NCBI GenBank assembly: GCA_001189095.1 | Contig: LFCK01000003.1 | Coordinates: forward strand, 1 to 53,018 | DNA length: 53,018 nt | Direction: 5' to 3' | Origin: Parcubacteria bacterium C7867-001 | GTDB lineage: Bacteria; Patescibacteriota; Minisyncoccia; Phycocordibacterales; Phycocordibacteraceae | Shown here: piece after piece, positions 1 to 53,018 of the stretch | How the letters are laid out: every line of letters starts with the position of its first letter | Numbering within the stretch: the stretch's first letter is position 1 | The notes under the pieces: model-generated | Told to the model about the DNA's origin: nothing | What the model saw: only the letters and a program-made list of their open reading frames with translations | Databases searched by the model: none | Position numbers and translations under genes: made by a program

Positions 1-1
1 T

Positions 2-3000
2 GGTGATGTTCAATCCTGACGTGATGCCGTTTGCAGTTGCGCTTGAAGTTGCGAACGTGATTGCGCCGGTCTGAGCAGAGCCGCCACCGGTCTGCTGAAT
101 AGAAGCTACCCCGTTATTAACCGACGATGTTGCGACCCACGTTGGTGTTCCGCCGACAAGAGCGAGCACGAAGCCGTTGGTTCCGGCTGAAGTCGTTGCA
201 ATTGATCCAGTTCCATTTCCATACACGACTGCCCCGCTCTGAATTTCTCCCCAACCGGTGCCACCGTTTGCAACCGGAAGAACACCCGAAACCTGCGAAG
301 CGAGCGCGAGCTGACCGCTGATGGTCGAGAGCGTCGTGGTTGCGACCCACGTTGGGACTCCTGAAACAAGCGCAAGAACTTGGCCGTTCGTGCCGGCGCT
401 TGTTGTTGCGAGAGCGCCCGTGCCGTTGCCGATGACGATGCTGTTTGCTTGGAATGCCGTCTGGCCAGTGCCGCCGTTTGCCGTCGGGAGCGTACCCATT
501 ACATCGGTCGTGAGATTCACGAGCGCTGTTGAAACAGCACCTGCAGTTGCTTTGAGGAATCCGTTGAGTGAACCGACCGAAAGATTTCCGAAGAAGGCGC
601 TCGTCGACGATGCGTACGCCGCGGAAATATTTGTTGTAGATGCGTTGAGTGTCGTGACCGTTCCGGTCGCCGTGATGTTCGCTCCAGAAATATCTCCCGA
701 GAAAAGACCTGCTCCTTGCACCGCGAGTTTAAAGAGCGTTGAAGCCGAGGTCGTTGCGATGCCGATAGTGTTCGAGAAGTACGAGCGGCCAACTACTTCA
801 AGAATGTTCGTGAGTGTAGATGTTGCGCTTGCGCCGACAATGATCACATCGGAGGTGTCGGTCGGATACACCGCAAGACTATCAGACGTAGTTGCCCACG
901 CGCCGGCACCACCGCCACCGCCCGAAGTGAGATCCGTTCCCCATGTCGGTACGCCGCCAGCGACCTTGAGAACGTTCCCTGCGCTTCCGATTGAGAGAAC
1001 CGTTAGGTTGCCTCCAGCATCAGCGTAGATGATATCGCCCGGATTGTATGCAGTAATACCCGTGCCGCCCTTACCCTGCGCGAGTGTTCCTGAAATCGTG
1101 GAGAGTGTGGTGGTGGACTGCCATGTTGGTACACCGTTCACAAGCGCAAGAACTTGGCCGTTCGTTCCGGCGCTCGTCGTTGCAAGCGCGCTCGTCCCGT
1201 TTCCATAGAGAACCGCACCACTCTGCACAGCAGCCCAACCGGTGCCGCCATTTGCGACCGGAAGCGTGCCGGTGACCTGCGACGCAAGATTGAGCGTTCC
1301 CGAAATTGTTGAGAGCGTCGTGGTTGCGGTCCATGTCGGTTTTCCATTGGAGAGCGCGAGCACAAAACCATTCGTTGTCGAAGCAACTTTCGCAAACGAC
1401 GTTGCGGTATCCGCGTAGAGGATGTCTCCCGGTGTGTAGGACGCGAATCCGGTACCACCGCCTGCTGCGGTAAGCGTTCCTGAAAGTGTTGGCGCGAACG
1501 TGAAGGCGCCCGAAGAGTTCGTGACGTTAAGACCGAGTGCAAGGCCGTTTGATGAAGCCGACGAAGTTGCGAAGGTTATTGCACCGGTCTGTGCTGAGCC
1601 GTAGGTCTGCGCGAGCGAAGTGAGACCCGTGTTCGTGATGACACCAGTCGATGAGTTGTAGTTGATGCCTGCGCCACCTGAAAGCGACGATGAGCTGATC
1701 TTGTCGTTGAACGTCGACCAGTCGCTTGCAATCAGGAGTCCGCGGTTGCTTGCACTTGCTGAAGGAAGATTGAACGTAATCGTATTTCCTGAACCAGTGA
1801 TGGTGAAGTCGGTTCCTGACGTCGAAGATGCAAACGTAATCGTTCCGCCCGTCTGCGTCTGTCCTGCTGGACCAATCGCGGTGATACCAGAACCACTGGT
1901 CGATATCGTCGTGCCGTCGAACGAAAGTCCTGAACCAATAGCGAGCGTACGGACCTGCGACGTTCCGTTGCCGACGAGGATTCCTGAGAGTGTTGTCGAG
2001 CCGGTACCACCGACCGCAACAGCGAGCGTTGAGCTTGAGACAAGGCGCGTGCCGTCGAAGATTACTGGCTGATTGGTTGAGAACGACGTTGCGTTCGTTC
2101 CGCCGTTTGCAATCGGAAGTGTGCCACTCACCTGCGAGGTAAGCGAAAGCGTTCCCGAAATTGTTGAGAGCGTTGTGGTTGCAACCCACGTCGGGACACC
2201 TGAAACGAGCGCAAGGACTTGGCCGTTCGTTCCTGCTGAAGTTGTTGCAAGTGCGCCCGTGCCGTTACCGAGGAGAATCGTGTTCGACTGAATGTTCGTC
2301 CAGCCCGTGCCGCCGTTTGCCGTTGGAAGCGTGCCGGTGACGTCAGAGGCGAGATTCACAAGCACTGTTGAAACGGCCCCTGCAGTTGCTTTGAGGAAGC
2401 CTGAGAACGAACCGACCGTGAGATTGTTTACAAACAGATTTGTCGAGGTTGCATTGGTCGTTGAAGCATTCGTTGCGAAGAAGTTCGTTGAGGTTGCGCT
2501 CGTGAACGTTGCGATGGTGAACGTGTTGCCGCTCGTAAAGACGTTCGTGCTGTACGTCTTTGGGATGGTCGAAGAAGCGGCGATGTATGAATTCACGCGT
2601 GCATCGGTGTAGTAGAGATTGCTGCCTTCCGTGAGATTCGTCGTCGACTTCGTGGTGATCCAGTAGTCAGCCGAGGTTGTGGAGTAGAAATCGCGCTGAG
2701 CCTTCCAGTAATCGGCCGAAGTGGTCGAGAACGCACTCAAATTCTGGATGGTAAGCCAGTAGTCTGCGGACGTCGTTGAGAAGAAGAACCCTTTGTTCAC
2801 TGTGTCGAGATACGACTGCACACGCGCGTTGGTGAAGTAAAGATTGCTGCCTTCCGCAAGTGCGGTAGTCGTTGTTGCGCTGAAGAACGAGTAGAACGGC
2901 ACGCCGAAGTTTGAAAGGTTCGAAGCGTTGAGATAGTAGCTGCCTTCCTGCCCATCAAACGTTCCCGTCCAGTCACCCGTCACCGACGCGAGGTAGTCAG

Positions 3001-5224
3001 TACCCGGTGTCGCCACTGAGACAACTCCCGTTGAAGAGCTTTTAAGAAGCCCACCAGCAGCATTTGAAATAGTGAGGTTCGAGGTGGATGCGGTGCCGAA
3101 GTATGCCGTTCCTGAGACGGTGATCGCTGTTGAGCTTGCGTACGGAAGATTTGAGGCGACTGAAGACGTTGCGATAAAGCGAGGCGCCGAGACGGTGTCA
3201 TACGCGGTGAGCGTGCCACGGAAGAGTGTGGTGCCGACAACTTCAAGAATATTTCCCGTCGTTGAAGTTGCGCTGCTGCCGATGATCACTACATTCGCAG
3301 TGTCAGTCGGATACACCGCAAGACTGTTTGAGGTCGTTGCCCACGCACCTGCACCGCCGCTTCCAAGAAGATCTGCGGCCCATGATGGAACCCCGCCCGA
3401 AACTTTAAGTACCTGTCCTGAAGAGCCGACGGGAAGTTTCGCAAGATTTCCAAGAGAGTCTGCGTAGAGAATATCTCCCACTGTGTACGAAGCGAATCCT
3501 GTACCTCCACTTGCTGCAGCAAGTGTTCCAACAAGCGTAAATGATCCACTGCTGGTAACTGGGCCGCCACTAAAGGTGAGACCGGTAGTTCCCCCAGAAA
3601 TATCGACCGAGGTAACCGAACCAGTACCGCCACCGCTTCCTCCAGCGCTTGGCCCATGACCATTCTCGACCTGTCGATCGAGGAACGCGCCGAGAAGTTC
3701 CTTCACACGGAAGTCGACATAGGCAGGAGTAACGCCGTCGAAGTAATTATTCGTAACGCCAGTTCGGACGACGGTCGTTCCCGGAGCAGCAATGACTGCG
3801 GACGTCGTGCTGCTTGTTACGCTCGAGGAGTGTGCTGGAACCGACTGCGGTGCGACCACCACCGTAGTGCGATGCGGGCTAAAGATATTTGCGATAGCTG
3901 TCGCTCCGTGCGCGAAGAAGTCGTGAATTGCGAAATAGGTCCACACCGCAATTGAGCGGGGAACTTCTATAACCGACACCGGCGCTGCAGCGAGTGTTTT
4001 TGCTGGTCGGGAGATCTTGATATCAGGAATTGCGGCTCCCAGAGATGAAGCGACAAATGTTCCGCTTCGACCAACGGAACCTGCAAGCGTACCGAGACGC
4101 TCCACGCCTTCCGCAGAGACTGAGGAGACGAGTGTCCCACTCTTCGCAACGATCTTTACGTGAGCATCAAATGCTGCTGCGAGAACTCCCGAAAATCCTG
4201 ACGCAATGTGATCCGCAGCAGTACCACCATCGACAGCCGCGTCGTACGCAAGAGAACCGAGTGAAGAAACCGAAGCGTAATATGCGCGAGAAGCGCGAGC
4301 GGGAATGGAGGCTACGATTCGCTCGATGGCGTCGCCAAGGGCATACGCAGCATGCACTGTAGCGTCTGGTGCACGCACAGCGGAATCGACATACGCGTAC
4401 GTAAATGCACTATGAGAAGCAAGAATAGATCGCGAAGCGTCTGCGAGCGAAACACCAAACTCAGTAGCGCCAGAGAGGAGTGTCGATGGCAGCGCTCCGA
4501 GCACATCGCGCATAGCAACACCCGCTTCGTAGCCAAGCACCCCTGCGTCGAAGGACACTCGTTCGTTTGTTCGAGAGGTAAGAGCAACTTCGCGAGTGAC
4601 CAATGCTTCGTACTCAGGAATCGAATTCCATTTCGAAGAAATCACGAGTGGCACAAACGAGAAGGAAGCATCATTCACGTTCGAACTGCCGGACGAAGCT
4701 GTATCTGCAAGAGAATGCATCTCGGTTGCGCGTTCACGCGCACTCGTAAACGCTGCATGCATGACGTCTGAGGCATTCGCAAGTTCTGCAATCGTGGATT
4801 CAGCAACGCGTGAGGTACTAAGAGCGACCGAAAGATATCCACCAGTCAAAACTGTGAGTAATGCGACCGCAAAAGCAGTGCCTCGAGCAGCGAATGAAAC
4901 GACCGACACCGGCTCAAAGGCCGGTGTTGGATTTTTCTCCGAAAGTGGAGCTAGTTTTTTTCGCAGTCTCCCGAGGGGATCTCGGGATTTTTTATACTCC
5001 CGTTCGAGATGTTCGGACCACGCCTGAGCATGTTCTTTTTTGCGAGTGTCCTGTTCGTCAGCAAACGCTTTGAGCGATTCTGCATCGACAAACCATGAGC
5101 GGCCGACCTGCGTTCCAAGAACTTTTCCAATGCGGCAGAGGCGCGCAATGTAGTCCGGATGATAACCAAAAAGCTCCGAAGCTTCTTTGGTCGAAAGGAG
5201 GTTTTTTTCAAAGATCGAAATCAT
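2..5224 (-). CDS. Giant (>1,740 aa; C-terminus lies beyond the window start) membrane-anchored surface protein: N-terminal excisionase/MerR-like HTH, one TM helix, then Gly/Thr/Ser-rich tail-fibre-like repeat modules
   Basis: Absent from the ORF track because no stop lies in the window. Manual translation from ATG at 5224 (MISIFEKNLLSTKEASELFGYHPDYIARLCRIGKVLGTQVGRSWFVD...) stays open to position 2, and no listed minus-strand ORF in 1-5224 uses this frame. Hydrophobic helix VSVVSFAARGTAFAVALLTVLTGGYLSVAL. Recurrent modules include GTLPxANGGTGW..GNGTGALATTSAGTNGQVLALVSGVPTWVATTTLSTISG, GGTGFASYTxGDILYAD..VLKVxGGVPSW, TEGSNLY(F/Y)TxARV and three tandem STTSADYW units. Confidence 0.8.
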   Translation of the reverse strand, partial: MISIFEKNLLSTKEASELFGYHPDYIARLCRIGKVLGTQVGRSWFVDAESLKAFADEQDTRKKEHAQAWSEHLEREYKKSRDPLGRLRKKLAPLSEKNPTPAFEPVSVVSFAARGTAFAVALLTVLTGGYLSVALSTSRVAESTIAELANASDVMHAAFTSARERATEMHSLADTASSGSSNVNDASFSFVPLVISSKWNSIPEYEALVTREVALTSRTNERVSFDAGVLGYEAGVAMRDVLGALPSTLLSGATEFGVSLADASRSILASHSAFTYAYVDSAVRAPDATVHAAYALGDAIERIVASIPARASRAYYASVSSLGSLAYDAAVDGGTAADHIASGFSGVLAAAFDAHVKIVAKSGTLVSSVSAEGVERLGTLAGSVGRSGTFVASSLGAAIPDIKISRPAKTLAAAPVSVIEVPRSIAVWTYFAIHDFFAHGATAIANIFSPHRTTVVVAPQSVPAHSSSVTSSTTSAVIAAPGTTVVRTGVTNNYFDGVTPAYVDFRVKELLGAFLDRQVENGHGPSAGGSGGGTGSVTSVDISGGTTGLTFSGGPVTSSGSFTLVGTLAAASGGTGFASYTVGDILYADSLGNLAKLPVGSSGQVLKVSGGVPSWAADLLGSGGAGAWATTSNSLAVYPTDTANVVIIGSSATSTTGNILEVVGTTLFRGTLTAYDTVSAPRFIATSSVASNLPYASSTAITVSGTAYFGTASTSNLTISNAAGGLLKSSSTGVVSVATPGTDYLASVTGDWTGTFDGQEGSYYLNASNLSNFGVPFYSFFSATTTTALAEGSNLYFTNARVQSYLDTVNKGFFFSTTSADYWLTIQNLSAFSTTSADYWKAQRDFYSTTSADYWITTKSTTNLTEGSNLYYTDARVNSYIAASSTIPKTYSTNVFTSGNTFTIATFTSATSTNFFATNASTTNATSTNLFVNNLTVGSFSGFLKATAGAVSTVLVNLASDVTGTLPTANGGTGWTNIQSNTILLGNGTGALATTSAGTNGQVLALVSGVPTWVATTTLSTISGTLSLTSQVSGTLPIANGGTNATSFSTNQPVIFDGTRLVSSSTLAVAVGGTGSTTLSGILVGNGTSQVRTLAIGSGLSFDGTTISTSGSGITAIGPAGQTQTGGTITFASSTSGTDFTITGSGNTITFNLPSASASNRGLLIASDWSTFNDKISSSSLSGGAGINYNSSTGVITNTGLTSLAQTYGSAQTGAITFATSSASSNGLALGLNVTNSSGAFTFAPTLSGTLTAAGGGTGFASYTPGDILYADTATSFAKVASTTNGFVLALSNGKPTWTATTTLSTISGTLNLASQVTGTLPVANGGTGWAAVQSGAVLYGNGTSALATTSAGTNGQVLALVNGVPTWQSTTTLSTISGTLAQGKGGTGITAYNPGDIIYADAGGNLTVLSIGSAGNVLKVAGGVPTWGTDLTSGGGGGAGAWATTSDSLAVYPTDTSDVIIVGASATSTLTNILEVVGRSYFSNTIGIATTSASTLFKLAVQGAGLFSGDISGANITATGTVTTLNASTTNISAAYASSTSAFFGNLSVGSLNGFLKATAGAVSTALVNLTTDVMGTLPTANGGTGQTAFQANSIVIGNGTGALATTSAGTNGQVLALVSGVPTWVATTTLSTISGQLALASQVSGVLPVANGGTGWGEIQSGAVVYGNGTGSIATTSAGTNGFVLALVGGTPTWVATSSVNNGVASIQQTGGGSAQTGAITFATSSATANGITSGLNIT

Positions 5225-5225
5225 G

Positions 5226-5237
5226 TCGGATATCCGA
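5226..5237. promoter_or_regulatory. Perfect 12-bp palindrome TCGGATATCCGA one nt upstream of the giant-ORF start codon (candidate operator or translation-control site)
   Basis: The sequence reads identically on both strands and sits where an SD would be. No GGAGG-type SD is present for this gene. Confidence 0.3.
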
Positions 5238-5625
5238 ATTAGCTATATTCTACCTAGTTTTTTCGGATTTACTCATGATTTGTTTGTGGATAAGATTACT
5301 GCTGTTTTTTTGCATGTAATTCAAGTCACATGAATCGATCGACCTGTTTGATTTCGTTGGTATCTAGAAATCCAAGAAAGCAACTTTGAGTTCTTACCGA
5401 CGATCTTTTTTTGAAGGGAACTGAGCTGCTGAAAATAACTATATAACTACAGGGTTTTTATGGTTTTTGCTCTAAAAGACTAAAAATCTGCACCGCGAGT
5501 ACTTTGAGGAAGTCTCCAAGGGACCCGTAAAGCAAAAAGGCGATCAGGTCTGAACCTAACCGCCTTCTTCTCTTCCCTGCTTGACCTCGTCTCGACGAGA
5601 CGAGATATACAATAATATATAGGTA

Positions 5626-6486
5626 TTATTTGCTTATCTCGGTGACTCCCCGTAGGCCATTGATCGCACTTGCGTCTACATTCTGTGCGTTAAGGTAGGA
5701 ATCTGCGCTTCCGGTCGCGATAAGTGTAAGGGCGATCACAACAAGACTGCATGCAATAAGAGTTGACTGGAGAACAACCGAACGCGCCCATAGCGAGGCT
5801 CTTTTCTTCCTAAGAGGACGCTCTTTAGTATCTCCCTGCCCGATACGTGCTTCTACGGTAGGCCGAGGAATGTCTTGAATGACTCCTGCAGGCTCGCTGT
5901 GGCGCTCGTATGTCCTGTGTAGAGGTACGTACTCCTCTTTTGCTGGCTCTTCTTCTGCATACTCCTCTTCCATAGGAGCTTCTTCGGCAATTTCTTCGTC
6001 GATGGACTCTTCTTTTGATTCTTCCTGGTACACTTCTTCAGAAATTGAATTCGAGGCGTTAAAACGCTCTTGGTCGAACCACTCTTTCCATATCGACTGC
6101 ATATCGGTAAAGCTACTTGAATCGTCTACAGGCTTATTTTGAGGCTCCTCGAGGGTCTCCTCTTCTTTTTTCTCTTCGAGCTCCGGTATAAGTGTGGCTT
6201 CTTCCGATGTATACGTCGCCGTTGGGATCATCACCTCATCTTCTTCTAGAATCGGGGTGCTTTCGAAACTATTACTCTCGTTTTCCTCGTTAATATCTGC
6301 CTCTTCTCCGCCAAATCGGTGTTCTTTGATGGAATCCTCGAGCACGTACCAGCTTCTGCCGACCAAACGAGCCTCAATTCTGCCTTCGCGACACAGCTGA
6401 CCTACATAGTCCTTAGCATAGCCAGTGATTTTAGCTGCTCGTTTTGAAGATATATATATCTTTCCATCAAGAGTTAGTTCATCCAT
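5626..6486 (-). CDS. HTH-domain protein with a long acidic (Glu-rich) linker and a C-terminal TM helix; its N-domain is paralogous to that of the giant ORF
   Basis: 286-aa ORF. N-terminus SSKRAAKITGYAKDYVGQLCREGRIEARLVGRSWYV aligns with the giant ORF N-terminus (shared S.K.A...GY..DY...LCR.G.....VGRSW.V). Glu/Asp-rich centre. C-terminal hydrophobic stretch VVLQSTLIACSLVVIALTLIATG. Confidence 0.7.
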   Translation of the reverse strand: MDELTLDGKIYISSKRAAKITGYAKDYVGQLCREGRIEARLVGRSWYVLEDSIKEHRFGGEEADINEENESNSFESTPILEEDEVMIPTATYTSEEATLIPELEEKKEEETLEEPQNKPVDDSSSFTDMQSIWKEWFDQERFNASNSISEEVYQEESKEESIDEEIAEEAPMEEEYAEEEPAKEEYVPLHRTYERHSEPAGVIQDIPRPTVEARIGQGDTKERPLRKKRASLWARSVVLQSTLIACSLVVIALTLIATGSADSYLNAQNVDASAINGLRGVTEISK

Positions 6487-6547
6487 GCTTTAAATATAAG
6501 CTATCTCGTCTTGTTTGCCCCATGTTATGCACACATTATAAATTACT

Positions 6548-6577
6548 AAAAAACGCCGGCTTGAGCGGCGTTTTTTA
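6548..6577 (-). terminator. Rho-independent terminator after gatB
   Basis: Hairpin AAAAAACGCCG-GCTTGAG-CGGCGTTTTTT. On the minus strand the stem is followed by a T6 run. Confidence 0.7.
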
Positions 6578-6589
6578 GCAAGAACGTGG

Positions 6590-7999
6590 CTACTTTACAA
6601 GTTCTTCGACGAGGAGTTCGCGTATGAGGGCTGGCTTCCCCGCCCCCTTGGTTGCCTTCATGGCCATGCCGATAAGGAACTGGAGCGAAGCCTCCTTTCC
6701 TGCTCGGTACTCCGCGGCGGCAGCTGGGTGCTCGACGATGACCCCTTGGATGCTTGCACGAAGAGCTTCTGGATCGGAGACCTGCGTTAGTCCCTTTTCC
6801 TTTGCGAGCGTCTCAGGTTCACCACCTTCTTCTAGAAGAACGAGGAGAATATCTTTTGCTCCACGTGAAGAAATGGTGTCTGCAGCAATCATGCGCACGA
6901 GCGTAGCGAATGCTCCGGAAGAAAGTTTTGATTCCGCACTTGGATTCTTCGCTAACCATCCGGCAACATCTGAAACGAAATAATTTGCTGCGATGAGCGC
7001 GAGCGCCGCATCATTTTGCAATTCAGAAAGAACCGTATCGAAAAATATTCCGCGCTCAATCGTTTCTGCAAGATACGCCGCATCGGAAGATTTGAGTCCA
7101 ATGTTTTCATAGCGCGCGCGCTTGTCCCATGGAAGTTCCGGAAGCGAGGTTTCGATGACCGTATTTGCAAATTCTGGAATCTCTGACGTAATGAGCTTGG
7201 GCAGATCCGGCTCTGGAAAATAGCGGTAATCGGCGCTCCCTTCTTTGAAGCGCTGGTGGAAGGTCTGCTGCTTGTTTTCGTCCCAGCCGCGAGTTTCCTG
7301 AACTATCGCCTCCCCTTTCTCAAGAGCCTCAACCTGACGCTTGATTTCGAAGTCAATGGCACGCTCGACCGAACGGAACGAGTTCAGGTTTTTTACTTCG
7401 ACTTTCGTACCGAACGTATCATCTTTCGATACTGAGATATTTGCTTCGATGCGCATTTCTCCTTTTTCAAGATTTGCTTCAGACGCACCAAGCGTACGGA
7501 GGAGCAACTGGAGTTCGCGCGCAAACTTCCCTGCCGTTTCCGCATCGTGAATGACCGGCTCGGTGACAAGCTCCATGAGTGGAACCCCGGCGCGATTGAA
7601 GTCGACGAGTGAGCCGTCTTTCGAGTGCGACGAGCGCGCTGTGTCTTCTTCAAGATGCACGCGAGTGATATCGACGCCCGAGAGCTTCCCGCCTGCAACA
7701 AGCGGATATTCGTATTGACTGATCTGATAACCCTTTGGGATATCCGGATAAAAGTAACTCTTGCGATCGAACTCTGTGTAATCGGCGAGCGTACCGTCAA
7801 CCGACGAGCCAACACGCAGCACGTGACGAACCGCTTCTTTGTTGATGGTCGGGAGTGTACCGGGGTGCGCAAGGCAAACTGGACAGACGTTCACATTCGG
7901 ATGCTCCTCATCCGGATTGTTCGCGGAATCGCAGAACATCTTGGTTCGCGTCTTAAGCTCGGCATGGATTTCAAGGCCAATAGTGGGGCGATATGCCAT
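6590..7999 (-). CDS. gatB: Asp/Glu-tRNA(Asn/Gln) amidotransferase subunit B
   Basis: 469 aa. The N-terminus MAYRPTIGLEIHAELKTRTKMFCDSAN...NVCPVCLAHPGTLP is the characteristic GatB signature, and the length is right. Confidence 0.93.
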   Translation of the reverse strand: MAYRPTIGLEIHAELKTRTKMFCDSANNPDEEHPNVNVCPVCLAHPGTLPTINKEAVRHVLRVGSSVDGTLADYTEFDRKSYFYPDIPKGYQISQYEYPLVAGGKLSGVDITRVHLEEDTARSSHSKDGSLVDFNRAGVPLMELVTEPVIHDAETAGKFARELQLLLRTLGASEANLEKGEMRIEANISVSKDDTFGTKVEVKNLNSFRSVERAIDFEIKRQVEALEKGEAIVQETRGWDENKQQTFHQRFKEGSADYRYFPEPDLPKLITSEIPEFANTVIETSLPELPWDKRARYENIGLKSSDAAYLAETIERGIFFDTVLSELQNDAALALIAANYFVSDVAGWLAKNPSAESKLSSGAFATLVRMIAADTISSRGAKDILLVLLEEGGEPETLAKEKGLTQVSDPEALRASIQGVIVEHPAAAAEYRAGKEASLQFLIGMAMKATKGAGKPALIRELLVEELVK

Positions 8000-8031
8000 T
8001 ACCCGAAGTCTATCGAATATGGCGAAAGTGT

Positions 8032-9003
8032 CTACTTGGCCGCAAGCGACTGAGCAAGCCTATCCGAGAAGCTTTTCATGAGAACGTCGTCGATAACCGA
8101 GAGTGGTACGACCTCCTTCCCTGCCTCCTTGGTGAGGGCTTCGAGCTTTTCTTTCTGCTCTTCGGGGGTCAAAACGTCGACTTTCGAGAGGACGACAAGC
8201 TCCTTTTTCTCGGGAAGCCCATGACCAAAAGCTTCAAGTTCCTTCCGTATGGCCCTATATGCTGCGACCACGTCTTCTTGTTCAGACGAGACAAGGTGTA
8301 CAAGGAATCCGGTCCTTTCCACGTGCCTGAGGAACTTAGAACCGAGACCTCGTCCATCCGAGGCGCCCTCAATAAGCCCCGGAATGTCGGCGAGCAGGTG
8401 GCCGTAGAAGTCCCCGAGGTGGGGGTCAAGGGTGGTGAACTCATAGCTCGCTACTTTTGAGCGGGCACGAGTGAGAGCATTGAGGAGCGAGGACTTACCC
8501 GCGTTCGGGAATCCTATAAACCCCGCTTCTGCGATGATCTTGAGGGTCAGATGGATATCCCCACCCTCCCCGACTCGACCGTCCGTTTGCTGGAACGGGT
8601 TCTGATTCGTAGAGCCTTTATAGTGCGCATTGCCGAACCCGCCGATGCCACCCTTGAAGGCAACGATCCGATCTCCTTCGGCAAGGAGTTCGAATGTCTC
8701 GCCATTTTCGAGCGTCGCGACCGTACCAACCGGAACCTTGAGTGTTGCTGGTTCGCCATCAGCGCCATGCTTGTTGTTCGGTCCTCCCGCCTCGCCATTT
8801 TCTGCGCGGAAGCGTTTATCGAAACGATAAGTTGCGAGCGCCGCGAGATCGCGGACGCCTTCAAGTACGACGTCACCGCCGCGCCCTCCGTCACCACCAA
8901 CAGGCCCGCCCTTAGCGGTCTCCTTTTGGCGCAACCAGCGAATGACGCCGTTGCCGCCCTTTCCGGCGTGCGCGGTTATGGTTACCTCATCGACAAATGC
9001 CAT
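8032..9003 (-). CDS. obg: Obg-family GTPase (short form)
   Basis: MAFVDEVTITAHAGKGGNGVIRWLRQKE..GGPVGGDGGRGGDV is the Obg fold. G1 motif GFPNAGKSSLLNA and DIPGLIEGAS are present. SD-like TAAGGTGA lies upstream. Confidence 0.9.
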   Translation of the reverse strand: MAFVDEVTITAHAGKGGNGVIRWLRQKETAKGGPVGGDGGRGGDVVLEGVRDLAALATYRFDKRFRAENGEAGGPNNKHGADGEPATLKVPVGTVATLENGETFELLAEGDRIVAFKGGIGGFGNAHYKGSTNQNPFQQTDGRVGEGGDIHLTLKIIAEAGFIGFPNAGKSSLLNALTRARSKVASYEFTTLDPHLGDFYGHLLADIPGLIEGASDGRGLGSKFLRHVERTGFLVHLVSSEQEDVVAAYRAIRKELEAFGHGLPEKKELVVLSKVDVLTPEEQKEKLEALTKEAGKEVVPLSVIDDVLMKSFSDRLAQSLAAK

Positions 9004-9102
9004 ATAAAGGTCACCTTAGCATACGAGGCTTGGTTTGACGCGTATACCTATTTCGTGCAGACTCGCCCTAGGTAGTTCCTATACAACACAGAAAGGAATC
9101 AC

Positions 9103-10437
9103 ATGTCACGCATCGTGGTCGCCAAGTTTGGAGGGTCATCGCTTGCTTCTGGTAAAGAGGTGCAGCGAGCTCTCTCCATCATCCGCGAGGAACCCGACCG
9201 CCGATACATCGTCGTATCGGCTCCGGGAAGACTCTCGAAAGATGATGTAAAGGTCACCGATCTTTTGATCAAAGCGCACGCGGCCTCCGGCCGCGCTCGT
9301 GCGCAAGCACTCAAAGAAGTCGGCAACCGATTCACATCGATTGCCGCTGAGGTCGGAGTACCGTTCGATACCAAGTCCTACCTGGAAAAAATCGAGCAGC
9401 GCATCAATTCGAATCTGTTCAGGAATCAGTATGATTTTCTGGTCAGTCGGGGCGAATACCTTATGGGTCGCCTACTCGCTGACGCGCTTGGATATGAGTT
9501 TCTTGACCCGATGAGGTTCATACGGCTCACGCAGGATGGAACCTTCTCGCTCAAGGCAACCCAGAGCGCGTTTGCTCGGATAACGTTTCCTGAACGGGCC
9601 GTTATTCCGGGCTTCTACGGCGCCTCGTCGAGCGGCTGGATAAAAACCTTCCCGCGCAACGGCTCCGACATTTCAGGAGCTATCGTTGCACGATTGGTCA
9701 ACGCCGACATCTATGAAAACTGGACGGATACCGACGGCGTCTGCGCTGCAGACCCACGGCTCGTACCCTTCCCAAAGCGTATTGAGGTAATGACGCGGCA
9801 AGAAATGGCTGAGCTCGCCTACCGAGGAGCAAGCGTGCTCCACGGAGCTGCGCTCGCGCCCCTTAAGGACCGCGGGACGGTCATTAACATCCGCAACAGC
9901 CGGAACCCAATGCATCCCGGAACGCAGGTTGTTCCTGAGACACGGGAACTTCCGAGAAATCGGAACCCTGTGGTCGGGATCGCTGGGAAGAAAGACTTCT
10001 CGGTCCTTACGGTGACCAAACAAGGCATGAGCGAAGAGGTTGGTTTCCTCGGAAAACTCTTCACCGTGTTCGGAACGTACAACGTGAACATCACGAGTAC
10101 GCCCGGCGGCATCGAAGGCCAGACGGCCATCTTCGAGGATGACCAGATCCAACCGATCAAGGATCAGCTCCTCGCCGCGATTACGCGCGTAACGAAACCG
10201 GACAGCCTCGAGCTTGAACGTCGTTCGCTCGCGTTTATCTGCATCGTGGGCGAGACTATGAAGCACCGTCACGGCATTGCCGCGAAAGCGCTCAAGGCGC
10301 TCTCGAGCAAGGACGTGAACGTTCGGGTCATCGATCAAGGTGCGAGCGAAATCTCCATCATGATTGGAGTCGACAACGCTGACTACGAAAAAGCGATTCA
10401 GCAGTTGAGCGTAACGTTCAAACTGACTGAGACGTAA
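9103..10437 (+). CDS. lysC: Aspartate kinase (monofunctional, with C-terminal ACT-like region)
   Basis: 444 aa. N-terminus MSRIVVAKFGGSSLASGKEV (amino-acid kinase motif KFGGSS), then ..VVSAPG..TD.L. SD-like AAAGGAA lies upstream. Confidence 0.82.
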   Translation: MSRIVVAKFGGSSLASGKEVQRALSIIREEPDRRYIVVSAPGRLSKDDVKVTDLLIKAHAASGRARAQALKEVGNRFTSIAAEVGVPFDTKSYLEKIEQRINSNLFRNQYDFLVSRGEYLMGRLLADALGYEFLDPMRFIRLTQDGTFSLKATQSAFARITFPERAVIPGFYGASSSGWIKTFPRNGSDISGAIVARLVNADIYENWTDTDGVCAADPRLVPFPKRIEVMTRQEMAELAYRGASVLHGAALAPLKDRGTVINIRNSRNPMHPGTQVVPETRELPRNRNPVVGIAGKKDFSVLTVTKQGMSEEVGFLGKLFTVFGTYNVNITSTPGGIEGQTAIFEDDQIQPIKDQLLAAITRVTKPDSLELERRSLAFICIVGETMKHRHGIAAKALKALSSKDVNVRVIDQGASEISIMIGVDNADYEKAIQQLSVTFKLTET

Positions 10438-10442
10438 GTACA

Positions 10443-10467
10443 AGCGCCGCCCACAGGGCGGCGCTTT
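10443..10467 (+). terminator. Terminator hairpin, copy 1 of an exactly duplicated 26-nt element
   Basis: AGCGCCGCCC-ACA-GGGCGGCGCT followed by TTT, 5 nt after the aspartate kinase TAA stop. Confidence 0.7.
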
Positions 10468-10526
10468 CATTTGACATACAGGACCCTTTGGAACAAAGTC
10501 GTTGCAGAGAAGACACGGAGAATACT

Positions 10527-10727
10527 ATGCCCCTGTACGGACGCCAATTCCATGCCCAGTTCGGGGATGAAGATCCTGACAGATCGTTCGTCTCGTTTGA
10601 GGCAGTGGACGATAACGCGGCTCTTAAGGCGACGGAAGAACGCTGCCGGCCCGGGAACTCCTATACGGTGTTTCGGAAGGTTGGCGATGTTGAAAAACCA
10701 ATGTCTCAGCCAAAACGACGCAAATAA
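10527..10727 (+). CDS. Hypothetical small protein (66 aa)
   Basis: Internal ATG of listed ORF 10488..10727, preceded by GGAGA 7 nt upstream. No family recognised. Confidence 0.45.
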   Translation: MPLYGRQFHAQFGDEDPDRSFVSFEAVDDNAALKATEERCRPGNSYTVFRKVGDVEKPMSQPKRRK

Positions 10728-10739
10728 AAGGAGGCACGC

Positions 10740-11045
10740 ATGCCTGCGCTCGAAGAGCTCCGGCAGCGTGTCGCCGCCGGAGCCGCATTCCTCGATGCTC
10801 ACGATCCCCAGTGGAGAATGAGAGTCACGAAAAAAGTTAAGGTAGCTAGTACGCACGAATGTGTGCTCGCTCAACTCTACGGTCGCTACCGCGCCGGAAT
10901 GGAAAAGTACGGACTGTCTGAAGACGACTCGCTCAACTACGGTTTCCGTGTTGATTCGCGGGAAGTCGGCTACGAGCACGAAGCATCGAGGCAGTACTAC
11001 TTCCAGCTCAACGAATGCTGGGGTGCAGAATTGAAACGTCGGTAA
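10740..11045 (+). CDS. Hypothetical protein (101 aa)
   Basis: Strong SD AAAGGAGG 5 nt before the ATG, and followed directly by terminator copy 2. No family recognised. Confidence 0.6.
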   Translation: MPALEELRQRVAAGAAFLDAHDPQWRMRVTKKVKVASTHECVLAQLYGRYRAGMEKYGLSEDDSLNYGFRVDSREVGYEHEASRQYYFQLNECWGAELKRR

Positions 11046-11049
11046 GAGT

Positions 11050-11075
11050 AAGCGCCGCCCACAGGGCGGCGCTTT
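11050..11075. terminator. Terminator hairpin, copy 2 (bidirectional position between convergent genes)
   Basis: Exact repeat of AAGCGCCGCCCACAGGGCGGCGCTTT. It lies between the stop at 11045 (+) and the stop at 11079 (-). Confidence 0.7.
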
Positions 11076-11078
11076 TTA

Positions 11079-11540
11079 TTAGTAGTCTTTTTTAGGAGGA
11101 ATAATCGCGCTTCCAGACTTTATGAGCCCTCCCGTGACCACGTCGGCAACGAGACCGCCACGGTCGTAGAACGACCGCTGGAAATTTACGACCTTTCCTG
11201 CAAGCTTGCTCGGCCGCTGGCACGGGTCGCAGTATTTGACCCCGAGAAAAACGGCTTCGCCGATCTTGAATTCCCTGCCGATGAGCCACATCAGCTCGAC
11301 GTCTTTCGTGATGATGTTGCGTCGGCATTCGTCGAACTTAAAGCTCGTGTCTTTGAAGAAACAGTGGTTGATGAGGGTCACTTGGCGCTTGCCGGGCTTG
11401 CCTTTGTTATAGCTTCCCTGAGCGTTAGCGTACCGATCTCCTTTGAGACCCACTCCGGCAATCGCCTCAACATCCCGCTTGAATTCCATGGGCGCACCTG
11501 CCTTTGGGCTGGTATAAATTCCCACGACATATCCGTTCAT
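11079..11540 (-). CDS. MOSC domain protein (YiiM-like)
   Basis: MNGYVVGIYTSPKAGAPME...VEAIAGVGLKGDRYA...RQVTLI...RRNIIT.GV.L...IG..F.IGEA.F.G...C.PC matches the MOSC pattern. Start set at the internal ATG 11540, which has AAAGGAG upstream. Confidence 0.75.
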   Translation of the reverse strand: MNGYVVGIYTSPKAGAPMEFKRDVEAIAGVGLKGDRYANAQGSYNKGKPGKRQVTLINHCFFKDTSFKFDECRRNIITKDVELMWLIGREFKIGEAVFLGVKYCDPCQRPSKLAGKVVNFQRSFYDRGGLVADVVTGGLIKSGSAIIPPKKDY

Positions 11541-11629
11541 TGACGTGCTCCTTTCTCGCCGCACCTTACCTCATCCCGTTAGATTTAGAAAGATGACTGT
11601 GCTAGGCTCGGTCCAGAAAGGAGGCTCTG

Positions 11630-12049
11630 ATGTCTCTGAACAAAAGCTATACGCAAATGGTGCGCGACACGGTCCCCATTTCGCTTGTGGTGACGAGATA
11701 TGCCACCGATCAACGATATGAAAACCATATGGCGCCCGGAGGGTTTGGGATCCGCAAGGTCTGCTATCTGAAGCGGGAAGGCGCTGGCAGACTTGGAAAA
11801 CGATTCTCCTGTCTCTGCCCATTCCACATTGAAAAGACCGCTTCGTTCTATGTAATGGACGCTGCCGGCCGCTTCAAATGCTTCGGCTGTGGTAGGAGCG
11901 GGAACGCGTTCGACTTCGTGATGGAGATCGAAAATGTAAATCTGCCTCAAGCGATCCAGATAGTCGCCGAGTTCGGGAAAGTGTATCCGAAACCTGCGCG
12001 CAAGCCGCGCCTCACCAAGCGTAAAAGAAAGCGGGCGCGTTCCTCATAG
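11630..12049 (+). CDS. Stand-alone DnaG-type CHC2 zinc-finger protein with a basic C-terminal tail
   Basis: CLCPFHIEKTASFYV...FKCFGCGRSGNAFDFVMEIE matches the primase zf-CHC2 motif CPFH.EKTPSF.V....CFGCG..GD...F. No TOPRIM or primase catalytic part follows. The tail is KPARKPRLTKRKRKRARSS. SD AAAGGAGG lies upstream. Confidence 0.75.
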   Translation: MSLNKSYTQMVRDTVPISLVVTRYATDQRYENHMAPGGFGIRKVCYLKREGAGRLGKRFSCLCPFHIEKTASFYVMDAAGRFKCFGCGRSGNAFDFVMEIENVNLPQAIQIVAEFGKVYPKPARKPRLTKRKRKRARSS

Positions 12050-12061
12050 AGGAACGCGCCC
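12033..12061. terminator. Bidirectional terminator hairpin overlapping the CHC2 gene stop
   Basis: GGGCGCGTTCCTC-ATA-GAGGAACGCGCCC is a perfect 13-bp stem with the TAG stop in the loop. TTTGCCTTT follows. Confidence 0.7.
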
Positions 12062-12231
12062 TTTGCCTTTGGGGTCGTATTTAGAAGAAGAGGAACGTGC
12101 TAGGTTCGCACAGGACTTTTGGGCCCAGCACGTCCTCCGTTCACTCGCACGGCACCAGTTGGTAGGTAGTACTGCAAACCTGACGCTTTCCGAGTCTTCT
12201 GCAAACGACTATACAGGAGACCTTTTTAAAA

Positions 12232-12534
12232 TCAATTTGCTTCTACGAAGGTAATTCCCGAACTAAAGACATTCATTTCTAAATCCTTTTGCTCAAGTGT
12301 CGCTTTCATAAATACAGCACGACCTACAACAGGATTAATTTCAATAAATCCTTTTACCAAACGGGCAGCTGTCTTAAAAGTATTCCGATCAACTAGAGAG
12401 CTTAGATCGATATGTAACTCTACGTCGGCTTTCTTTCCCTTTAGCCACGTTCGCAATTCATCGACGGAAGCGGGCTTGTACTCTTTACTGGGTTCAGCAT
12501 TGAGCGCTTCAGGACCTTCCATACTCTTAAACAA
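12232..12534 (-). CDS. Hypothetical 100-aa protein, visibly lower GC than its neighbours, overlapping the secA stop by 8 nt
   Basis: Complete ORF MFKSMEGPEALNAEPSKEYKP.... Its start overlaps the end of secA (12527). No family recognised. Confidence 0.5.
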   Translation of the reverse strand: MFKSMEGPEALNAEPSKEYKPASVDELRTWLKGKKADVELHIDLSSLVDRNTFKTAARLVKGFIEINPVVGRAVFMKATLEQKDLEMNVFSSGITFVEAN

Positions 12535-15037
12535 TAACCCAACCCTCTGCGAGAAGTGGTTCGGCTTTTTTGTACTTGAGGGTTTGAGTTTCCTCCCCTT
12601 TCTTTATGGTGACCATATCGTTGCGGCTCGGCCCATCTGCTTTTATTACTGGAGTTTTCGAAGTCTCAGCCCCCGCCTCGCTTGCAGCGAGCACAGCCTT
12701 GCGTGTCTTCTCCTCTTCCGCGCGGATGCGGGAATCGTCCGCAAGCATGATGCGCGGGAGCGTTTCCGTGAGCGCGTGCGCGATAGAGCCTTCAAGATTA
12801 CGGAAACGATTAAGGCCTTCGCGGCGGTATTCAAGCAACGGATCGCGCTGGCCGTAGGCACGCAGCGAGACGGAGCGACGCATGTATTCCATGGTCTCGA
12901 GGTGCTCGAGCCAGAAGTTATCTATCACTTGGAGCATGAGGCGACGTAGTATCGGGAGGAACGGCGCGCCGATGGACACCTTCTTCTCTTCGAAGACAGC
13001 GCGGGACTCTTCGCCAACGAGCTCAAAGAATGCGCGCTCGACTTCCTCATCCGTCCCGAGGAGTGGAATGTTGCGGCGCGCGTACACGGCAAGGCGCTGC
13101 GTATTAAGGACGTCGTCATACGCGAGCACCTGCTTGCGGGAGTCGAAGTTGAAGCCTTCGATGCGCTTCTGCGCGGTCTCGAGCGACTTCGTGATGAGCG
13201 AGTTTTCGATAGGTTCGTCTTCAGCGATCTTGAACGTTCCCATGACGCGCTTAAGCATGTCGGACGCGAACACGCGCATGAGACGGTCTTCGAGGCTGAT
13301 GTAGAAACGGGTCTCGCCCGGATCTCCCTGACGACCGGAACGACCGCGCAGCTGGTTGTCGATGCGGCGCGCCTCGTGACGCTCGGTACCAAGGACGACG
13401 AGTCCACCGAACCCAACGACTTCCTCATAGAGGCTCTGCTCAACTGGCGCGCCGCCGAGCTTGATGTCGACACCGCGACCAGCGAGGTTCGTCGCAACCG
13501 TCACACGACCCTTGCGGCCGGCCTGCGCGATGATTTCTCCTTCGCGTTCGTGATTCTTTGCATTGAGCACCTCGTGCGGAACGCCTGCCTTTGAGAGGAA
13601 GTCGCTCACCACTTCGTTGTCTTCGATTGATACGGTTCCCACGAGCACTGGCTGACCCTTCTCATGGAGTTTCCTCACATCGCGTGCGAGCGCCATATAT
13701 TTCCCTTTCGCGGTCTGGAAGATGACATCATCACGATCGATACGCTTTATTTCGCGATTCGTTGGAACGACAACGACATCGAGTCCGTAGACGGTATAGA
13801 ACTCCTCTTCGGAAGAGAGCGCCGTACCGGTCATGCCGCCGATAGCTTCGTACATGCGGAAATAGTTTTGGAACGTCACCGAGGCGTAGGTGCGAGTTTC
13901 TTTCTGGATGGGCACATGCTCCTTCGCTTCGATTGCCTGATGAAGACCCTCGGACCAACGGCGTCCCGGCTGGATACGGCCAGTGAATTCATCGACGATC
14001 ATGATTTGGTCGCCCTGCACCACGTATTCCTTATCCTTACTGAAAAGCGCCTTTGCGCGTACTGCAGTCTCAAGATGATGCGCATACTTCATGCCGCCTT
14101 CGGTATAGAGATTCTCGAGATTGAGTGCCTGCTCTGCCTTTCGGATTCCCTCCTCGGTTATCTGGACCGCCTTCTGTTTTTCGTCGACCGTATAGTCAGT
14201 CTCCTTTTCGAAGGTATCTACTATCGAGGAGAAGCGTTCGTAGAGCCCTTCTGCATCAGCTGCAGGACCCGAAATAATGAGCGGCGTACGTGCCTCATCG
14301 ATAAGGATGGAGTCGATTTCATCGATGATGGCGTAATGATGACCGCGCTGCATGAGCTGCGATGCGTCGTAGGCGGTGTTGTCGCGCAAGTAGTCGAACC
14401 CGAGTTCGTTGTTGGTCGCGTACGTAATATCCGCCGCGTACGCTTCCTTTTTAGACGCAGGACGCAGGTAGTCATAGAAAACCTTGAAGGAAGCTTCTGC
14501 ATCACGCTCTGCGTCCTCTTCAGGAGCGACATGCGACGCATCATATATATAGGAACCGCCCGAAGTGACGACGCCGGTTGAAAGTCCGAGGGCAGCATAC
14601 ACCTGACCCATCCACGCGCCGTCGCGGCGCGCGAGGTAGTCATTCACCGTCACAACATGCACGCCCTTCCCTGCAAGCGCACGCATCGTCGCTGCGAGTG
14701 TCGCGACCTGCGTCTTTCCTTCACCGGTACGCATCTCAGCGATCTTCTTATTAATGAGCGCGAGTCCGCCCATGAGCTGCACATCGAAATGCGGCTGATT
14801 GAGCGTGCGACGAGCAGCCTCACGCACGAGCGCAAAGACCTCCGCGATATCCGCGTCCTTCTCGGGAAGACCTTTTGTGCGATCCTTAACCACCGAAAGA
14901 CGCGCTTTGAGATCATCTGCCGAAAGACCCTTCAACTCCTCTTCAAGAGAGCGAGCATGACGCACCACCGGATCCGCGCCCTTAAGGAAGGACTCGGACT
15001 GGTTGTGGGAGAACATTTTCCCTAAGAAACCGGCCAT
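12527..15037 (-). CDS. secA: Preprotein translocase ATPase SecA
   Basis: 836 aa. Motifs include MRTGEGKTQVATLA (Walker A), HVVTVNDYLARRD, ..DEIDSILIDEARTPLIISG and ..TNLAGRGVDIKLGG. No C-terminal zinc-finger tail. Confidence 0.97.
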   Translation of the reverse strand: MAGFLGKMFSHNQSESFLKGADPVVRHARSLEEELKGLSADDLKARLSVVKDRTKGLPEKDADIAEVFALVREAARRTLNQPHFDVQLMGGLALINKKIAEMRTGEGKTQVATLAATMRALAGKGVHVVTVNDYLARRDGAWMGQVYAALGLSTGVVTSGGSYIYDASHVAPEEDAERDAEASFKVFYDYLRPASKKEAYAADITYATNNELGFDYLRDNTAYDASQLMQRGHHYAIIDEIDSILIDEARTPLIISGPAADAEGLYERFSSIVDTFEKETDYTVDEKQKAVQITEEGIRKAEQALNLENLYTEGGMKYAHHLETAVRAKALFSKDKEYVVQGDQIMIVDEFTGRIQPGRRWSEGLHQAIEAKEHVPIQKETRTYASVTFQNYFRMYEAIGGMTGTALSSEEEFYTVYGLDVVVVPTNREIKRIDRDDVIFQTAKGKYMALARDVRKLHEKGQPVLVGTVSIEDNEVVSDFLSKAGVPHEVLNAKNHEREGEIIAQAGRKGRVTVATNLAGRGVDIKLGGAPVEQSLYEEVVGFGGLVVLGTERHEARRIDNQLRGRSGRQGDPGETRFYISLEDRLMRVFASDMLKRVMGTFKIAEDEPIENSLITKSLETAQKRIEGFNFDSRKQVLAYDDVLNTQRLAVYARRNIPLLGTDEEVERAFFELVGEESRAVFEEKKVSIGAPFLPILRRLMLQVIDNFWLEHLETMEYMRRSVSLRAYGQRDPLLEYRREGLNRFRNLEGSIAHALTETLPRIMLADDSRIRAEEEKTRKAVLAASEAGAETSKTPVIKADGPSRNDMVTIKKGEETQTLKYKKAEPLLAEGWVIV

Positions 15038-15086
15038 AATAGGGCTGATACTAGCATTTTCAGGCGATTTTTGCCCGCCCTAAAAC

Positions 15087-15114
15087 AAAACCTCCCGATT
15101 GCTCGGGAGGTTTT
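15087..15114 (-). terminator. Rho-independent terminator between the micro-ORF and secA
   Basis: AAAACCTCCCGA-TTGC-TCGGGAGGTTTT. On the minus strand it is followed by GTTTTA. Confidence 0.65.
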
Positions 15115-15126
15115 GTAAGAGCGAGC

Positions 15127-15198
15127 TTACGCGCGCTTCTTCTTCTTTGCTGTCTTCTTCTTTGCAGTCTTCTTGGCTGCTTTCTTCTTCTTTGCCAT
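15127..15198 (-). CDS. Candidate 23-aa Lys-rich micro-protein MAKKKKAAKKTAKKKTAKKKKRA
   Basis: ATG..TAA ORF found by eye (below the track cut-off). It sits in its own intergenic slot with a terminator downstream and an AT-rich upstream region. No obvious SD. Confidence 0.3.
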   Translation of the reverse strand: MAKKKKAAKKTAKKKTAKKKKRA

Positions 15199-15362
15199 AT
15201 GCGTAAAGTGAAATGATATAGCTAGCTAATATTGTCGACCCATACATAAGCGAAGACATTTCTGCTTCTCACTTATACATGTGTACTAAGGATTATTATT
15301 ACGCGCGTAGAAAAAAAAGGTGAGAAAAAAAACAAATGTGTGGATAACTTTGAAAAAATATT

Positions 15363-16376
15363 TTACGAAGAAAGTTTTCTTACTTCGCGTTCGATGCGAA
15401 TGTTCGTTGCGTCATACACACGCGATGCTATTTCATTCGCGAACGCATCGATGTCGTTTGCACTCGCATTATTTTCTGCAACAACAACAAGCGGTTGATT
15501 TTCAAAAAGGAAAACGTTTCCGTTTCGAAATCCTTTGAGCCCGAGAATCTTATCGAGTATGTACGCGAGCGGTATCTTTACACCCTGCGTACTCGGGAAG
15601 CTTGGTATGAGGCCGTACTTCTCCACGAGTGCTGCATATTCCTCCTCACTAACCACTGGATTCTTAAAGAATGAACCGGCGGTCCCAACGAGGGACAAGT
15701 CTGGAAACTTCCTCGAACGAATCGCTCGTACGGCCGCAGCTATCGCGGCGGGCGTCGACAGATCAACACTTTCTTCCTGCGCTCTGAGGAGATCAGGATA
15801 CGAAAGGGACGGTGCGCCGCTCTTCGAGAGCTTGAGTGTAACTTCGAGAATAATGAACGAGGAGTCGTGCTTGAAGCGACTGTCGCGGTAACCGAATGCG
15901 CAGTCCTCCGTACGGAAGACTTCGACGATGCCTGTTTCGACATGTAGTACACGCGCGCAGTCGAAGATATGCACGAGCTCGGCGCCGTAGGCGCCGATAT
16001 TCTGAACTGGTGCGGCGCCAACCGTTCCCGGAATGCCAGCGAGATTTTCCATGCCCCACAGTCCTCGTGCACACGCCTCATCAACAAGCGTGTCCCATGA
16101 GTATCCTGCTCCCGCCGTGAGATAGACGAATTCGGAGTCCTCGCGATCGCTGCGCTGCTGCGCCTGCATATGAATAATTGCTCCTTCGTAGCCTTCGTCC
16201 GATGCGAGAACATTACTCCCCTCGCCGAGCACATAGAACGGCACACTGCGCTCGCGTATGAACGCGAGCGCAGTGTGTGCATCTTCTTCGGTACTACACT
16301 CAATCACGTAGCGCGCCTCTCCCCCAACCTTAAACGTGGTGAGCGAGCGAAGCGGAACGTGTTCCCGAACGATCAT
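15363..16376 (-). CDS. murB: UDP-N-acetylenolpyruvoylglucosamine reductase
   Basis: 337 aa. Motifs PLRSLTTFKVGGEARY, ..VLGEGSNVL and ..NAGAYG-like NIGAYGAE match the MurB pattern. ATGA overlap with the upstream gene. Confidence 0.9.
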   Translation of the reverse strand: MIVREHVPLRSLTTFKVGGEARYVIECSTEEDAHTALAFIRERSVPFYVLGEGSNVLASDEGYEGAIIHMQAQQRSDREDSEFVYLTAGAGYSWDTLVDEACARGLWGMENLAGIPGTVGAAPVQNIGAYGAELVHIFDCARVLHVETGIVEVFRTEDCAFGYRDSRFKHDSSFIILEVTLKLSKSGAPSLSYPDLLRAQEESVDLSTPAAIAAAVRAIRSRKFPDLSLVGTAGSFFKNPVVSEEEYAALVEKYGLIPSFPSTQGVKIPLAYILDKILGLKGFRNGNVFLFENQPLVVVAENNASANDIDAFANEIASRVYDATNIRIEREVRKLSS

Positions 16377-18523
16377 TTAATACCGAGTTGCTGGAGAAGC
16401 CCCGCACCTTGCGCCGCTGCTTCGGGATGATCCTTGATTGCCATCTCCACCTGAGCTTTCGCCTCCGCATAGCGCCCGTTAAGTGCGTACACCTGCGCAA
16501 GACTGAAGCGCGCGACCGCAGAACCTCCGTCTTCCTTTATCTTCTGTTCGAGGGGACCAATCATCTTAGCGTATTGCTTGGTTTCGTAATACGAAGCGAT
16601 GAGGATGTCGCTGTTTACCGCCGTGGTGCCATATGCGTCGAGAAGAAACTTCTCGCCCTCCTGCGTCTTGCCAGTGACGATGCGACCCGCGGCAACATAA
16701 GCAGCGAGCTGCGGGAATTGCGGCGCGAGGCTGTACGCCTTGGTGAAGGCTTGATCCGCGACCGCCGTATTGCCTCCCGTCCATGCCGTGACACCGTATT
16801 CGATGAAGAGCGACACTTTATTTGGGGAGAGCGACAGCGCGGTTTCGAACTCATTGGCCGCGTTCGGGATGGCGCCGAAGCTGCGGTATGCGATGGCCTG
16901 CTGCATATGGAGACGCGCGTCCTTTGGTGCTCGCTGCAACTCTTGGTTCATCTGATCAATGCCATATACGGCAAATTCATTTTTGAGCTCATTCGATGCA
17001 TTGCTCTGCACAACCGCCGTCGCAAACGAAAGGATCTGTTCGCGAACTTCCTGCGTGGCAAAGGAGTTATTCCCTACCGCCTCCTTAAAGAGTGCAAGAT
17101 TCTTCGAAAGATCCTGTTGCGGGGTAAGTGCCTTTATGAGGGTTCCTGCGGTTGCCATAGCTGGAACGTTCACGAACCACACAATAAGAAGACCTGCGAT
17201 TGCGCCCACCACAACTATCGGCGTCGTTGCATTCACACCCTTCGGCTCTGGAAGCGCTTCGAGCTTCTTGATGGGACGCGCTGCCGCAGCGTGCGCACAC
17301 GCGAGAAGTGCTGCAAGTGGTATGTACGTGAAGAGGTTGTCGAAGACGAAGATGCTTTGGAACGCGTATGCGGCAAGCGCACTTGTCAGCATGACGCGCT
17401 CTGCTTTGGAAGCTCCACCACGATAGAGCGTAAAGACGGCACTGCCGAGAAGCGCGAGGAAGAGAAGGAGCGCCGGAAGACCACCTGCAATGAGCCAGTC
17501 GAGGAAGACGTCGTGTGCGCGGTCGAACCACTGCTCCTGTGCATAGAGCGCGGGATTGTAGTGTGAGTTGAAGACATAGTTGAAACCTTCCTGACCCCAA
17601 CCAAATACGGGACGCTCGAGGAATCCTTGCCATGCGATATCCCAGATAGCGAAGCGTGTACTGCCATCGTTAAGCGAGATTGAGGCGATGCGACCAAGAA
17701 CAGGATCGTTCTTTATAAAGGAGGTGTCTTTGAGCGCGAAGAACCCGGCAACGAGCACCAAGAGAACACCGAGCACGATGCCCGCACTCTTGCGCGCCTT
17801 CTGCTTCGATTCGAGAACCCAGAGACCTGCGCCGAGAATGGCTGCACCTACGAGACCAAGAATGGCACCGCGTGTTGCAGTTGCGAAGAGGATGAATACC
17901 TCGACCGCGGTGAGCGCGAAGAGCGTGTAGCGCATTGCTCCCTTTGATTCGAGTGCTTGCCACAAAGAGACTGCAATCGCGAAGAGGAGGTATGCAGCGA
18001 GATATGCCGCATTACCGAGCGTTGCATCGACACGGGTCGAACCCTGATGGATAGCAAGCCCGCCGCCCACCTGCAAAAGGGCGTAGAAAAGAACAAGCGA
18101 GACCGCAGAGAGGAAGGTGAGCCACCATTTGCGCCAAAGCTTATCGACGGTGAGCACGGTGCCCGCCACGAGGAAGAATCCGTAGAGGTGAATGAGCGTC
18201 ACGAAACCGTCCATGCGCTCGAAGTTGCTCCAGAGAGCCTTGTGCGGATTTTCAGCGAGAAGGTCGGCGATCAGCATCCAAACCGCAAAAGCACTGTAGA
18301 GCACAAAGGTCCACGAGAACTGCGGACGATACTTCTTATCAAGCACCGCAAGGAGCACATACGCCGTCACCGCTACCTCGACCAAGATACGGAAGAGGAA
18401 GCCCTTACCCGTTATGAATGGGAAGTAAAAGGTCGGCAGGAGCGGCGAACCGAACACAATGAGCGAAAGGAACGGGATAGCGAATAAGGGGATGTAAATA
18501 GCCCAGCGCAACGCGGTTTTCAT
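16373..18523 (-). CDS. O-antigen ligase/polymerase-like (Wzy_C-type) polytopic membrane protein with C-terminal TPR repeats
   Basis: 716 aa with about 12 hydrophobic helices. Contains an ATATRGAILGLVGA-type ligase loop. The C-terminal ~250 aa carry TPR-like A..Y/A..A repeats. Confidence 0.7.
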   Translation of the reverse strand: MKTALRWAIYIPLFAIPFLSLIVFGSPLLPTFYFPFITGKGFLFRILVEVAVTAYVLLAVLDKKYRPQFSWTFVLYSAFAVWMLIADLLAENPHKALWSNFERMDGFVTLIHLYGFFLVAGTVLTVDKLWRKWWLTFLSAVSLVLFYALLQVGGGLAIHQGSTRVDATLGNAAYLAAYLLFAIAVSLWQALESKGAMRYTLFALTAVEVFILFATATRGAILGLVGAAILGAGLWVLESKQKARKSAGIVLGVLLVLVAGFFALKDTSFIKNDPVLGRIASISLNDGSTRFAIWDIAWQGFLERPVFGWGQEGFNYVFNSHYNPALYAQEQWFDRAHDVFLDWLIAGGLPALLLFLALLGSAVFTLYRGGASKAERVMLTSALAAYAFQSIFVFDNLFTYIPLAALLACAHAAAARPIKKLEALPEPKGVNATTPIVVVGAIAGLLIVWFVNVPAMATAGTLIKALTPQQDLSKNLALFKEAVGNNSFATQEVREQILSFATAVVQSNASNELKNEFAVYGIDQMNQELQRAPKDARLHMQQAIAYRSFGAIPNAANEFETALSLSPNKVSLFIEYGVTAWTGGNTAVADQAFTKAYSLAPQFPQLAAYVAAGRIVTGKTQEGEKFLLDAYGTTAVNSDILIASYYETKQYAKMIGPLEQKIKEDGGSAVARFSLAQVYALNGRYAEAKAQVEMAIKDHPEAAAQGAGLLQQLGIK

Positions 18524-18551
18524 ATGGGGAGACTATACCACGCAGCAAAGC

Positions 18552-19232
18552 TCATGATTTGTACTGAAATATAAGGGTGCGAGGAGCTGCAGCCACAAGT
18601 TTATACTCCTTCTCCGTAAGGAAGCGGTACGCCTCACTCGCGGAGGGTTGTGCCATAGTAAAGGTAGTGTCCTCGATAGCGATGAGGCGTGGAGGATGTT
18701 CCCAATCAAGCGTCGAAAGGACTTCTACATCAAACCCTTCAACGTCTACCGAGAGAACGTCGACAGCAGTTACTCCCTGCTCACGAAGCATTTCAGACAA
18801 AGGCCGGACTCTCATGCTGCGTTCTCGAACGAAAGCGGGATAGGGCTGCGAGCGCACAATGTCTGCCTGTTGCTTGCTGAAAGTATTGTATGCACCATCC
18901 GAAAATTCATAGTACGTGCTTGTACCAGCAACCGAAGCAACCCCCTCTTGGACGAAACGGTCACGCGGACGGAAAAAGGAAAAGAGTGGGCGCAGAGATG
19001 CATTCGGCTCAACTACGACCCCTTTCCAGCCGCGCCGATAGAGGCGGTAGGTATTTGAGTACTGTATCGGGTGGTATGCGCCGACATCAACGTAGGTTCC
19101 TATCTTATCTTTCGGGAGGAACGTCTCGACGAGAATATCTTCTCCGTCTTGGCTATAGGAAGAGCGTACTCCTCGCCCGAGGACGAGTTTCAAAAGAATT
19201 CTTGCGATGGAGTAGAGAGCTCGGAGCGACAC
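18552..19232 (-). CDS. FkbM-family methyltransferase
   Basis: SQDGEDILV...GTYVDVGAYHPIQYSNTYRLYRRGWKGVVVEPN is typical of FkbM/Methyltransf_21 proteins. Confidence 0.75.
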   Translation of the reverse strand: MSLRALYSIARILLKLVLGRGVRSSYSQDGEDILVETFLPKDKIGTYVDVGAYHPIQYSNTYRLYRRGWKGVVVEPNASLRPLFSFFRPRDRFVQEGVASVAGTSTYYEFSDGAYNTFSKQQADIVRSQPYPAFVRERSMRVRPLSEMLREQGVTAVDVLSVDVEGFDVEVLSTLDWEHPPRLIAIEDTTFTMAQPSASEAYRFLTEKEYKLVAAAPRTLIFQYKS

Positions 19233-19314
19233 AGTGCAACCATGGTACGACGTGAGCTAGTTACACTCAAGCAGGCACGGGAGCCTGCGAGGAGGTATTA
19301 TTAGGTACGCACTC

Positions 19315-20598
19315 ATGCTACGCCACATTAAAGAACGAGCAGCAACCGCTCTCCGCTCGACCGAACGATATACAAAAACCGACATGGTATACCTCGTCAC
19401 CAACGGCGGGTGGCTTACCTTTGCCCAAATAGCAATTGGACTTATTGCCTTCCTTCTCTCGATTGCCTTTGCAAACTTCGTTCCGAAGGACGTGTACGGC
19501 GATTACCGATTCCTTATCTCAATTTTCTGGACACTTTCCGCGTTTTCAATGACCGGTCTCGCACCGGCACTTTCGCGAGCCGTTGCTAAGGGAGAAGACG
19601 GATCTTACGGATCGGCAGTGCGATTAAGTATCTTGTGGAGCATCCCAATGGCTCTTGTAGGGATGGGTATTGCAGGCTACTACGCGACGCAAGGAAACTT
19701 CGAGCTCGCTGGAGGAGCGCTTATCATCGCACTTATCGGACCCTTCTGGCAGGGCTCATATTTCTTCGGATCGTTCCTTGAAGGCAAGCAGGCTTTTCGT
19801 GAAAACGCGATCGCAGGAATCCTCCTTAATCTCATACCTGCCGCACTCTTACTCGCAGCGATGTTCCTTGCGCGCGACGCCCTTGTCTTCCTCAGTATTT
19901 ATCTTGGCGCCAGCATCCTGACCGCGTTCGGCATTTCGTGGTATGTGTCGCGGAAATACGGAGCTGCCAAGACGCCACTCTCTGCGGAAGCAAAGAATCT
20001 GAGCGGGCATTTCAGCATTATGTCGATCCTTTCCACGCTTGCCCAGCAAATCGACAATATCCTCGTCTATCACTACCTTGGAGCGGTCGAGCTCGCACTC
20101 TACTCATTCGCAACGGCCATACCCGACCAGATGAAAGTTCTCTTCAATACCGTTGCGACCATCGCGCTTCCCCGCTTCGTCAAACGCCCCTTGGCGGAAA
20201 TACAACAGACGTTCTGGTACCGTTTTGCCGGATTCTCGGCGCTCGCAATTGTTGCGACGCTCCTCTATGTTGTACTCGCTCCCCTCTTCTTCCAGATCTT
20301 CTTCCCCACCTATGCAGACGCCGTTCCCTACTCCCAACTCTTCGCGCTGTCGCTCATACCGATCGGAGCGATTATTCCTGTAACCATACTAGAAGCGCAT
20401 GCAAAGAAACGTGAATTGTACATATACAACGTACTCGGCCCCGTCTTCCAAATCGTCAGTATGTTTATCGGCATCGTCTTCTACGGACTTGTAGGTCTCA
20501 TCGTCGCACGCATCGTCTCGCGCGTGTTCGGACTTATTCTTGGAGGAATTCTTATTCGGACCGCAAAAGGAGGAAACGAGGTGATTAATCCTGTCTAG
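19315..20598 (+). CDS. Wzx-like oligosaccharide flippase (MOP superfamily)
   Basis: 427 aa with about 12 TM helices and a polysaccharide-biosynthesis-protein-like N-terminus. It is the only plus-strand gene of the locus. Confidence 0.7.
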   Translation: MLRHIKERAATALRSTERYTKTDMVYLVTNGGWLTFAQIAIGLIAFLLSIAFANFVPKDVYGDYRFLISIFWTLSAFSMTGLAPALSRAVAKGEDGSYGSAVRLSILWSIPMALVGMGIAGYYATQGNFELAGGALIIALIGPFWQGSYFFGSFLEGKQAFRENAIAGILLNLIPAALLLAAMFLARDALVFLSIYLGASILTAFGISWYVSRKYGAAKTPLSAEAKNLSGHFSIMSILSTLAQQIDNILVYHYLGAVELALYSFATAIPDQMKVLFNTVATIALPRFVKRPLAEIQQTFWYRFAGFSALAIVATLLYVVLAPLFFQIFFPTYADAVPYSQLFALSLIPIGAIIPVTILEAHAKKRELYIYNVLGPVFQIVSMFIGIVFYGLVGLIVARIVSRVFGLILGGILIRTAKGGNEVINPV

Positions 20599-21160
20599 GA
20601 TTAATCGAGAACGAGCGAGCTTCGGGACGAAGAAGCCATGCGTCGAGTGTTCCAGCGGCCTGATCGCGCGGTGAAAGAATGGGATCCGTAACCGGCCACG
20701 CGATGCCGATACGCGAATCATTCCACACAATATTTGATTCGCCTTCAGGATTATAAAAGGTGTCGTAATAGTATTCGACTTCAGTCGGGTCGGCGAGCGA
20801 GCAGAAACCACTGGCAAAACCAGCGGGTAGGAAAAGTCCTTCTGCTGTTTCCTCGCTTAATTCGCGCGCTTCCCACTCCCCAAGCGTTGGGGAATCGTGA
20901 CGAATATCCACCGCAACGACCAGTGCGCGACCGCGCGCAACGCGGATCAGCTTCGCAAGTGGCTTATCCCACTGAAAATGTAGGCCGCGGACGACTCCAG
21001 CCTGCGAACGAGACCGGTTGTGCTGATGCACGGTGAAGTCGATACCAGCGTCCTCGAAAGCGCGTTTGTTCAGCGACTCGAAGAAAAAGCCGCGCTCGTC
21101 CCCATGCTTCTTAGCAGAAGCATGCATGAGACCGGGAAGTCGAAGTGGTGTTAGTACCAT
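20585..21160 (-). CDS. rfbC: dTDP-4-dehydrorhamnose 3,5-epimerase
   Basis: HGDERGFFFES...VHQHNRSRSQAGVVRGLHFQ...KLIRVARGRALVVAVDIR.DSPTLGEW. Start set at internal ATG 21160 (MVLTPL), overlapping the rfbB stop. The 5' extension of the listed ORF lies inside rfbB. Confidence 0.82.
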   Translation of the reverse strand: MVLTPLRLPGLMHASAKKHGDERGFFFESLNKRAFEDAGIDFTVHQHNRSRSQAGVVRGLHFQWDKPLAKLIRVARGRALVVAVDIRHDSPTLGEWEARELSEETAEGLFLPAGFASGFCSLADPTEVEYYYDTFYNPEGESNIVWNDSRIGIAWPVTDPILSPRDQAAGTLDAWLLRPEARSFSINPRQD

Positions 21161-22194
21161 TGTGCTTTTGACTGCTTTTCGTAGTGATCGACAAATTCCT
21201 TGCGCGCCTTTACCGACTCCCACCACGCGCGATTATCCGTGTACCACTGCGCCGTCGCTGGCAACGCCTCCTCAAGAGCTCGTTCGCGCTTCCATCCAAG
21301 AACCCGCTCGATCTTGCTCGACTCAGGAGCATAGCGGAAGTCAGCAGCAGGGCGATCCCCGACGGTAACGATGTGTGCCGCCATGTCCTTGCCGAAATGC
21401 GTTGCAAGCGACTCTATGATCTCAAGATTCGAACGGTGCTCGCCCGAGATGTTAAAGATATCGAACTGCGCATCATGGTGCGCGATCAGGTCAACGGCAC
21501 GCGCAAAATCGTCGACATGCACCCAGCTGCGCACGTGCGTACCACTTCCGTGGATAGGGATCGTGCCGCCTGACATAAGGTTGGTTATAGAAAGTGGAAT
21601 GAGTTTCTCAGGATACTGATTGGGGCCGTAGTTGTTTCCGCTGCGGACGATGAACACCGGAAGACCGTACACACTCGCATAGGTGCGTGCCAACATGTCG
21701 GCAGCTGCCTTTGACGCAGCATAGGGATTTGAAGGATTGAGCGGTGCTTCCTCTGTCGACATCCCTTCTGGGACGTTGCCGTATACCTCGTCGGTGGAAA
21801 TATGCACCGTGCGCGGGATTTTGTGTGTGCGTGCGGCCTCAAGCACCACACGAGTCCCTTCAACGTTTGTACGAATGAAGTCGCGGAAATTAAATATCGA
21901 ACGATCGACGTGAGACTCCGCCGCGAAATGCACCACGAGATCGAACGACTTCCCTTCGAGAATACGATCAACAAGCTGCGAATCGCAGATATCGCCCTGT
22001 ATATGGTCGTAGCGACGTTCTGCTGGTGCCTTTACGGCTTCGGCCTGTTCCAAATCCTTTAGATTCTCCGGATTTCCAGCATACGTAAGCAGGTCGAGAT
22101 TCACGATTCGATACTCCGGATAGCGGGTATAGAGCCGTCGTATGAAGTGCGAACCCATGAACCCGCACCCTCCGGTTACGAGGACGTATTTCAT
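21151..22194 (-). CDS. rfbB: dTDP-glucose 4,6-dehydratase
   Basis: MKYVLVTGGCGFMGSHFIRRLYTRYPEYRIVNLDLLTYAGNPENL. YAASKAAAD catalytic motif present. Start set at the internal ATG because the listed 5' extension overlaps the upstream gene. Confidence 0.85.
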   Translation of the reverse strand: MKYVLVTGGCGFMGSHFIRRLYTRYPEYRIVNLDLLTYAGNPENLKDLEQAEAVKAPAERRYDHIQGDICDSQLVDRILEGKSFDLVVHFAAESHVDRSIFNFRDFIRTNVEGTRVVLEAARTHKIPRTVHISTDEVYGNVPEGMSTEEAPLNPSNPYAASKAAADMLARTYASVYGLPVFIVRSGNNYGPNQYPEKLIPLSITNLMSGGTIPIHGSGTHVRSWVHVDDFARAVDLIAHHDAQFDIFNISGEHRSNLEIIESLATHFGKDMAAHIVTVGDRPAADFRYAPESSKIERVLGWKRERALEEALPATAQWYTDNRAWWESVKARKEFVDHYEKQSKAQWY

Positions 22195-22198
22195 AGTT

Positions 22199-23419
22199 CT
22201 AGACGCGGTCGAGGAACTTCGCGAGCGTCGTGAGCAAGTAACGCATCTGGGTGTCGGACAGACCATGATGGGCACCGACCAAGAATCCATTACGCGTGAC
22301 ATGATCCGAAACGGGGAACGAAGGTACGGCCTTTCGGTGTTTTATGCGCGCAAACGCAGGCTGGCGCAGCACGGTGCCGGTGAAAATAGGACGCGTCTGA
22401 ATATTCATCTCTTCGAGGTAGCGCGTAATCTCTTCACGCTTGAATGGAACATTCGGACGCAACAGGAACGGGAACGCGAGCCAATTCACCTTCGCTTGTG
22501 GGTGTTCCTTCGGGAGAATGAAGAAACGTTCGTATTTCTTCGCGAATGCATAGAGCTCCTTGAACCGCTTCTTGCGGAGCGCAGCAAAACGCGGAAGTTT
22601 CGCGAGCTGCGCGAGACCGAACGCCGCAGAAATCTCGGTGGACTGGAAGTTGTAGCCTATTTCGGTGAACAGGAATTTCGCGTCGTACGTTTGACCATCG
22701 AGCATTCCCGCAAAACGGAGCTTAATGTCTTCCGATTGCTCGTGACTGCCAAACATGGTTGACTCGCGACCCCATGCCGCAAGGATACGGGCACGACGGG
22801 CACGTTTCTGATCATGGAAACAGACCATGCCGCCGGTGGCTGCCGCAGTAATGATGTGGGAGGCATAGAAGCTTGTGGTCGAGATATCCGAATACGCGCC
22901 TGTTGGCTTCCCTGCAAAAGATCCACCGACCGTGTCGCAGGAATCATCTATCAAGAACAGTCCGTGTTTCTTTGCAATGGATTGCAGTCGCTTGAGGTCA
23001 GGAATATTTCCGAGCAGGGACGGCACCATAATCGCCTTGGTTTTCGGTCCAATCGCCTTCTCCACCTGAGACACATCGATGAGATACGTTCCCTCTGCGA
23101 CGTCTACAAAGACCGGCACAAGACCCTTCTGCACGATAGGAGCGATGGTGGTACCGAACGTCAACACTGGCGTAATCACTTCGCTTCCCGCCGGAAGTTG
23201 GAGTGATTCGAGTGCAATAAGATTTGCCGAAGAACCGGAATTCACGAAAATGCCATCTTTCTTTCCGAACAATGCCGCAATCGATTTCTCGAATTTTGCT
23301 GCTGCAGCCCCGGGGGCGATATGGAGTGGGTCCTTGAGGACACGGTTCACCGCCGCAATTTCCTCTCGACCATATACTGTTCCTGCATACGGAACTCGGA
23401 TTCGTTTTTTAGAATTCAT
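22199..23419 (-). CDS. RfbH/E1-like (DegT family) NDP-4-keto-6-deoxyhexose 3-dehydrase homologue; His replaces the PLP-binding Lys
   Basis: VPYAGTVYGREEIAAVNRVL, VNSGSSANLIA, GSEVITPVLTFGTTIAPIVQ, TTSFYASHIIT (His at the usual Lys position), AWGRES, IQTRPIFTG. GAGGT SD lies upstream. Confidence 0.65.
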   Translation of the reverse strand: MNSKKRIRVPYAGTVYGREEIAAVNRVLKDPLHIAPGAAAAKFEKSIAALFGKKDGIFVNSGSSANLIALESLQLPAGSEVITPVLTFGTTIAPIVQKGLVPVFVDVAEGTYLIDVSQVEKAIGPKTKAIMVPSLLGNIPDLKRLQSIAKKHGLFLIDDSCDTVGGSFAGKPTGAYSDISTTSFYASHIITAAATGGMVCFHDQKRARRARILAAWGRESTMFGSHEQSEDIKLRFAGMLDGQTYDAKFLFTEIGYNFQSTEISAAFGLAQLAKLPRFAALRKKRFKELYAFAKKYERFFILPKEHPQAKVNWLAFPFLLRPNVPFKREEITRYLEEMNIQTRPIFTGTVLRQPAFARIKHRKAVPSFPVSDHVTRNGFLVGAHHGLSDTQMRYLLTTLAKFLDRV

Positions 23420-23489
23420 AAGACCTCGTTATTCGTGCCGAAACAATAGCACGCAGGATACTGCTGAGCAAAGAAATGCAACCTGCGTT

Positions 23490-24392
23490 TTACTTTCTGT
23501 CAAGCCACGCGAGCGTGCGTTCAAGACCTTCTTTAAGTGAAACCTTTGGGCGCCATGAAAAGGCACCGAACGTCTTGGTCATATCGGCCTGCCAACGATC
23601 CGAGTCGTACGAAACCGAGCCGAAACCACCCCACACGACTTCGCTCGTAGAACCTGTTATTTCGAGCGCAGCGTTCGCCAGCGTTTCAAGCGATGTCTTC
23701 TCGCCACTGCCAACATTGAATATTTCGCCCTTGTATTCACCGGCGCGCTCTGCCGCCTCTATTAAAAGAGCGACCACATCATCGATATAGATAAAGTCCC
23801 TCGTGACCGTTGGACTGGTGAGCTCAAGCGATAGACCTGCACGAGCCTTAGTCAGTACTTCGCGCACCAGACGCTTTTCCTGTATACCCGGACCATACGG
23901 AGTAAAAAGACGCAGTGCCACCGTCGACGCGCCTCGCCTGCCGCTTGCAGACGCGAGAAGGGTGCCCGCAAGCTTTGAGACGCTGTAAATTTCGGGGGGC
24001 TCACAGCGCAAATCTTCTGTGAGTGCGTTTGGCTGGGCACCGTATTCGAGAAAGGTACCGACCGTGACACATTGTGCCCCGATCTTTGCAGCAGCTTCGA
24101 CGACCGCATGAGTTCCAAGCACGTTCGTACGGACGACCTCTTCTGGAGCTGCGGTGACACCACTGCGAATATTGGACGCAGCAAGATGAAAGACATGTGT
24201 CGGCCGGAGCTCCTCAAACAGCCGAGTCACAGCTTCTGCATCAGTTATATCGATTTCGTGAGAACGTACCTTTCCAGTCGACGGAACACTACCGACACGC
24301 ACAAGCTCCTCTACTTCAACATCGCGGGCGTGAAGCGCTGCAATAAGATTTCCGCCGACAAAACCACGTCCTCCGGTAACAAGTGCTTTCAT
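23490..24392 (-). CDS. NAD-dependent sugar epimerase/reductase (extended SDR)
   Basis: MKALVTGGRGFVGGNLI (Rossmann GxxGxxG) and a YSVSK catalytic Y..K motif. Confidence 0.75.
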   Translation of the reverse strand: MKALVTGGRGFVGGNLIAALHARDVEVEELVRVGSVPSTGKVRSHEIDITDAEAVTRLFEELRPTHVFHLAASNIRSGVTAAPEEVVRTNVLGTHAVVEAAAKIGAQCVTVGTFLEYGAQPNALTEDLRCEPPEIYSVSKLAGTLLASASGRRGASTVALRLFTPYGPGIQEKRLVREVLTKARAGLSLELTSPTVTRDFIYIDDVVALLIEAAERAGEYKGEIFNVGSGEKTSLETLANAALEITGSTSEVVWGGFGSVSYDSDRWQADMTKTFGAFSWRPKVSLKEGLERTLAWLDRK

Positions 24393-24397
24393 GAGAG

Positions 24398-26047
24398 TTA
24401 GATAGCCACGCGCTTCTGTGCGGCTTGGCTACGCACAAAATCGTAACACTCCGGAGAGACCTTGTAGAGATAGAGATTTTGCCCCAGTCGCATGAGCCGC
24501 CAGAAGTCAGGCGCGAAGTACGAGCCGAGGTTACGCTCGATCGTTACTGGGTGATCATCCCTGCCACCCCCTACAAATGAGGCGATCGGCGACTCTCCAC
24601 AAGCAAGTGACGGTGTATCGATAATCACATATCGATGTGCATACGCGCTCGGCGCAATCGCGTCAGGGGTACTCTGCCAACTTTCAGTTACTGGAGTGAA
24701 CGTCGAGAGTTCATGCGTACGTAGATACGCGCACTTGCTTCCGCAAAACTGTTCTTGTGTTGTCCGAGCAGTCTCGGAGTTCATTGGCAAATCGAGCTCC
24801 ACCACATCTTCGTAAACAAGTGCTTGTTCGCTACGGTATTCGTTTATCACATACGTTCGGGCCAGATTATACGTCGTCGGAACACTCAAGAGCATGAGTG
24901 TATATGCACAAACGACACATTGCATGCCGATGAAGGCGAATGCTGGCAGATGGAGACGCTCAAAGGAAAACGCTGCGACGGCAAGCGCCAAAAAGAATCC
25001 GAACGGAAACATGTAGCGCAGGTAAAGACCCGGATCTGCGTACCATGTCGCTAAGAACGAAAGCACAACGAGATATGCTCCCGCGAACAAAATAGAAACG
25101 ATGAACAGCAGCGTATGCTCGAGATTACGACGGAACAAAGCGATTGCGATGAGTGCTAGTGCGAGCGGGTACGCACTCACGGCCTGAACGGCATGGAGAT
25201 TGAACGATTCGAGAAAGGAGAGCTTGGTGGCACCAACGAGCGGATGATAGTCGGAAAAAACAAGCGCAACGAGCGATACGATATTTTCCCCATTAAGAAG
25301 GAACACAACCGCTAGGAGCGCGACGGACAGAAGGAGTGCTCGTACCCCCGCACGAAGGTAGGTACGCGTACGCGGAAGATATGCGATAAGGATCGGGACG
25401 CAGAGGTACGCAATGCCCGCAAAGAGGAAGTTTCCTGATGCTATCGCCGCCGCCGCGCCGCAGGGATACAGTGCGCGGCAGGCACCCGCGTCGTCCCCTT
25501 CCCTCGCTTTCCGAATAGACCGATACGCATACAAAATCGCGACCGCGACCGCGACAAATGAAAGCACCCACATTTTACCCGTATGGAATATCACCAACGG
25601 CAGCGCGGTCATGAAAAGCGTCGAGAGTGACGCAAGCCGTGCAGTAAGTGAAACTCGCTCTTCTTTCAGGAACCTGTTGAGAAACCACGCAAAGGCAACC
25701 GCAATAACAACGCTCACAACGCGGGGTACGAGGTACGCGAGCTCAGGTGCCAACACAAGCGTTTGTCGAAGCATGTCAACGGAGCCGTGCGACACCAGAA
25801 ACATCACTGCAAGAAATGGCAGCATGAGCGCATACGTAAGATAGAACGTTACGGTGCCATACGGCACGTCTCCCATGAGAGGGACGAGACTCTTTGCTTC
25901 AAGGGCTCGTAACGAACCGCCTACGTAGTACTGCTCATCGGCAATAACATTTACCAAGGGAAACGCATGCCACCACCCGATACAAGAAATAAGAACGAGT
26001 GTAGCGAGAAATGCGTATTCGACGTACCTTGCGCCGAGTATGTTCAT
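24398..26047 (-). CDS. Polytopic membrane protein, candidate GT-C-fold glycosyltransferase (ArnT/PMT-like), paralogue A
   Basis: 549 aa with more than 10 hydrophobic helices followed by a ~150-aa soluble C-terminal domain. Acidic first-loop motif IADEQYYVGG resembles the DE motif of GT-C enzymes. Confidence 0.5.
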   Translation of the reverse strand: MNILGARYVEYAFLATLVLISCIGWWHAFPLVNVIADEQYYVGGSLRALEAKSLVPLMGDVPYGTVTFYLTYALMLPFLAVMFLVSHGSVDMLRQTLVLAPELAYLVPRVVSVVIAVAFAWFLNRFLKEERVSLTARLASLSTLFMTALPLVIFHTGKMWVLSFVAVAVAILYAYRSIRKAREGDDAGACRALYPCGAAAAIASGNFLFAGIAYLCVPILIAYLPRTRTYLRAGVRALLLSVALLAVVFLLNGENIVSLVALVFSDYHPLVGATKLSFLESFNLHAVQAVSAYPLALALIAIALFRRNLEHTLLFIVSILFAGAYLVVLSFLATWYADPGLYLRYMFPFGFFLALAVAAFSFERLHLPAFAFIGMQCVVCAYTLMLLSVPTTYNLARTYVINEYRSEQALVYEDVVELDLPMNSETARTTQEQFCGSKCAYLRTHELSTFTPVTESWQSTPDAIAPSAYAHRYVIIDTPSLACGESPIASFVGGGRDDHPVTIERNLGSYFAPDFWRLMRLGQNLYLYKVSPECYDFVRSQAAQKRVAI

Positions 26048-26051
26048 GGGA

Positions 26052-26792
26052 TTAGGAGAAGAGACGTCCGGCCCTCACTCGCTTGCGCCATACGTTCATA
26101 TTATTGAGAAACTCGAAAATATGCTTCATGCGTACGGTTGACTTCCCCTCAAGACGCGGATAGTACTCGATACCGAGCTGCTCCACCCTACGTCCGAGCT
26201 TTTCCGCCTTTATCACGAGTTCCGCATCAATAAAGAAGTCATTCGATTCAAGACGTGCCTCTTCGTAGAGAGCTCGAGTGAAGATCTTCGGGCTTGCGTT
26301 GATGTCGATCGAGCGCAGTCGGAACATAAGCTTGAAGAGTGTATTGAAAACGAAACTTATGACAACCCGCTGAAGACCTTCATTCATGCGATGTAGACGT
26401 ATCGCCTTATAGAGGTCAGCTCCGTTATTTTCGAGAAGCGCGAACATGCGCACCAAATCCTCCGGCTTCTCCTGATTGTCCGAACGAATGATGCCGATAT
26501 ACTTCCCTGTCGATGCGGCGAGCCCTTTGCGCACCGCACGGCCGTAGCCACGCGTCGGCTCGGAGAGCAATTTGAGCTGCGGCATCTCGTGCATAAACGA
26601 CGAGATCACCGCATCAGTGTTGTCCGTCGATGCATTATTAACGAAAAGCACTTCATAGGAGTTCCCTGTCGCGTCAAATGCGTGCTTCAGGCGTGGGATG
26701 AGTACTTTTAGGTTCTCAGCTTCGTTCAATCCCGGGACGATGATGGAGTACTCAGGTTGCATGGACCAGTGATGTTCGGGTGAGCATATCAC
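26052..26792 (-). CDS. GT2 glycosyltransferase, polyprenyl-phosphate sugar synthase type (GtrB/ArnC/DPM-like)
   Basis: YSIIVPGLNEAENL...LFVNNASTDNT...RGYGRAVRKG is the typical GT2 bactoprenol-sugar synthase pattern. ATG at 26762 (MQPEYSIIVP) is an alternative start. Confidence 0.75.
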   Translation of the reverse strand: MICSPEHHWSMQPEYSIIVPGLNEAENLKVLIPRLKHAFDATGNSYEVLFVNNASTDNTDAVISSFMHEMPQLKLLSEPTRGYGRAVRKGLAASTGKYIGIIRSDNQEKPEDLVRMFALLENNGADLYKAIRLHRMNEGLQRVVISFVFNTLFKLMFRLRSIDINASPKIFTRALYEEARLESNDFFIDAELVIKAEKLGRRVEQLGIEYYPRLEGKSTVRMKHIFEFLNNMNVWRKRVRAGRLFS

Positions 26793-26805
26793 GCTTCACG
26801 AGACC

Positions 26806-27288
26806 CTACAATTTGGACCCTGAACGAGACCCCTTAAAGGTTATGTAGTAATTTGCGAGGAACGAGAGAAAGGCGACGAAAACCACAATTGCACCCTGCG
26901 CCGCAACATAGTACCAGCCACCGAAAAAGTCGACACCGAGCGCTTCAGCTCCAAGCTTCGCAAGATGAATAAGTCCGGTCGAAATACCGAGATTGCCGAG
27001 CGCAATGCCGAAGTACGTCGCGAATTGTAAGTGAATTCTATCGTGCGTCGTATCCTTGAACGTCCAGTACTTCTGAATCCCAAACGTCGTGAGGAGCGCA
27101 AACCCAAGCGCGACTGCCGATCCGAGAAGGTAGTGGGCTGCGAGCCCAAGAATCGATATCCAAACGTAGAATGCGCCGACCTGCACAACAATACCGCATA
27201 CTCCGGCGACTCCGTACCGAATAATGAGAAGTATCCGCTCTCGGTCTAATCCAAGACGGCGAATGAGTGCAATCGAAGCGGAAATCAT
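26806..27288 (-). CDS. GtrA-family small membrane protein (lipid-linked sugar translocation)
   Basis: 160 aa, 4 TM helices, IIRYGVAGVCGIVVQVGAFYVW...FGIQKYWTF is GtrA-like. Confidence 0.75.
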   Translation of the reverse strand: MISASIALIRRLGLDRERILLIIRYGVAGVCGIVVQVGAFYVWISILGLAAHYLLGSAVALGFALLTTFGIQKYWTFKDTTHDRIHLQFATYFGIALGNLGISTGLIHLAKLGAEALGVDFFGGWYYVAAQGAIVVFVAFLSFLANYYITFKGSRSGSKL

Positions 27289-29000
27289 GGAAGTTCGTAC
27301 ACTACAATACCATTCGCCTCGTATCTCTTGTTGAGTCCGGAGACGCGATCGATGCGCCAGTCGGGATTTTTCACCGTATCCCAGACAATATAGTCGATGC
27401 GCATCCCAGCTACCGCACCCTCGAACGTTCCGGCACGGATATTTTCGGAAGACGATGCGAGACGGAAAAGTTCCTGCTCGCGGACTTTCTCCGTATCAAC
27501 CCGCGCTAGACCGAGAAGCGAACGAACTTTGTTCAGCTGCGACTCGTGTTGCGCATGTGCGATGAACGCAAGACCAAACACATCGGCCTCAGTCGCCCGC
27601 AATTCTTCGTAGCCGAAGACACCGTCCAAGTAGTGGGAAGCAAGATACCGCTGCTCAACCTCGGTTTGAGGCATGTACGACAGGAACGCGTAGGGCGCCC
27701 ACAGAACATTGTCCCGCGTATACGCTGGAATGTAAGTGCTCAGTTCCGGATTTGCGTACACGACTTCGTCAGTCACGGTATTCGCTTCAAGCCAGGTAAG
27801 CACCGGTCCGTACCGCTGCGCAGCACTGTCCGATGGCTGTGGTGTTGCAAGCCGGTTCATAGCGGGAACCGCCTGAAGTCCCGCATACACAACTGCAAAG
27901 GCAAAAAACACATATGAGAGTGTGGCGGCATGCTTGCCGAGGTAATTTTTCACAAGCGGTGGGAGCGCAAGTGCGAGTGCGAAAGCGCAGGTGAAATAAA
28001 TGAATGTCGTGTAGTGGACTGTATAGAAATAATTAATTCCTGTAATGACCTGCTGATTAATCGCGATAGCACCAGCAAGAGCAGCACCTCCGACAACAAT
28101 CGCATCGGAAGCCGGAACCACACGTTTACGCAACGCAAGGAAAAGAATGACGACGGTTCCCGCAACAAGAGCCGTAAGCATTGGTCCTGACGGCATATGG
28201 CTTTGTATCGCGCCGAACCGCGCGACTGATTCGTGATAGAACGGCAACTGCATCACCGCGTGCCAGTCGAGAAGATACGGAAGTCCTATGATTCCAGCGA
28301 CGAACAGCCCTCCAAACAGCCGCAGACTACTGGTCCGCTCACCCAAAAGGAATGCTCCCGCACCCATCAGCCCAACCATGATGACCCAGTACGTCCAGTA
28401 AAAAGGATAGACATAGAACAACAAGCCGCCGAGAACTGCTGACGCAAGAAACAGGTTACGTCTCTTCATACGGAGCGCCGCAAGCAAGAGAAGGATGCTT
28501 ACCAAAAGAAGGACGAACAGCTGCGGATTAGGGCTTCGCAAGAACGGAACGAACACCAGTCCCGGATCAAGAAGTATTGCGACACCAAGCGACAATAGTC
28601 GATTGCGCGTAAGTGTGTAAACAATCGCGTACGAAAGAAAAACAATCAGGAATGGAAATACGAACTGCGAAATGAGTACTCCCGCTCGCAGACTACCAAA
28701 AAGCAGCCCGAGCTTTGCGAGAAGCATGTCAGGAATCCAGAACTGAACACCCGGTGCCGCCTTACGCTCCGCAAGGTACGCACTCCCGAGCGTGGGGTGG
28801 CCATCCACCGTCTCATGCGCCCGCGCGAGATAGTAGATCTGATCGTCTATAACGAGCGGATGAATGTTCTGGAAAACCGGACCCATACGCACTTCTGCGA
28901 TAAGTTGCGGAACCACGGTGCAAAGACCAACTACCACTGCAATACCAATTGCAGGCGCATGACGAACTATGGTACGCACGGAGAAAAAATGTGGTTCCAT
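27285..29000 (-). CDS. Polytopic membrane protein, candidate GT-C-fold glycosyltransferase, paralogue B
   Basis: 571 aa, many TM helices plus a ~170-aa C-terminal soluble domain. First-loop motif VIDDQIYYLARAH parallels IADEQYYVGG of 24398..26047. Confidence 0.5.
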   Translation of the reverse strand: MEPHFFSVRTIVRHAPAIGIAVVVGLCTVVPQLIAEVRMGPVFQNIHPLVIDDQIYYLARAHETVDGHPTLGSAYLAERKAAPGVQFWIPDMLLAKLGLLFGSLRAGVLISQFVFPFLIVFLSYAIVYTLTRNRLLSLGVAILLDPGLVFVPFLRSPNPQLFVLLLVSILLLLAALRMKRRNLFLASAVLGGLLFYVYPFYWTYWVIMVGLMGAGAFLLGERTSSLRLFGGLFVAGIIGLPYLLDWHAVMQLPFYHESVARFGAIQSHMPSGPMLTALVAGTVVILFLALRKRVVPASDAIVVGGAALAGAIAINQQVITGINYFYTVHYTTFIYFTCAFALALALPPLVKNYLGKHAATLSYVFFAFAVVYAGLQAVPAMNRLATPQPSDSAAQRYGPVLTWLEANTVTDEVVYANPELSTYIPAYTRDNVLWAPYAFLSYMPQTEVEQRYLASHYLDGVFGYEELRATEADVFGLAFIAHAQHESQLNKVRSLLGLARVDTEKVREQELFRLASSSENIRAGTFEGAVAGMRIDYIVWDTVKNPDWRIDRVSGLNKRYEANGIVVYELP

Positions 29001-30094
29001 TATTCAATTTCAGAAAGGATATGTTCGGCCCGAGCGGTCCAGCTATAACGAGTGACATTCTTTTGTGCCGCACTGGCGCGAGCACGAGCTTCTTCAGGAT
29101 GAGCAAGAACGTAGCGCACCGTCGCTGCAAACGACGCCGGATCATCCGCTTTTGCAAAGAACGTATTGGACTCCGAAAGCACCTCCCGCAACGACGGGAG
29201 GTCGGACGCAACAATCGGCTTCCCCGAAGCCATGTACGAGAAGAGCTTGAGTGGCGACGTATATTTAGCGGAAATGGCTTCCTTGCCGCTATTCGGAAGG
29301 ATAAGCACATCAGCAATCTGCTGATTATTCGCTAGCTCTCGGTATGGTTGAAATGGAATAAAGGTCACGTGCGGATATTCAACCGCAAGACGCTTCTCCG
29401 CCCCATCATGGGCACCAATAACAACCGTACGCACTTCGGGCATGAGCGCTGCGGCTGCATACAGTGTTTCGACGCCTTTCCACGTATCGAGAATTCCGAT
29501 ATACAGCGCTACCGGCTTATCAGAAGGAATGCCGAGACGCTTACGAGCAAGATCGCTCGACTCAGGACGCTCGAAGTCTCCGAGAGAGACACCGTCAGGC
29601 GCAACGACCAACTTCTCGCGAGGAATGCCCGATACTACGACGTCATCCGCAAGACCTTGTGATATGCATACAACCGCCCGCGAACGAATGAGCGAGTGGC
29701 GAGCACGACGCACGGCATCCGTCTGCGAATGAAGCTCGAACACTGTCTTTGTGAGATCTCCGAGCGCGAACAATTCACGCGTGTAGAGTAGGTCGTAAGC
29801 AGTGCACAGAAGATAGCAGCGTGCGACAACAAGGAATGAAAAAGTGCGTAGCCAGAACAACATCTTCCCTTGCGAACCCGGGTTCACATCGACACAAGGA
29901 AGTTTAACGATTCGAAAGTTCGAACGTACGCCCGCATAGGTGAACGGATCCTCGCCGCTTGTGCGACCGCGCTGCGGAATAGCGAGCGTAACGTCGTGAC
30001 CTGCGTCAGCGAACGCTTCGCACATTTTCATGATCTGAATAACATGAGCCCACTCATCCGGAACACGGGCAGTAGAAAGATAAACGAGTTTCAT
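29000..30094 (-). CDS. GT4-family glycosyltransferase
   Basis: 364 aa, GT-B pattern (MKLVYLS..., C-terminal E-x7-E-like region PLKLFSYMASGKPIVASD). Confidence 0.75.
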   Translation of the reverse strand: MKLVYLSTARVPDEWAHVIQIMKMCEAFADAGHDVTLAIPQRGRTSGEDPFTYAGVRSNFRIVKLPCVDVNPGSQGKMLFWLRTFSFLVVARCYLLCTAYDLLYTRELFALGDLTKTVFELHSQTDAVRRARHSLIRSRAVVCISQGLADDVVVSGIPREKLVVAPDGVSLGDFERPESSDLARKRLGIPSDKPVALYIGILDTWKGVETLYAAAALMPEVRTVVIGAHDGAEKRLAVEYPHVTFIPFQPYRELANNQQIADVLILPNSGKEAISAKYTSPLKLFSYMASGKPIVASDLPSLREVLSESNTFFAKADDPASFAATVRYVLAHPEEARARASAAQKNVTRYSWTARAEHILSEIE

Positions 30095-30192
30095 AGCTTG
30101 CGAGAAAATCTGTCCAAATAGATCTATACGCGGATGCGTTCCTATGCGGGCAGGATAGAGATACTCAATCTGCTCGTACAGGAGACCATAGG

Positions 30193-31194
30193 TTACATGT
30201 GTTTCAAAAACTGTTCAGAGTGCTTGGTCGGATTTTGATATTTTTCCATATCCGCGTCGACCATCATCTGGACCAATTCTCCGAACGTTACTTTTGGTTT
30301 CCAACCGAGCTTCTCGCGCGCCTTGGTCGCGTCACCAAGCAAGCTTGGTACTTCGAGCGGACGCTTGAACTCGTCTTTGACCTTTACATAATCGCGATAG
30401 TTGAGACCGACACGAGAGAACGCCGCCTCGCAGAATTCGCGAACCGAGTGGCACTCTCCGGTCGCAACGACATAATCGTCACCTTGTGACTGCTGCAGCA
30501 TAAGCCACATCGCCTCGACATAATCACCAGCGAATCCCCAATCGCGGTGCGCATCGAGGTTTCCGAGATTGAGCTCTTTGCTGTACCCCATCTTGATACG
30601 TGCAACTGTGTCTGTGATTTTCTTGGTAACAAAATCGACGCCGCGTATCGGTGATTCATGATTAAAGAGAATTCCTGAAGATGCATGCATCTTGTAACCG
30701 GTACGATAATTCCCCGTTACCCAGTGGCCATAGAGTTTTGCTGCCGCATACGGACTTTGCGGGCGAAACATAGAATCCTCGTTGTGCGGCGGCGGTGTCG
30801 CACCGTACATCTCGGAGGTCGATGCCTGATAAAAACGAATCGATGGATTATAGAAGCGAACGGAATCGAGCATGCGAGTAACGCCGAGTCCAGAAATCTC
30901 GCCGGTCGAAATAGCTTCATCAAAGGAAGCTCCCACGAAACTCTGTGCAGCGAGGTTATACACCTCATGAGGATCAGACTTCCTAAGCGCCATGAGAATC
31001 GACGTCTGATCAATAAGATCCATCGGGATCAGTTCGATATCCTTCTTCACGTCGAGATAATGGAGTCGCCAGAAATTACGCGTCGAAGTGCGACGGTATC
31101 CTCCGTACACTTTGTAGCCTTTTTCGACAAGGAGTTTCGCGAGATACGCGCCATCCTGTCCTGTAACACCGGTTATAAGGGCTCGTTTTGCCAT
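30193..31194 (-). CDS. gmd: GDP-mannose 4,6-dehydratase
   Basis: MAKRALITGVTGQDGAYLAKLLVEKGYKVYGGYRRTSTRN..., YAAAKLYGHW, GILFNHESPIRG. Confidence 0.9.
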   Translation of the reverse strand: MAKRALITGVTGQDGAYLAKLLVEKGYKVYGGYRRTSTRNFWRLHYLDVKKDIELIPMDLIDQTSILMALRKSDPHEVYNLAAQSFVGASFDEAISTGEISGLGVTRMLDSVRFYNPSIRFYQASTSEMYGATPPPHNEDSMFRPQSPYAAAKLYGHWVTGNYRTGYKMHASSGILFNHESPIRGVDFVTKKITDTVARIKMGYSKELNLGNLDAHRDWGFAGDYVEAMWLMLQQSQGDDYVVATGECHSVREFCEAAFSRVGLNYRDYVKVKDEFKRPLEVPSLLGDATKAREKLGWKPKVTFGELVQMMVDADMEKYQNPTKHSEQFLKHM

Positions 31195-31215
31195 ATGGTC
31201 CGACTATATCATTCT

Positions 31216-32010
31216 TTATCTGCGAGTAAGCCAAAAACCTCCTGACCCGCCAAACACACCCTCTTCCGACTGATAGCTCCCCTTCCAGAACGAATGAAAG
31301 GTGGTTTTTGTGCGAAGATACCCCGCAAATACCATTTCGGCGCCCGAAAAGAGCCATGCGATACGGCGAGAAAGTCGGAAAAAGAGCGAACGCAGCGTCA
31401 GGAAGCCGGTCGGTATATACAACACCCGCGAGACCCCTGCGGTTGCAAGAGTCTTGAACAGGTCTCGCCACTGCCGATCGGTGAATTGCGCGTCGAGTCG
31501 ATATATGAGTACCAGCGTTGTTGCTGCGTCGATTCGCTCGGTTACCGGTGTCCAATCACCTGAGAGGAGATCGAATGAGCGGACCTCTTCTGCTTCGAGG
31601 AACACCTTGCGGAGCAGCTCAACCGACTTAGGTGCGTATTCTGATGCAACGATCCTTAATTCTGGGATCCGCTTCTTAAGCTGATACTCGAGACCGCCCC
31701 CACCTGCGCCAACCGAAAAGATGGTCGTGATGGCGTGCCTTTTTAGGAGTGGGACGATATCGGCAGCACGCGCTCCTAAGTTTGCGTCCTGACCGTCTTT
31801 CTTAACTGAGAGTTCCGCTGCCTTTAGCCACTCTTCGCGAGTTTCTGCTATGGAAAAAGAAGGTTCCTGCTCACGTAGTGCGTCCCACGATTCTGGCGAA
31901 TCAAGTTTTCCATCCTTGAGTTTCTCTTTCCGAAAGCCAGAAGCGAATTTATGGTAGTGCGAAATAGTGAGCGGGAACGGAAGCTCGTTTAGCTGACGGA
32001 GAAAACTCAT
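31216..32010 (-). CDS. Putative class I SAM-dependent methyltransferase
   Basis: IFSVGAGGGGLEYQL (GxGxG) followed by an acidic residue (ASEYAP). Start set at MSFLRQ (ATGA overlap with the upstream stop at 32007). Weak call. Confidence 0.45.
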   Translation of the reverse strand: MSFLRQLNELPFPLTISHYHKFASGFRKEKLKDGKLDSPESWDALREQEPSFSIAETREEWLKAAELSVKKDGQDANLGARAADIVPLLKRHAITTIFSVGAGGGGLEYQLKKRIPELRIVASEYAPKSVELLRKVFLEAEEVRSFDLLSGDWTPVTERIDAATTLVLIYRLDAQFTDRQWRDLFKTLATAGVSRVLYIPTGFLTLRSLFFRLSRRIAWLFSGAEMVFAGYLRTKTTFHSFWKGSYQSEEGVFGGSGGFWLTRR

Positions 32011-33287
32011 GCGTGTAAGCGGCCTTCGACAAGGTCGGTGAACCAACCGAGTTTAATCGCTGTTGTCTTGCGTAGATCGATTGTTGCTGCAAACTCCGCG
32101 CTTCGACGCCCCATTTCTTTTCGTTCTTCGAGTGACGCGTGGTAAACCTTGAGGATTGCTTCACGCACCGCAGGTAGATCATTCATGGGAACCACGTAAC
32201 CATTCTTTCCTTCGGGCACAACCTTCTTTAAGGCGCCGTTGTCGTAAACGACGACCGGAAGTCCGGTTGCCATAGCCTCCGCCAGCGCAAGATCAAATCC
32301 ACAACAACGCTGCGTGTTGGAAAGATTCGTATACAAATCCGTCGCATGATGGAGCTTCACGAGCTCGTGTTCTGAAATGCTTGAGAAAAAGAAGGCACGG
32401 TCTGCAATCCCTTCCTCTTCGGCAATCTTCTTCCATTTTGCGTTCCCTCCCTGACTGCCGCATATGACAACGCCAACGTCATACCCTTCTTTGGCAAGCT
32501 GCGCGACCGCCACCAAAAGATGATCGTGCCCCTTGCGTAGCTCGAAGGAGCCAACCGCGCTTACGAGAAACGTCTTTTCCGGAAGATTGAAATGCTTGCG
32601 GAGCTCCTCACGCGTCTCTGATACTGGCTGGCTATAGAACTCATAATCACCCGTATCCCAAAACTCCTTGAGTTTCCCTTCCGGCAGATACGCACGCATT
32701 TCAACAGAGCAGTTATCCATGCCGAGAACGAGGCTTGCCTTATTGAGAAAACCAACCCAATAACGCTTGCGTTCATCCTCATTCAAGTGACGATTCTCAC
32801 CCATCGAGAGATCGCGCACTTCAGCGTATACATCGAAAACGATTGGGATACCGCGGCGATTCGCAATCTCTGCGGCCATAAATGATTTGACGAGTACTGC
32901 TTCACCAAGAATGATATCCGGCTTGAAACGCGCATACACTCCATCGAGATAGACTCCGTATGCTGCGTACAGATAATTCTCCCGCGAAACATGAGGGCAG
33001 ATTGCTCGGTACGCTTTAAGGAGGGACACGTAGAGTGTCGGATTCGTGAGGAAATACCGCGCAAGGAAAAGTGCTTTCGCTACCTTTCCTGGCCGTTTTT
33101 CGTACTCAAAAAAGTACGTCGCCTTTGCTCCGAGATCATCTGGATTTTTTGGCTGATACGTAAAAGTGATACCGATGTCATGTCCCGCCTCGCGCCAGAG
33201 GCGCGCTGTGGCAAGAATTAATTTCGGGACCCCCGCGTACGGCGGCGGCATGCTGTTCCCTGTTGTTCCAGTGATGAGAATGCGCAT
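32007..33287 (-). CDS. GT4-family glycosyltransferase
   Basis: 426 aa, GT-B pattern. C-terminal half contains GFDLALAEAMATGLPVVVYDNGA. Confidence 0.75.
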   Translation of the reverse strand: MRILITGTTGNSMPPPYAGVPKLILATARLWREAGHDIGITFTYQPKNPDDLGAKATYFFEYEKRPGKVAKALFLARYFLTNPTLYVSLLKAYRAICPHVSRENYLYAAYGVYLDGVYARFKPDIILGEAVLVKSFMAAEIANRRGIPIVFDVYAEVRDLSMGENRHLNEDERKRYWVGFLNKASLVLGMDNCSVEMRAYLPEGKLKEFWDTGDYEFYSQPVSETREELRKHFNLPEKTFLVSAVGSFELRKGHDHLLVAVAQLAKEGYDVGVVICGSQGGNAKWKKIAEEEGIADRAFFFSSISEHELVKLHHATDLYTNLSNTQRCCGFDLALAEAMATGLPVVVYDNGALKKVVPEGKNGYVVPMNDLPAVREAILKVYHASLEERKEMGRRSAEFAATIDLRKTTAIKLGWFTDLVEGRLHA

Positions 33288-33289
33288 GA

Positions 33290-34411
33290 TTAAGAAAGTT
33301 CAGCGGCAACTTCTTTCATCTGAGCAACGACGTATGCCTGCTCTTCTTCTGAAATGTCAGTCCCGCTTGGAATATAGAACCCGTCGCGACCCGCAGCACT
33401 TGCAACCGGACAGTCCTCTGGCTTCGTGAGTCCGCGCTCAATGAATATCTTCTGATCGTTAAACGGAATGAACGCTTCACGCGTCTCGACCCCCCGCTCC
33501 TTGAGTCGTCGCATGAGTTCTGCTCGCTTCCCCGACAATGAACCTGTAAGCACGATATGGAACATCCAGTACATATTCTTCGCATATGGTTTCTCGATCG
33601 GAAGCCTAAAGCCGGAAACACCCTTTAAATGTTCAAGGTAGTACGCTCCCATCGCACGCTTCCGTGCGAGCGTGTCATCAATATGATCCATCTGACCAAC
33701 GCCGACCGCAGCCTGCAGATTCGTCATACGGTAGTTATAGCCAATGTCCTGATGCATGAATTTATTTTCCTTTCCGAAGGCAAGCTCTTTCAAAAGTCGA
33801 ACGCGCGCGGCAAGTTCTGGATCGCTGGTCGTCACCATACCCCCCTCCCCAGTGGTCACTATTTTGTTCGCATAAAAACTGAAGCAGCCAATGTCACCGA
33901 GTGACCCGACCCGCTTTCCGTTATATTCCGCACCGTGCGCCTCCGCAGCGTCCTCGATAACGGCGAGTCCGTGCTTCTTCGCAATCGCAAGAATCGGATC
34001 CATATCGACCGGATGACCGTAAATGTGTACGACAATGATCGCCTTGGTCTTCGGGGTTATCTTCGCTTCAAGAAGCGCCGGGTCGATATTGAGTGTGTCT
34101 GACTCTGAGTCAACTGGAATAGGTGTAGCGCCTTGATACAGCACGGCGAAGAACGTTGCCATGTTCGTGAACGACTGCACGAGCACTTCATCTCCCGGCC
34201 CGATCTTGAGCGCAGCCACAGCAAGATGGAGTGCCGACGTGCCGCTCGATACGGTGACCGCCTCCTTCGTGCCACAAAACTCAGCGAAGCGTCGCTCAAA
34301 CTCGGGCAAGTATTTACCGAAAAACCCCGATATCTCAGTAGTATCGATGGCATCACGCACGTATTTCTTTTCAGTTTCCCCGAAAAGCGGCTTGCCGACG
34401 GGAACGTGCAT
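33290..34411 (-). CDS. DegT/DnrJ/EryC1-family sugar aminotransferase (GDP-perosamine synthase-like)
   Basis: ...VSSGTSALHLA..GDEVLV.SFT..AT...DIGCFSFYANKIVTTGEGGMV (canonical PLP Lys present). Gmd lies in the same locus. Confidence 0.8.
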   Translation of the reverse strand: MHVPVGKPLFGETEKKYVRDAIDTTEISGFFGKYLPEFERRFAEFCGTKEAVTVSSGTSALHLAVAALKIGPGDEVLVQSFTNMATFFAVLYQGATPIPVDSESDTLNIDPALLEAKITPKTKAIIVVHIYGHPVDMDPILAIAKKHGLAVIEDAAEAHGAEYNGKRVGSLGDIGCFSFYANKIVTTGEGGMVTTSDPELAARVRLLKELAFGKENKFMHQDIGYNYRMTNLQAAVGVGQMDHIDDTLARKRAMGAYYLEHLKGVSGFRLPIEKPYAKNMYWMFHIVLTGSLSGKRAELMRRLKERGVETREAFIPFNDQKIFIERGLTKPEDCPVASAAGRDGFYIPSGTDISEEEQAYVVAQMKEVAAELS

Positions 34412-34413
34412 AG

Positions 34414-34800
34414 CTAGCGGACGAGCTTCTGCTCATCGGTAAGACGAACAACGTCGTTTTCGTAGTCTTCTCCTGCGCGCGGACCCTCAGCGAAAGCAAG
34501 CGTTACGGAGTCCTCGAGGGCCCTGAGTGCATGGTGCTCACCAATTGGATGACGAACGAGATCGCCGGGACCAACTACTTCCATATGTATCTCACCGTCG
34601 AATCCGTCTCGCGAATAATTCTCCAGTCTTCCTGAAATGACATAGTCCCACTGCACCGTGTGCTCATGGTAATGATTTGCGCGTATAGCACCCTTCGTAT
34701 AGGTAATGAAGGTTACTGCATCGATTTTCTCTTTGGTAACGAGATCGCGAATCTCCCCGCGATCATCTTCAAAATTCGGTTTGGTGTGGGTAATTTCCAT
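34414..34800 (-). CDS. Cupin-fold sugar 3,4-ketoisomerase/WxcM-like protein
   Basis: FEDDRGEIRDLV...ITYTKGAIRANHYH matches the FdtA/WxcM-like motif. Start set at MEITHTK because the listed 5' extension overlaps the upstream gene. Confidence 0.6.
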   Translation of the reverse strand: MEITHTKPNFEDDRGEIRDLVTKEKIDAVTFITYTKGAIRANHYHEHTVQWDYVISGRLENYSRDGFDGEIHMEVVGPGDLVRHPIGEHHALRALEDSVTLAFAEGPRAGEDYENDVVRLTDEQKLVR

Positions 34801-34807
34801 AGATGTG

Positions 34808-36082
34808 TTAGACGATTTTCGGGACGGGGACCGGAATAATATACTTGCCGCCCTTTTCTTGGAACGCACGCGTGTTTTTTATGATTTCAGGAGCAAAATT
34901 CCACGCAAGAAGAAGTGCGTAATCCGCACCCTCGTTCACGAGCGCGTCGTCTGGAAGAATCGGGATATAGCCGCCGGGGGAAAATCGTCCGATCTTGAGC
35001 GTTGAACGCTCCGTGAGAAAGGCGAGTTCGCGCGTCGTAAGACCGCAATAATTGAGAAGAGTCATTCCCTTTGCAGGAGCTGACACGCCGACGATTTTCT
35101 TCCCCTCTTTTCGTAAACCTTCGATGAGCGTAATAAGTTGCTCACGATTATCGGCCACGCGCTTTGCGAAAACCGTAAGACCTTCGAGATCATGAAGTTT
35201 ACGTTCTTCCTCTCGTTGCAGCATTTCGGTAACACTCGCATCAATCGCATGATTTCCTTGGCGGCCGATATATACACGGAACGAACCGCCGTGAATGTCT
35301 GACTCTTCCACTGCAAATACCTCGAATCCGAACCGGAGAACAAACTTCGCAACCGGCGCGAGGGAAAGATAGGAGAGGTGCTCGTGATAAATCGTGTCGT
35401 ACTCAAGATGGTCGACGAGATTCTGGAAATAAGGCGATTCGAAAATAAATACACCTTCGGGACCGAGTAACCGCGCATTGCACTCCATGACGTGCTCGAG
35501 ATCATCGATATGTGCAAACACATTCGTGCCGACAATGACGGACGCGTGATCGTGGGCATCGGCGACCTTTTCCGCAACGGCCATGCAGTAGAAATCGCAG
35601 TAGGTCGTTACACCGGCGGCATTCGCCTTGTCGACGATATTCTGCGCCGGATCAATTCCGACGACACGCATATCCTCGGCTCGAAACGATTCGAGAAGGG
35701 TGCCTACGTTGCTGCCAATATCCACCACGAGACTGTTTTTGGGGAGCGCGAGGCGACGCACTACCTTCTGAGCAAATTCATCCCAGTGAATTTTCCCTGT
35801 CTTCGTGGTGGATGATTCATAGGGATAGTCATGCTGATACAAGACGCGCGGGTCGACAATGTGATTCAGTTGCGATAGACCACAGCTCTGACACAAGACT
35901 ACTTGAAGTGGGTACGAGACTTCTGGGAGAACCAGTTCTTCTTTCGTTCGAAACTGGTCGGCTGGCGGCGTGTGTCCTAAGTCCAAATAGAGCGCCAAAT
36001 CCTCTGATTTGCACATGCGGCATTTAGTGAGGGGCCGCGAGAGCGGCTCGATGGCTTCCCGCTGGACATCTTGATCGTTCAT
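34808..36082 (-). CDS. NDP-hexose C-methyltransferase-type enzyme (Zn-ribbon + SAM MTase + C-methyltransferase C-domain)
   Basis: CRMCKSEDLALYLDLGHTPPADQF...CQSCGLSQL is the N-terminal zinc ribbon, VVDIGSNVGTLL the SAM motif. The 424-aa length is typical of TylCIII-like enzymes. Confidence 0.7.
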   Translation of the reverse strand: MNDQDVQREAIEPLSRPLTKCRMCKSEDLALYLDLGHTPPADQFRTKEELVLPEVSYPLQVVLCQSCGLSQLNHIVDPRVLYQHDYPYESSTTKTGKIHWDEFAQKVVRRLALPKNSLVVDIGSNVGTLLESFRAEDMRVVGIDPAQNIVDKANAAGVTTYCDFYCMAVAEKVADAHDHASVIVGTNVFAHIDDLEHVMECNARLLGPEGVFIFESPYFQNLVDHLEYDTIYHEHLSYLSLAPVAKFVLRFGFEVFAVEESDIHGGSFRVYIGRQGNHAIDASVTEMLQREEERKLHDLEGLTVFAKRVADNREQLITLIEGLRKEGKKIVGVSAPAKGMTLLNYCGLTTRELAFLTERSTLKIGRFSPGGYIPILPDDALVNEGADYALLLAWNFAPEIIKNTRAFQEKGGKYIIPVPVPKIV

Positions 36083-36132
36083 AGAGGTGGGGTGTTGGGC
36101 CTAGTATAGGAAACGACGAGTTCTTGCACAAG

Positions 36133-37218
36133 CTAGACGTTAGAAGGGCTGGCGAGCAACTCGCGAGCAAGGTACGGGGAAAACGCATCGTAACGCAAGT
36201 ACCGCTCATACGCTTCGCGAGCACGCTGCTGCATCTGGATGAACTCTTGGGGATCAAGTTGGTCGTGAAATGCAGCAAGTATCTCTGGCGCACGAGCAAC
36301 GTCAGTATGATCGATAAAAACGCAGAACGAACGGTAATTGATTATGTCAGCAAGCGGCAATACGCATTCAGTATCGATGAAAACGGGGATACGACCAACG
36401 GAAAGAATTTCATAAAAACGGGTCGCGATATTCGCGTCTCCCCGCACAACAAGGGCATAATCGTTTGCCACCAAATTATCGACGTATTCCGCACGAATTT
36501 TTTCTAAGTTACCCGAGGCAGTCTCACTGTGACCCGAATACGACGAACGAATAATGAAATTGGTCGTAACTACGCTCGACCGCATAAACGCCCGCACTGC
36601 GCGCTCGCGCCAAAAGACTCCCTTTTCCTTTGCGCGATAACGATTATCAAAAAGACCAAGGAATCGAATAGGAAGCTCTTTAATGAGCGAGCGTAGGCGC
36701 TGCTTCAACGAGAGTTCAGCCCACCCGACAAAACCGATGGTCGGGATCTTGTGCTTCTCACGCAAAGCAAGCGTTCCCTTTTGATACACCTCAAGCAAAT
36801 CTTCGCAGGAGACGGGCATGGTGATTTCGTACGGTCGTGGCTCGAAACGATATTGATTGATTCTCATGACCCGCGCGTTCGGAACTTGAACCACGCCCGA
36901 CTGATCACTTGCTGCGTCTATCAAAAGAGGCTTTTTATGCGCCTGCGCGTCTTGAACCATTGCGCGAAGCAGATCGGGACGCTTCTTCTTGAGGCGCCAG
37001 TAGTCGTGCGGGATAAGAACGTAATCGGCAGCATCGATAGCATCAACAAGCTCAAAGTATTTCTTGTCGAACCCATGCATGACGAGAGCATTCATCACGT
37101 AGGGCATAGCCTTCTGTTTATCAGGAGGCCCCCAAAATGGATACAGGAGCGAGCTATAGCTCATGCCGGGAGCCATAAGCTCTTTCTGAACAAATAAACG
37201 CACCTTTTGGTCCATAGT
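36133..37218 (-). CDS. Exostosin-like (GT47-type) glycosyltransferase homologue
   Basis: VVRGDANIATRFYEILSVGRIPVFIDTECVLPLADIINYRSFCVFIDHTDV resembles the exostosin C-terminal signature. Start set at MDQKVR. Confidence 0.55.
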   Translation of the reverse strand, partial: TMDQKVRLFVQKELMAPGMSYSSLLYPFWGPPDKQKAMPYVMNALVMHGFDKKYFELVDAIDAADYVLIPHDYWRLKKKRPDLLRAMVQDAQAHKKPLLIDAASDQSGVVQVPNARVMRINQYRFEPRPYEITMPVSCEDLLEVYQKGTLALREKHKIPTIGFVGWAELSLKQRLRSLIKELPIRFLGLFDNRYRAKEKGVFWRERAVRAFMRSSVVTTNFIIRSSYSGHSETASGNLEKIRAEYVDNLVANDYALVVRGDANIATRFYEILSVGRIPVFIDTECVLPLADIINYRSFCVFIDHTDVARAPEILAAFHDQLDPQEFIQMQQRAREAYERYLRYDAFSPYLARELLASPSNV

Positions 37219-37277
37219 GTATCTAACTATACCAAGACAAAGAAAGTGCCCCTTCCTGAAAGAAAGGGGCACGTAGC

Positions 37278-38756
37278 TTAGTGAGAAACTCGAAGGATAC
37301 GGGACGGGAGAACCGTCTGACCCATCGAGTGCTCATAGGTAAGCGCAGCAGCACTCGGATTGAACGGAATCTTGAGCAACGCGCGCAAGTTCCGCTCGAG
37401 CGCATCACGCTCTCGGATGAGAGCTTCGGCCGACAAGAAATCGGTCGAGACGTGCGACACGTACCCGTCATTCGGGTCGCCCTTGTAGTAATCAGCGCTT
37501 TGCGTGTAGTCGATCTCCTCTTGGTAGAGACGATCGCCGTTATCAGCGGTATACACCCACTTTCCAGGCACGTCGCCCGGAAGCGCTTCATCGTAGTAGG
37601 GCGAGCCGGGATAGGGCGTGATGATGGTCACGTCGAAATCCGCCGGCTTCGTCTCCTCGATCCATGCTCGAGTCTCTTCGACCGTCTCCCGAGATTCCCC
37701 GGGATGGCCAATCGACATGAGCGCCTTCACTTTGATGCCGTGTCGATGCGCGATCTCAAGACAACGAGTGTTGTCTTCGCGTGTCGCACGTTTCTTGATC
37801 GTATCGAGAATACGGGGAGACCCCGACTCGAATCCAACCAGGAGCCACCGGAACCCAGCGCGATACATAGCAGCTGCCTGCTCCTCCGTGAAAAGCTCTG
37901 CTTTCACGAAGCCGCGGAGACGCCACTCGGTACCGAGATCGCGTTGTGCGCCATCAATACGCTGCATTAGATCAACCAACTCCTTGTTTACGTTGAGTTC
38001 GTCATCGTAAAACATGAAGCCGGTGTAACCGTAGGTCGTGTAGAGATGAACCATCTCCTCCACAATGTTCTCGCTTGACCGCGTGCGGATATGCCGCAGC
38101 ATCGGTGAGAGTCGGCCCGCACAGAACCCGCAGTTAAACGGGCACCCGAGCTGCGCAATGATCGACGTAGCGTTCATGCCATCGATCGTGTAGTGATAGC
38201 TCCCGACATCAATGAGATGCCGAGCTGGAAACGGAAGGGCGTCGAGCGTACCGCGCTTGAGAAAGAGCGGTGAGTGTCGTCCATCCGCATCGATGATACG
38301 AGGCGCGTCGGGAGCAAGTGCCGCAAAAACAGCCTCTTCCCCATCGCCCGCAACAATCACATCGAAGTAGTGTTCAAGGCCGGAAAGCGCGCGCTTCGCG
38401 CGCGCTAACTGACCGAGCTCTTCTTCGCGGCGCCACGCCGCATGAACCAGCGTCGCATGCGGACCGCCAAGAATAAGGCGCGCCGAAGGAGTTACCCGAC
38501 GAAGCGTCTCGGCAATCCGTGCAGCCGCAGGCATCTGAGGCGTCGTTGCGGTTATGCCGTAGAACGGTGCCTCACTTGCCGCTGCGTGATCCGCAACCGC
38601 ATCGAGGTAGTTTGCAACTCCGGAAAGGTCGAGCATTTCTACCCGCCATCCCGAACGCTCAAGCACCGCCGCCACCTTCAAGATCCCGAGCGAGATGAAT
38701 ACTCGCTCATCGAGAAGGAAGGGCGACGGAGGAATTATCAGGCAGATAGTCTGCAT
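37278..38756 (-). CDS. B12-binding-domain radical SAM enzyme (class B rSAM)
   Basis: N-terminal Rossmann-like B12-binding region (ICLIIPPSPF...LGILKVAAVL). CxxxCxxC motif GCPFNCGFCAG. SD TAGGAGA lies upstream. Confidence 0.8.
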   Translation of the reverse strand: MQTICLIIPPSPFLLDERVFISLGILKVAAVLERSGWRVEMLDLSGVANYLDAVADHAAASEAPFYGITATTPQMPAAARIAETLRRVTPSARLILGGPHATLVHAAWRREEELGQLARAKRALSGLEHYFDVIVAGDGEEAVFAALAPDAPRIIDADGRHSPLFLKRGTLDALPFPARHLIDVGSYHYTIDGMNATSIIAQLGCPFNCGFCAGRLSPMLRHIRTRSSENIVEEMVHLYTTYGYTGFMFYDDELNVNKELVDLMQRIDGAQRDLGTEWRLRGFVKAELFTEEQAAAMYRAGFRWLLVGFESGSPRILDTIKKRATREDNTRCLEIAHRHGIKVKALMSIGHPGESRETVEETRAWIEETKPADFDVTIITPYPGSPYYDEALPGDVPGKWVYTADNGDRLYQEEIDYTQSADYYKGDPNDGYVSHVSTDFLSAEALIRERDALERNLRALLKIPFNPSAAALTYEHSMGQTVLPSRILRVSH

Positions 38757-38874
38757 GAGGTTTCTCCTAGTGGTCTGTCCTATCCGAAACTGGAAAGAAC
38801 CCTGTCCCGCCTAAAGGTACCGGCTATTCCTTATATATGTCAATCTACACGATTATTTTTTACTCAAACACGAC

Positions 38875-39903
38875 TTACGCCTTTAACTCTTCATGAAGTA
38901 GATCCATGAGGAGGGTTAGTCCCTGCGTCGCCGCAAGGGTGCGCACATGCTCTTGATTGCGAGTACGATCGGTGCTCGTAGCGGAGAGGTGCGATGATAA
39001 TCGCTCGGCGAGCGTGTCGACCGTGCCATCAAAATAGAAGGAGTCGCCAGCAAGTAAGCGCCAGTCCTCGTTGTTCGCGAGCACGATGCAGCCCGACGCC
39101 GCAGCTTCAAATATAGTTTTATCGTACATTCCTGAGGGGGAGGTATTCACGAACATCTCGTGAGCAGCGTAGATACGCGGCGTGTCGATGTTTGGCACTC
39201 CAGCACAGAAATGTATTTGATCGGACGTGTACCGCTTTTTGAGAGCCTCATAGAACGACTCATCGCTACCTGCCGGAGAGCCGTAGAGTGAAGCGGAATA
39301 ATCGACACCCCACTCTGAAAGCTTTGCGAGCGCATCGAGTAGGAGCTGAGGGCGTTTCGAGGGCGCCATGCGCGCAAGAAAGAGAATCGAACGCGCCCCA
39401 CGAGCGGTCTGCGGTGAAGTGACGAATCGCGCGAGGTCGACACCGACCGGCATGAGTTTCGTCTTTGTATAGCGGGCGGTATAGGAATCCTTTGACGTGC
39501 AGAATACTTTTGTCGCAAACACTGCAGCGATGTCCGTAAGAAACGAACCGGCGTAGTGATTGCGCCAGAGATATACCGGCTTTTGAAGAAGTTTCCACAT
39601 TGGTCCCGCGACGAGAATGTATTCCTGATTCATATGCACAAATACTCGGTCGTACGTATGACGAAGCTTCCACGCAAGGAGCTTGAAGCGGACCGCGTAC
39701 GCCAGTCCTCCAAGAAGTGGTCTCCCCTTCTCTTTTCCAAGCGAATGCACCCGAACGTTTTCAGGAAGATGATGAACTCCTTCTGTGAGACAGATAACTT
39801 CTATCTGTTCGACGCGAACAGCGAGCTCGTTGAGCCATGTATGGAAAAACCCGAGCACAGGGTCCTTTTCGTCTACGGTTTGTGCTACAACAAGCAACCT
39901 CAT
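38875..39903 (-). CDS. GT4-family glycosyltransferase
   Basis: 342 aa, GT-B pattern, MRLLVVAQTVDEKDPVLGFF.... Confidence 0.7.
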   Translation of the reverse strand: MRLLVVAQTVDEKDPVLGFFHTWLNELAVRVEQIEVICLTEGVHHLPENVRVHSLGKEKGRPLLGGLAYAVRFKLLAWKLRHTYDRVFVHMNQEYILVAGPMWKLLQKPVYLWRNHYAGSFLTDIAAVFATKVFCTSKDSYTARYTKTKLMPVGVDLARFVTSPQTARGARSILFLARMAPSKRPQLLLDALAKLSEWGVDYSASLYGSPAGSDESFYEALKKRYTSDQIHFCAGVPNIDTPRIYAAHEMFVNTSPSGMYDKTIFEAAASGCIVLANNEDWRLLAGDSFYFDGTVDTLAERLSSHLSATSTDRTRNQEHVRTLAATQGLTLLMDLLHEELKA

Positions 39904-41030
39904 ACCGTTATGGCTCTTCGGAGATCTTTGGCAATAAGTTCCGGTTGGTTTTCGTACTTCAAAAGATGCTCTTTCACCGCCATTTCCGCAGCACGCACGT
40001 AGAGCTCGCGCGCCTGATGATCGGACAGTAATGCAACGATACCAGCAGCGATATTGACCGGATCGGCGACCGGTACGGAGAAGATTTCTTGATACCCACG
40101 TAGCACCTCGCCGACAATTCCGACATCGGTCGAGATGATGGGAATGCGTGCGAGTGCAGCCTCGATAAGCGTACGGCCATACCCCTCATACGCACTGGCT
40201 TGAATGTACCCCCGCGCACTCTGCATGAGACCGACGGCGTCGCTACGCTCACCAAGAAACACAACTCGTTCCTGTACGCCGAGTTTCGCGGCGTATGCTT
40301 CGAGATTCTTTCGTTCCCTGCCATCACCTACGATGACGAGTCCTATCGCAGGATGCGCGAGCGCAACGCGCGCGATAGCATTAATGAGATCTTCGACCCG
40401 CTTCTCTGGCTCGAGTCGTCCGACGAAGATGAGCGGAAAGGTAAACGGGAGCTGCGGAAGCGCTACCCGCGGCGGGAGCGTATCTGGAACCGCAATAGGA
40501 ATCACAGTCGGTTCGACGATGCGGTCCCCGTATCGCTTCATGAGCGAATCCTTCACTCGACTCGAAACAACACGGATGCCGGATGCTTGGGGGAGCACGC
40601 GATCGGCAAGAGTGATACGCATACGATTCAGGAGTGGAACTGACGCTTTTGGCGAACGAGCGTTCCCTGAACGCAAGAACCACGGAGAAAGAAAATCAGT
40701 ATGAACTTGGACGTGAAGCTTCGCGTTCGTGCCGCGCACCGCTTTCAGAGCCGCGTCGCCGTACTCAAAAGGATCCTGTGCGGACACGACTTCGATACCC
40801 GCACGAGGGATGAGCCGCTTTGCTTCATTAGCGAGAGTCATTGGCGCAAAGAAACGATTTGCACGGACTACATGAACGGTGAGCGGTCCGTCGACAATGT
40901 CTTCGCGCTTGGTGCCGCGCACGAGCACATGAAGTGTGCCGATCGTGCCAGCATAGGAACGCATGCGCGTATACGCGCCACTTCCCTTCGTACCTATCGA
41001 GGTGTCGTTCGAAATGAAGAGCGCATTCAT
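39900..41030 (-). CDS. GT4-family glycosyltransferase
   Basis: Start set at MNALFISND (ATGA overlap with the upstream stop at 41027). The listed 457-aa ORF has a 5' extension inside the upstream gene. C-terminal EGYGRTLIEAALARIPIISTDVG. Confidence 0.72.
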   Translation of the reverse strand: MNALFISNDTSIGTKGSGAYTRMRSYAGTIGTLHVLVRGTKREDIVDGPLTVHVVRANRFFAPMTLANEAKRLIPRAGIEVVSAQDPFEYGDAALKAVRGTNAKLHVQVHTDFLSPWFLRSGNARSPKASVPLLNRMRITLADRVLPQASGIRVVSSRVKDSLMKRYGDRIVEPTVIPIAVPDTLPPRVALPQLPFTFPLIFVGRLEPEKRVEDLINAIARVALAHPAIGLVIVGDGRERKNLEAYAAKLGVQERVVFLGERSDAVGLMQSARGYIQASAYEGYGRTLIEAALARIPIISTDVGIVGEVLRGYQEIFSVPVADPVNIAAGIVALLSDHQARELYVRAAEMAVKEHLLKYENQPELIAKDLRRAITV

Positions 41031-42094
41031 ACGAGTGATTGAAGCAGTGTAACCGTTTCTTGCACGAGGCGCTCCTTCGAAAACGAGGCTGCCTTTTCGC
41101 GTGCTGCACGGGTCATCCGCCCGCGGAGTCCGGCATCCGACCGAATCTTCGTAATCGCAGCCCCCATCGCGTCCGTATCGTCGGGCGTTACCATAAGCCC
41201 CGTCTCGCCGTCCGTAACTATTTCGGGATTGCCGCCAACCGGCGTCGTGATAATAGGTGTACCGAGCGCGCACGCCTCAAGCAGAAGGTGGGAAAGGCCT
41301 TCGTATTTCGTATTAAGGATAAGAGCGTCGGCGTGCTTGAGGTAGGCAAGTGTCTCGCTATGAGGAAGCGCACCAAGAAAACGAATCTTGTCTGAGGAGC
41401 GCCGCGCAAGCTCTTCCTTTTCGGGCCCGTCACCAATAACGACGAGTGAAAGGTTCGGAATACGAGAGACTGCGTCGATAACTCCCGCGACGCCTTTCCA
41501 CGGGACAAGGCGCCCGACGGTTACCACATACGATCCGTGATCCGGAACCGTTCCCGTCGCCACGCTCACGCTGGGCGCGGCATTGTAAACGACGCGTACG
41601 CGCTTCTCCTGAATGCCCCACGCGATAACGATACGTTTCAAGTATTCGCTTGGAACGATAACGACGCGTGCGCGCCGCGCTACGAATCGCTCAAGACCAC
41701 GAAGGAACTTCACTTGCATCGGATATTCGGTGCGGGTAACGAATTCATCGAGGAGGTCGGTTACGCCATAGCGCTGTACACCCTGCTCCCACGCATAGTC
41801 CCCCACCATCTTGAGCACGAACGGCTTACCCGCGAGCTTTGCAGCGCAAAGCGCCGGAAGGCCGGTCGACACCGGATCGAGCGCATATACGAGATTTGCC
41901 CGTCGTGCCGCAGCATACACTCGCAGAGAATAAGCGACGTGCCGAACGAGCTTCGGGAGATGACGGACATCGCTAAACTTAACTGTCGCAACTGAAATCC
42001 CTGAAGGCGGTAGTACTTCTTCAAGAAGCGCCGCATAGGTTGCGGGCCCGCCTGATTCAGGCGGATAGAGCGGCGTCGCAAGCACTACCTTCAT
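41027..42094 (-). CDS. GT4-family glycosyltransferase
   Basis: 355 aa, MKVVLATPLYPPESGGPA..., EGLSHLLLEACALGTPIITTPVGGNPE. Confidence 0.8.
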   Translation of the reverse strand: MKVVLATPLYPPESGGPATYAALLEEVLPPSGISVATVKFSDVRHLPKLVRHVAYSLRVYAAARRANLVYALDPVSTGLPALCAAKLAGKPFVLKMVGDYAWEQGVQRYGVTDLLDEFVTRTEYPMQVKFLRGLERFVARRARVVIVPSEYLKRIVIAWGIQEKRVRVVYNAAPSVSVATGTVPDHGSYVVTVGRLVPWKGVAGVIDAVSRIPNLSLVVIGDGPEKEELARRSSDKIRFLGALPHSETLAYLKHADALILNTKYEGLSHLLLEACALGTPIITTPVGGNPEIVTDGETGLMVTPDDTDAMGAAITKIRSDAGLRGRMTRAAREKAASFSKERLVQETVTLLQSLV

Positions 42095-42103
42095 AGCTCT
42101 ATT

Positions 42104-43315
42104 CTAGCGGTTGACGAGCAATCGGTCGAAAAGCGCCCGCATGTTCCGCGCGATAAGATCCCAGTCATATTTGAGGAATGCGAGCTTCTTTGCGGTCTCA
42201 CACACCTTCGTAACCTTCTCGGGGTGCAAAAGGATGTCATTCACAGCATTCGCTATCTGTTCAGGCGAATCCTTATCGACGGCCCAGCCAGTGGTCTCCT
42301 GTTCGGGATTCCGTACTTCGTCGAAAAGAAAATCTGCGATACCTCCTTCTTGCGTTGCAATAACCGGAAGCTCAGCAGCCATGGCCTCAACAAATGAATT
42401 ACCCATGCCTTCAGAACGCGAAGGGCGAATGAAGATGTTGCAGGATTTAAGTGCTTTCGGCATTTCGGCATGCCCAATCTGTCCCATGAAATGCACGCGA
42501 GCCTCAACTCCTTCTTTCTTCGCGAGTTCACGAAGCATCGCCTCATCAGGCCCAATGCCATACACGATGAAGTGAATGTTCGCCGGAAGAAGCGCGAGCG
42601 CCTTAATAACGTCATCGGTCGCATTCTTATGCACAAGTCTCGACGTGGTGACGAGAAGAACATCATCGTGAGCAACGCCAAGCTTTTCTCGGATCGCAGT
42701 TCGCTCCTCCGAGGTTATGGTTCCTGCAAAATGCTTGGTGTTGACCGCGTTCGGAATGACTTCAGCGTAACCGGTAAAGCCCATGCGCTTCCCCCACGCA
42801 TCAAGAAAAATCGAGATTGATTGCAAATAATCAGCGCGCGTGAAGCCAGCACGAAAAGGTCCCCGCACGTAGCGCATCATGCCTTCGATTTTCCGGGGAG
42901 AATCACCCTCTTGAAGCGTCAGGAGATATGGAATGTGAGGATACCAACCCTTGAAGATACCTGCCGGAATACCGCACGAATGGGCCATCATCGCCCAGAT
43001 TCCATCAAATCGATACTTTGCATGCAGTCTCCGTGCCGTATATGCGGCAGCTATTTGGTATAGAAATTTATTGAGATGCAGCGGGAAGGTACCGAGGTCG
43101 GTAATGCTGGGATTCTTCGTTGCAAAGCCGATACGATGCACCCTCACATTTCCGATTCGCTCCTCAGCCGGTAGCTGTGTATCAAAACGAAGTGTCACGA
43201 GATGGAACTCAATTTCTTCGGAAGCAATTCGATCGGTAATCTCCTTTATGGCAACCTCGGCCCCACCAATAAACCGCGGGTAATAATTTAACGAAAAGAT
43301 AAGGATGCGCTTCAT
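42104..43315 (-). CDS. GT4-family glycosyltransferase
   Basis: 403 aa, MKRILIFSLNYYPRFIGGAE..., EGMGNSFVEAMAAELPVIATQEGG. Confidence 0.8.
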   Translation of the reverse strand: MKRILIFSLNYYPRFIGGAEVAIKEITDRIASEEIEFHLVTLRFDTQLPAEERIGNVRVHRIGFATKNPSITDLGTFPLHLNKFLYQIAAAYTARRLHAKYRFDGIWAMMAHSCGIPAGIFKGWYPHIPYLLTLQEGDSPRKIEGMMRYVRGPFRAGFTRADYLQSISIFLDAWGKRMGFTGYAEVIPNAVNTKHFAGTITSEERTAIREKLGVAHDDVLLVTTSRLVHKNATDDVIKALALLPANIHFIVYGIGPDEAMLRELAKKEGVEARVHFMGQIGHAEMPKALKSCNIFIRPSRSEGMGNSFVEAMAAELPVIATQEGGIADFLFDEVRNPEQETTGWAVDKDSPEQIANAVNDILLHPEKVTKVCETAKKLAFLKYDWDLIARNMRALFDRLLVNR

Positions 43316-44769
43316 GATGCTCGTCGTTGCTTCGCGAGCACCGTCGAATACGCGAATCGAATTTGATTTGCGAACGCGTCACCCGCACCAAGTGAACGAC
43401 GCGCCTTCATGCGTTCGCGTAGCGAGACCAGCTTCGTTCCCTGCTCTGGTAACGAGGCATATACCTGATCGGTCCTTGAAATAATGAGACGTAGGAAAAG
43501 TCGTTCGTACCAGGAAAGCGTCTGGTCGGCGAGCGTGACCAGAAGCGGCACCAATTTCCCGTGACGAACTGCAAGCGCTGGGAGCGTTCCGTAACTCGCC
43601 ATAAGCGACCACGCGAAGAGATAGCGATGCTTGGCCGCAAGTTCGAAGGCCTTTTCACGCCCGAGGATGGGGAGGAGGTATTTATCGAATGGCGTTCCGA
43701 ATCCAATGCGATGTACCGTTGCATTCGGGATCGCACATGGTGTATCGAGCGCCTCTTTCGTGTGAGCGGCAGTCACAATATCGAAATGAATGTCCGGCAA
43801 CTGCGCCATAAGCGAACAGAGTGCACGTTCAGCGGGCCCTTCGATAGGATGGAATGTTGTTGTGAAAACAAGAACCCGTTTTTCAGAAACCGGTCGCTCG
43901 AGATTTGGAAGCGCTTCTTTAAACGCGTCCACGTATTCGGCGAGCTGCCGCTTCGGCATCCAACCAAGTTCTCGGGCGCGTTTCGTATCAATTATGGACG
44001 CCATGCGGTTGCCCGCACGCTCGGGGAGCATCACGATTTCGCCGCCGAACAGTTCCGCCACCTCCTGAATGGTGAAGGAACGCTCGTTTCCAAGCCCAAA
44101 TTCATCTCCCTCTCCTTTTTCACCAACAAGAACAAGTCCGTCGACGATATCATCGACATGCGTAAAGTTGCGCTGCTGCGTACCCGGAGCAACGACACCG
44201 AGCGGGCGACCGGCGAGCATATTCTGCCGATAAATCTCGATGAGCGTACCCATTGCACCAGCTCGTTCGCGTGGGCCATACACATTATAGAAATAGGTAA
44301 TCGCATAGCGTATGCCGTACCACACGGCATAATTCTTCACCAATTCGGTATTTGCGGCTTTTGTCCATGCATACGGACTCTGATCGCGTCCTGACCCTCC
44401 ATCAGCAAATTTCGTGGACGAGCCAGCGTACACAAGCTTCGCGCCACGACGTCGAACAAATTCAAGGACCGCAAAGGTGCCTGTTTTATTGAGATCCCAG
44501 ACCAATTCGATGTCCTCGAAACTTTTCTCGACGCGGGAGTACTCGCCGAGATGGTAAACGATATCAGGAGACTCGGGCACAAGTTGCTCAATGTCCTTCG
44601 TGTGCCCCTCGCGGTATTCAACGCCAGTAATATGGTTCTCGCGGGTTCCCGCAAAATAGTTATCGACGGAGATGACTCGGTGCCCCTCGCGAGCAAGACG
44701 CTCGCACAAGTTAGAGCCAACAAGTCCGGCGCCGCCGGTAACGAGAATAGTTTTTTGGGTCACGGTCAT
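43312..44769 (-). CDS. UDP-glucuronate decarboxylase-like SDR (UXS type) fused to a ~175-aa C-terminal domain resembling the N-terminal half of a GT-B glycosyltransferase
   Basis: KTILVTGGAGLVGSNLCERLAREGHRVISVDNYFAGTRENH, YAWTKAANE. After about aa 310 comes a new Rossmann-like unit, KRVLVFTTTFHPIEGPAERA.... Start set at MTVTQK. Confidence 0.65.
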   Translation of the reverse strand: MTVTQKTILVTGGAGLVGSNLCERLAREGHRVISVDNYFAGTRENHITGVEYREGHTKDIEQLVPESPDIVYHLGEYSRVEKSFEDIELVWDLNKTGTFAVLEFVRRRGAKLVYAGSSTKFADGGSGRDQSPYAWTKAANTELVKNYAVWYGIRYAITYFYNVYGPRERAGAMGTLIEIYRQNMLAGRPLGVVAPGTQQRNFTHVDDIVDGLVLVGEKGEGDEFGLGNERSFTIQEVAELFGGEIVMLPERAGNRMASIIDTKRARELGWMPKRQLAEYVDAFKEALPNLERPVSEKRVLVFTTTFHPIEGPAERALCSLMAQLPDIHFDIVTAAHTKEALDTPCAIPNATVHRIGFGTPFDKYLLPILGREKAFELAAKHRYLFAWSLMASYGTLPALAVRHGKLVPLLVTLADQTLSWYERLFLRLIISRTDQVYASLPEQGTKLVSLRERMKARRSLGAGDAFANQIRFAYSTVLAKQRRAS

Positions 44770-44814
44770 AGTGAGAATACGCGTCGCCTGCTGAAAGACA
44801 AGGAATAGTATAGC

Positions 44815-44853
44815 GCCCACCCGCGACCTTGGGTTTCAAGGCCGCGGGTGGGC
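44815..44853 (-). terminator. Long hairpin (17-bp stem, one mismatch) after the VirD4-like gene
   Basis: GCCCACCCGCGACCTTG-GGTTT-CAAGGCCGCGGGTGGGC. Only a weak T-tract follows on the minus strand. Confidence 0.5.
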
Positions 44854-44945
44854 TCTTATGCGTTTATCATGAGCCACAAAGGTTACCTGTCTAACGGTGC
44901 GTCCGCTATCAATAAGAACCTCTGTCCATCGAGGAAGGTTGCGCC

Positions 44946-46775
44946 CTAAATATCTTCCTTAAAGACGTCTTTGAGAACCTCTTCGGGAACCTCAAATGGC
45001 TTCTTTCCCTGACTCTGCTGTGGATTCTGAGGAGGTTGCGGTTCGCGCTTTTCCTGTTTTTGCTGGGGCGGACGTTGATCCTGAGTGCGTTGAGGTTGTT
45101 TCTGCTGCGGCTGCGGTTGACCCTGCGACTTCAGCTGCTGAGGGCGCGGCGGCTGCGGCTTTTCATTTTTGTGACCCGGCGGCAGCTCTGGTTGGGGATC
45201 TGTAATCACCGAACCGAGCACTCCTTTCAGCGCCTGTGTCTGCGTGTCCGCTTTTCGTTCTTTATTCTTCGCAGCACCTTGAGCGAGCGTCTGCACAATC
45301 GCGCGCAAATCCTCTTTCGTCATCGAACTCGAAGGCGGTGGAGCTTTCTGTTCCTGCTGCGGTGGACGCGGACGCTGCTCGTCCGTGCGTGGACGTGGCG
45401 GACGTGAGTCTTGGAAGTCGTTCTTTGGCGCACGCGGACCGTATTCTTTCTTTTTTGGTTTTGGTTCGGCAGGAACATCCTGCTGGCCCTGCTGGAGCTC
45501 AGTGAAAATAGCGTTCTCTATATTTGCGCGCGGCGAAGCGAACTGTTTCCGCGAAGAAGCAATCACTTCGTCTTTATACGAGCGTGGAGGCGGCTCAATC
45601 GGAGGAATAGTGACCGCGGAGAACGGGCGCGAACCGACGCCATCAATCATGAGCGTCAGGTAGATCTGCGCGAATCCAAGATTCACCAAGTCCTCTTTCA
45701 GAAACTCCGGCGTAAATATGGTTTCCAGTATTTCAGCGTCGAACGGACCCACACGGAAACAAACTGTGGTACCGACGTTGCCGAATACGGCCGCACGCAC
45801 CTCCTCTTCCATCTGCTCGACGTACTGGTGCGCGATGATGAGATTGAGATTGTATTTGCGGGCTTCTGAAAGGATTTCGGCAAACGTCTCGTTCGCGAAA
45901 TTCTGGAATTCGTCGACGTAGAAGTAGAACGGCGGTGATTTCTTAAGCGTTACGGGATCGAGGTTTGCTCGCGACATAGCGCCGAGGAAAAGACGCGTCG
46001 TAATCATGGAGCCTAAGAGCTTCATGTTCGTATCGCCCACAAGACCTTTCGAAAGATTCACGATGAGTATCTTTCTTCGGTCCATAAGATCTCGAATATC
46101 GAAGGAGGATTTCTCCTGCCCAATGATGTTGCGAATGAGCGGGTTGCTCGTGAACTGACCTATTTTGTTTTGAATGGCTGGCGTTGCTTCCTGCGTATAA
46201 CGATCGGTATACGTCATGAATTCCTTGATCCAGAAATCCTTCACTACCGGATCCTTGATGTTCTCGACGACCGCTTTGCGGTACACCTTGTCGGTGTACA
46301 TACGATTCACCCCAAGGAGCGTTGCGCCGGGATATTCAAGGAGCGCGAGAAGCGTGTTGGAGAGAATGTATTCCATGCGGGCACTCCACGCATCGACCCA
46401 GATTTTCTTGAAGGTCGCCATGAGTCCCGAGACCACGAGGTGGCGTTTGTCGTAGCCCACGTCCTCCATGACGTTAAAGGCGATCGGGTTTTCGAGATCG
46501 AATGGTGCGAAGTAGACAACGTCATTAATGCGGTCCTGTGGAATGTAACTCAGGAGCGTCTCCACGGCGGAACCGTGCGGATCGATGAAGGCCATGCCTT
46601 CCCCATTGCGAATATCCTGTATGGCCATGTTCTCGAGCAGGGTTGATTTACCCATGCCCGTCTTCCCGATCACGTACATGTGGCGAGAGCGATCCTTTTG
46701 CTTCAAACCGAACGGTACTCGCTTGCCGCGACTATCGGTGGCTGCAAAGTACGTTACCCGATCGGGGTTATCCAT
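44946..46775 (-). CDS. VirD4/TraG/TraD-like (type IV coupling-protein-type) P-loop NTPase without TM segments, with a ~200-aa P/Q/K-rich disordered C-terminal tail
   Basis: Walker A VIGKTGMGKSTLL. Walker B PPFYFYVDEFQNF. IIAHQY...VGT..CFRV. Tail rich in PRPPQQ/QPQPQQKQ, ending in an acidic motif EVPEEVLKDVFKEDI. Confidence 0.6.
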   Translation of the reverse strand: MDNPDRVTYFAATDSRGKRVPFGLKQKDRSRHMYVIGKTGMGKSTLLENMAIQDIRNGEGMAFIDPHGSAVETLLSYIPQDRINDVVYFAPFDLENPIAFNVMEDVGYDKRHLVVSGLMATFKKIWVDAWSARMEYILSNTLLALLEYPGATLLGVNRMYTDKVYRKAVVENIKDPVVKDFWIKEFMTYTDRYTQEATPAIQNKIGQFTSNPLIRNIIGQEKSSFDIRDLMDRRKILIVNLSKGLVGDTNMKLLGSMITTRLFLGAMSRANLDPVTLKKSPPFYFYVDEFQNFANETFAEILSEARKYNLNLIIAHQYVEQMEEEVRAAVFGNVGTTVCFRVGPFDAEILETIFTPEFLKEDLVNLGFAQIYLTLMIDGVGSRPFSAVTIPPIEPPPRSYKDEVIASSRKQFASPRANIENAIFTELQQGQQDVPAEPKPKKKEYGPRAPKNDFQDSRPPRPRTDEQRPRPPQQEQKAPPPSSSMTKEDLRAIVQTLAQGAAKNKERKADTQTQALKGVLGSVITDPQPELPPGHKNEKPQPPRPQQLKSQGQPQPQQKQPQRTQDQRPPQQKQEKREPQPPQNPQQSQGKKPFEVPEEVLKDVFKEDI

Positions 46776-46807
46776 GCAGAGTATTATATCTGATATATCG
46801 CAAAACG

Positions 46808-46832
46808 AAGCGGCACCCCTTGGGTGCCGCTT
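46808..46832 (-). terminator. Hairpin terminator after the 73-aa ORF
   Basis: AAGCGGCACCC-CTT-GGGTGCCGCTT. On the minus strand it is followed by CGTTTTG. Confidence 0.55.
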
Positions 46833-46840
46833 GAATTCTT

Positions 46841-47062
46841 CTAGGTGACAATCGCCATCGCGCGTTTCTTTGCGAGATAGTAACGATAGACAGTCTTCGC
46901 GTACGAAAGCTGTGGGCCGTCAGTCGACTTTTGGCTCGGATCCCGTTGAAGTGCTTCGACTTCGGTCACCGAGTAATTCCTGATCGCCGCAGCGTACTTT
47001 TCATCGAGCTCCTTAAAACTCAACGTCTTTAGGAGCGCTTCGAGCGCTTGTTGTTCCATCAC
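46841..47062 (-). CDS. Hypothetical 73-aa soluble protein
   Basis: AGGAG SD lies upstream of the ATG. No family recognised. Confidence 0.55.
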   Translation of the reverse strand: MMEQQALEALLKTLSFKELDEKYAAAIRNYSVTEVEALQRDPSQKSTDGPQLSYAKTVYRYYLAKKRAMAIVT

Positions 47063-47089
47063 TCACTCCTCTAGGTTCGACTATCGAGG

Positions 47090-47293
47090 TTATACCACGG
47101 GCGTGGTCATGCTGCTCGTTTCAGGAGAAGGTGCGACTGTGCGCATACGGCGAGCACGCAGCGTAACCGCCACGAGCACAACGAGAAGCCCCAGCACCGG
47201 AACGATATAGGCGCGCCACGAGACAGGAAGACCGATAAACGGCGTAAGCATGATAAGAACCCCGAGGGCAATGAGAGCTGTTTCTCGCGTCAT
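47090..47293 (-). CDS. Hypothetical 67-aa two-TM membrane protein
   Basis: ALIALGVLIMLTPFIGL and YIVPVLGLLVVLVAVTL hydrophobic helices. Confidence 0.5.
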   Translation of the reverse strand: MTRETALIALGVLIMLTPFIGLPVSWRAYIVPVLGLLVVLVAVTLRARRMRTVAPSPETSSMTTPVV

Positions 47294-47302
47294 ATAGAAA
47301 GT

Positions 47303-47989
47303 TTAGCAAGTGGAGACGATGACGACAAACTCGCCGCGCACCTCGCCTTGATGGGTTTTGAAGTAATCGCGCACGTCAGCAGCACTTCCCCGCACCACCG
47401 ACTCATGGAGTTTCGTAAGTTCACGCAACACGCTCACCATCCGATCTTCTGGTAGGAATTCGACGAGCGACTCGAGTGCCTTCTCGATGCGATGCGTCGA
47501 TTCGTAAAAAACGACCGTTCGCTCTTCCTCTGCGATTTCCTTAAAGAGTGTCTGCCGCCCCTTCTTGTGCGGCAAGAATCCAAGGAAGACGAATTGATCG
47601 GTCGGCACACCCGCGATGGAAAGTGCAGCGGCAAGGGCGGAAGGTCCCGGTATCGCTTCTATCGTTACCTCGCCTCCAAGACGCGAGCGCACCTCGGCAA
47701 TGAGTGCGGTTCCGGGATCCGAAATCCCCGGCGTACCAGCGTCAGTCACAAGCGCAACGCGCTTTCCTTCACCAAGTAGCGAAAGAATGCGGGTTGTCGC
47801 ACCTTTTCCGCTCTGTGCATGGAAAATAACGAGTGGTTTTTGTATGTCGTATTTCGCAAGAAGCTTGCTCGAAACACGCGTGTCTTCGCACGCGATGACA
47901 TCCGCGTTCTTGAGCGTCTCAATAGCTCTAAGGGTGATATCCCCGAGATTCCCGATAGGCGTCGCAACGACGGAAAGAGTGCCAGCCAT
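47303..47989 (-). CDS. rsmI: 16S rRNA (cytidine1402-2'-O)-methyltransferase
   Basis: GTLSVVATPIGNLGDITLRAIETLKNADVIACEDTR...VTDAGTPGISDPG is the RsmI tetrapyrrole-methylase-fold signature. Confidence 0.9.
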   Translation of the reverse strand: MAGTLSVVATPIGNLGDITLRAIETLKNADVIACEDTRVSSKLLAKYDIQKPLVIFHAQSGKGATTRILSLLGEGKRVALVTDAGTPGISDPGTALIAEVRSRLGGEVTIEAIPGPSALAAALSIAGVPTDQFVFLGFLPHKKGRQTLFKEIAEEERTVVFYESTHRIEKALESLVEFLPEDRMVSVLRELTKLHESVVRGSAADVRDYFKTHQGEVRGEFVVIVSTC

Positions 47990-48039
47990 TGAGGCGAGCG
48001 TAGCACCCTAGGGAAAGGCGCGCAAAGCAAGAGCTTGGT

Positions 48040-49452
48040 ATGATAGCCAAATATATGGGCAAGCGTATTCATATGATTGGCATGTGCGGGCTCGGCATGA
48101 GCTCGGTCGCTCTCCTTCTTAAGGAGGAAGGAAATACGGTTACCGGCTCCGACGCCGAGTGCTACGGACCGCCGCAAGAAACACTTGCCGTGGCCGGACT
48201 TACCCCACTCCTCCCCTATTCCCCATCAAACATTCCTGCTGATGTAGACGAATTCATCATTGGACGCAATGCAAAACTCGTACGCACAGAAAACGCGGAA
48301 GTGGAAGCGGCGTATCAAACCGGCAAGCCTATCTACTCTTTTCCTGAAGTCCTCGGTCGTCTCACAAAGAATCGCCGCAACGTTGTGGTCGCCGGCTCGT
48401 ACGGGAAATCAACAACAACTGCGCTCTTGGCCCACATCCTTCGTCACGCAGGACTTGATGCCGGTTATTTTGTTGGCGCAGAACCGGTCGCCGACACTCC
48501 GGCAAAAATCGGCACGCATGAACTCTTCGTGCTTGAAGGTGACGAATATCCTTCAGGACATGACGATGCTCGCCCGAAATTCCTCCACCTCCACCCGACC
48601 GACGTCCTTCTCTCTTCTGCGGTGCACGATCACGTGAATGTGTACCCAACGCATGAATCCTACCTTGAAGCATTCCGCCAGCTGCTCGCGCTTGTTCCAG
48701 ACAACGGAACCGTAACCGTGTGCGCGGACCAGCCCGACGCGCTTACCCTCGCACAGGCATCTGGGAAGAACCTCGTTACCTACGGCGTCACGAACGGGAT
48801 GTATGCGGCACGCGATATGAGCTTCGATGGACGTATTTCATTCACCCTTATAAAGGAGGGCGAGCCAGTCATCGCCCTCACGAGCGAACTCCTAGGAAAG
48901 CACAATGTCGAAAATATCGTCGCTGTTTCTGCCTATGTCCTATCACGCAACCTTATGGCACCCGAAGCGCTCGCTGCCGCAGTCGCCGATTTCAAAGGCG
49001 TACGCCGCCGTCTCGATAAAGTCGCGAACTCCTCGATTCCTATGCACGAAGGGTTCGGTTCTTCCTATGAAAAAGCTCGCGCAGCGATAGAGGCGTTGAA
49101 GCTCCACTTCCCGAATCACCGACTCGTCGTAGTCTTCGAGCCGCACACGTTCGGCTGGAGGAACCGCGCAAACCTTCCGTGGTACGACAACGCCTTCGCG
49201 GGCGCAGGACTCGCTTTCATAGCAGCACCCGAAACCCAAGGCGCGACCACGCACGACCAGCTTTCCCATGAAGAAATACTCGAGCGCGCAAAAGCCGCTG
49301 GAGTTGATGCGCGTCCGTACGATGCGAACAACCGAGCATCCGTCCTCGATGCGATCGAACCGAACGACGTCGTGCTCGTCCTCACGTCGGGAGACCTCCA
49401 CGGCTCGCTTCCGTCGCTCGTTCGCGACTTCGAAGAGCGCTTCCCTGCTTAA
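48040..49452 (+). CDS. mpl: Mur ligase family protein, Mpl-like (UDP-MurNAc:tripeptide ligase) or MurC-like
   Basis: IHMIGMCGLGMSSVALLLKEEGNTVTGSDAECYGPPQETL (Mpl-type SD..YPP). GSYGKSTTTALLAH (P-loop). FVLEGDEY. ATG at 48055 is an alternative start. Confidence 0.65.
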   Translation: MIAKYMGKRIHMIGMCGLGMSSVALLLKEEGNTVTGSDAECYGPPQETLAVAGLTPLLPYSPSNIPADVDEFIIGRNAKLVRTENAEVEAAYQTGKPIYSFPEVLGRLTKNRRNVVVAGSYGKSTTTALLAHILRHAGLDAGYFVGAEPVADTPAKIGTHELFVLEGDEYPSGHDDARPKFLHLHPTDVLLSSAVHDHVNVYPTHESYLEAFRQLLALVPDNGTVTVCADQPDALTLAQASGKNLVTYGVTNGMYAARDMSFDGRISFTLIKEGEPVIALTSELLGKHNVENIVAVSAYVLSRNLMAPEALAAAVADFKGVRRRLDKVANSSIPMHEGFGSSYEKARAAIEALKLHFPNHRLVVVFEPHTFGWRNRANLPWYDNAFAGAGLAFIAAPETQGATTHDQLSHEEILERAKAAGVDARPYDANNRASVLDAIEPNDVVLVLTSGDLHGSLPSLVRDFEERFPA

Positions 49453-49453
49453 T

Positions 49454-50194
49454 ATGCGTATTTATACGAGCGAATTCGCGCACGACTACGGGACGTATTC
49501 GTTCGGCTACACCCTTCACGCGGCACTCGAAGAAAATGACAACCCGAAGCTTCCGTACGAATCCGGCTTCCTTCCCTACTCTGCAAACCCAAACGCCTAC
49601 AACCTCCTCTACATGGCGCGTTCTGTGCGCGTTCCGGTGAAGGAATTCGATCCCTCAAGCGAAAATCGTCGGGTCTTCAAGAAATTCGACGGTCTCGCCA
49701 CTTCTGAGGTCGTTCCACGCGAAGAGCTCGCGAATGACGCTGAATTCCAAAAGCTTTTCCTCGACTACTTCGAGACACGACACGGTAAGAAAATAATGGG
49801 CGAAGAGCGTTTGCAGGGACTCCTTAAAACCGTTCTCCCACTACGAGGCATTCGTTACCGTGACCAAAATGGCGAACTCATTGCCGCTGTCTTCGAGCCT
49901 GCTGGAGAAAACTGGGCTCACTTCTGGTTCCCCGCATATCGCGTTGATTTCATCGGTAAATCGCTCGGGATGTGGCTCATGCTCGATGCTATTCGCCGTG
50001 CAGCAGCAGATGGTCGCGACCACCTCTACCTCGGAACTGCGTATGGAGAGAAGGCGCGCTACAAACTGAATGTTCCCCAACTCGAATTCTGGGACGGCAT
50101 GATGTGGGCGCGCGACGAAGAAGAGCTGAAGCGACGCATGAAAGAAGACGGCGAGCGCGTCAAAGAAGCGGCCAGCCGATTCGCTCTCCGCTAG
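49454..50194 (+). CDS. Arginyl/leucyl-tRNA--protein transferase (ATE/Bpt)-like aminoacyl-tRNA-dependent transferase homologue
   Basis: Start MRIYTSEF lies 1 nt after the Mur ligase TAA. ARSVRVPVKEFDPSSENRRVFKK and HLYLGTAYGEKARYKLNVPQLEFWDG resemble the ATE_N/ATE_C signatures (R..v..F..s.s.RR, YLGY....M.YK..f.P.E). The listed ORF 49268..50194 has a 5' extension inside the Mur ligase gene. Confidence 0.5.
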   Translation: MRIYTSEFAHDYGTYSFGYTLHAALEENDNPKLPYESGFLPYSANPNAYNLLYMARSVRVPVKEFDPSSENRRVFKKFDGLATSEVVPREELANDAEFQKLFLDYFETRHGKKIMGEERLQGLLKTVLPLRGIRYRDQNGELIAAVFEPAGENWAHFWFPAYRVDFIGKSLGMWLMLDAIRRAAADGRDHLYLGTAYGEKARYKLNVPQLEFWDGMMWARDEEELKRRMKEDGERVKEAASRFALR

Positions 50195-50197
50195 GAA

Positions 50198-50692
50198 TTA
50201 CTTGCAATCGATCGCTACCGTCTCGTCCGTGTGCGAGAGCGCACCTTGTGTCGGCGCCACCAACACGAGTTGATAGGGACGGAACGCTACGCGCTTCGGT
50301 TCGCATCCCTTCTCAGGAGCGGTGTGTGTGATGGTAACAACTCGACCCTCTTCGGTGTCCGCGATGCGGGACACAGCAATGCCGTAGCCGTTAGTGGCAT
50401 GCGGACCATCGAATACCGCAAGTACCTCGTGTTTGTCAAAATCAACAACTGGCGGTTTTGCTTTTGGTCCATGGACGATTTCCCATACCGACGCGAGCTC
50501 TTCCGAGTTTCTGAGCCGGTAATTCTTGCGATCAATCGTCTGTGCGGTGCTTGTTCCTTCTGCAAGAACATCCCACGTAACGGGTCCCGTATGGACTGCA
50601 GCACGCTTTTCAGGTTCCTGTTGGGTAAGCAAATATGCACCGAGCGCAATGAGGGCGACACAAGCAAGGAGAATCACGAGTTTCGTTCGCAT
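50198..50692 (-). CDS. PrcB-C-like secreted/membrane-anchored protein
   Basis: Start set at MRTKLVILLACVALIALGAYLL (signal anchor). The longer listed start would run through a terminator hairpin. C-terminal VLAVFDGPHATNGYGIAVSRI...VVTITHTAPEKGC resembles the PrcB C-terminal domain. Confidence 0.45.
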   Translation of the reverse strand: MRTKLVILLACVALIALGAYLLTQQEPEKRAAVHTGPVTWDVLAEGTSTAQTIDRKNYRLRNSEELASVWEIVHGPKAKPPVVDFDKHEVLAVFDGPHATNGYGIAVSRIADTEEGRVVTITHTAPEKGCEPKRVAFRPYQLVLVAPTQGALSHTDETVAIDCK

Positions 50693-50709
50693 GCCCTCAG
50701 TATAAACGC

Positions 50710-50738
50710 GCACGGGCCCGCCAAAGGCGGGCCCGTGC
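50710..50738 (-). terminator. Hairpin terminator downstream of tRNA-Ile
   Basis: GCACGGGCCCGCC-AAA-GGCGGGCCCGTGC, a perfect 13-bp stem. Confidence 0.6.
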
Positions 50739-50747
50739 ATAACTTAG

Positions 50748-50820
50748 TGCGCGCGGAAGGATTCGAACCTTCGACCGCTCGAGTATCAGTCGAGTGCTCT
50801 ACCAACTGAGCTACACGCGC
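50748..50820 (-). tRNA. tRNA-Ile (anticodon GAU), no encoded CCA
   Basis: Minus strand GCGCGTG-TA-GCTC-AGTTGGTA-GAGC-A-CTCGA-CTGATAC-TCGAG-CGGTC-GAAGG-TTCGAAT-CCTTC-CGCGCGC-A. All four stems pair (one G-U). The anticodon loop CTGATAC gives GAT. Confidence 0.92.
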
Positions 50821-51064
50821 ATATGTCTAACTTCGGGATACTACCAGAAATCCCCAGTATCTTCCACCCTTCGTGTATTCTTCACCCAACCCCTTGGTAT
50901 AGTGGCAATATAAATGGTTCACCGAGGTACAACTCGCGAATCGAAACAAATCCGCAAGGCGGAAATCTCCACCTTCGAGCAAAAATGGCGCCGGCATAAG
51001 AATAAGCAGCGTATCTGGAAACGCTGCGTGCAAAAACTTGCTCTTGCAACCGTAGAAGCGTAGA

Positions 51065-51314
51065 AAAATCCCCAGCCACAGGCTGGGGATTTTGAATTGG
51101 TCGGAATGCTCCGCAACGGCCTGACCCGGCAAAGGTTACGGGTGAGGTGGTTCCGTTAGCTTAGGGCTTACGCGGCTGCGGCCTAAGATAGGTTGCCCCA
51201 TCGGAAATCTCAGGATCTCTCCCGAGCTTATCGCAGTTTCTCGCATATCCCTTTCGACTACATACAAGGCGGCCCGAAGGCGTCCAAAGCATCGAAAACG
51301 ACCGAGGCGCTTTC
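51065..51314 (-). ncRNA. Candidate ~250-nt structured transcript of unknown class (could alternatively carry a 43-codon ORF)
   Basis: Bounded by a sigma70-like promoter (51321-51348) and a strong terminator, AAAATCCCCAGCC-ACA-GGCTGGGGATTTT (51065-51093). The interior has several GC stems (CGGAA..TTCCG closing stem, CCCG..CGGG, CCG..CGG, GCC-TTCG-GGC). No listed ORF has an SD here. Confidence 0.3.
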
Positions 51315-51320
51315 ACGTCC

Positions 51321-51348
51321 TTTATACACGGAACACTCCGGCCTGTAA
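51321..51348 (-). promoter_or_regulatory. Candidate promoter TTACAG-16 nt-TATAAA for the unknown transcript
   Basis: Read on the minus strand immediately downstream of the Dabb gene terminator. Confidence 0.3.
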
Positions 51349-51370
51349 TTTAGCATGCTACGGAAAACAC

Positions 51371-51399
51371 GAAAAGCGCCGCGGCAATGCCGCGGCGCT
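51371..51399 (-). terminator. Rho-independent terminator of the Dabb gene
   Basis: AGCGCCGCGG-CATTG-CCGCGGCGCT followed by TTTTC on the minus strand. Confidence 0.75.
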
Positions 51400-51417
51400 A
51401 TATTCTTTCGGAGCGTG

Positions 51418-51747
51418 CTAGAGCTTCAGAGCTGATTTCGGCACCATAATGTCGGCGACCGTCCAGTTCAGATGCTGTGCGCACTCCTCGGCGAAGCTTG
51501 CATGCGCTGGGTGCGCACGAAACCGATCGAAAGCCTCTTGGCTTTCAAAGACGGCGACTTCGACGAGCTCAACACCCTTTCGAGTATCGAGATTCCGAGT
51601 GAATTCCCAGAACAGGATCCCTGCTCCGTAGCCACCGCAACGCTCCCCCAGATGCATGCCGAGCGCAAGAATCGCGCCGACCCGCAGTGGCGAAGTGTCT
51701 TCGCGTGGCTTGAAGTGAATCGTATGCAAGAGAACAGTATCTCCCAC
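51418..51747 (-). CDS. Dabb (stress-responsive alpha/beta-barrel) family protein, GTG start
   Basis: 109 aa. HTIHFKPRED...VAVFESQEAFDRFRAHPAHASFAEE...WTVADI fits the Dabb pattern. TAAGGAGGT lies 5 nt before the GTG. Confidence 0.7.
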   Translation of the reverse strand: MGDTVLLHTIHFKPREDTSPLRVGAILALGMHLGERCGGYGAGILFWEFTRNLDTRKGVELVEVAVFESQEAFDRFRAHPAHASFAEECAQHLNWTVADIMVPKSALKL

Positions 51748-51779
51748 GTGAACCTCCTTACGGTTTGCGTGTTATATAG

Positions 51780-51807
51780 ATTATACATTATTTTATACAT
51801 ACGTCAA
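51780..51807 (-). promoter_or_regulatory. Sigma70-like promoter TTGACG-16 nt-TATAAT for the Dabb gene
   Basis: Minus strand CTATTGACGTATGTATAAAATAATGTATAATC, ~30 nt upstream of the SD. Confidence 0.6.
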
Positions 51808-51831
51808 TAGCCCCGCGTTGCGGGGCTATTG
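51805..51831 (-). other. Perfect 12-bp hairpin CAATAGCCCCGC-AAC-GCGGGGCTATTG (minus-strand sense; the loop reads GTT on the plus strand) downstream of the 16S region (processing stem or terminator without a U-tract)
   Basis: Inverted repeat read directly. It overlaps the -35 of the Dabb promoter. Confidence 0.5.
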
Positions 51832-52055
51832 CGTTGTGAGCAATACTGAAATGAAAAGGTAAGGAGAAGAACGCGCTCTTGCGTTCCGCCTATTCGTACC
51901 TTCGAATCGTCAATTGAGCGATTCGACACGTACACCGGTAACGTTAACCGGTCTCCGAGCACCATTTAAGGATGTGTGCTATTTCCTCTTGCTGGACCGA
52001 AGTCCAGAGATCGACAAGTGATTCCTCTTCCGAGGAGATCGGTTCCGATTGGATA

Positions 52056-53018
<963 letters not shown>

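Follow-up and report, generated by a model that had tools for sequence, protein, structure and literature searches.

Membrane-bound one-component regulators such as ToxR/ToxS, CadC and TcpP are bitopic proteins in the N-in orientation, in which a cytoplasmic winged helix is connected by one transmembrane (TM) helix to an extracytoplasmic domain, and the ToxR/ToxS type is accompanied by a second membrane protein encoded adjacently. The large protein described here is predicted to have the same layout and also has a membrane partner encoded next to it. In the model proposed below, it would share the ToxR/ToxS-type logic as well, in that a state outside the cell would be read at DNA without a phosphorelay. 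It departs from this class in its helix-turn-helix (HTH), which is an excisionase/MerR-like HTH_17 and not the OmpR/PhoB Trans_reg_C (Pfam reports HTH_17 and weak HTH relatives only), in its outside part, which is a repeat fibre of more than 1,600 residues (about 7,000 in relatives) in place of a compact sensor, and in its partner, which, unlike that of the ToxR/ToxS type, itself bears an HTH. DNA binding by the proteins of this locus is predicted.

HTH domains can also act as protein-binding modules; the HTH of RodZ, which is located in the cytoplasm, binds MreB. RodZ resembles the large protein in its N-terminal cytoplasmic HTH, basic juxtamembrane stretch, single TM helix and extracytoplasmic region and in being the product of a conserved chromosomal gene, but the MreB-binding HTH is of the Xre type and the protein ends in a small C-terminal DUF4115. 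Neither HTH_25 nor DUF4115 was found in the known 1,741 residues of the large protein or in four long relatives.

The closest solved structure, both by fold and by profile, is TraN (AM32) of the Enterococcus pIP501 type IV secretion system. TraN, Xis, BldC and RdfS have the same β-α-α-wing layout but are small soluble cytoplasmic proteins without a TM helix or an ectodomain, and TraN consists of two tandem excisionase-like repeats whereas the large protein carries one HTH copy. RacA, the Bacillus subtilis chromosome anchor, combines a MerR-like winged helix with a long helix and links DNA to the envelope; however, it reaches the membrane via DivIVA, possesses neither a TM helix nor an external part, and the fold match to it is generic. 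In the MerR family, the winged HTH is followed by a long antiparallel coiled-coil dimerisation helix, and the C-terminal position is taken by an effector-binding domain where the large protein has a TM segment and a repeat ectodomain.

Phage tail fibres share with the large protein a ~70-residue GGTG...G.P.W module and an EGSNLYFT block, and they are similarly modular, mosaic and fast-evolving. The large gene, in contrast, is a cellular core gene with housekeeping synteny and no phage context, and its product carries a TM anchor and not a virion-attachment domain. CPR giant surface proteins and monoderm giant adhesins resemble the large protein in ranking among the longest products encoded by a tiny genome and in their predicted membrane or surface location. 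The giant proteins of Vampirococcus lugosii contain WD40, TPR, PKD and other domains and are thought to mediate host attachment, and the paper describing them mentions no cytoplasmic HTH on giant surface proteins (PMC8080830).

A first-pass annotation of this DNA could assign the architecture to none of the described families, and we likewise found no curated family or published description that covers it as a whole. The sampled sources label relatives ‘hypothetical’ or merely ‘helix-turn-helix domain-containing’, and the family therefore merits a name and a profile. New with respect to that annotation are the very large size of the family, a conserved membrane partner with an HTH of its own, whose gene lies just upstream, and a conserved housekeeping gene order. 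Almost none of the Parcubacteria/Paceibacteria-type CPR bacteria have been cultured. The locus, which is conserved in at least 67 species genomes, is a concrete candidate for the way in which they attach to or sense their partners.

Gene extent and the N-terminal domain

The window, that is, the whole stretch of DNA analysed, is 53,018 nt long and constitutes the entire public contig LFCK01000003.1, so that the large gene is cut by the contig end (Table 1). The protein is on record from this contig alone, and two exact-match scans of metagenome contigs for its C-terminus gave no match. The first-pass annotation had described a minus-strand frame of more than 1,740 codons that was missing from the open reading frame list and open to the window edge; translation gives 1,741 codons with zero stops. 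The frame opens with an ATG at 5224, preceded by an in-frame TAG 18 nt upstream, and is absent from the list because it runs past base 1. The gene is not an assembly artefact, since no fewer than 67 other genomes contain unbroken orthologues with this organisation. Threonine, serine, alanine and glycine account for 52% of the residues. The sole cysteine of the known sequence is residue 30 within the HTH, in agreement with the earlier statement that the protein is cysteine-free after its hydrophobic helix.

Table 1 Features of the locus, with window coordinates and the evidence or context for each.
Feature	Coordinates	Strand	Evidence or remark
Large gene, 5′ part	2..5224	minus	HTH + helix + TM helix + Ala-rich stalk + repeat ectodomain
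HTH_17 (excisionase/MerR-like) winged helix, aa 9-58	5051..5200	minus	Pfam, AlphaFold, Foldseek, TraN profile
Conserved charged helix, aa 59-95	4940..5050	minus	Conservation, AlphaFold
Single TM helix, aa 115-136	4817..4882	minus	Hydropathy, relatives, charge bias
Ala/Ser/Val-rich juxtamembrane region, aa 137-520	3665..4816	minus	Composition, comparison with relatives
Repeat ectodomain, aa 521-1741	2..3664	minus	Cys-free, G/T/S/A-rich
~70-aa GGTG...G.P.W fibre module copy, aa 564-633	3326..3535	minus	Best PHROG-matching copy
EGSNLYFTNARV / 3x STTSADYW / EGSNLYYTDARV block, aa 788-900	2525..2863	minus	Repeats, PHROG matches
Fibre module copy, aa 962-1030	2135..2341	minus	
Three consecutive fibre module copies, aa 1247-1315, 1317-1380, 1377-1448	881..1486	minus	
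Two consecutive fibre module copies, aa 1575-1643, 1645-1714	83..502	minus	
16-nt block AATTCGGATATCCGAC abutting the ATG	5225..5240	minus	Conserved in 43 loci
TAGAAT, -10-like hexamer at -28..-23	5247..5252	minus	Inference; within a TA..A/T.TAg stretch conserved across loci
TTATCCACA, DnaA-box-like, at -69	5285..5293	minus	Same distance in ~49 loci
CGAGACGAGATA followed by TACAAT	5596..5607	plus	19 nt beyond the stop codon of the small gene (5626); ~50 loci
Small partner gene, 286 aa	5626..6486	minus	HTH_17, acidic linker, C-terminal TM helix
CAAGACGAGATA	6502..6513	minus	Just upstream of the small gene's -10-like TTATAT

With aa 1-130 as the query, Pfam HTH_17 (PF12728) scores 30.3 bits against a cut-off of 27 over profile positions 1-50 of 51; with the full-length protein, the score is 25.4 bits (cut-off 27), and the remaining Pfam matches are weak HTH relatives. 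Residues A15, G20, Y21, D24, Y25, R28, G41, W44 and S50 of the domain are invariant in the family. AlphaFold2 supplied with a 29-sequence alignment predicts, at pLDDT 95-98 for aa 11-80, strand 9-11, helices 12-19 and 23-32, and strands 37-40 and 43-47, which form a β-α-α-β hairpin layout followed by a long helix. The model of aa 1-160 computed without an alignment (mean pLDDT 48.7) was uninformative, and the alignment-based model was used. Foldseek matched it to TraN, Pukovnik Xis, BldC, Tn916 Xis, RacA and RdfS; for the small targets, the TM-scores normalised to the target are 0.55-0.72. Repeat 2 of TraN was also matched by profile (E 8e-4). The excisionase/MerR-type HTH that had been suggested for residues ~10-55 is thereby upheld, and the HTH-family match looked for within aa 1-60 is present at aa 9-58. 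The domain is mildly basic (7.2 K+R versus 5.9 D+E).

The helix at aa 59-95 continues from the HTH and displays conserved Q58, K62, L69, R73 and E76-Y77. In the single-chain model, aa 48-95 are predicted to form one long helix with a conserved stripe, and the segment at aa 59-95 is a candidate dimerisation or spacer helix.

Transmembrane helix and topology

The one hydrophobic helix that the first-pass annotation had noted behind the HTH, at about aa 95-125, is located at about aa 115-136 and has a Kyte-Doolittle value of 1.96; no other segment of the large protein is as high. Over 66 orthologues, the 20 residues before this helix contain 2.9 K+R versus 1.3 in the 20 residues after it. The helix is predicted to be an uncleaved signal-anchor whose K/R-rich side faces the N-terminus, which favours the N-in orientation and agrees with the cytoplasmic placement of the HTH suggested earlier. 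A cleaved N-terminal signal peptide is unlikely because the HTH comes first and the hydrophobic helix begins 115 residues from the N-terminus. The architecture that is shown or strongly supported is that of a winged HTH with a long helix, an uncleaved signal-anchor, and a modular ectodomain of more than 1,600 residues, and the large protein is predicted to be a type-II (N-in, C-out) single-pass protein. One source names the relative P0081 a trimeric autotransporter adhesin. The known sequence of the large protein does not fit this assignment, as it has no signal peptide, starts with an HTH and contains an internal TM helix; the long relatives show no YadA-type outer-membrane anchor.

Repeat ectodomain

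The region immediately outside the membrane (aa 137-520) keeps its composition among relatives while its sequence diverges fast. The ectodomain proper is a mosaic of modules that occur in other family members in other orders and copy numbers. Its rate of evolution exceeds that of the N-terminal module and, by a wide margin, that of gatB. The recurring modules reported before, among them three STTSADYW, are all found: STTSADYW occurs at aa 816, 833 and 848, EGSNLY(F/Y)T(N/D)ARV twice and GGTG motifs nine times. The repeat modules are 50-77% identical to one another with BLAST E-values down to 1e-58, which is far beyond chance.

The resemblance to phage tail fibres proposed in the first-pass annotation is real at the level of modules, in which it extends to tail-fibre and virion-structural PHROGs and to IMG/VR fibre proteins. 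phrog_30390 matches 22 of 30 module copies (best E 8e-9), and the tail-fibre family phrog_9851 (2.8e-6) as well as 31660 and 35419 match module copies too; for the copy at aa 564-633, the values are 6.5e-6 for phrog_30390 and 2.5e-4 for the tail fibre phrog_9851. The block at aa 788-900 matches phrog_697 (structural protein, 9e-8) and phrog_33244 (tail fibre, 2.7e-5). The fibre module is carried by 10 IMG/VR loci, and the viral fibre proteins are 51-64% identical in it. This likeness is detectable solely by single-module profiles and in IMG/VR: tblastn of 467 ectodomain residues against 50,697 GenBank phage records, Pfam searches with single modules, and searches of the PDB by sequence and by profile, in which the ectodomain and the module alignment served as queries, gave no match. 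Modules that also occur in phage fibres suggest that CPR cells and viruses have exchanged recognition modules.

Family distribution, gene order and the small partner

An exhaustive phmmer search with aa 1-150 returned 3,692 representatives at E≤1e-3, 631 of them at E≤1e-10. Among the best 150 matches, 47 are at least 1,000 and 6 at least 5,000 residues long, and a single TM helix directly follows the HTH in nearly all; relatives reach 7,275 residues, and some family members have two tandem HTH copies. An Ig-like PF16403 domain at the C-terminus and a Pro/Ser/Thr tail also occur in relatives. Word-index homologue searches, which yielded two matches with aa 1-500, none with aa 1-135 and eight short ones with the A1 alignment, were uninformative because repeats swamp their candidate list, whereas the exhaustive HMMER search succeeded. 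Several apparently complete relatives (L019, L021, L024 and L029) end after N runs or in frameshift-like tails, and their lengths are therefore unreliable.

We compared 75 related loci, all from Patescibacteria MAGs (GTDB species genomes) except one that is labelled Bacillota and shares the same synteny, which supports the CPR-type origin assumed earlier. The HTH-TM-repeat architecture, which was to be sought in CPR MAGs, recurs in at least 67 related species. The conserved order is secA-obg-gatB-small HTH gene-large HTH gene: the pair is present in 67 of the 75 loci, and gatB lies upstream in 68, obg in 65 and secA in 60. Near the locus, the window carries gatB, obg, secA, murB and genes for glycan synthesis, and no integrase, terminase, capsid or other phage genes were found. 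In Parcubacteria/Paceibacteria-type CPR bacteria, the gene pair forms a core locus that is inherited vertically and is neither mobile nor a prophage gene.

The small partner, encoded immediately upstream of the large gene, has an N-terminal HTH_17 that is 43% identical to the HTH of the large protein, followed by an acidic linker of ~175 residues, a C-terminal TM helix and a tail of ~25 residues. Across 68 species, nearly all positions of its HTH reach at least 80% identity. The HTHs of both proteins show strong conservation and differ in the recognition helix, a combination that, judged from sequence, fits two conserved DNA targets.

Conserved non-coding motifs

The block AATTCGGATATCCGAC contains a 12-bp palindrome, TCGGATATCCGA, at 5226-5237. 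With at most one mismatch allowed, 51 occurrences of the palindrome fall within the 120 nt before the ATG of the large gene, versus 5 elsewhere in 1.08 Mb. Block and palindrome are a candidate operator or, alternatively, a candidate translation or stability element of a short leader. The organism's 16S rRNA ends in GGAUCAUAUCCAAU, and a complementary GGAUAU is located in the leader 5 nt before the AUG, so that the palindrome could be a Shine-Dalgarno or leader element and not an operator. Across species, its right half is better conserved than its left. An RNA-hairpin reading was rejected given the weak fold (-4.2 kcal/mol) and the absence of compensatory changes. A consensus promoter scan found no full sigma-70 match.

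The 12-mer CAAGACGAGATA upstream of the small gene is the same as that at 5596-5607 in inverted orientation, and this CRAGR-repeat 12-mer occurs 72 times at the two flanks of the small gene versus 13 times elsewhere (1.08 Mb). The downstream copy CGAGACGAGATA, on the strand opposite to the small gene, is a candidate operator or antisense promoter. The small-gene mRNA looks leaderless since its ATG is ~8 nt past the -10-like TTATAT. Rfam gave only sub-threshold, chance-level matches on the intergenic region. As far as their sequences and positions tell, the conserved motifs flanking both genes could be operators.

Proposed model and alternatives

We propose, with about even confidence, that the large protein is an N-in/C-out host-attachment fibre and that its HTH, on the cytoplasmic side, binds DNA at the membrane. 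The ectodomain would extend outwards from the monoderm CPR cell and serve in attachment or host recognition, while the HTH, kept inside the cell at the base of the fibre, would bind DNA there, probably as a dimer or in combination with the tail-anchored HTH paralogue whose gene lies directly upstream. Tethered to the membrane, the HTH or the pair would then regulate its own locus and possibly further genes, for which the palindrome TCGGATATCCGA at the start of the large gene and the CRAGRCRAGATA repeats flanking the small gene are candidate binding sites. Such binding, and the coupling of host attachment to regulation or DNA handling that the first-pass annotation had put forward, would be in line with the locus-specific conserved motifs, which are circumstantial support. 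We infer the role in host attachment by analogy with the giant surface proteins of other CPR bacteria (PMC8080830). An extension of this model, unlikely in our estimate, would make the fibre a one-protein link between host contact and genome, in which engagement or pulling outside the cell would alter HTH dimerisation or pairing with the paralogue and thereby switch binding to the palindrome and the CRAGR repeats.

The same fibre could instead carry an HTH that binds no DNA and serves, as in RodZ, as a protein-protein adaptor that links the foot of the fibre to a cytoplasmic partner, which may be the small paralogue, a protein of the cytoskeleton or of cell division, or the secretion machinery. 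The mild basicity of the domain, the always adjacent gene for an HTH paralogue in the same membrane, which suits HTH-HTH or helix-helix pairing, the synteny with secA and the RodZ precedent for an HTH combined with a TM helix and an extracytoplasmic domain all agree with an adaptor. Nevertheless, we regard it as rather unlikely, as every close structural or sequence relative of the domain is a DNA-binding protein, the HTH_17 signature (the G-R-x-W wing and the arginines of the second helix) is kept invariant, locus-specific conserved DNA motifs are present at both promoters, and the Xre/HTH_25 and DUF4115 signatures of RodZ are missing. If the HTH does bind DNA, it might do so as a RacA-like chromosome tether, for example at the host-contact pole, with the motifs being ordinary promoter or translation signals. 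RacA is among the fold matches (target-normalised TM-score ~0.6), a long helix follows the domain as it does in RacA and MerR, both proteins of the locus are fixed in the membrane, which suits anchoring, and the palindrome has a plausible translational reading. The RacA match is, however, no better than that to any small excisionase-type winged HTH, no repeated genomic sites were found in the 53-kb window, and two distinct, highly conserved recognition helices together with two locus-specific motifs favour specific operators over dispersed sites; we consider a tether decidedly unlikely.

The excisionase type of the HTH and the occurrence of the modules in phage fibres could point to a prophage or phage-derived tail-fibre gene, or to an artefactual excisionase-fibre fusion produced by a frameshift or misassembly. 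Against this, the HTH-TM-fibre frame runs on without a break in no fewer than 67 independent genomes and keeps the same position between gatB and other genes of the chromosome, the window and the GenBank phage records are negative as described above, and none of the module-bearing IMG/VR viral proteins has an HTH. Either origin is therefore extremely improbable, and the attachment fibre with a DNA-binding HTH remains the reading that we prefer.

The large protein is among the largest in very limited genomes, and a single polypeptide combines phage-fibre-like recognition modules outside with a DNA-binding-type domain inside. If the HTH binds the conserved motifs, the family would represent a new class of membrane-tethered regulator and would connect gene expression to host contact in a simple way in organisms that have very few regulators. 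If the one-protein link were true as well, a whole class of CPR bacteria would sense attachment via a membrane-spanning adhesin that doubles as a transcription factor and is encoded in a core, vertically inherited locus.

The long intergenic region with its TTATCCACA box was also considered as a replication origin (oriC) and rejected. The flanking genes on both sides are co-directional, the motif, as TTATCCACA or TTATCC(A/C)CA, is also found upstream of secA (in 33 loci) and is thus not specific to this locus, and the GC-skew shift at ~5 kb of the window is explained by the odd composition of the giant gene.

Architecture of the large protein

The first-pass annotation had described a minus-strand frame that opens with the ATG at position 5224, stays open to the window edge and encodes an N-terminal excisionase/MerR-type helix-turn-helix (HTH) domain, a single hydrophobic helix and a Cys-free, G/T/S/A-rich remainder whose recurring modules resemble phage tail-fibre or receptor-binding proteins; each of these points is borne out by our analysis. 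No stop interrupts its 1,741 codons, the ATG has an in-frame TAG 18 nt to its 5′ side, and the gene is absent from the ORF listing because the frame runs off the end of the sequence. As the public contig is, like the window, 53,018 nt long, the gene is truncated at the contig end.

The HTH of the large protein is a member of Pfam HTH_17, the whole profile of which matches aa 9–58 (30.3 bits in a scan of aa 1–130, 25.4 bits for the full-length protein; gathering score 27), with weaker matches to the TIGR01764 excisionase model and to excisionase PHROGs. An AlphaFold model computed from an alignment of 29 family N-termini is confident (pLDDT 95–98 over aa 11–80) and displays a strand, two helices, a β-hairpin wing and then a long helix (aa 48 to ~95), while a further predicted helix (111–149) spans the membrane segment. 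In the PDB, Foldseek matched the HTH model to TraN of the pIP501 conjugation system, mycobacteriophage Pukovnik Xis, BldC, Tn916 Xis, RacA and RdfS, all of which are DNA-binding proteins with an excisionase/MerR-like winged helix; TraN was also found by a profile search of PDB sequences (E 8e-4), and the viral predicted structures matched by the model are excisionase and HTH proteins.

The only strongly hydrophobic segment of the protein, aa ~115–136, is located much too deep in the chain for a cleaved signal peptide, and the mean K+R content of the 20 residues before and after it (2.9 versus 1.3 in 66 orthologues) favours an N-in/C-out topology on sequence grounds. The evidence strongly supports a bitopic protein: an excisionase/MerR-type winged helix in the cytoplasm, a single transmembrane (TM) helix and a giant modular ectodomain.

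The large protein belongs to a large CPR family

When 1.84 billion representative proteins were searched exhaustively with HMMER, aa 1–150 as the query matched 3,692 of them at E ≤ 1e-3, and 631 at the stricter limit of E ≤ 1e-10. Membership of a large CPR family is strongly supported. Among the best 150 relatives, almost all of which carry one hydrophobic helix straight after the HTH, 47 reach a length of 1,000 aa or more, 28 of 2,000 aa or more and 6 of 5,000 aa or more, with a maximum of 7,275 aa. Conservation of the N-terminal module extends past the Pfam domain: A15, G20, Y21, D24, Y25, R28, G41, W44, S50, Q58, E76 and Y77 are invariant, and the long helix bears a conserved stripe. The few sources that name these proteins use ‘hypothetical protein’, ‘helix-turn-helix domain-containing protein’ or ‘excisionase family DNA binding protein’, and one source calls one relative a ‘trimeric autotransporter adhesin’.

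The ectodomain is built from modules common to phage fibres

T, S, A and G make up 52% of the residues of the large protein, and its sole Cys is residue 30. An Ala-rich stretch (aa 137–520) follows the TM helix and leads into a repeat region with three copies of STTSADYW, two of EGSNLY(F/Y)T(N/D)ARV and nine of GGTG, its modules being 50–77% identical to one another (E down to 1e-58). The main repeat unit of ~70 aa, with the consensus.SGTL...NGGTG...Y..GDILYA.G.G.LA.L..G.NGQVLK...G.P.W, occurs in seven full and two partial copies; a scan of family proteins counted 178 copies in 41 of them, among which is the protein of the window.

This module has no match in PDB or Pfam. Single copies match phage families: 22 of 30 hit phrog_30390 (best E 8e-9), there are hits to the tail-fibre families phrog_9851, 31660 and 35419, and the window's own copies reach E 6.5e-6 and 2.5e-4. 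For the EGSNLYFT/STTSADYW block, the hits are to a virion structural family (9e-8) and to a tail-fibre family (2.7e-5). On ten IMG/VR contigs there are genes for proteins of 388–946 aa that carry the module at 51–64% identity over ~45–50 residues, and none of these proteins has the HTH; of four tested against PHROGs, three match tail-fibre, tail or virion-structural families and one matches none. Plain tblastn of the ectodomain against GenBank phages gave no match, which places the relationship at the level of the module. At that level, sequence comparison strongly supports modules common to the ectodomain and phage fibres.

Segments of the repeat region reappear in other family members in varying order and copy number, and the juxtamembrane stretch can hardly be aligned from one relative to another. 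Between species with 91–93% identical GatB the ectodomain is 66–78% identical; at ~68% GatB identity only 5–53% of it can be aligned, the N-terminal module being 42–51% identical. At the C-terminus of many long relatives, an Ig-like domain (PF16403 in P0001, one such relative) is followed by a Pro/Ser/Thr-rich tail, and one relative contains LVIVD β-propeller repeats. Seemingly complete large genes at loci L019, L021, L024 and L029 of related genomes end past masked N runs or in Arg/His/Cys-rich, frameshift-like tails; the lengths of such repetitive genes in MAGs are unreliable.

A conserved two-gene locus

Scanning a single genome for each GTDB species yielded 75 loci, all from MAGs and all but one labelled Patescibacteria (Paceibacterota, Parcubacteria, Kaiserbacteria, Nomurabacteria, Azambacteria, Minisyncoccia, ‘Saccharibacteria’). 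The exception, L043 (JBLNCF010000018.1), is labelled Bacillota yet shows the full secA-obg-gatB-small-large order of the Patescibacteria loci, and its label or binning is probably wrong.

In 67 of the 75 loci a small gene (250–370 aa), its product likewise opening with this HTH, precedes the large gene on the same strand. All 68 small partners, that of the window included, share one plan: an HTH with at least 80% identity at almost every position, an acidic linker (21% Asp+Glu), a TM helix at about aa 241 and ~30 further residues. The HTH of the window's partner is 43% identical to that of the large protein, and the recognition helices of the two types differ (for instance, the small partners have Q in place of R28). 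Upstream lie gatB (68 loci), obg (65) and secA (60), arranged as they are in the window. Conservation of both the partner gene and the synteny is strongly supported. Because gene order is conserved and the rest of the window contains no phage genes, the locus is vertically inherited and chromosomal; synteny likewise rules out a prophage gene or a fusion artefact.

Variant arrangements of the HTH genes were seen at L042, L062 and L069, and at L051, L058 and L059. Runs of three HTH genes, or a second large HTH-TM gene directly behind the first, occur in some genomes; in other genomes two tandem HTH copies open the large protein, as in TraN.

Conserved non-coding elements as candidate operators

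The spacer between the small and large genes has a median length of 593 bp (401 bp in the window), the one 5′ of the small gene ~89 bp, and fixed blocks upstream of the large gene recur across species (see table).

Features of the two-gene locus and the rest of the window
Feature	Position	Strand	Remarks
Large gene	2–5224	−	3′ end cut
AATTCGGATATCCGAC	abuts large gene ATG		contains 12-bp palindrome TCGGATATCCGA
TA.AAT-like element	~−28 from large gene ATG		recurs across species
TTATCC(A/C)CA	−69 from large gene ATG		recurs across species
CGAGACGAGATA	5596–5607	+	inverted 12-mer just past small gene stop; beside −10-like box, TACAAT just downstream
Small gene	5626–6486	−	286 aa; HTH, acidic linker, C-terminal hydrophobic helix
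C(G/A)AG(A/G)C(G/A)AGATA 12-mer	upstream of small gene		beside TATACT box; ATG 7–9 nt further on
Mini-ORF MAKKKKAAKKTAKKKTAKKKKRA	15127–15198	−	23 codons, Lys-rich; in 325-bp murB-secA spacer
Second TTATCCACA box	15339–15347		followed by the mini-ORF
Surface-glycan synthesis genes	16373–44820		Wzy-like O-antigen ligase fused to TPR repeats, FkbM methyltransferase, Wzx-type flippase, DegT aminotransferase, several GT1/GT4 glycosyltransferases, B12-binding radical SAM enzyme, C-methyltransferase
ORF in glycan cluster	24398–26047	−	549 aa; no Pfam match at E ≤ 1e-5
ORF in glycan cluster	27285–29000	−	571 aa; no Pfam match at E ≤ 1e-5
VirD4/TraG-like ATPase	44946–46775	−	609 aa; TrwB/TraG-D coupling-protein domains
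16S rRNA tail	52041–52062	−	3′ end of gene; GGAUCAUAUCCAAU versus canonical ...CCUCCUUA / GGAUCACCUCCUUA

In 1.08 Mb of loci, the palindrome (at most one mismatch allowed) occurs 51 times upstream of the large gene ATG versus 5 times elsewhere, and the 12-mer flanks the small gene, on one side or the other, 72 times and lies elsewhere 13 times; within the window both are limited to this locus, chance-level matches aside. TTATCC(A/C)CA is not locus-specific, being found upstream of secA in 33 loci as well. In these 33 loci the TTATCCACA box is nearly always in gene orientation.

The palindrome and the 12-mer are good operator candidates for the two conserved HTH domains, but the palindrome may also be read as a Shine-Dalgarno or leader element. 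The anti-Shine-Dalgarno CCUCC is replaced here by UAUCC, and the leader of the large gene carries GGAUAU, complementary to this 16S tail, 5 nt before the AUG, whereas most other genes in the window have a −10-like box 7–12 nt before the ATG and no Shine-Dalgarno sequence, which suggests widespread leaderless translation. However, conservation is stronger in the right half of the palindrome than in the left, and compensatory changes are absent, which argues against both Shine-Dalgarno and hairpin readings.

The conserved CGAGACGAGATA block mirrors the promoter layout of the small gene on the opposite strand and, together with TACAAT, points either to a second operator or to a conserved antisense promoter that directs transcription back into the small gene. 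It is followed in many loci by a partial inverted copy; base pairing in the hairpin that results is better on the antisense strand (G-U for C-A).

Possible roles of the large protein

The ectodomain may be a surface attachment or recognition fibre, as suggested by its composition, its modular build, its rapid evolution and the analogy with giant surface proteins of CPR bacteria (PMC8080830). The HTH would bind DNA at the membrane and regulate its own locus, a logic like that of ToxR/ToxS. It could alternatively serve as a protein adaptor, as in RodZ, or as a chromosome tether, as in RacA. ToxR-type membrane-bound regulators and RodZ both resemble the large protein in layout, but it fails the domain tests that define them; it shares modules with phage fibres, but its gene is not a phage gene. 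The first-pass annotation had found no described family that this architecture fits, and our search of open-access literature and bioRxiv returned no description of an HTH-TM-giant fibre protein in CPR bacteria. The interest of the finding lies in a large, conserved family that has gone without annotation.

Other genes in the window

The products of the long run of surface-glycan genes could glycosylate the putative Ser/Thr-rich fibre. A few kb separate the VirD4-like gene from the genes for tRNA-Ile and 16S rRNA; according to a preprint, CPR type IV secretion genes are often near the origin.
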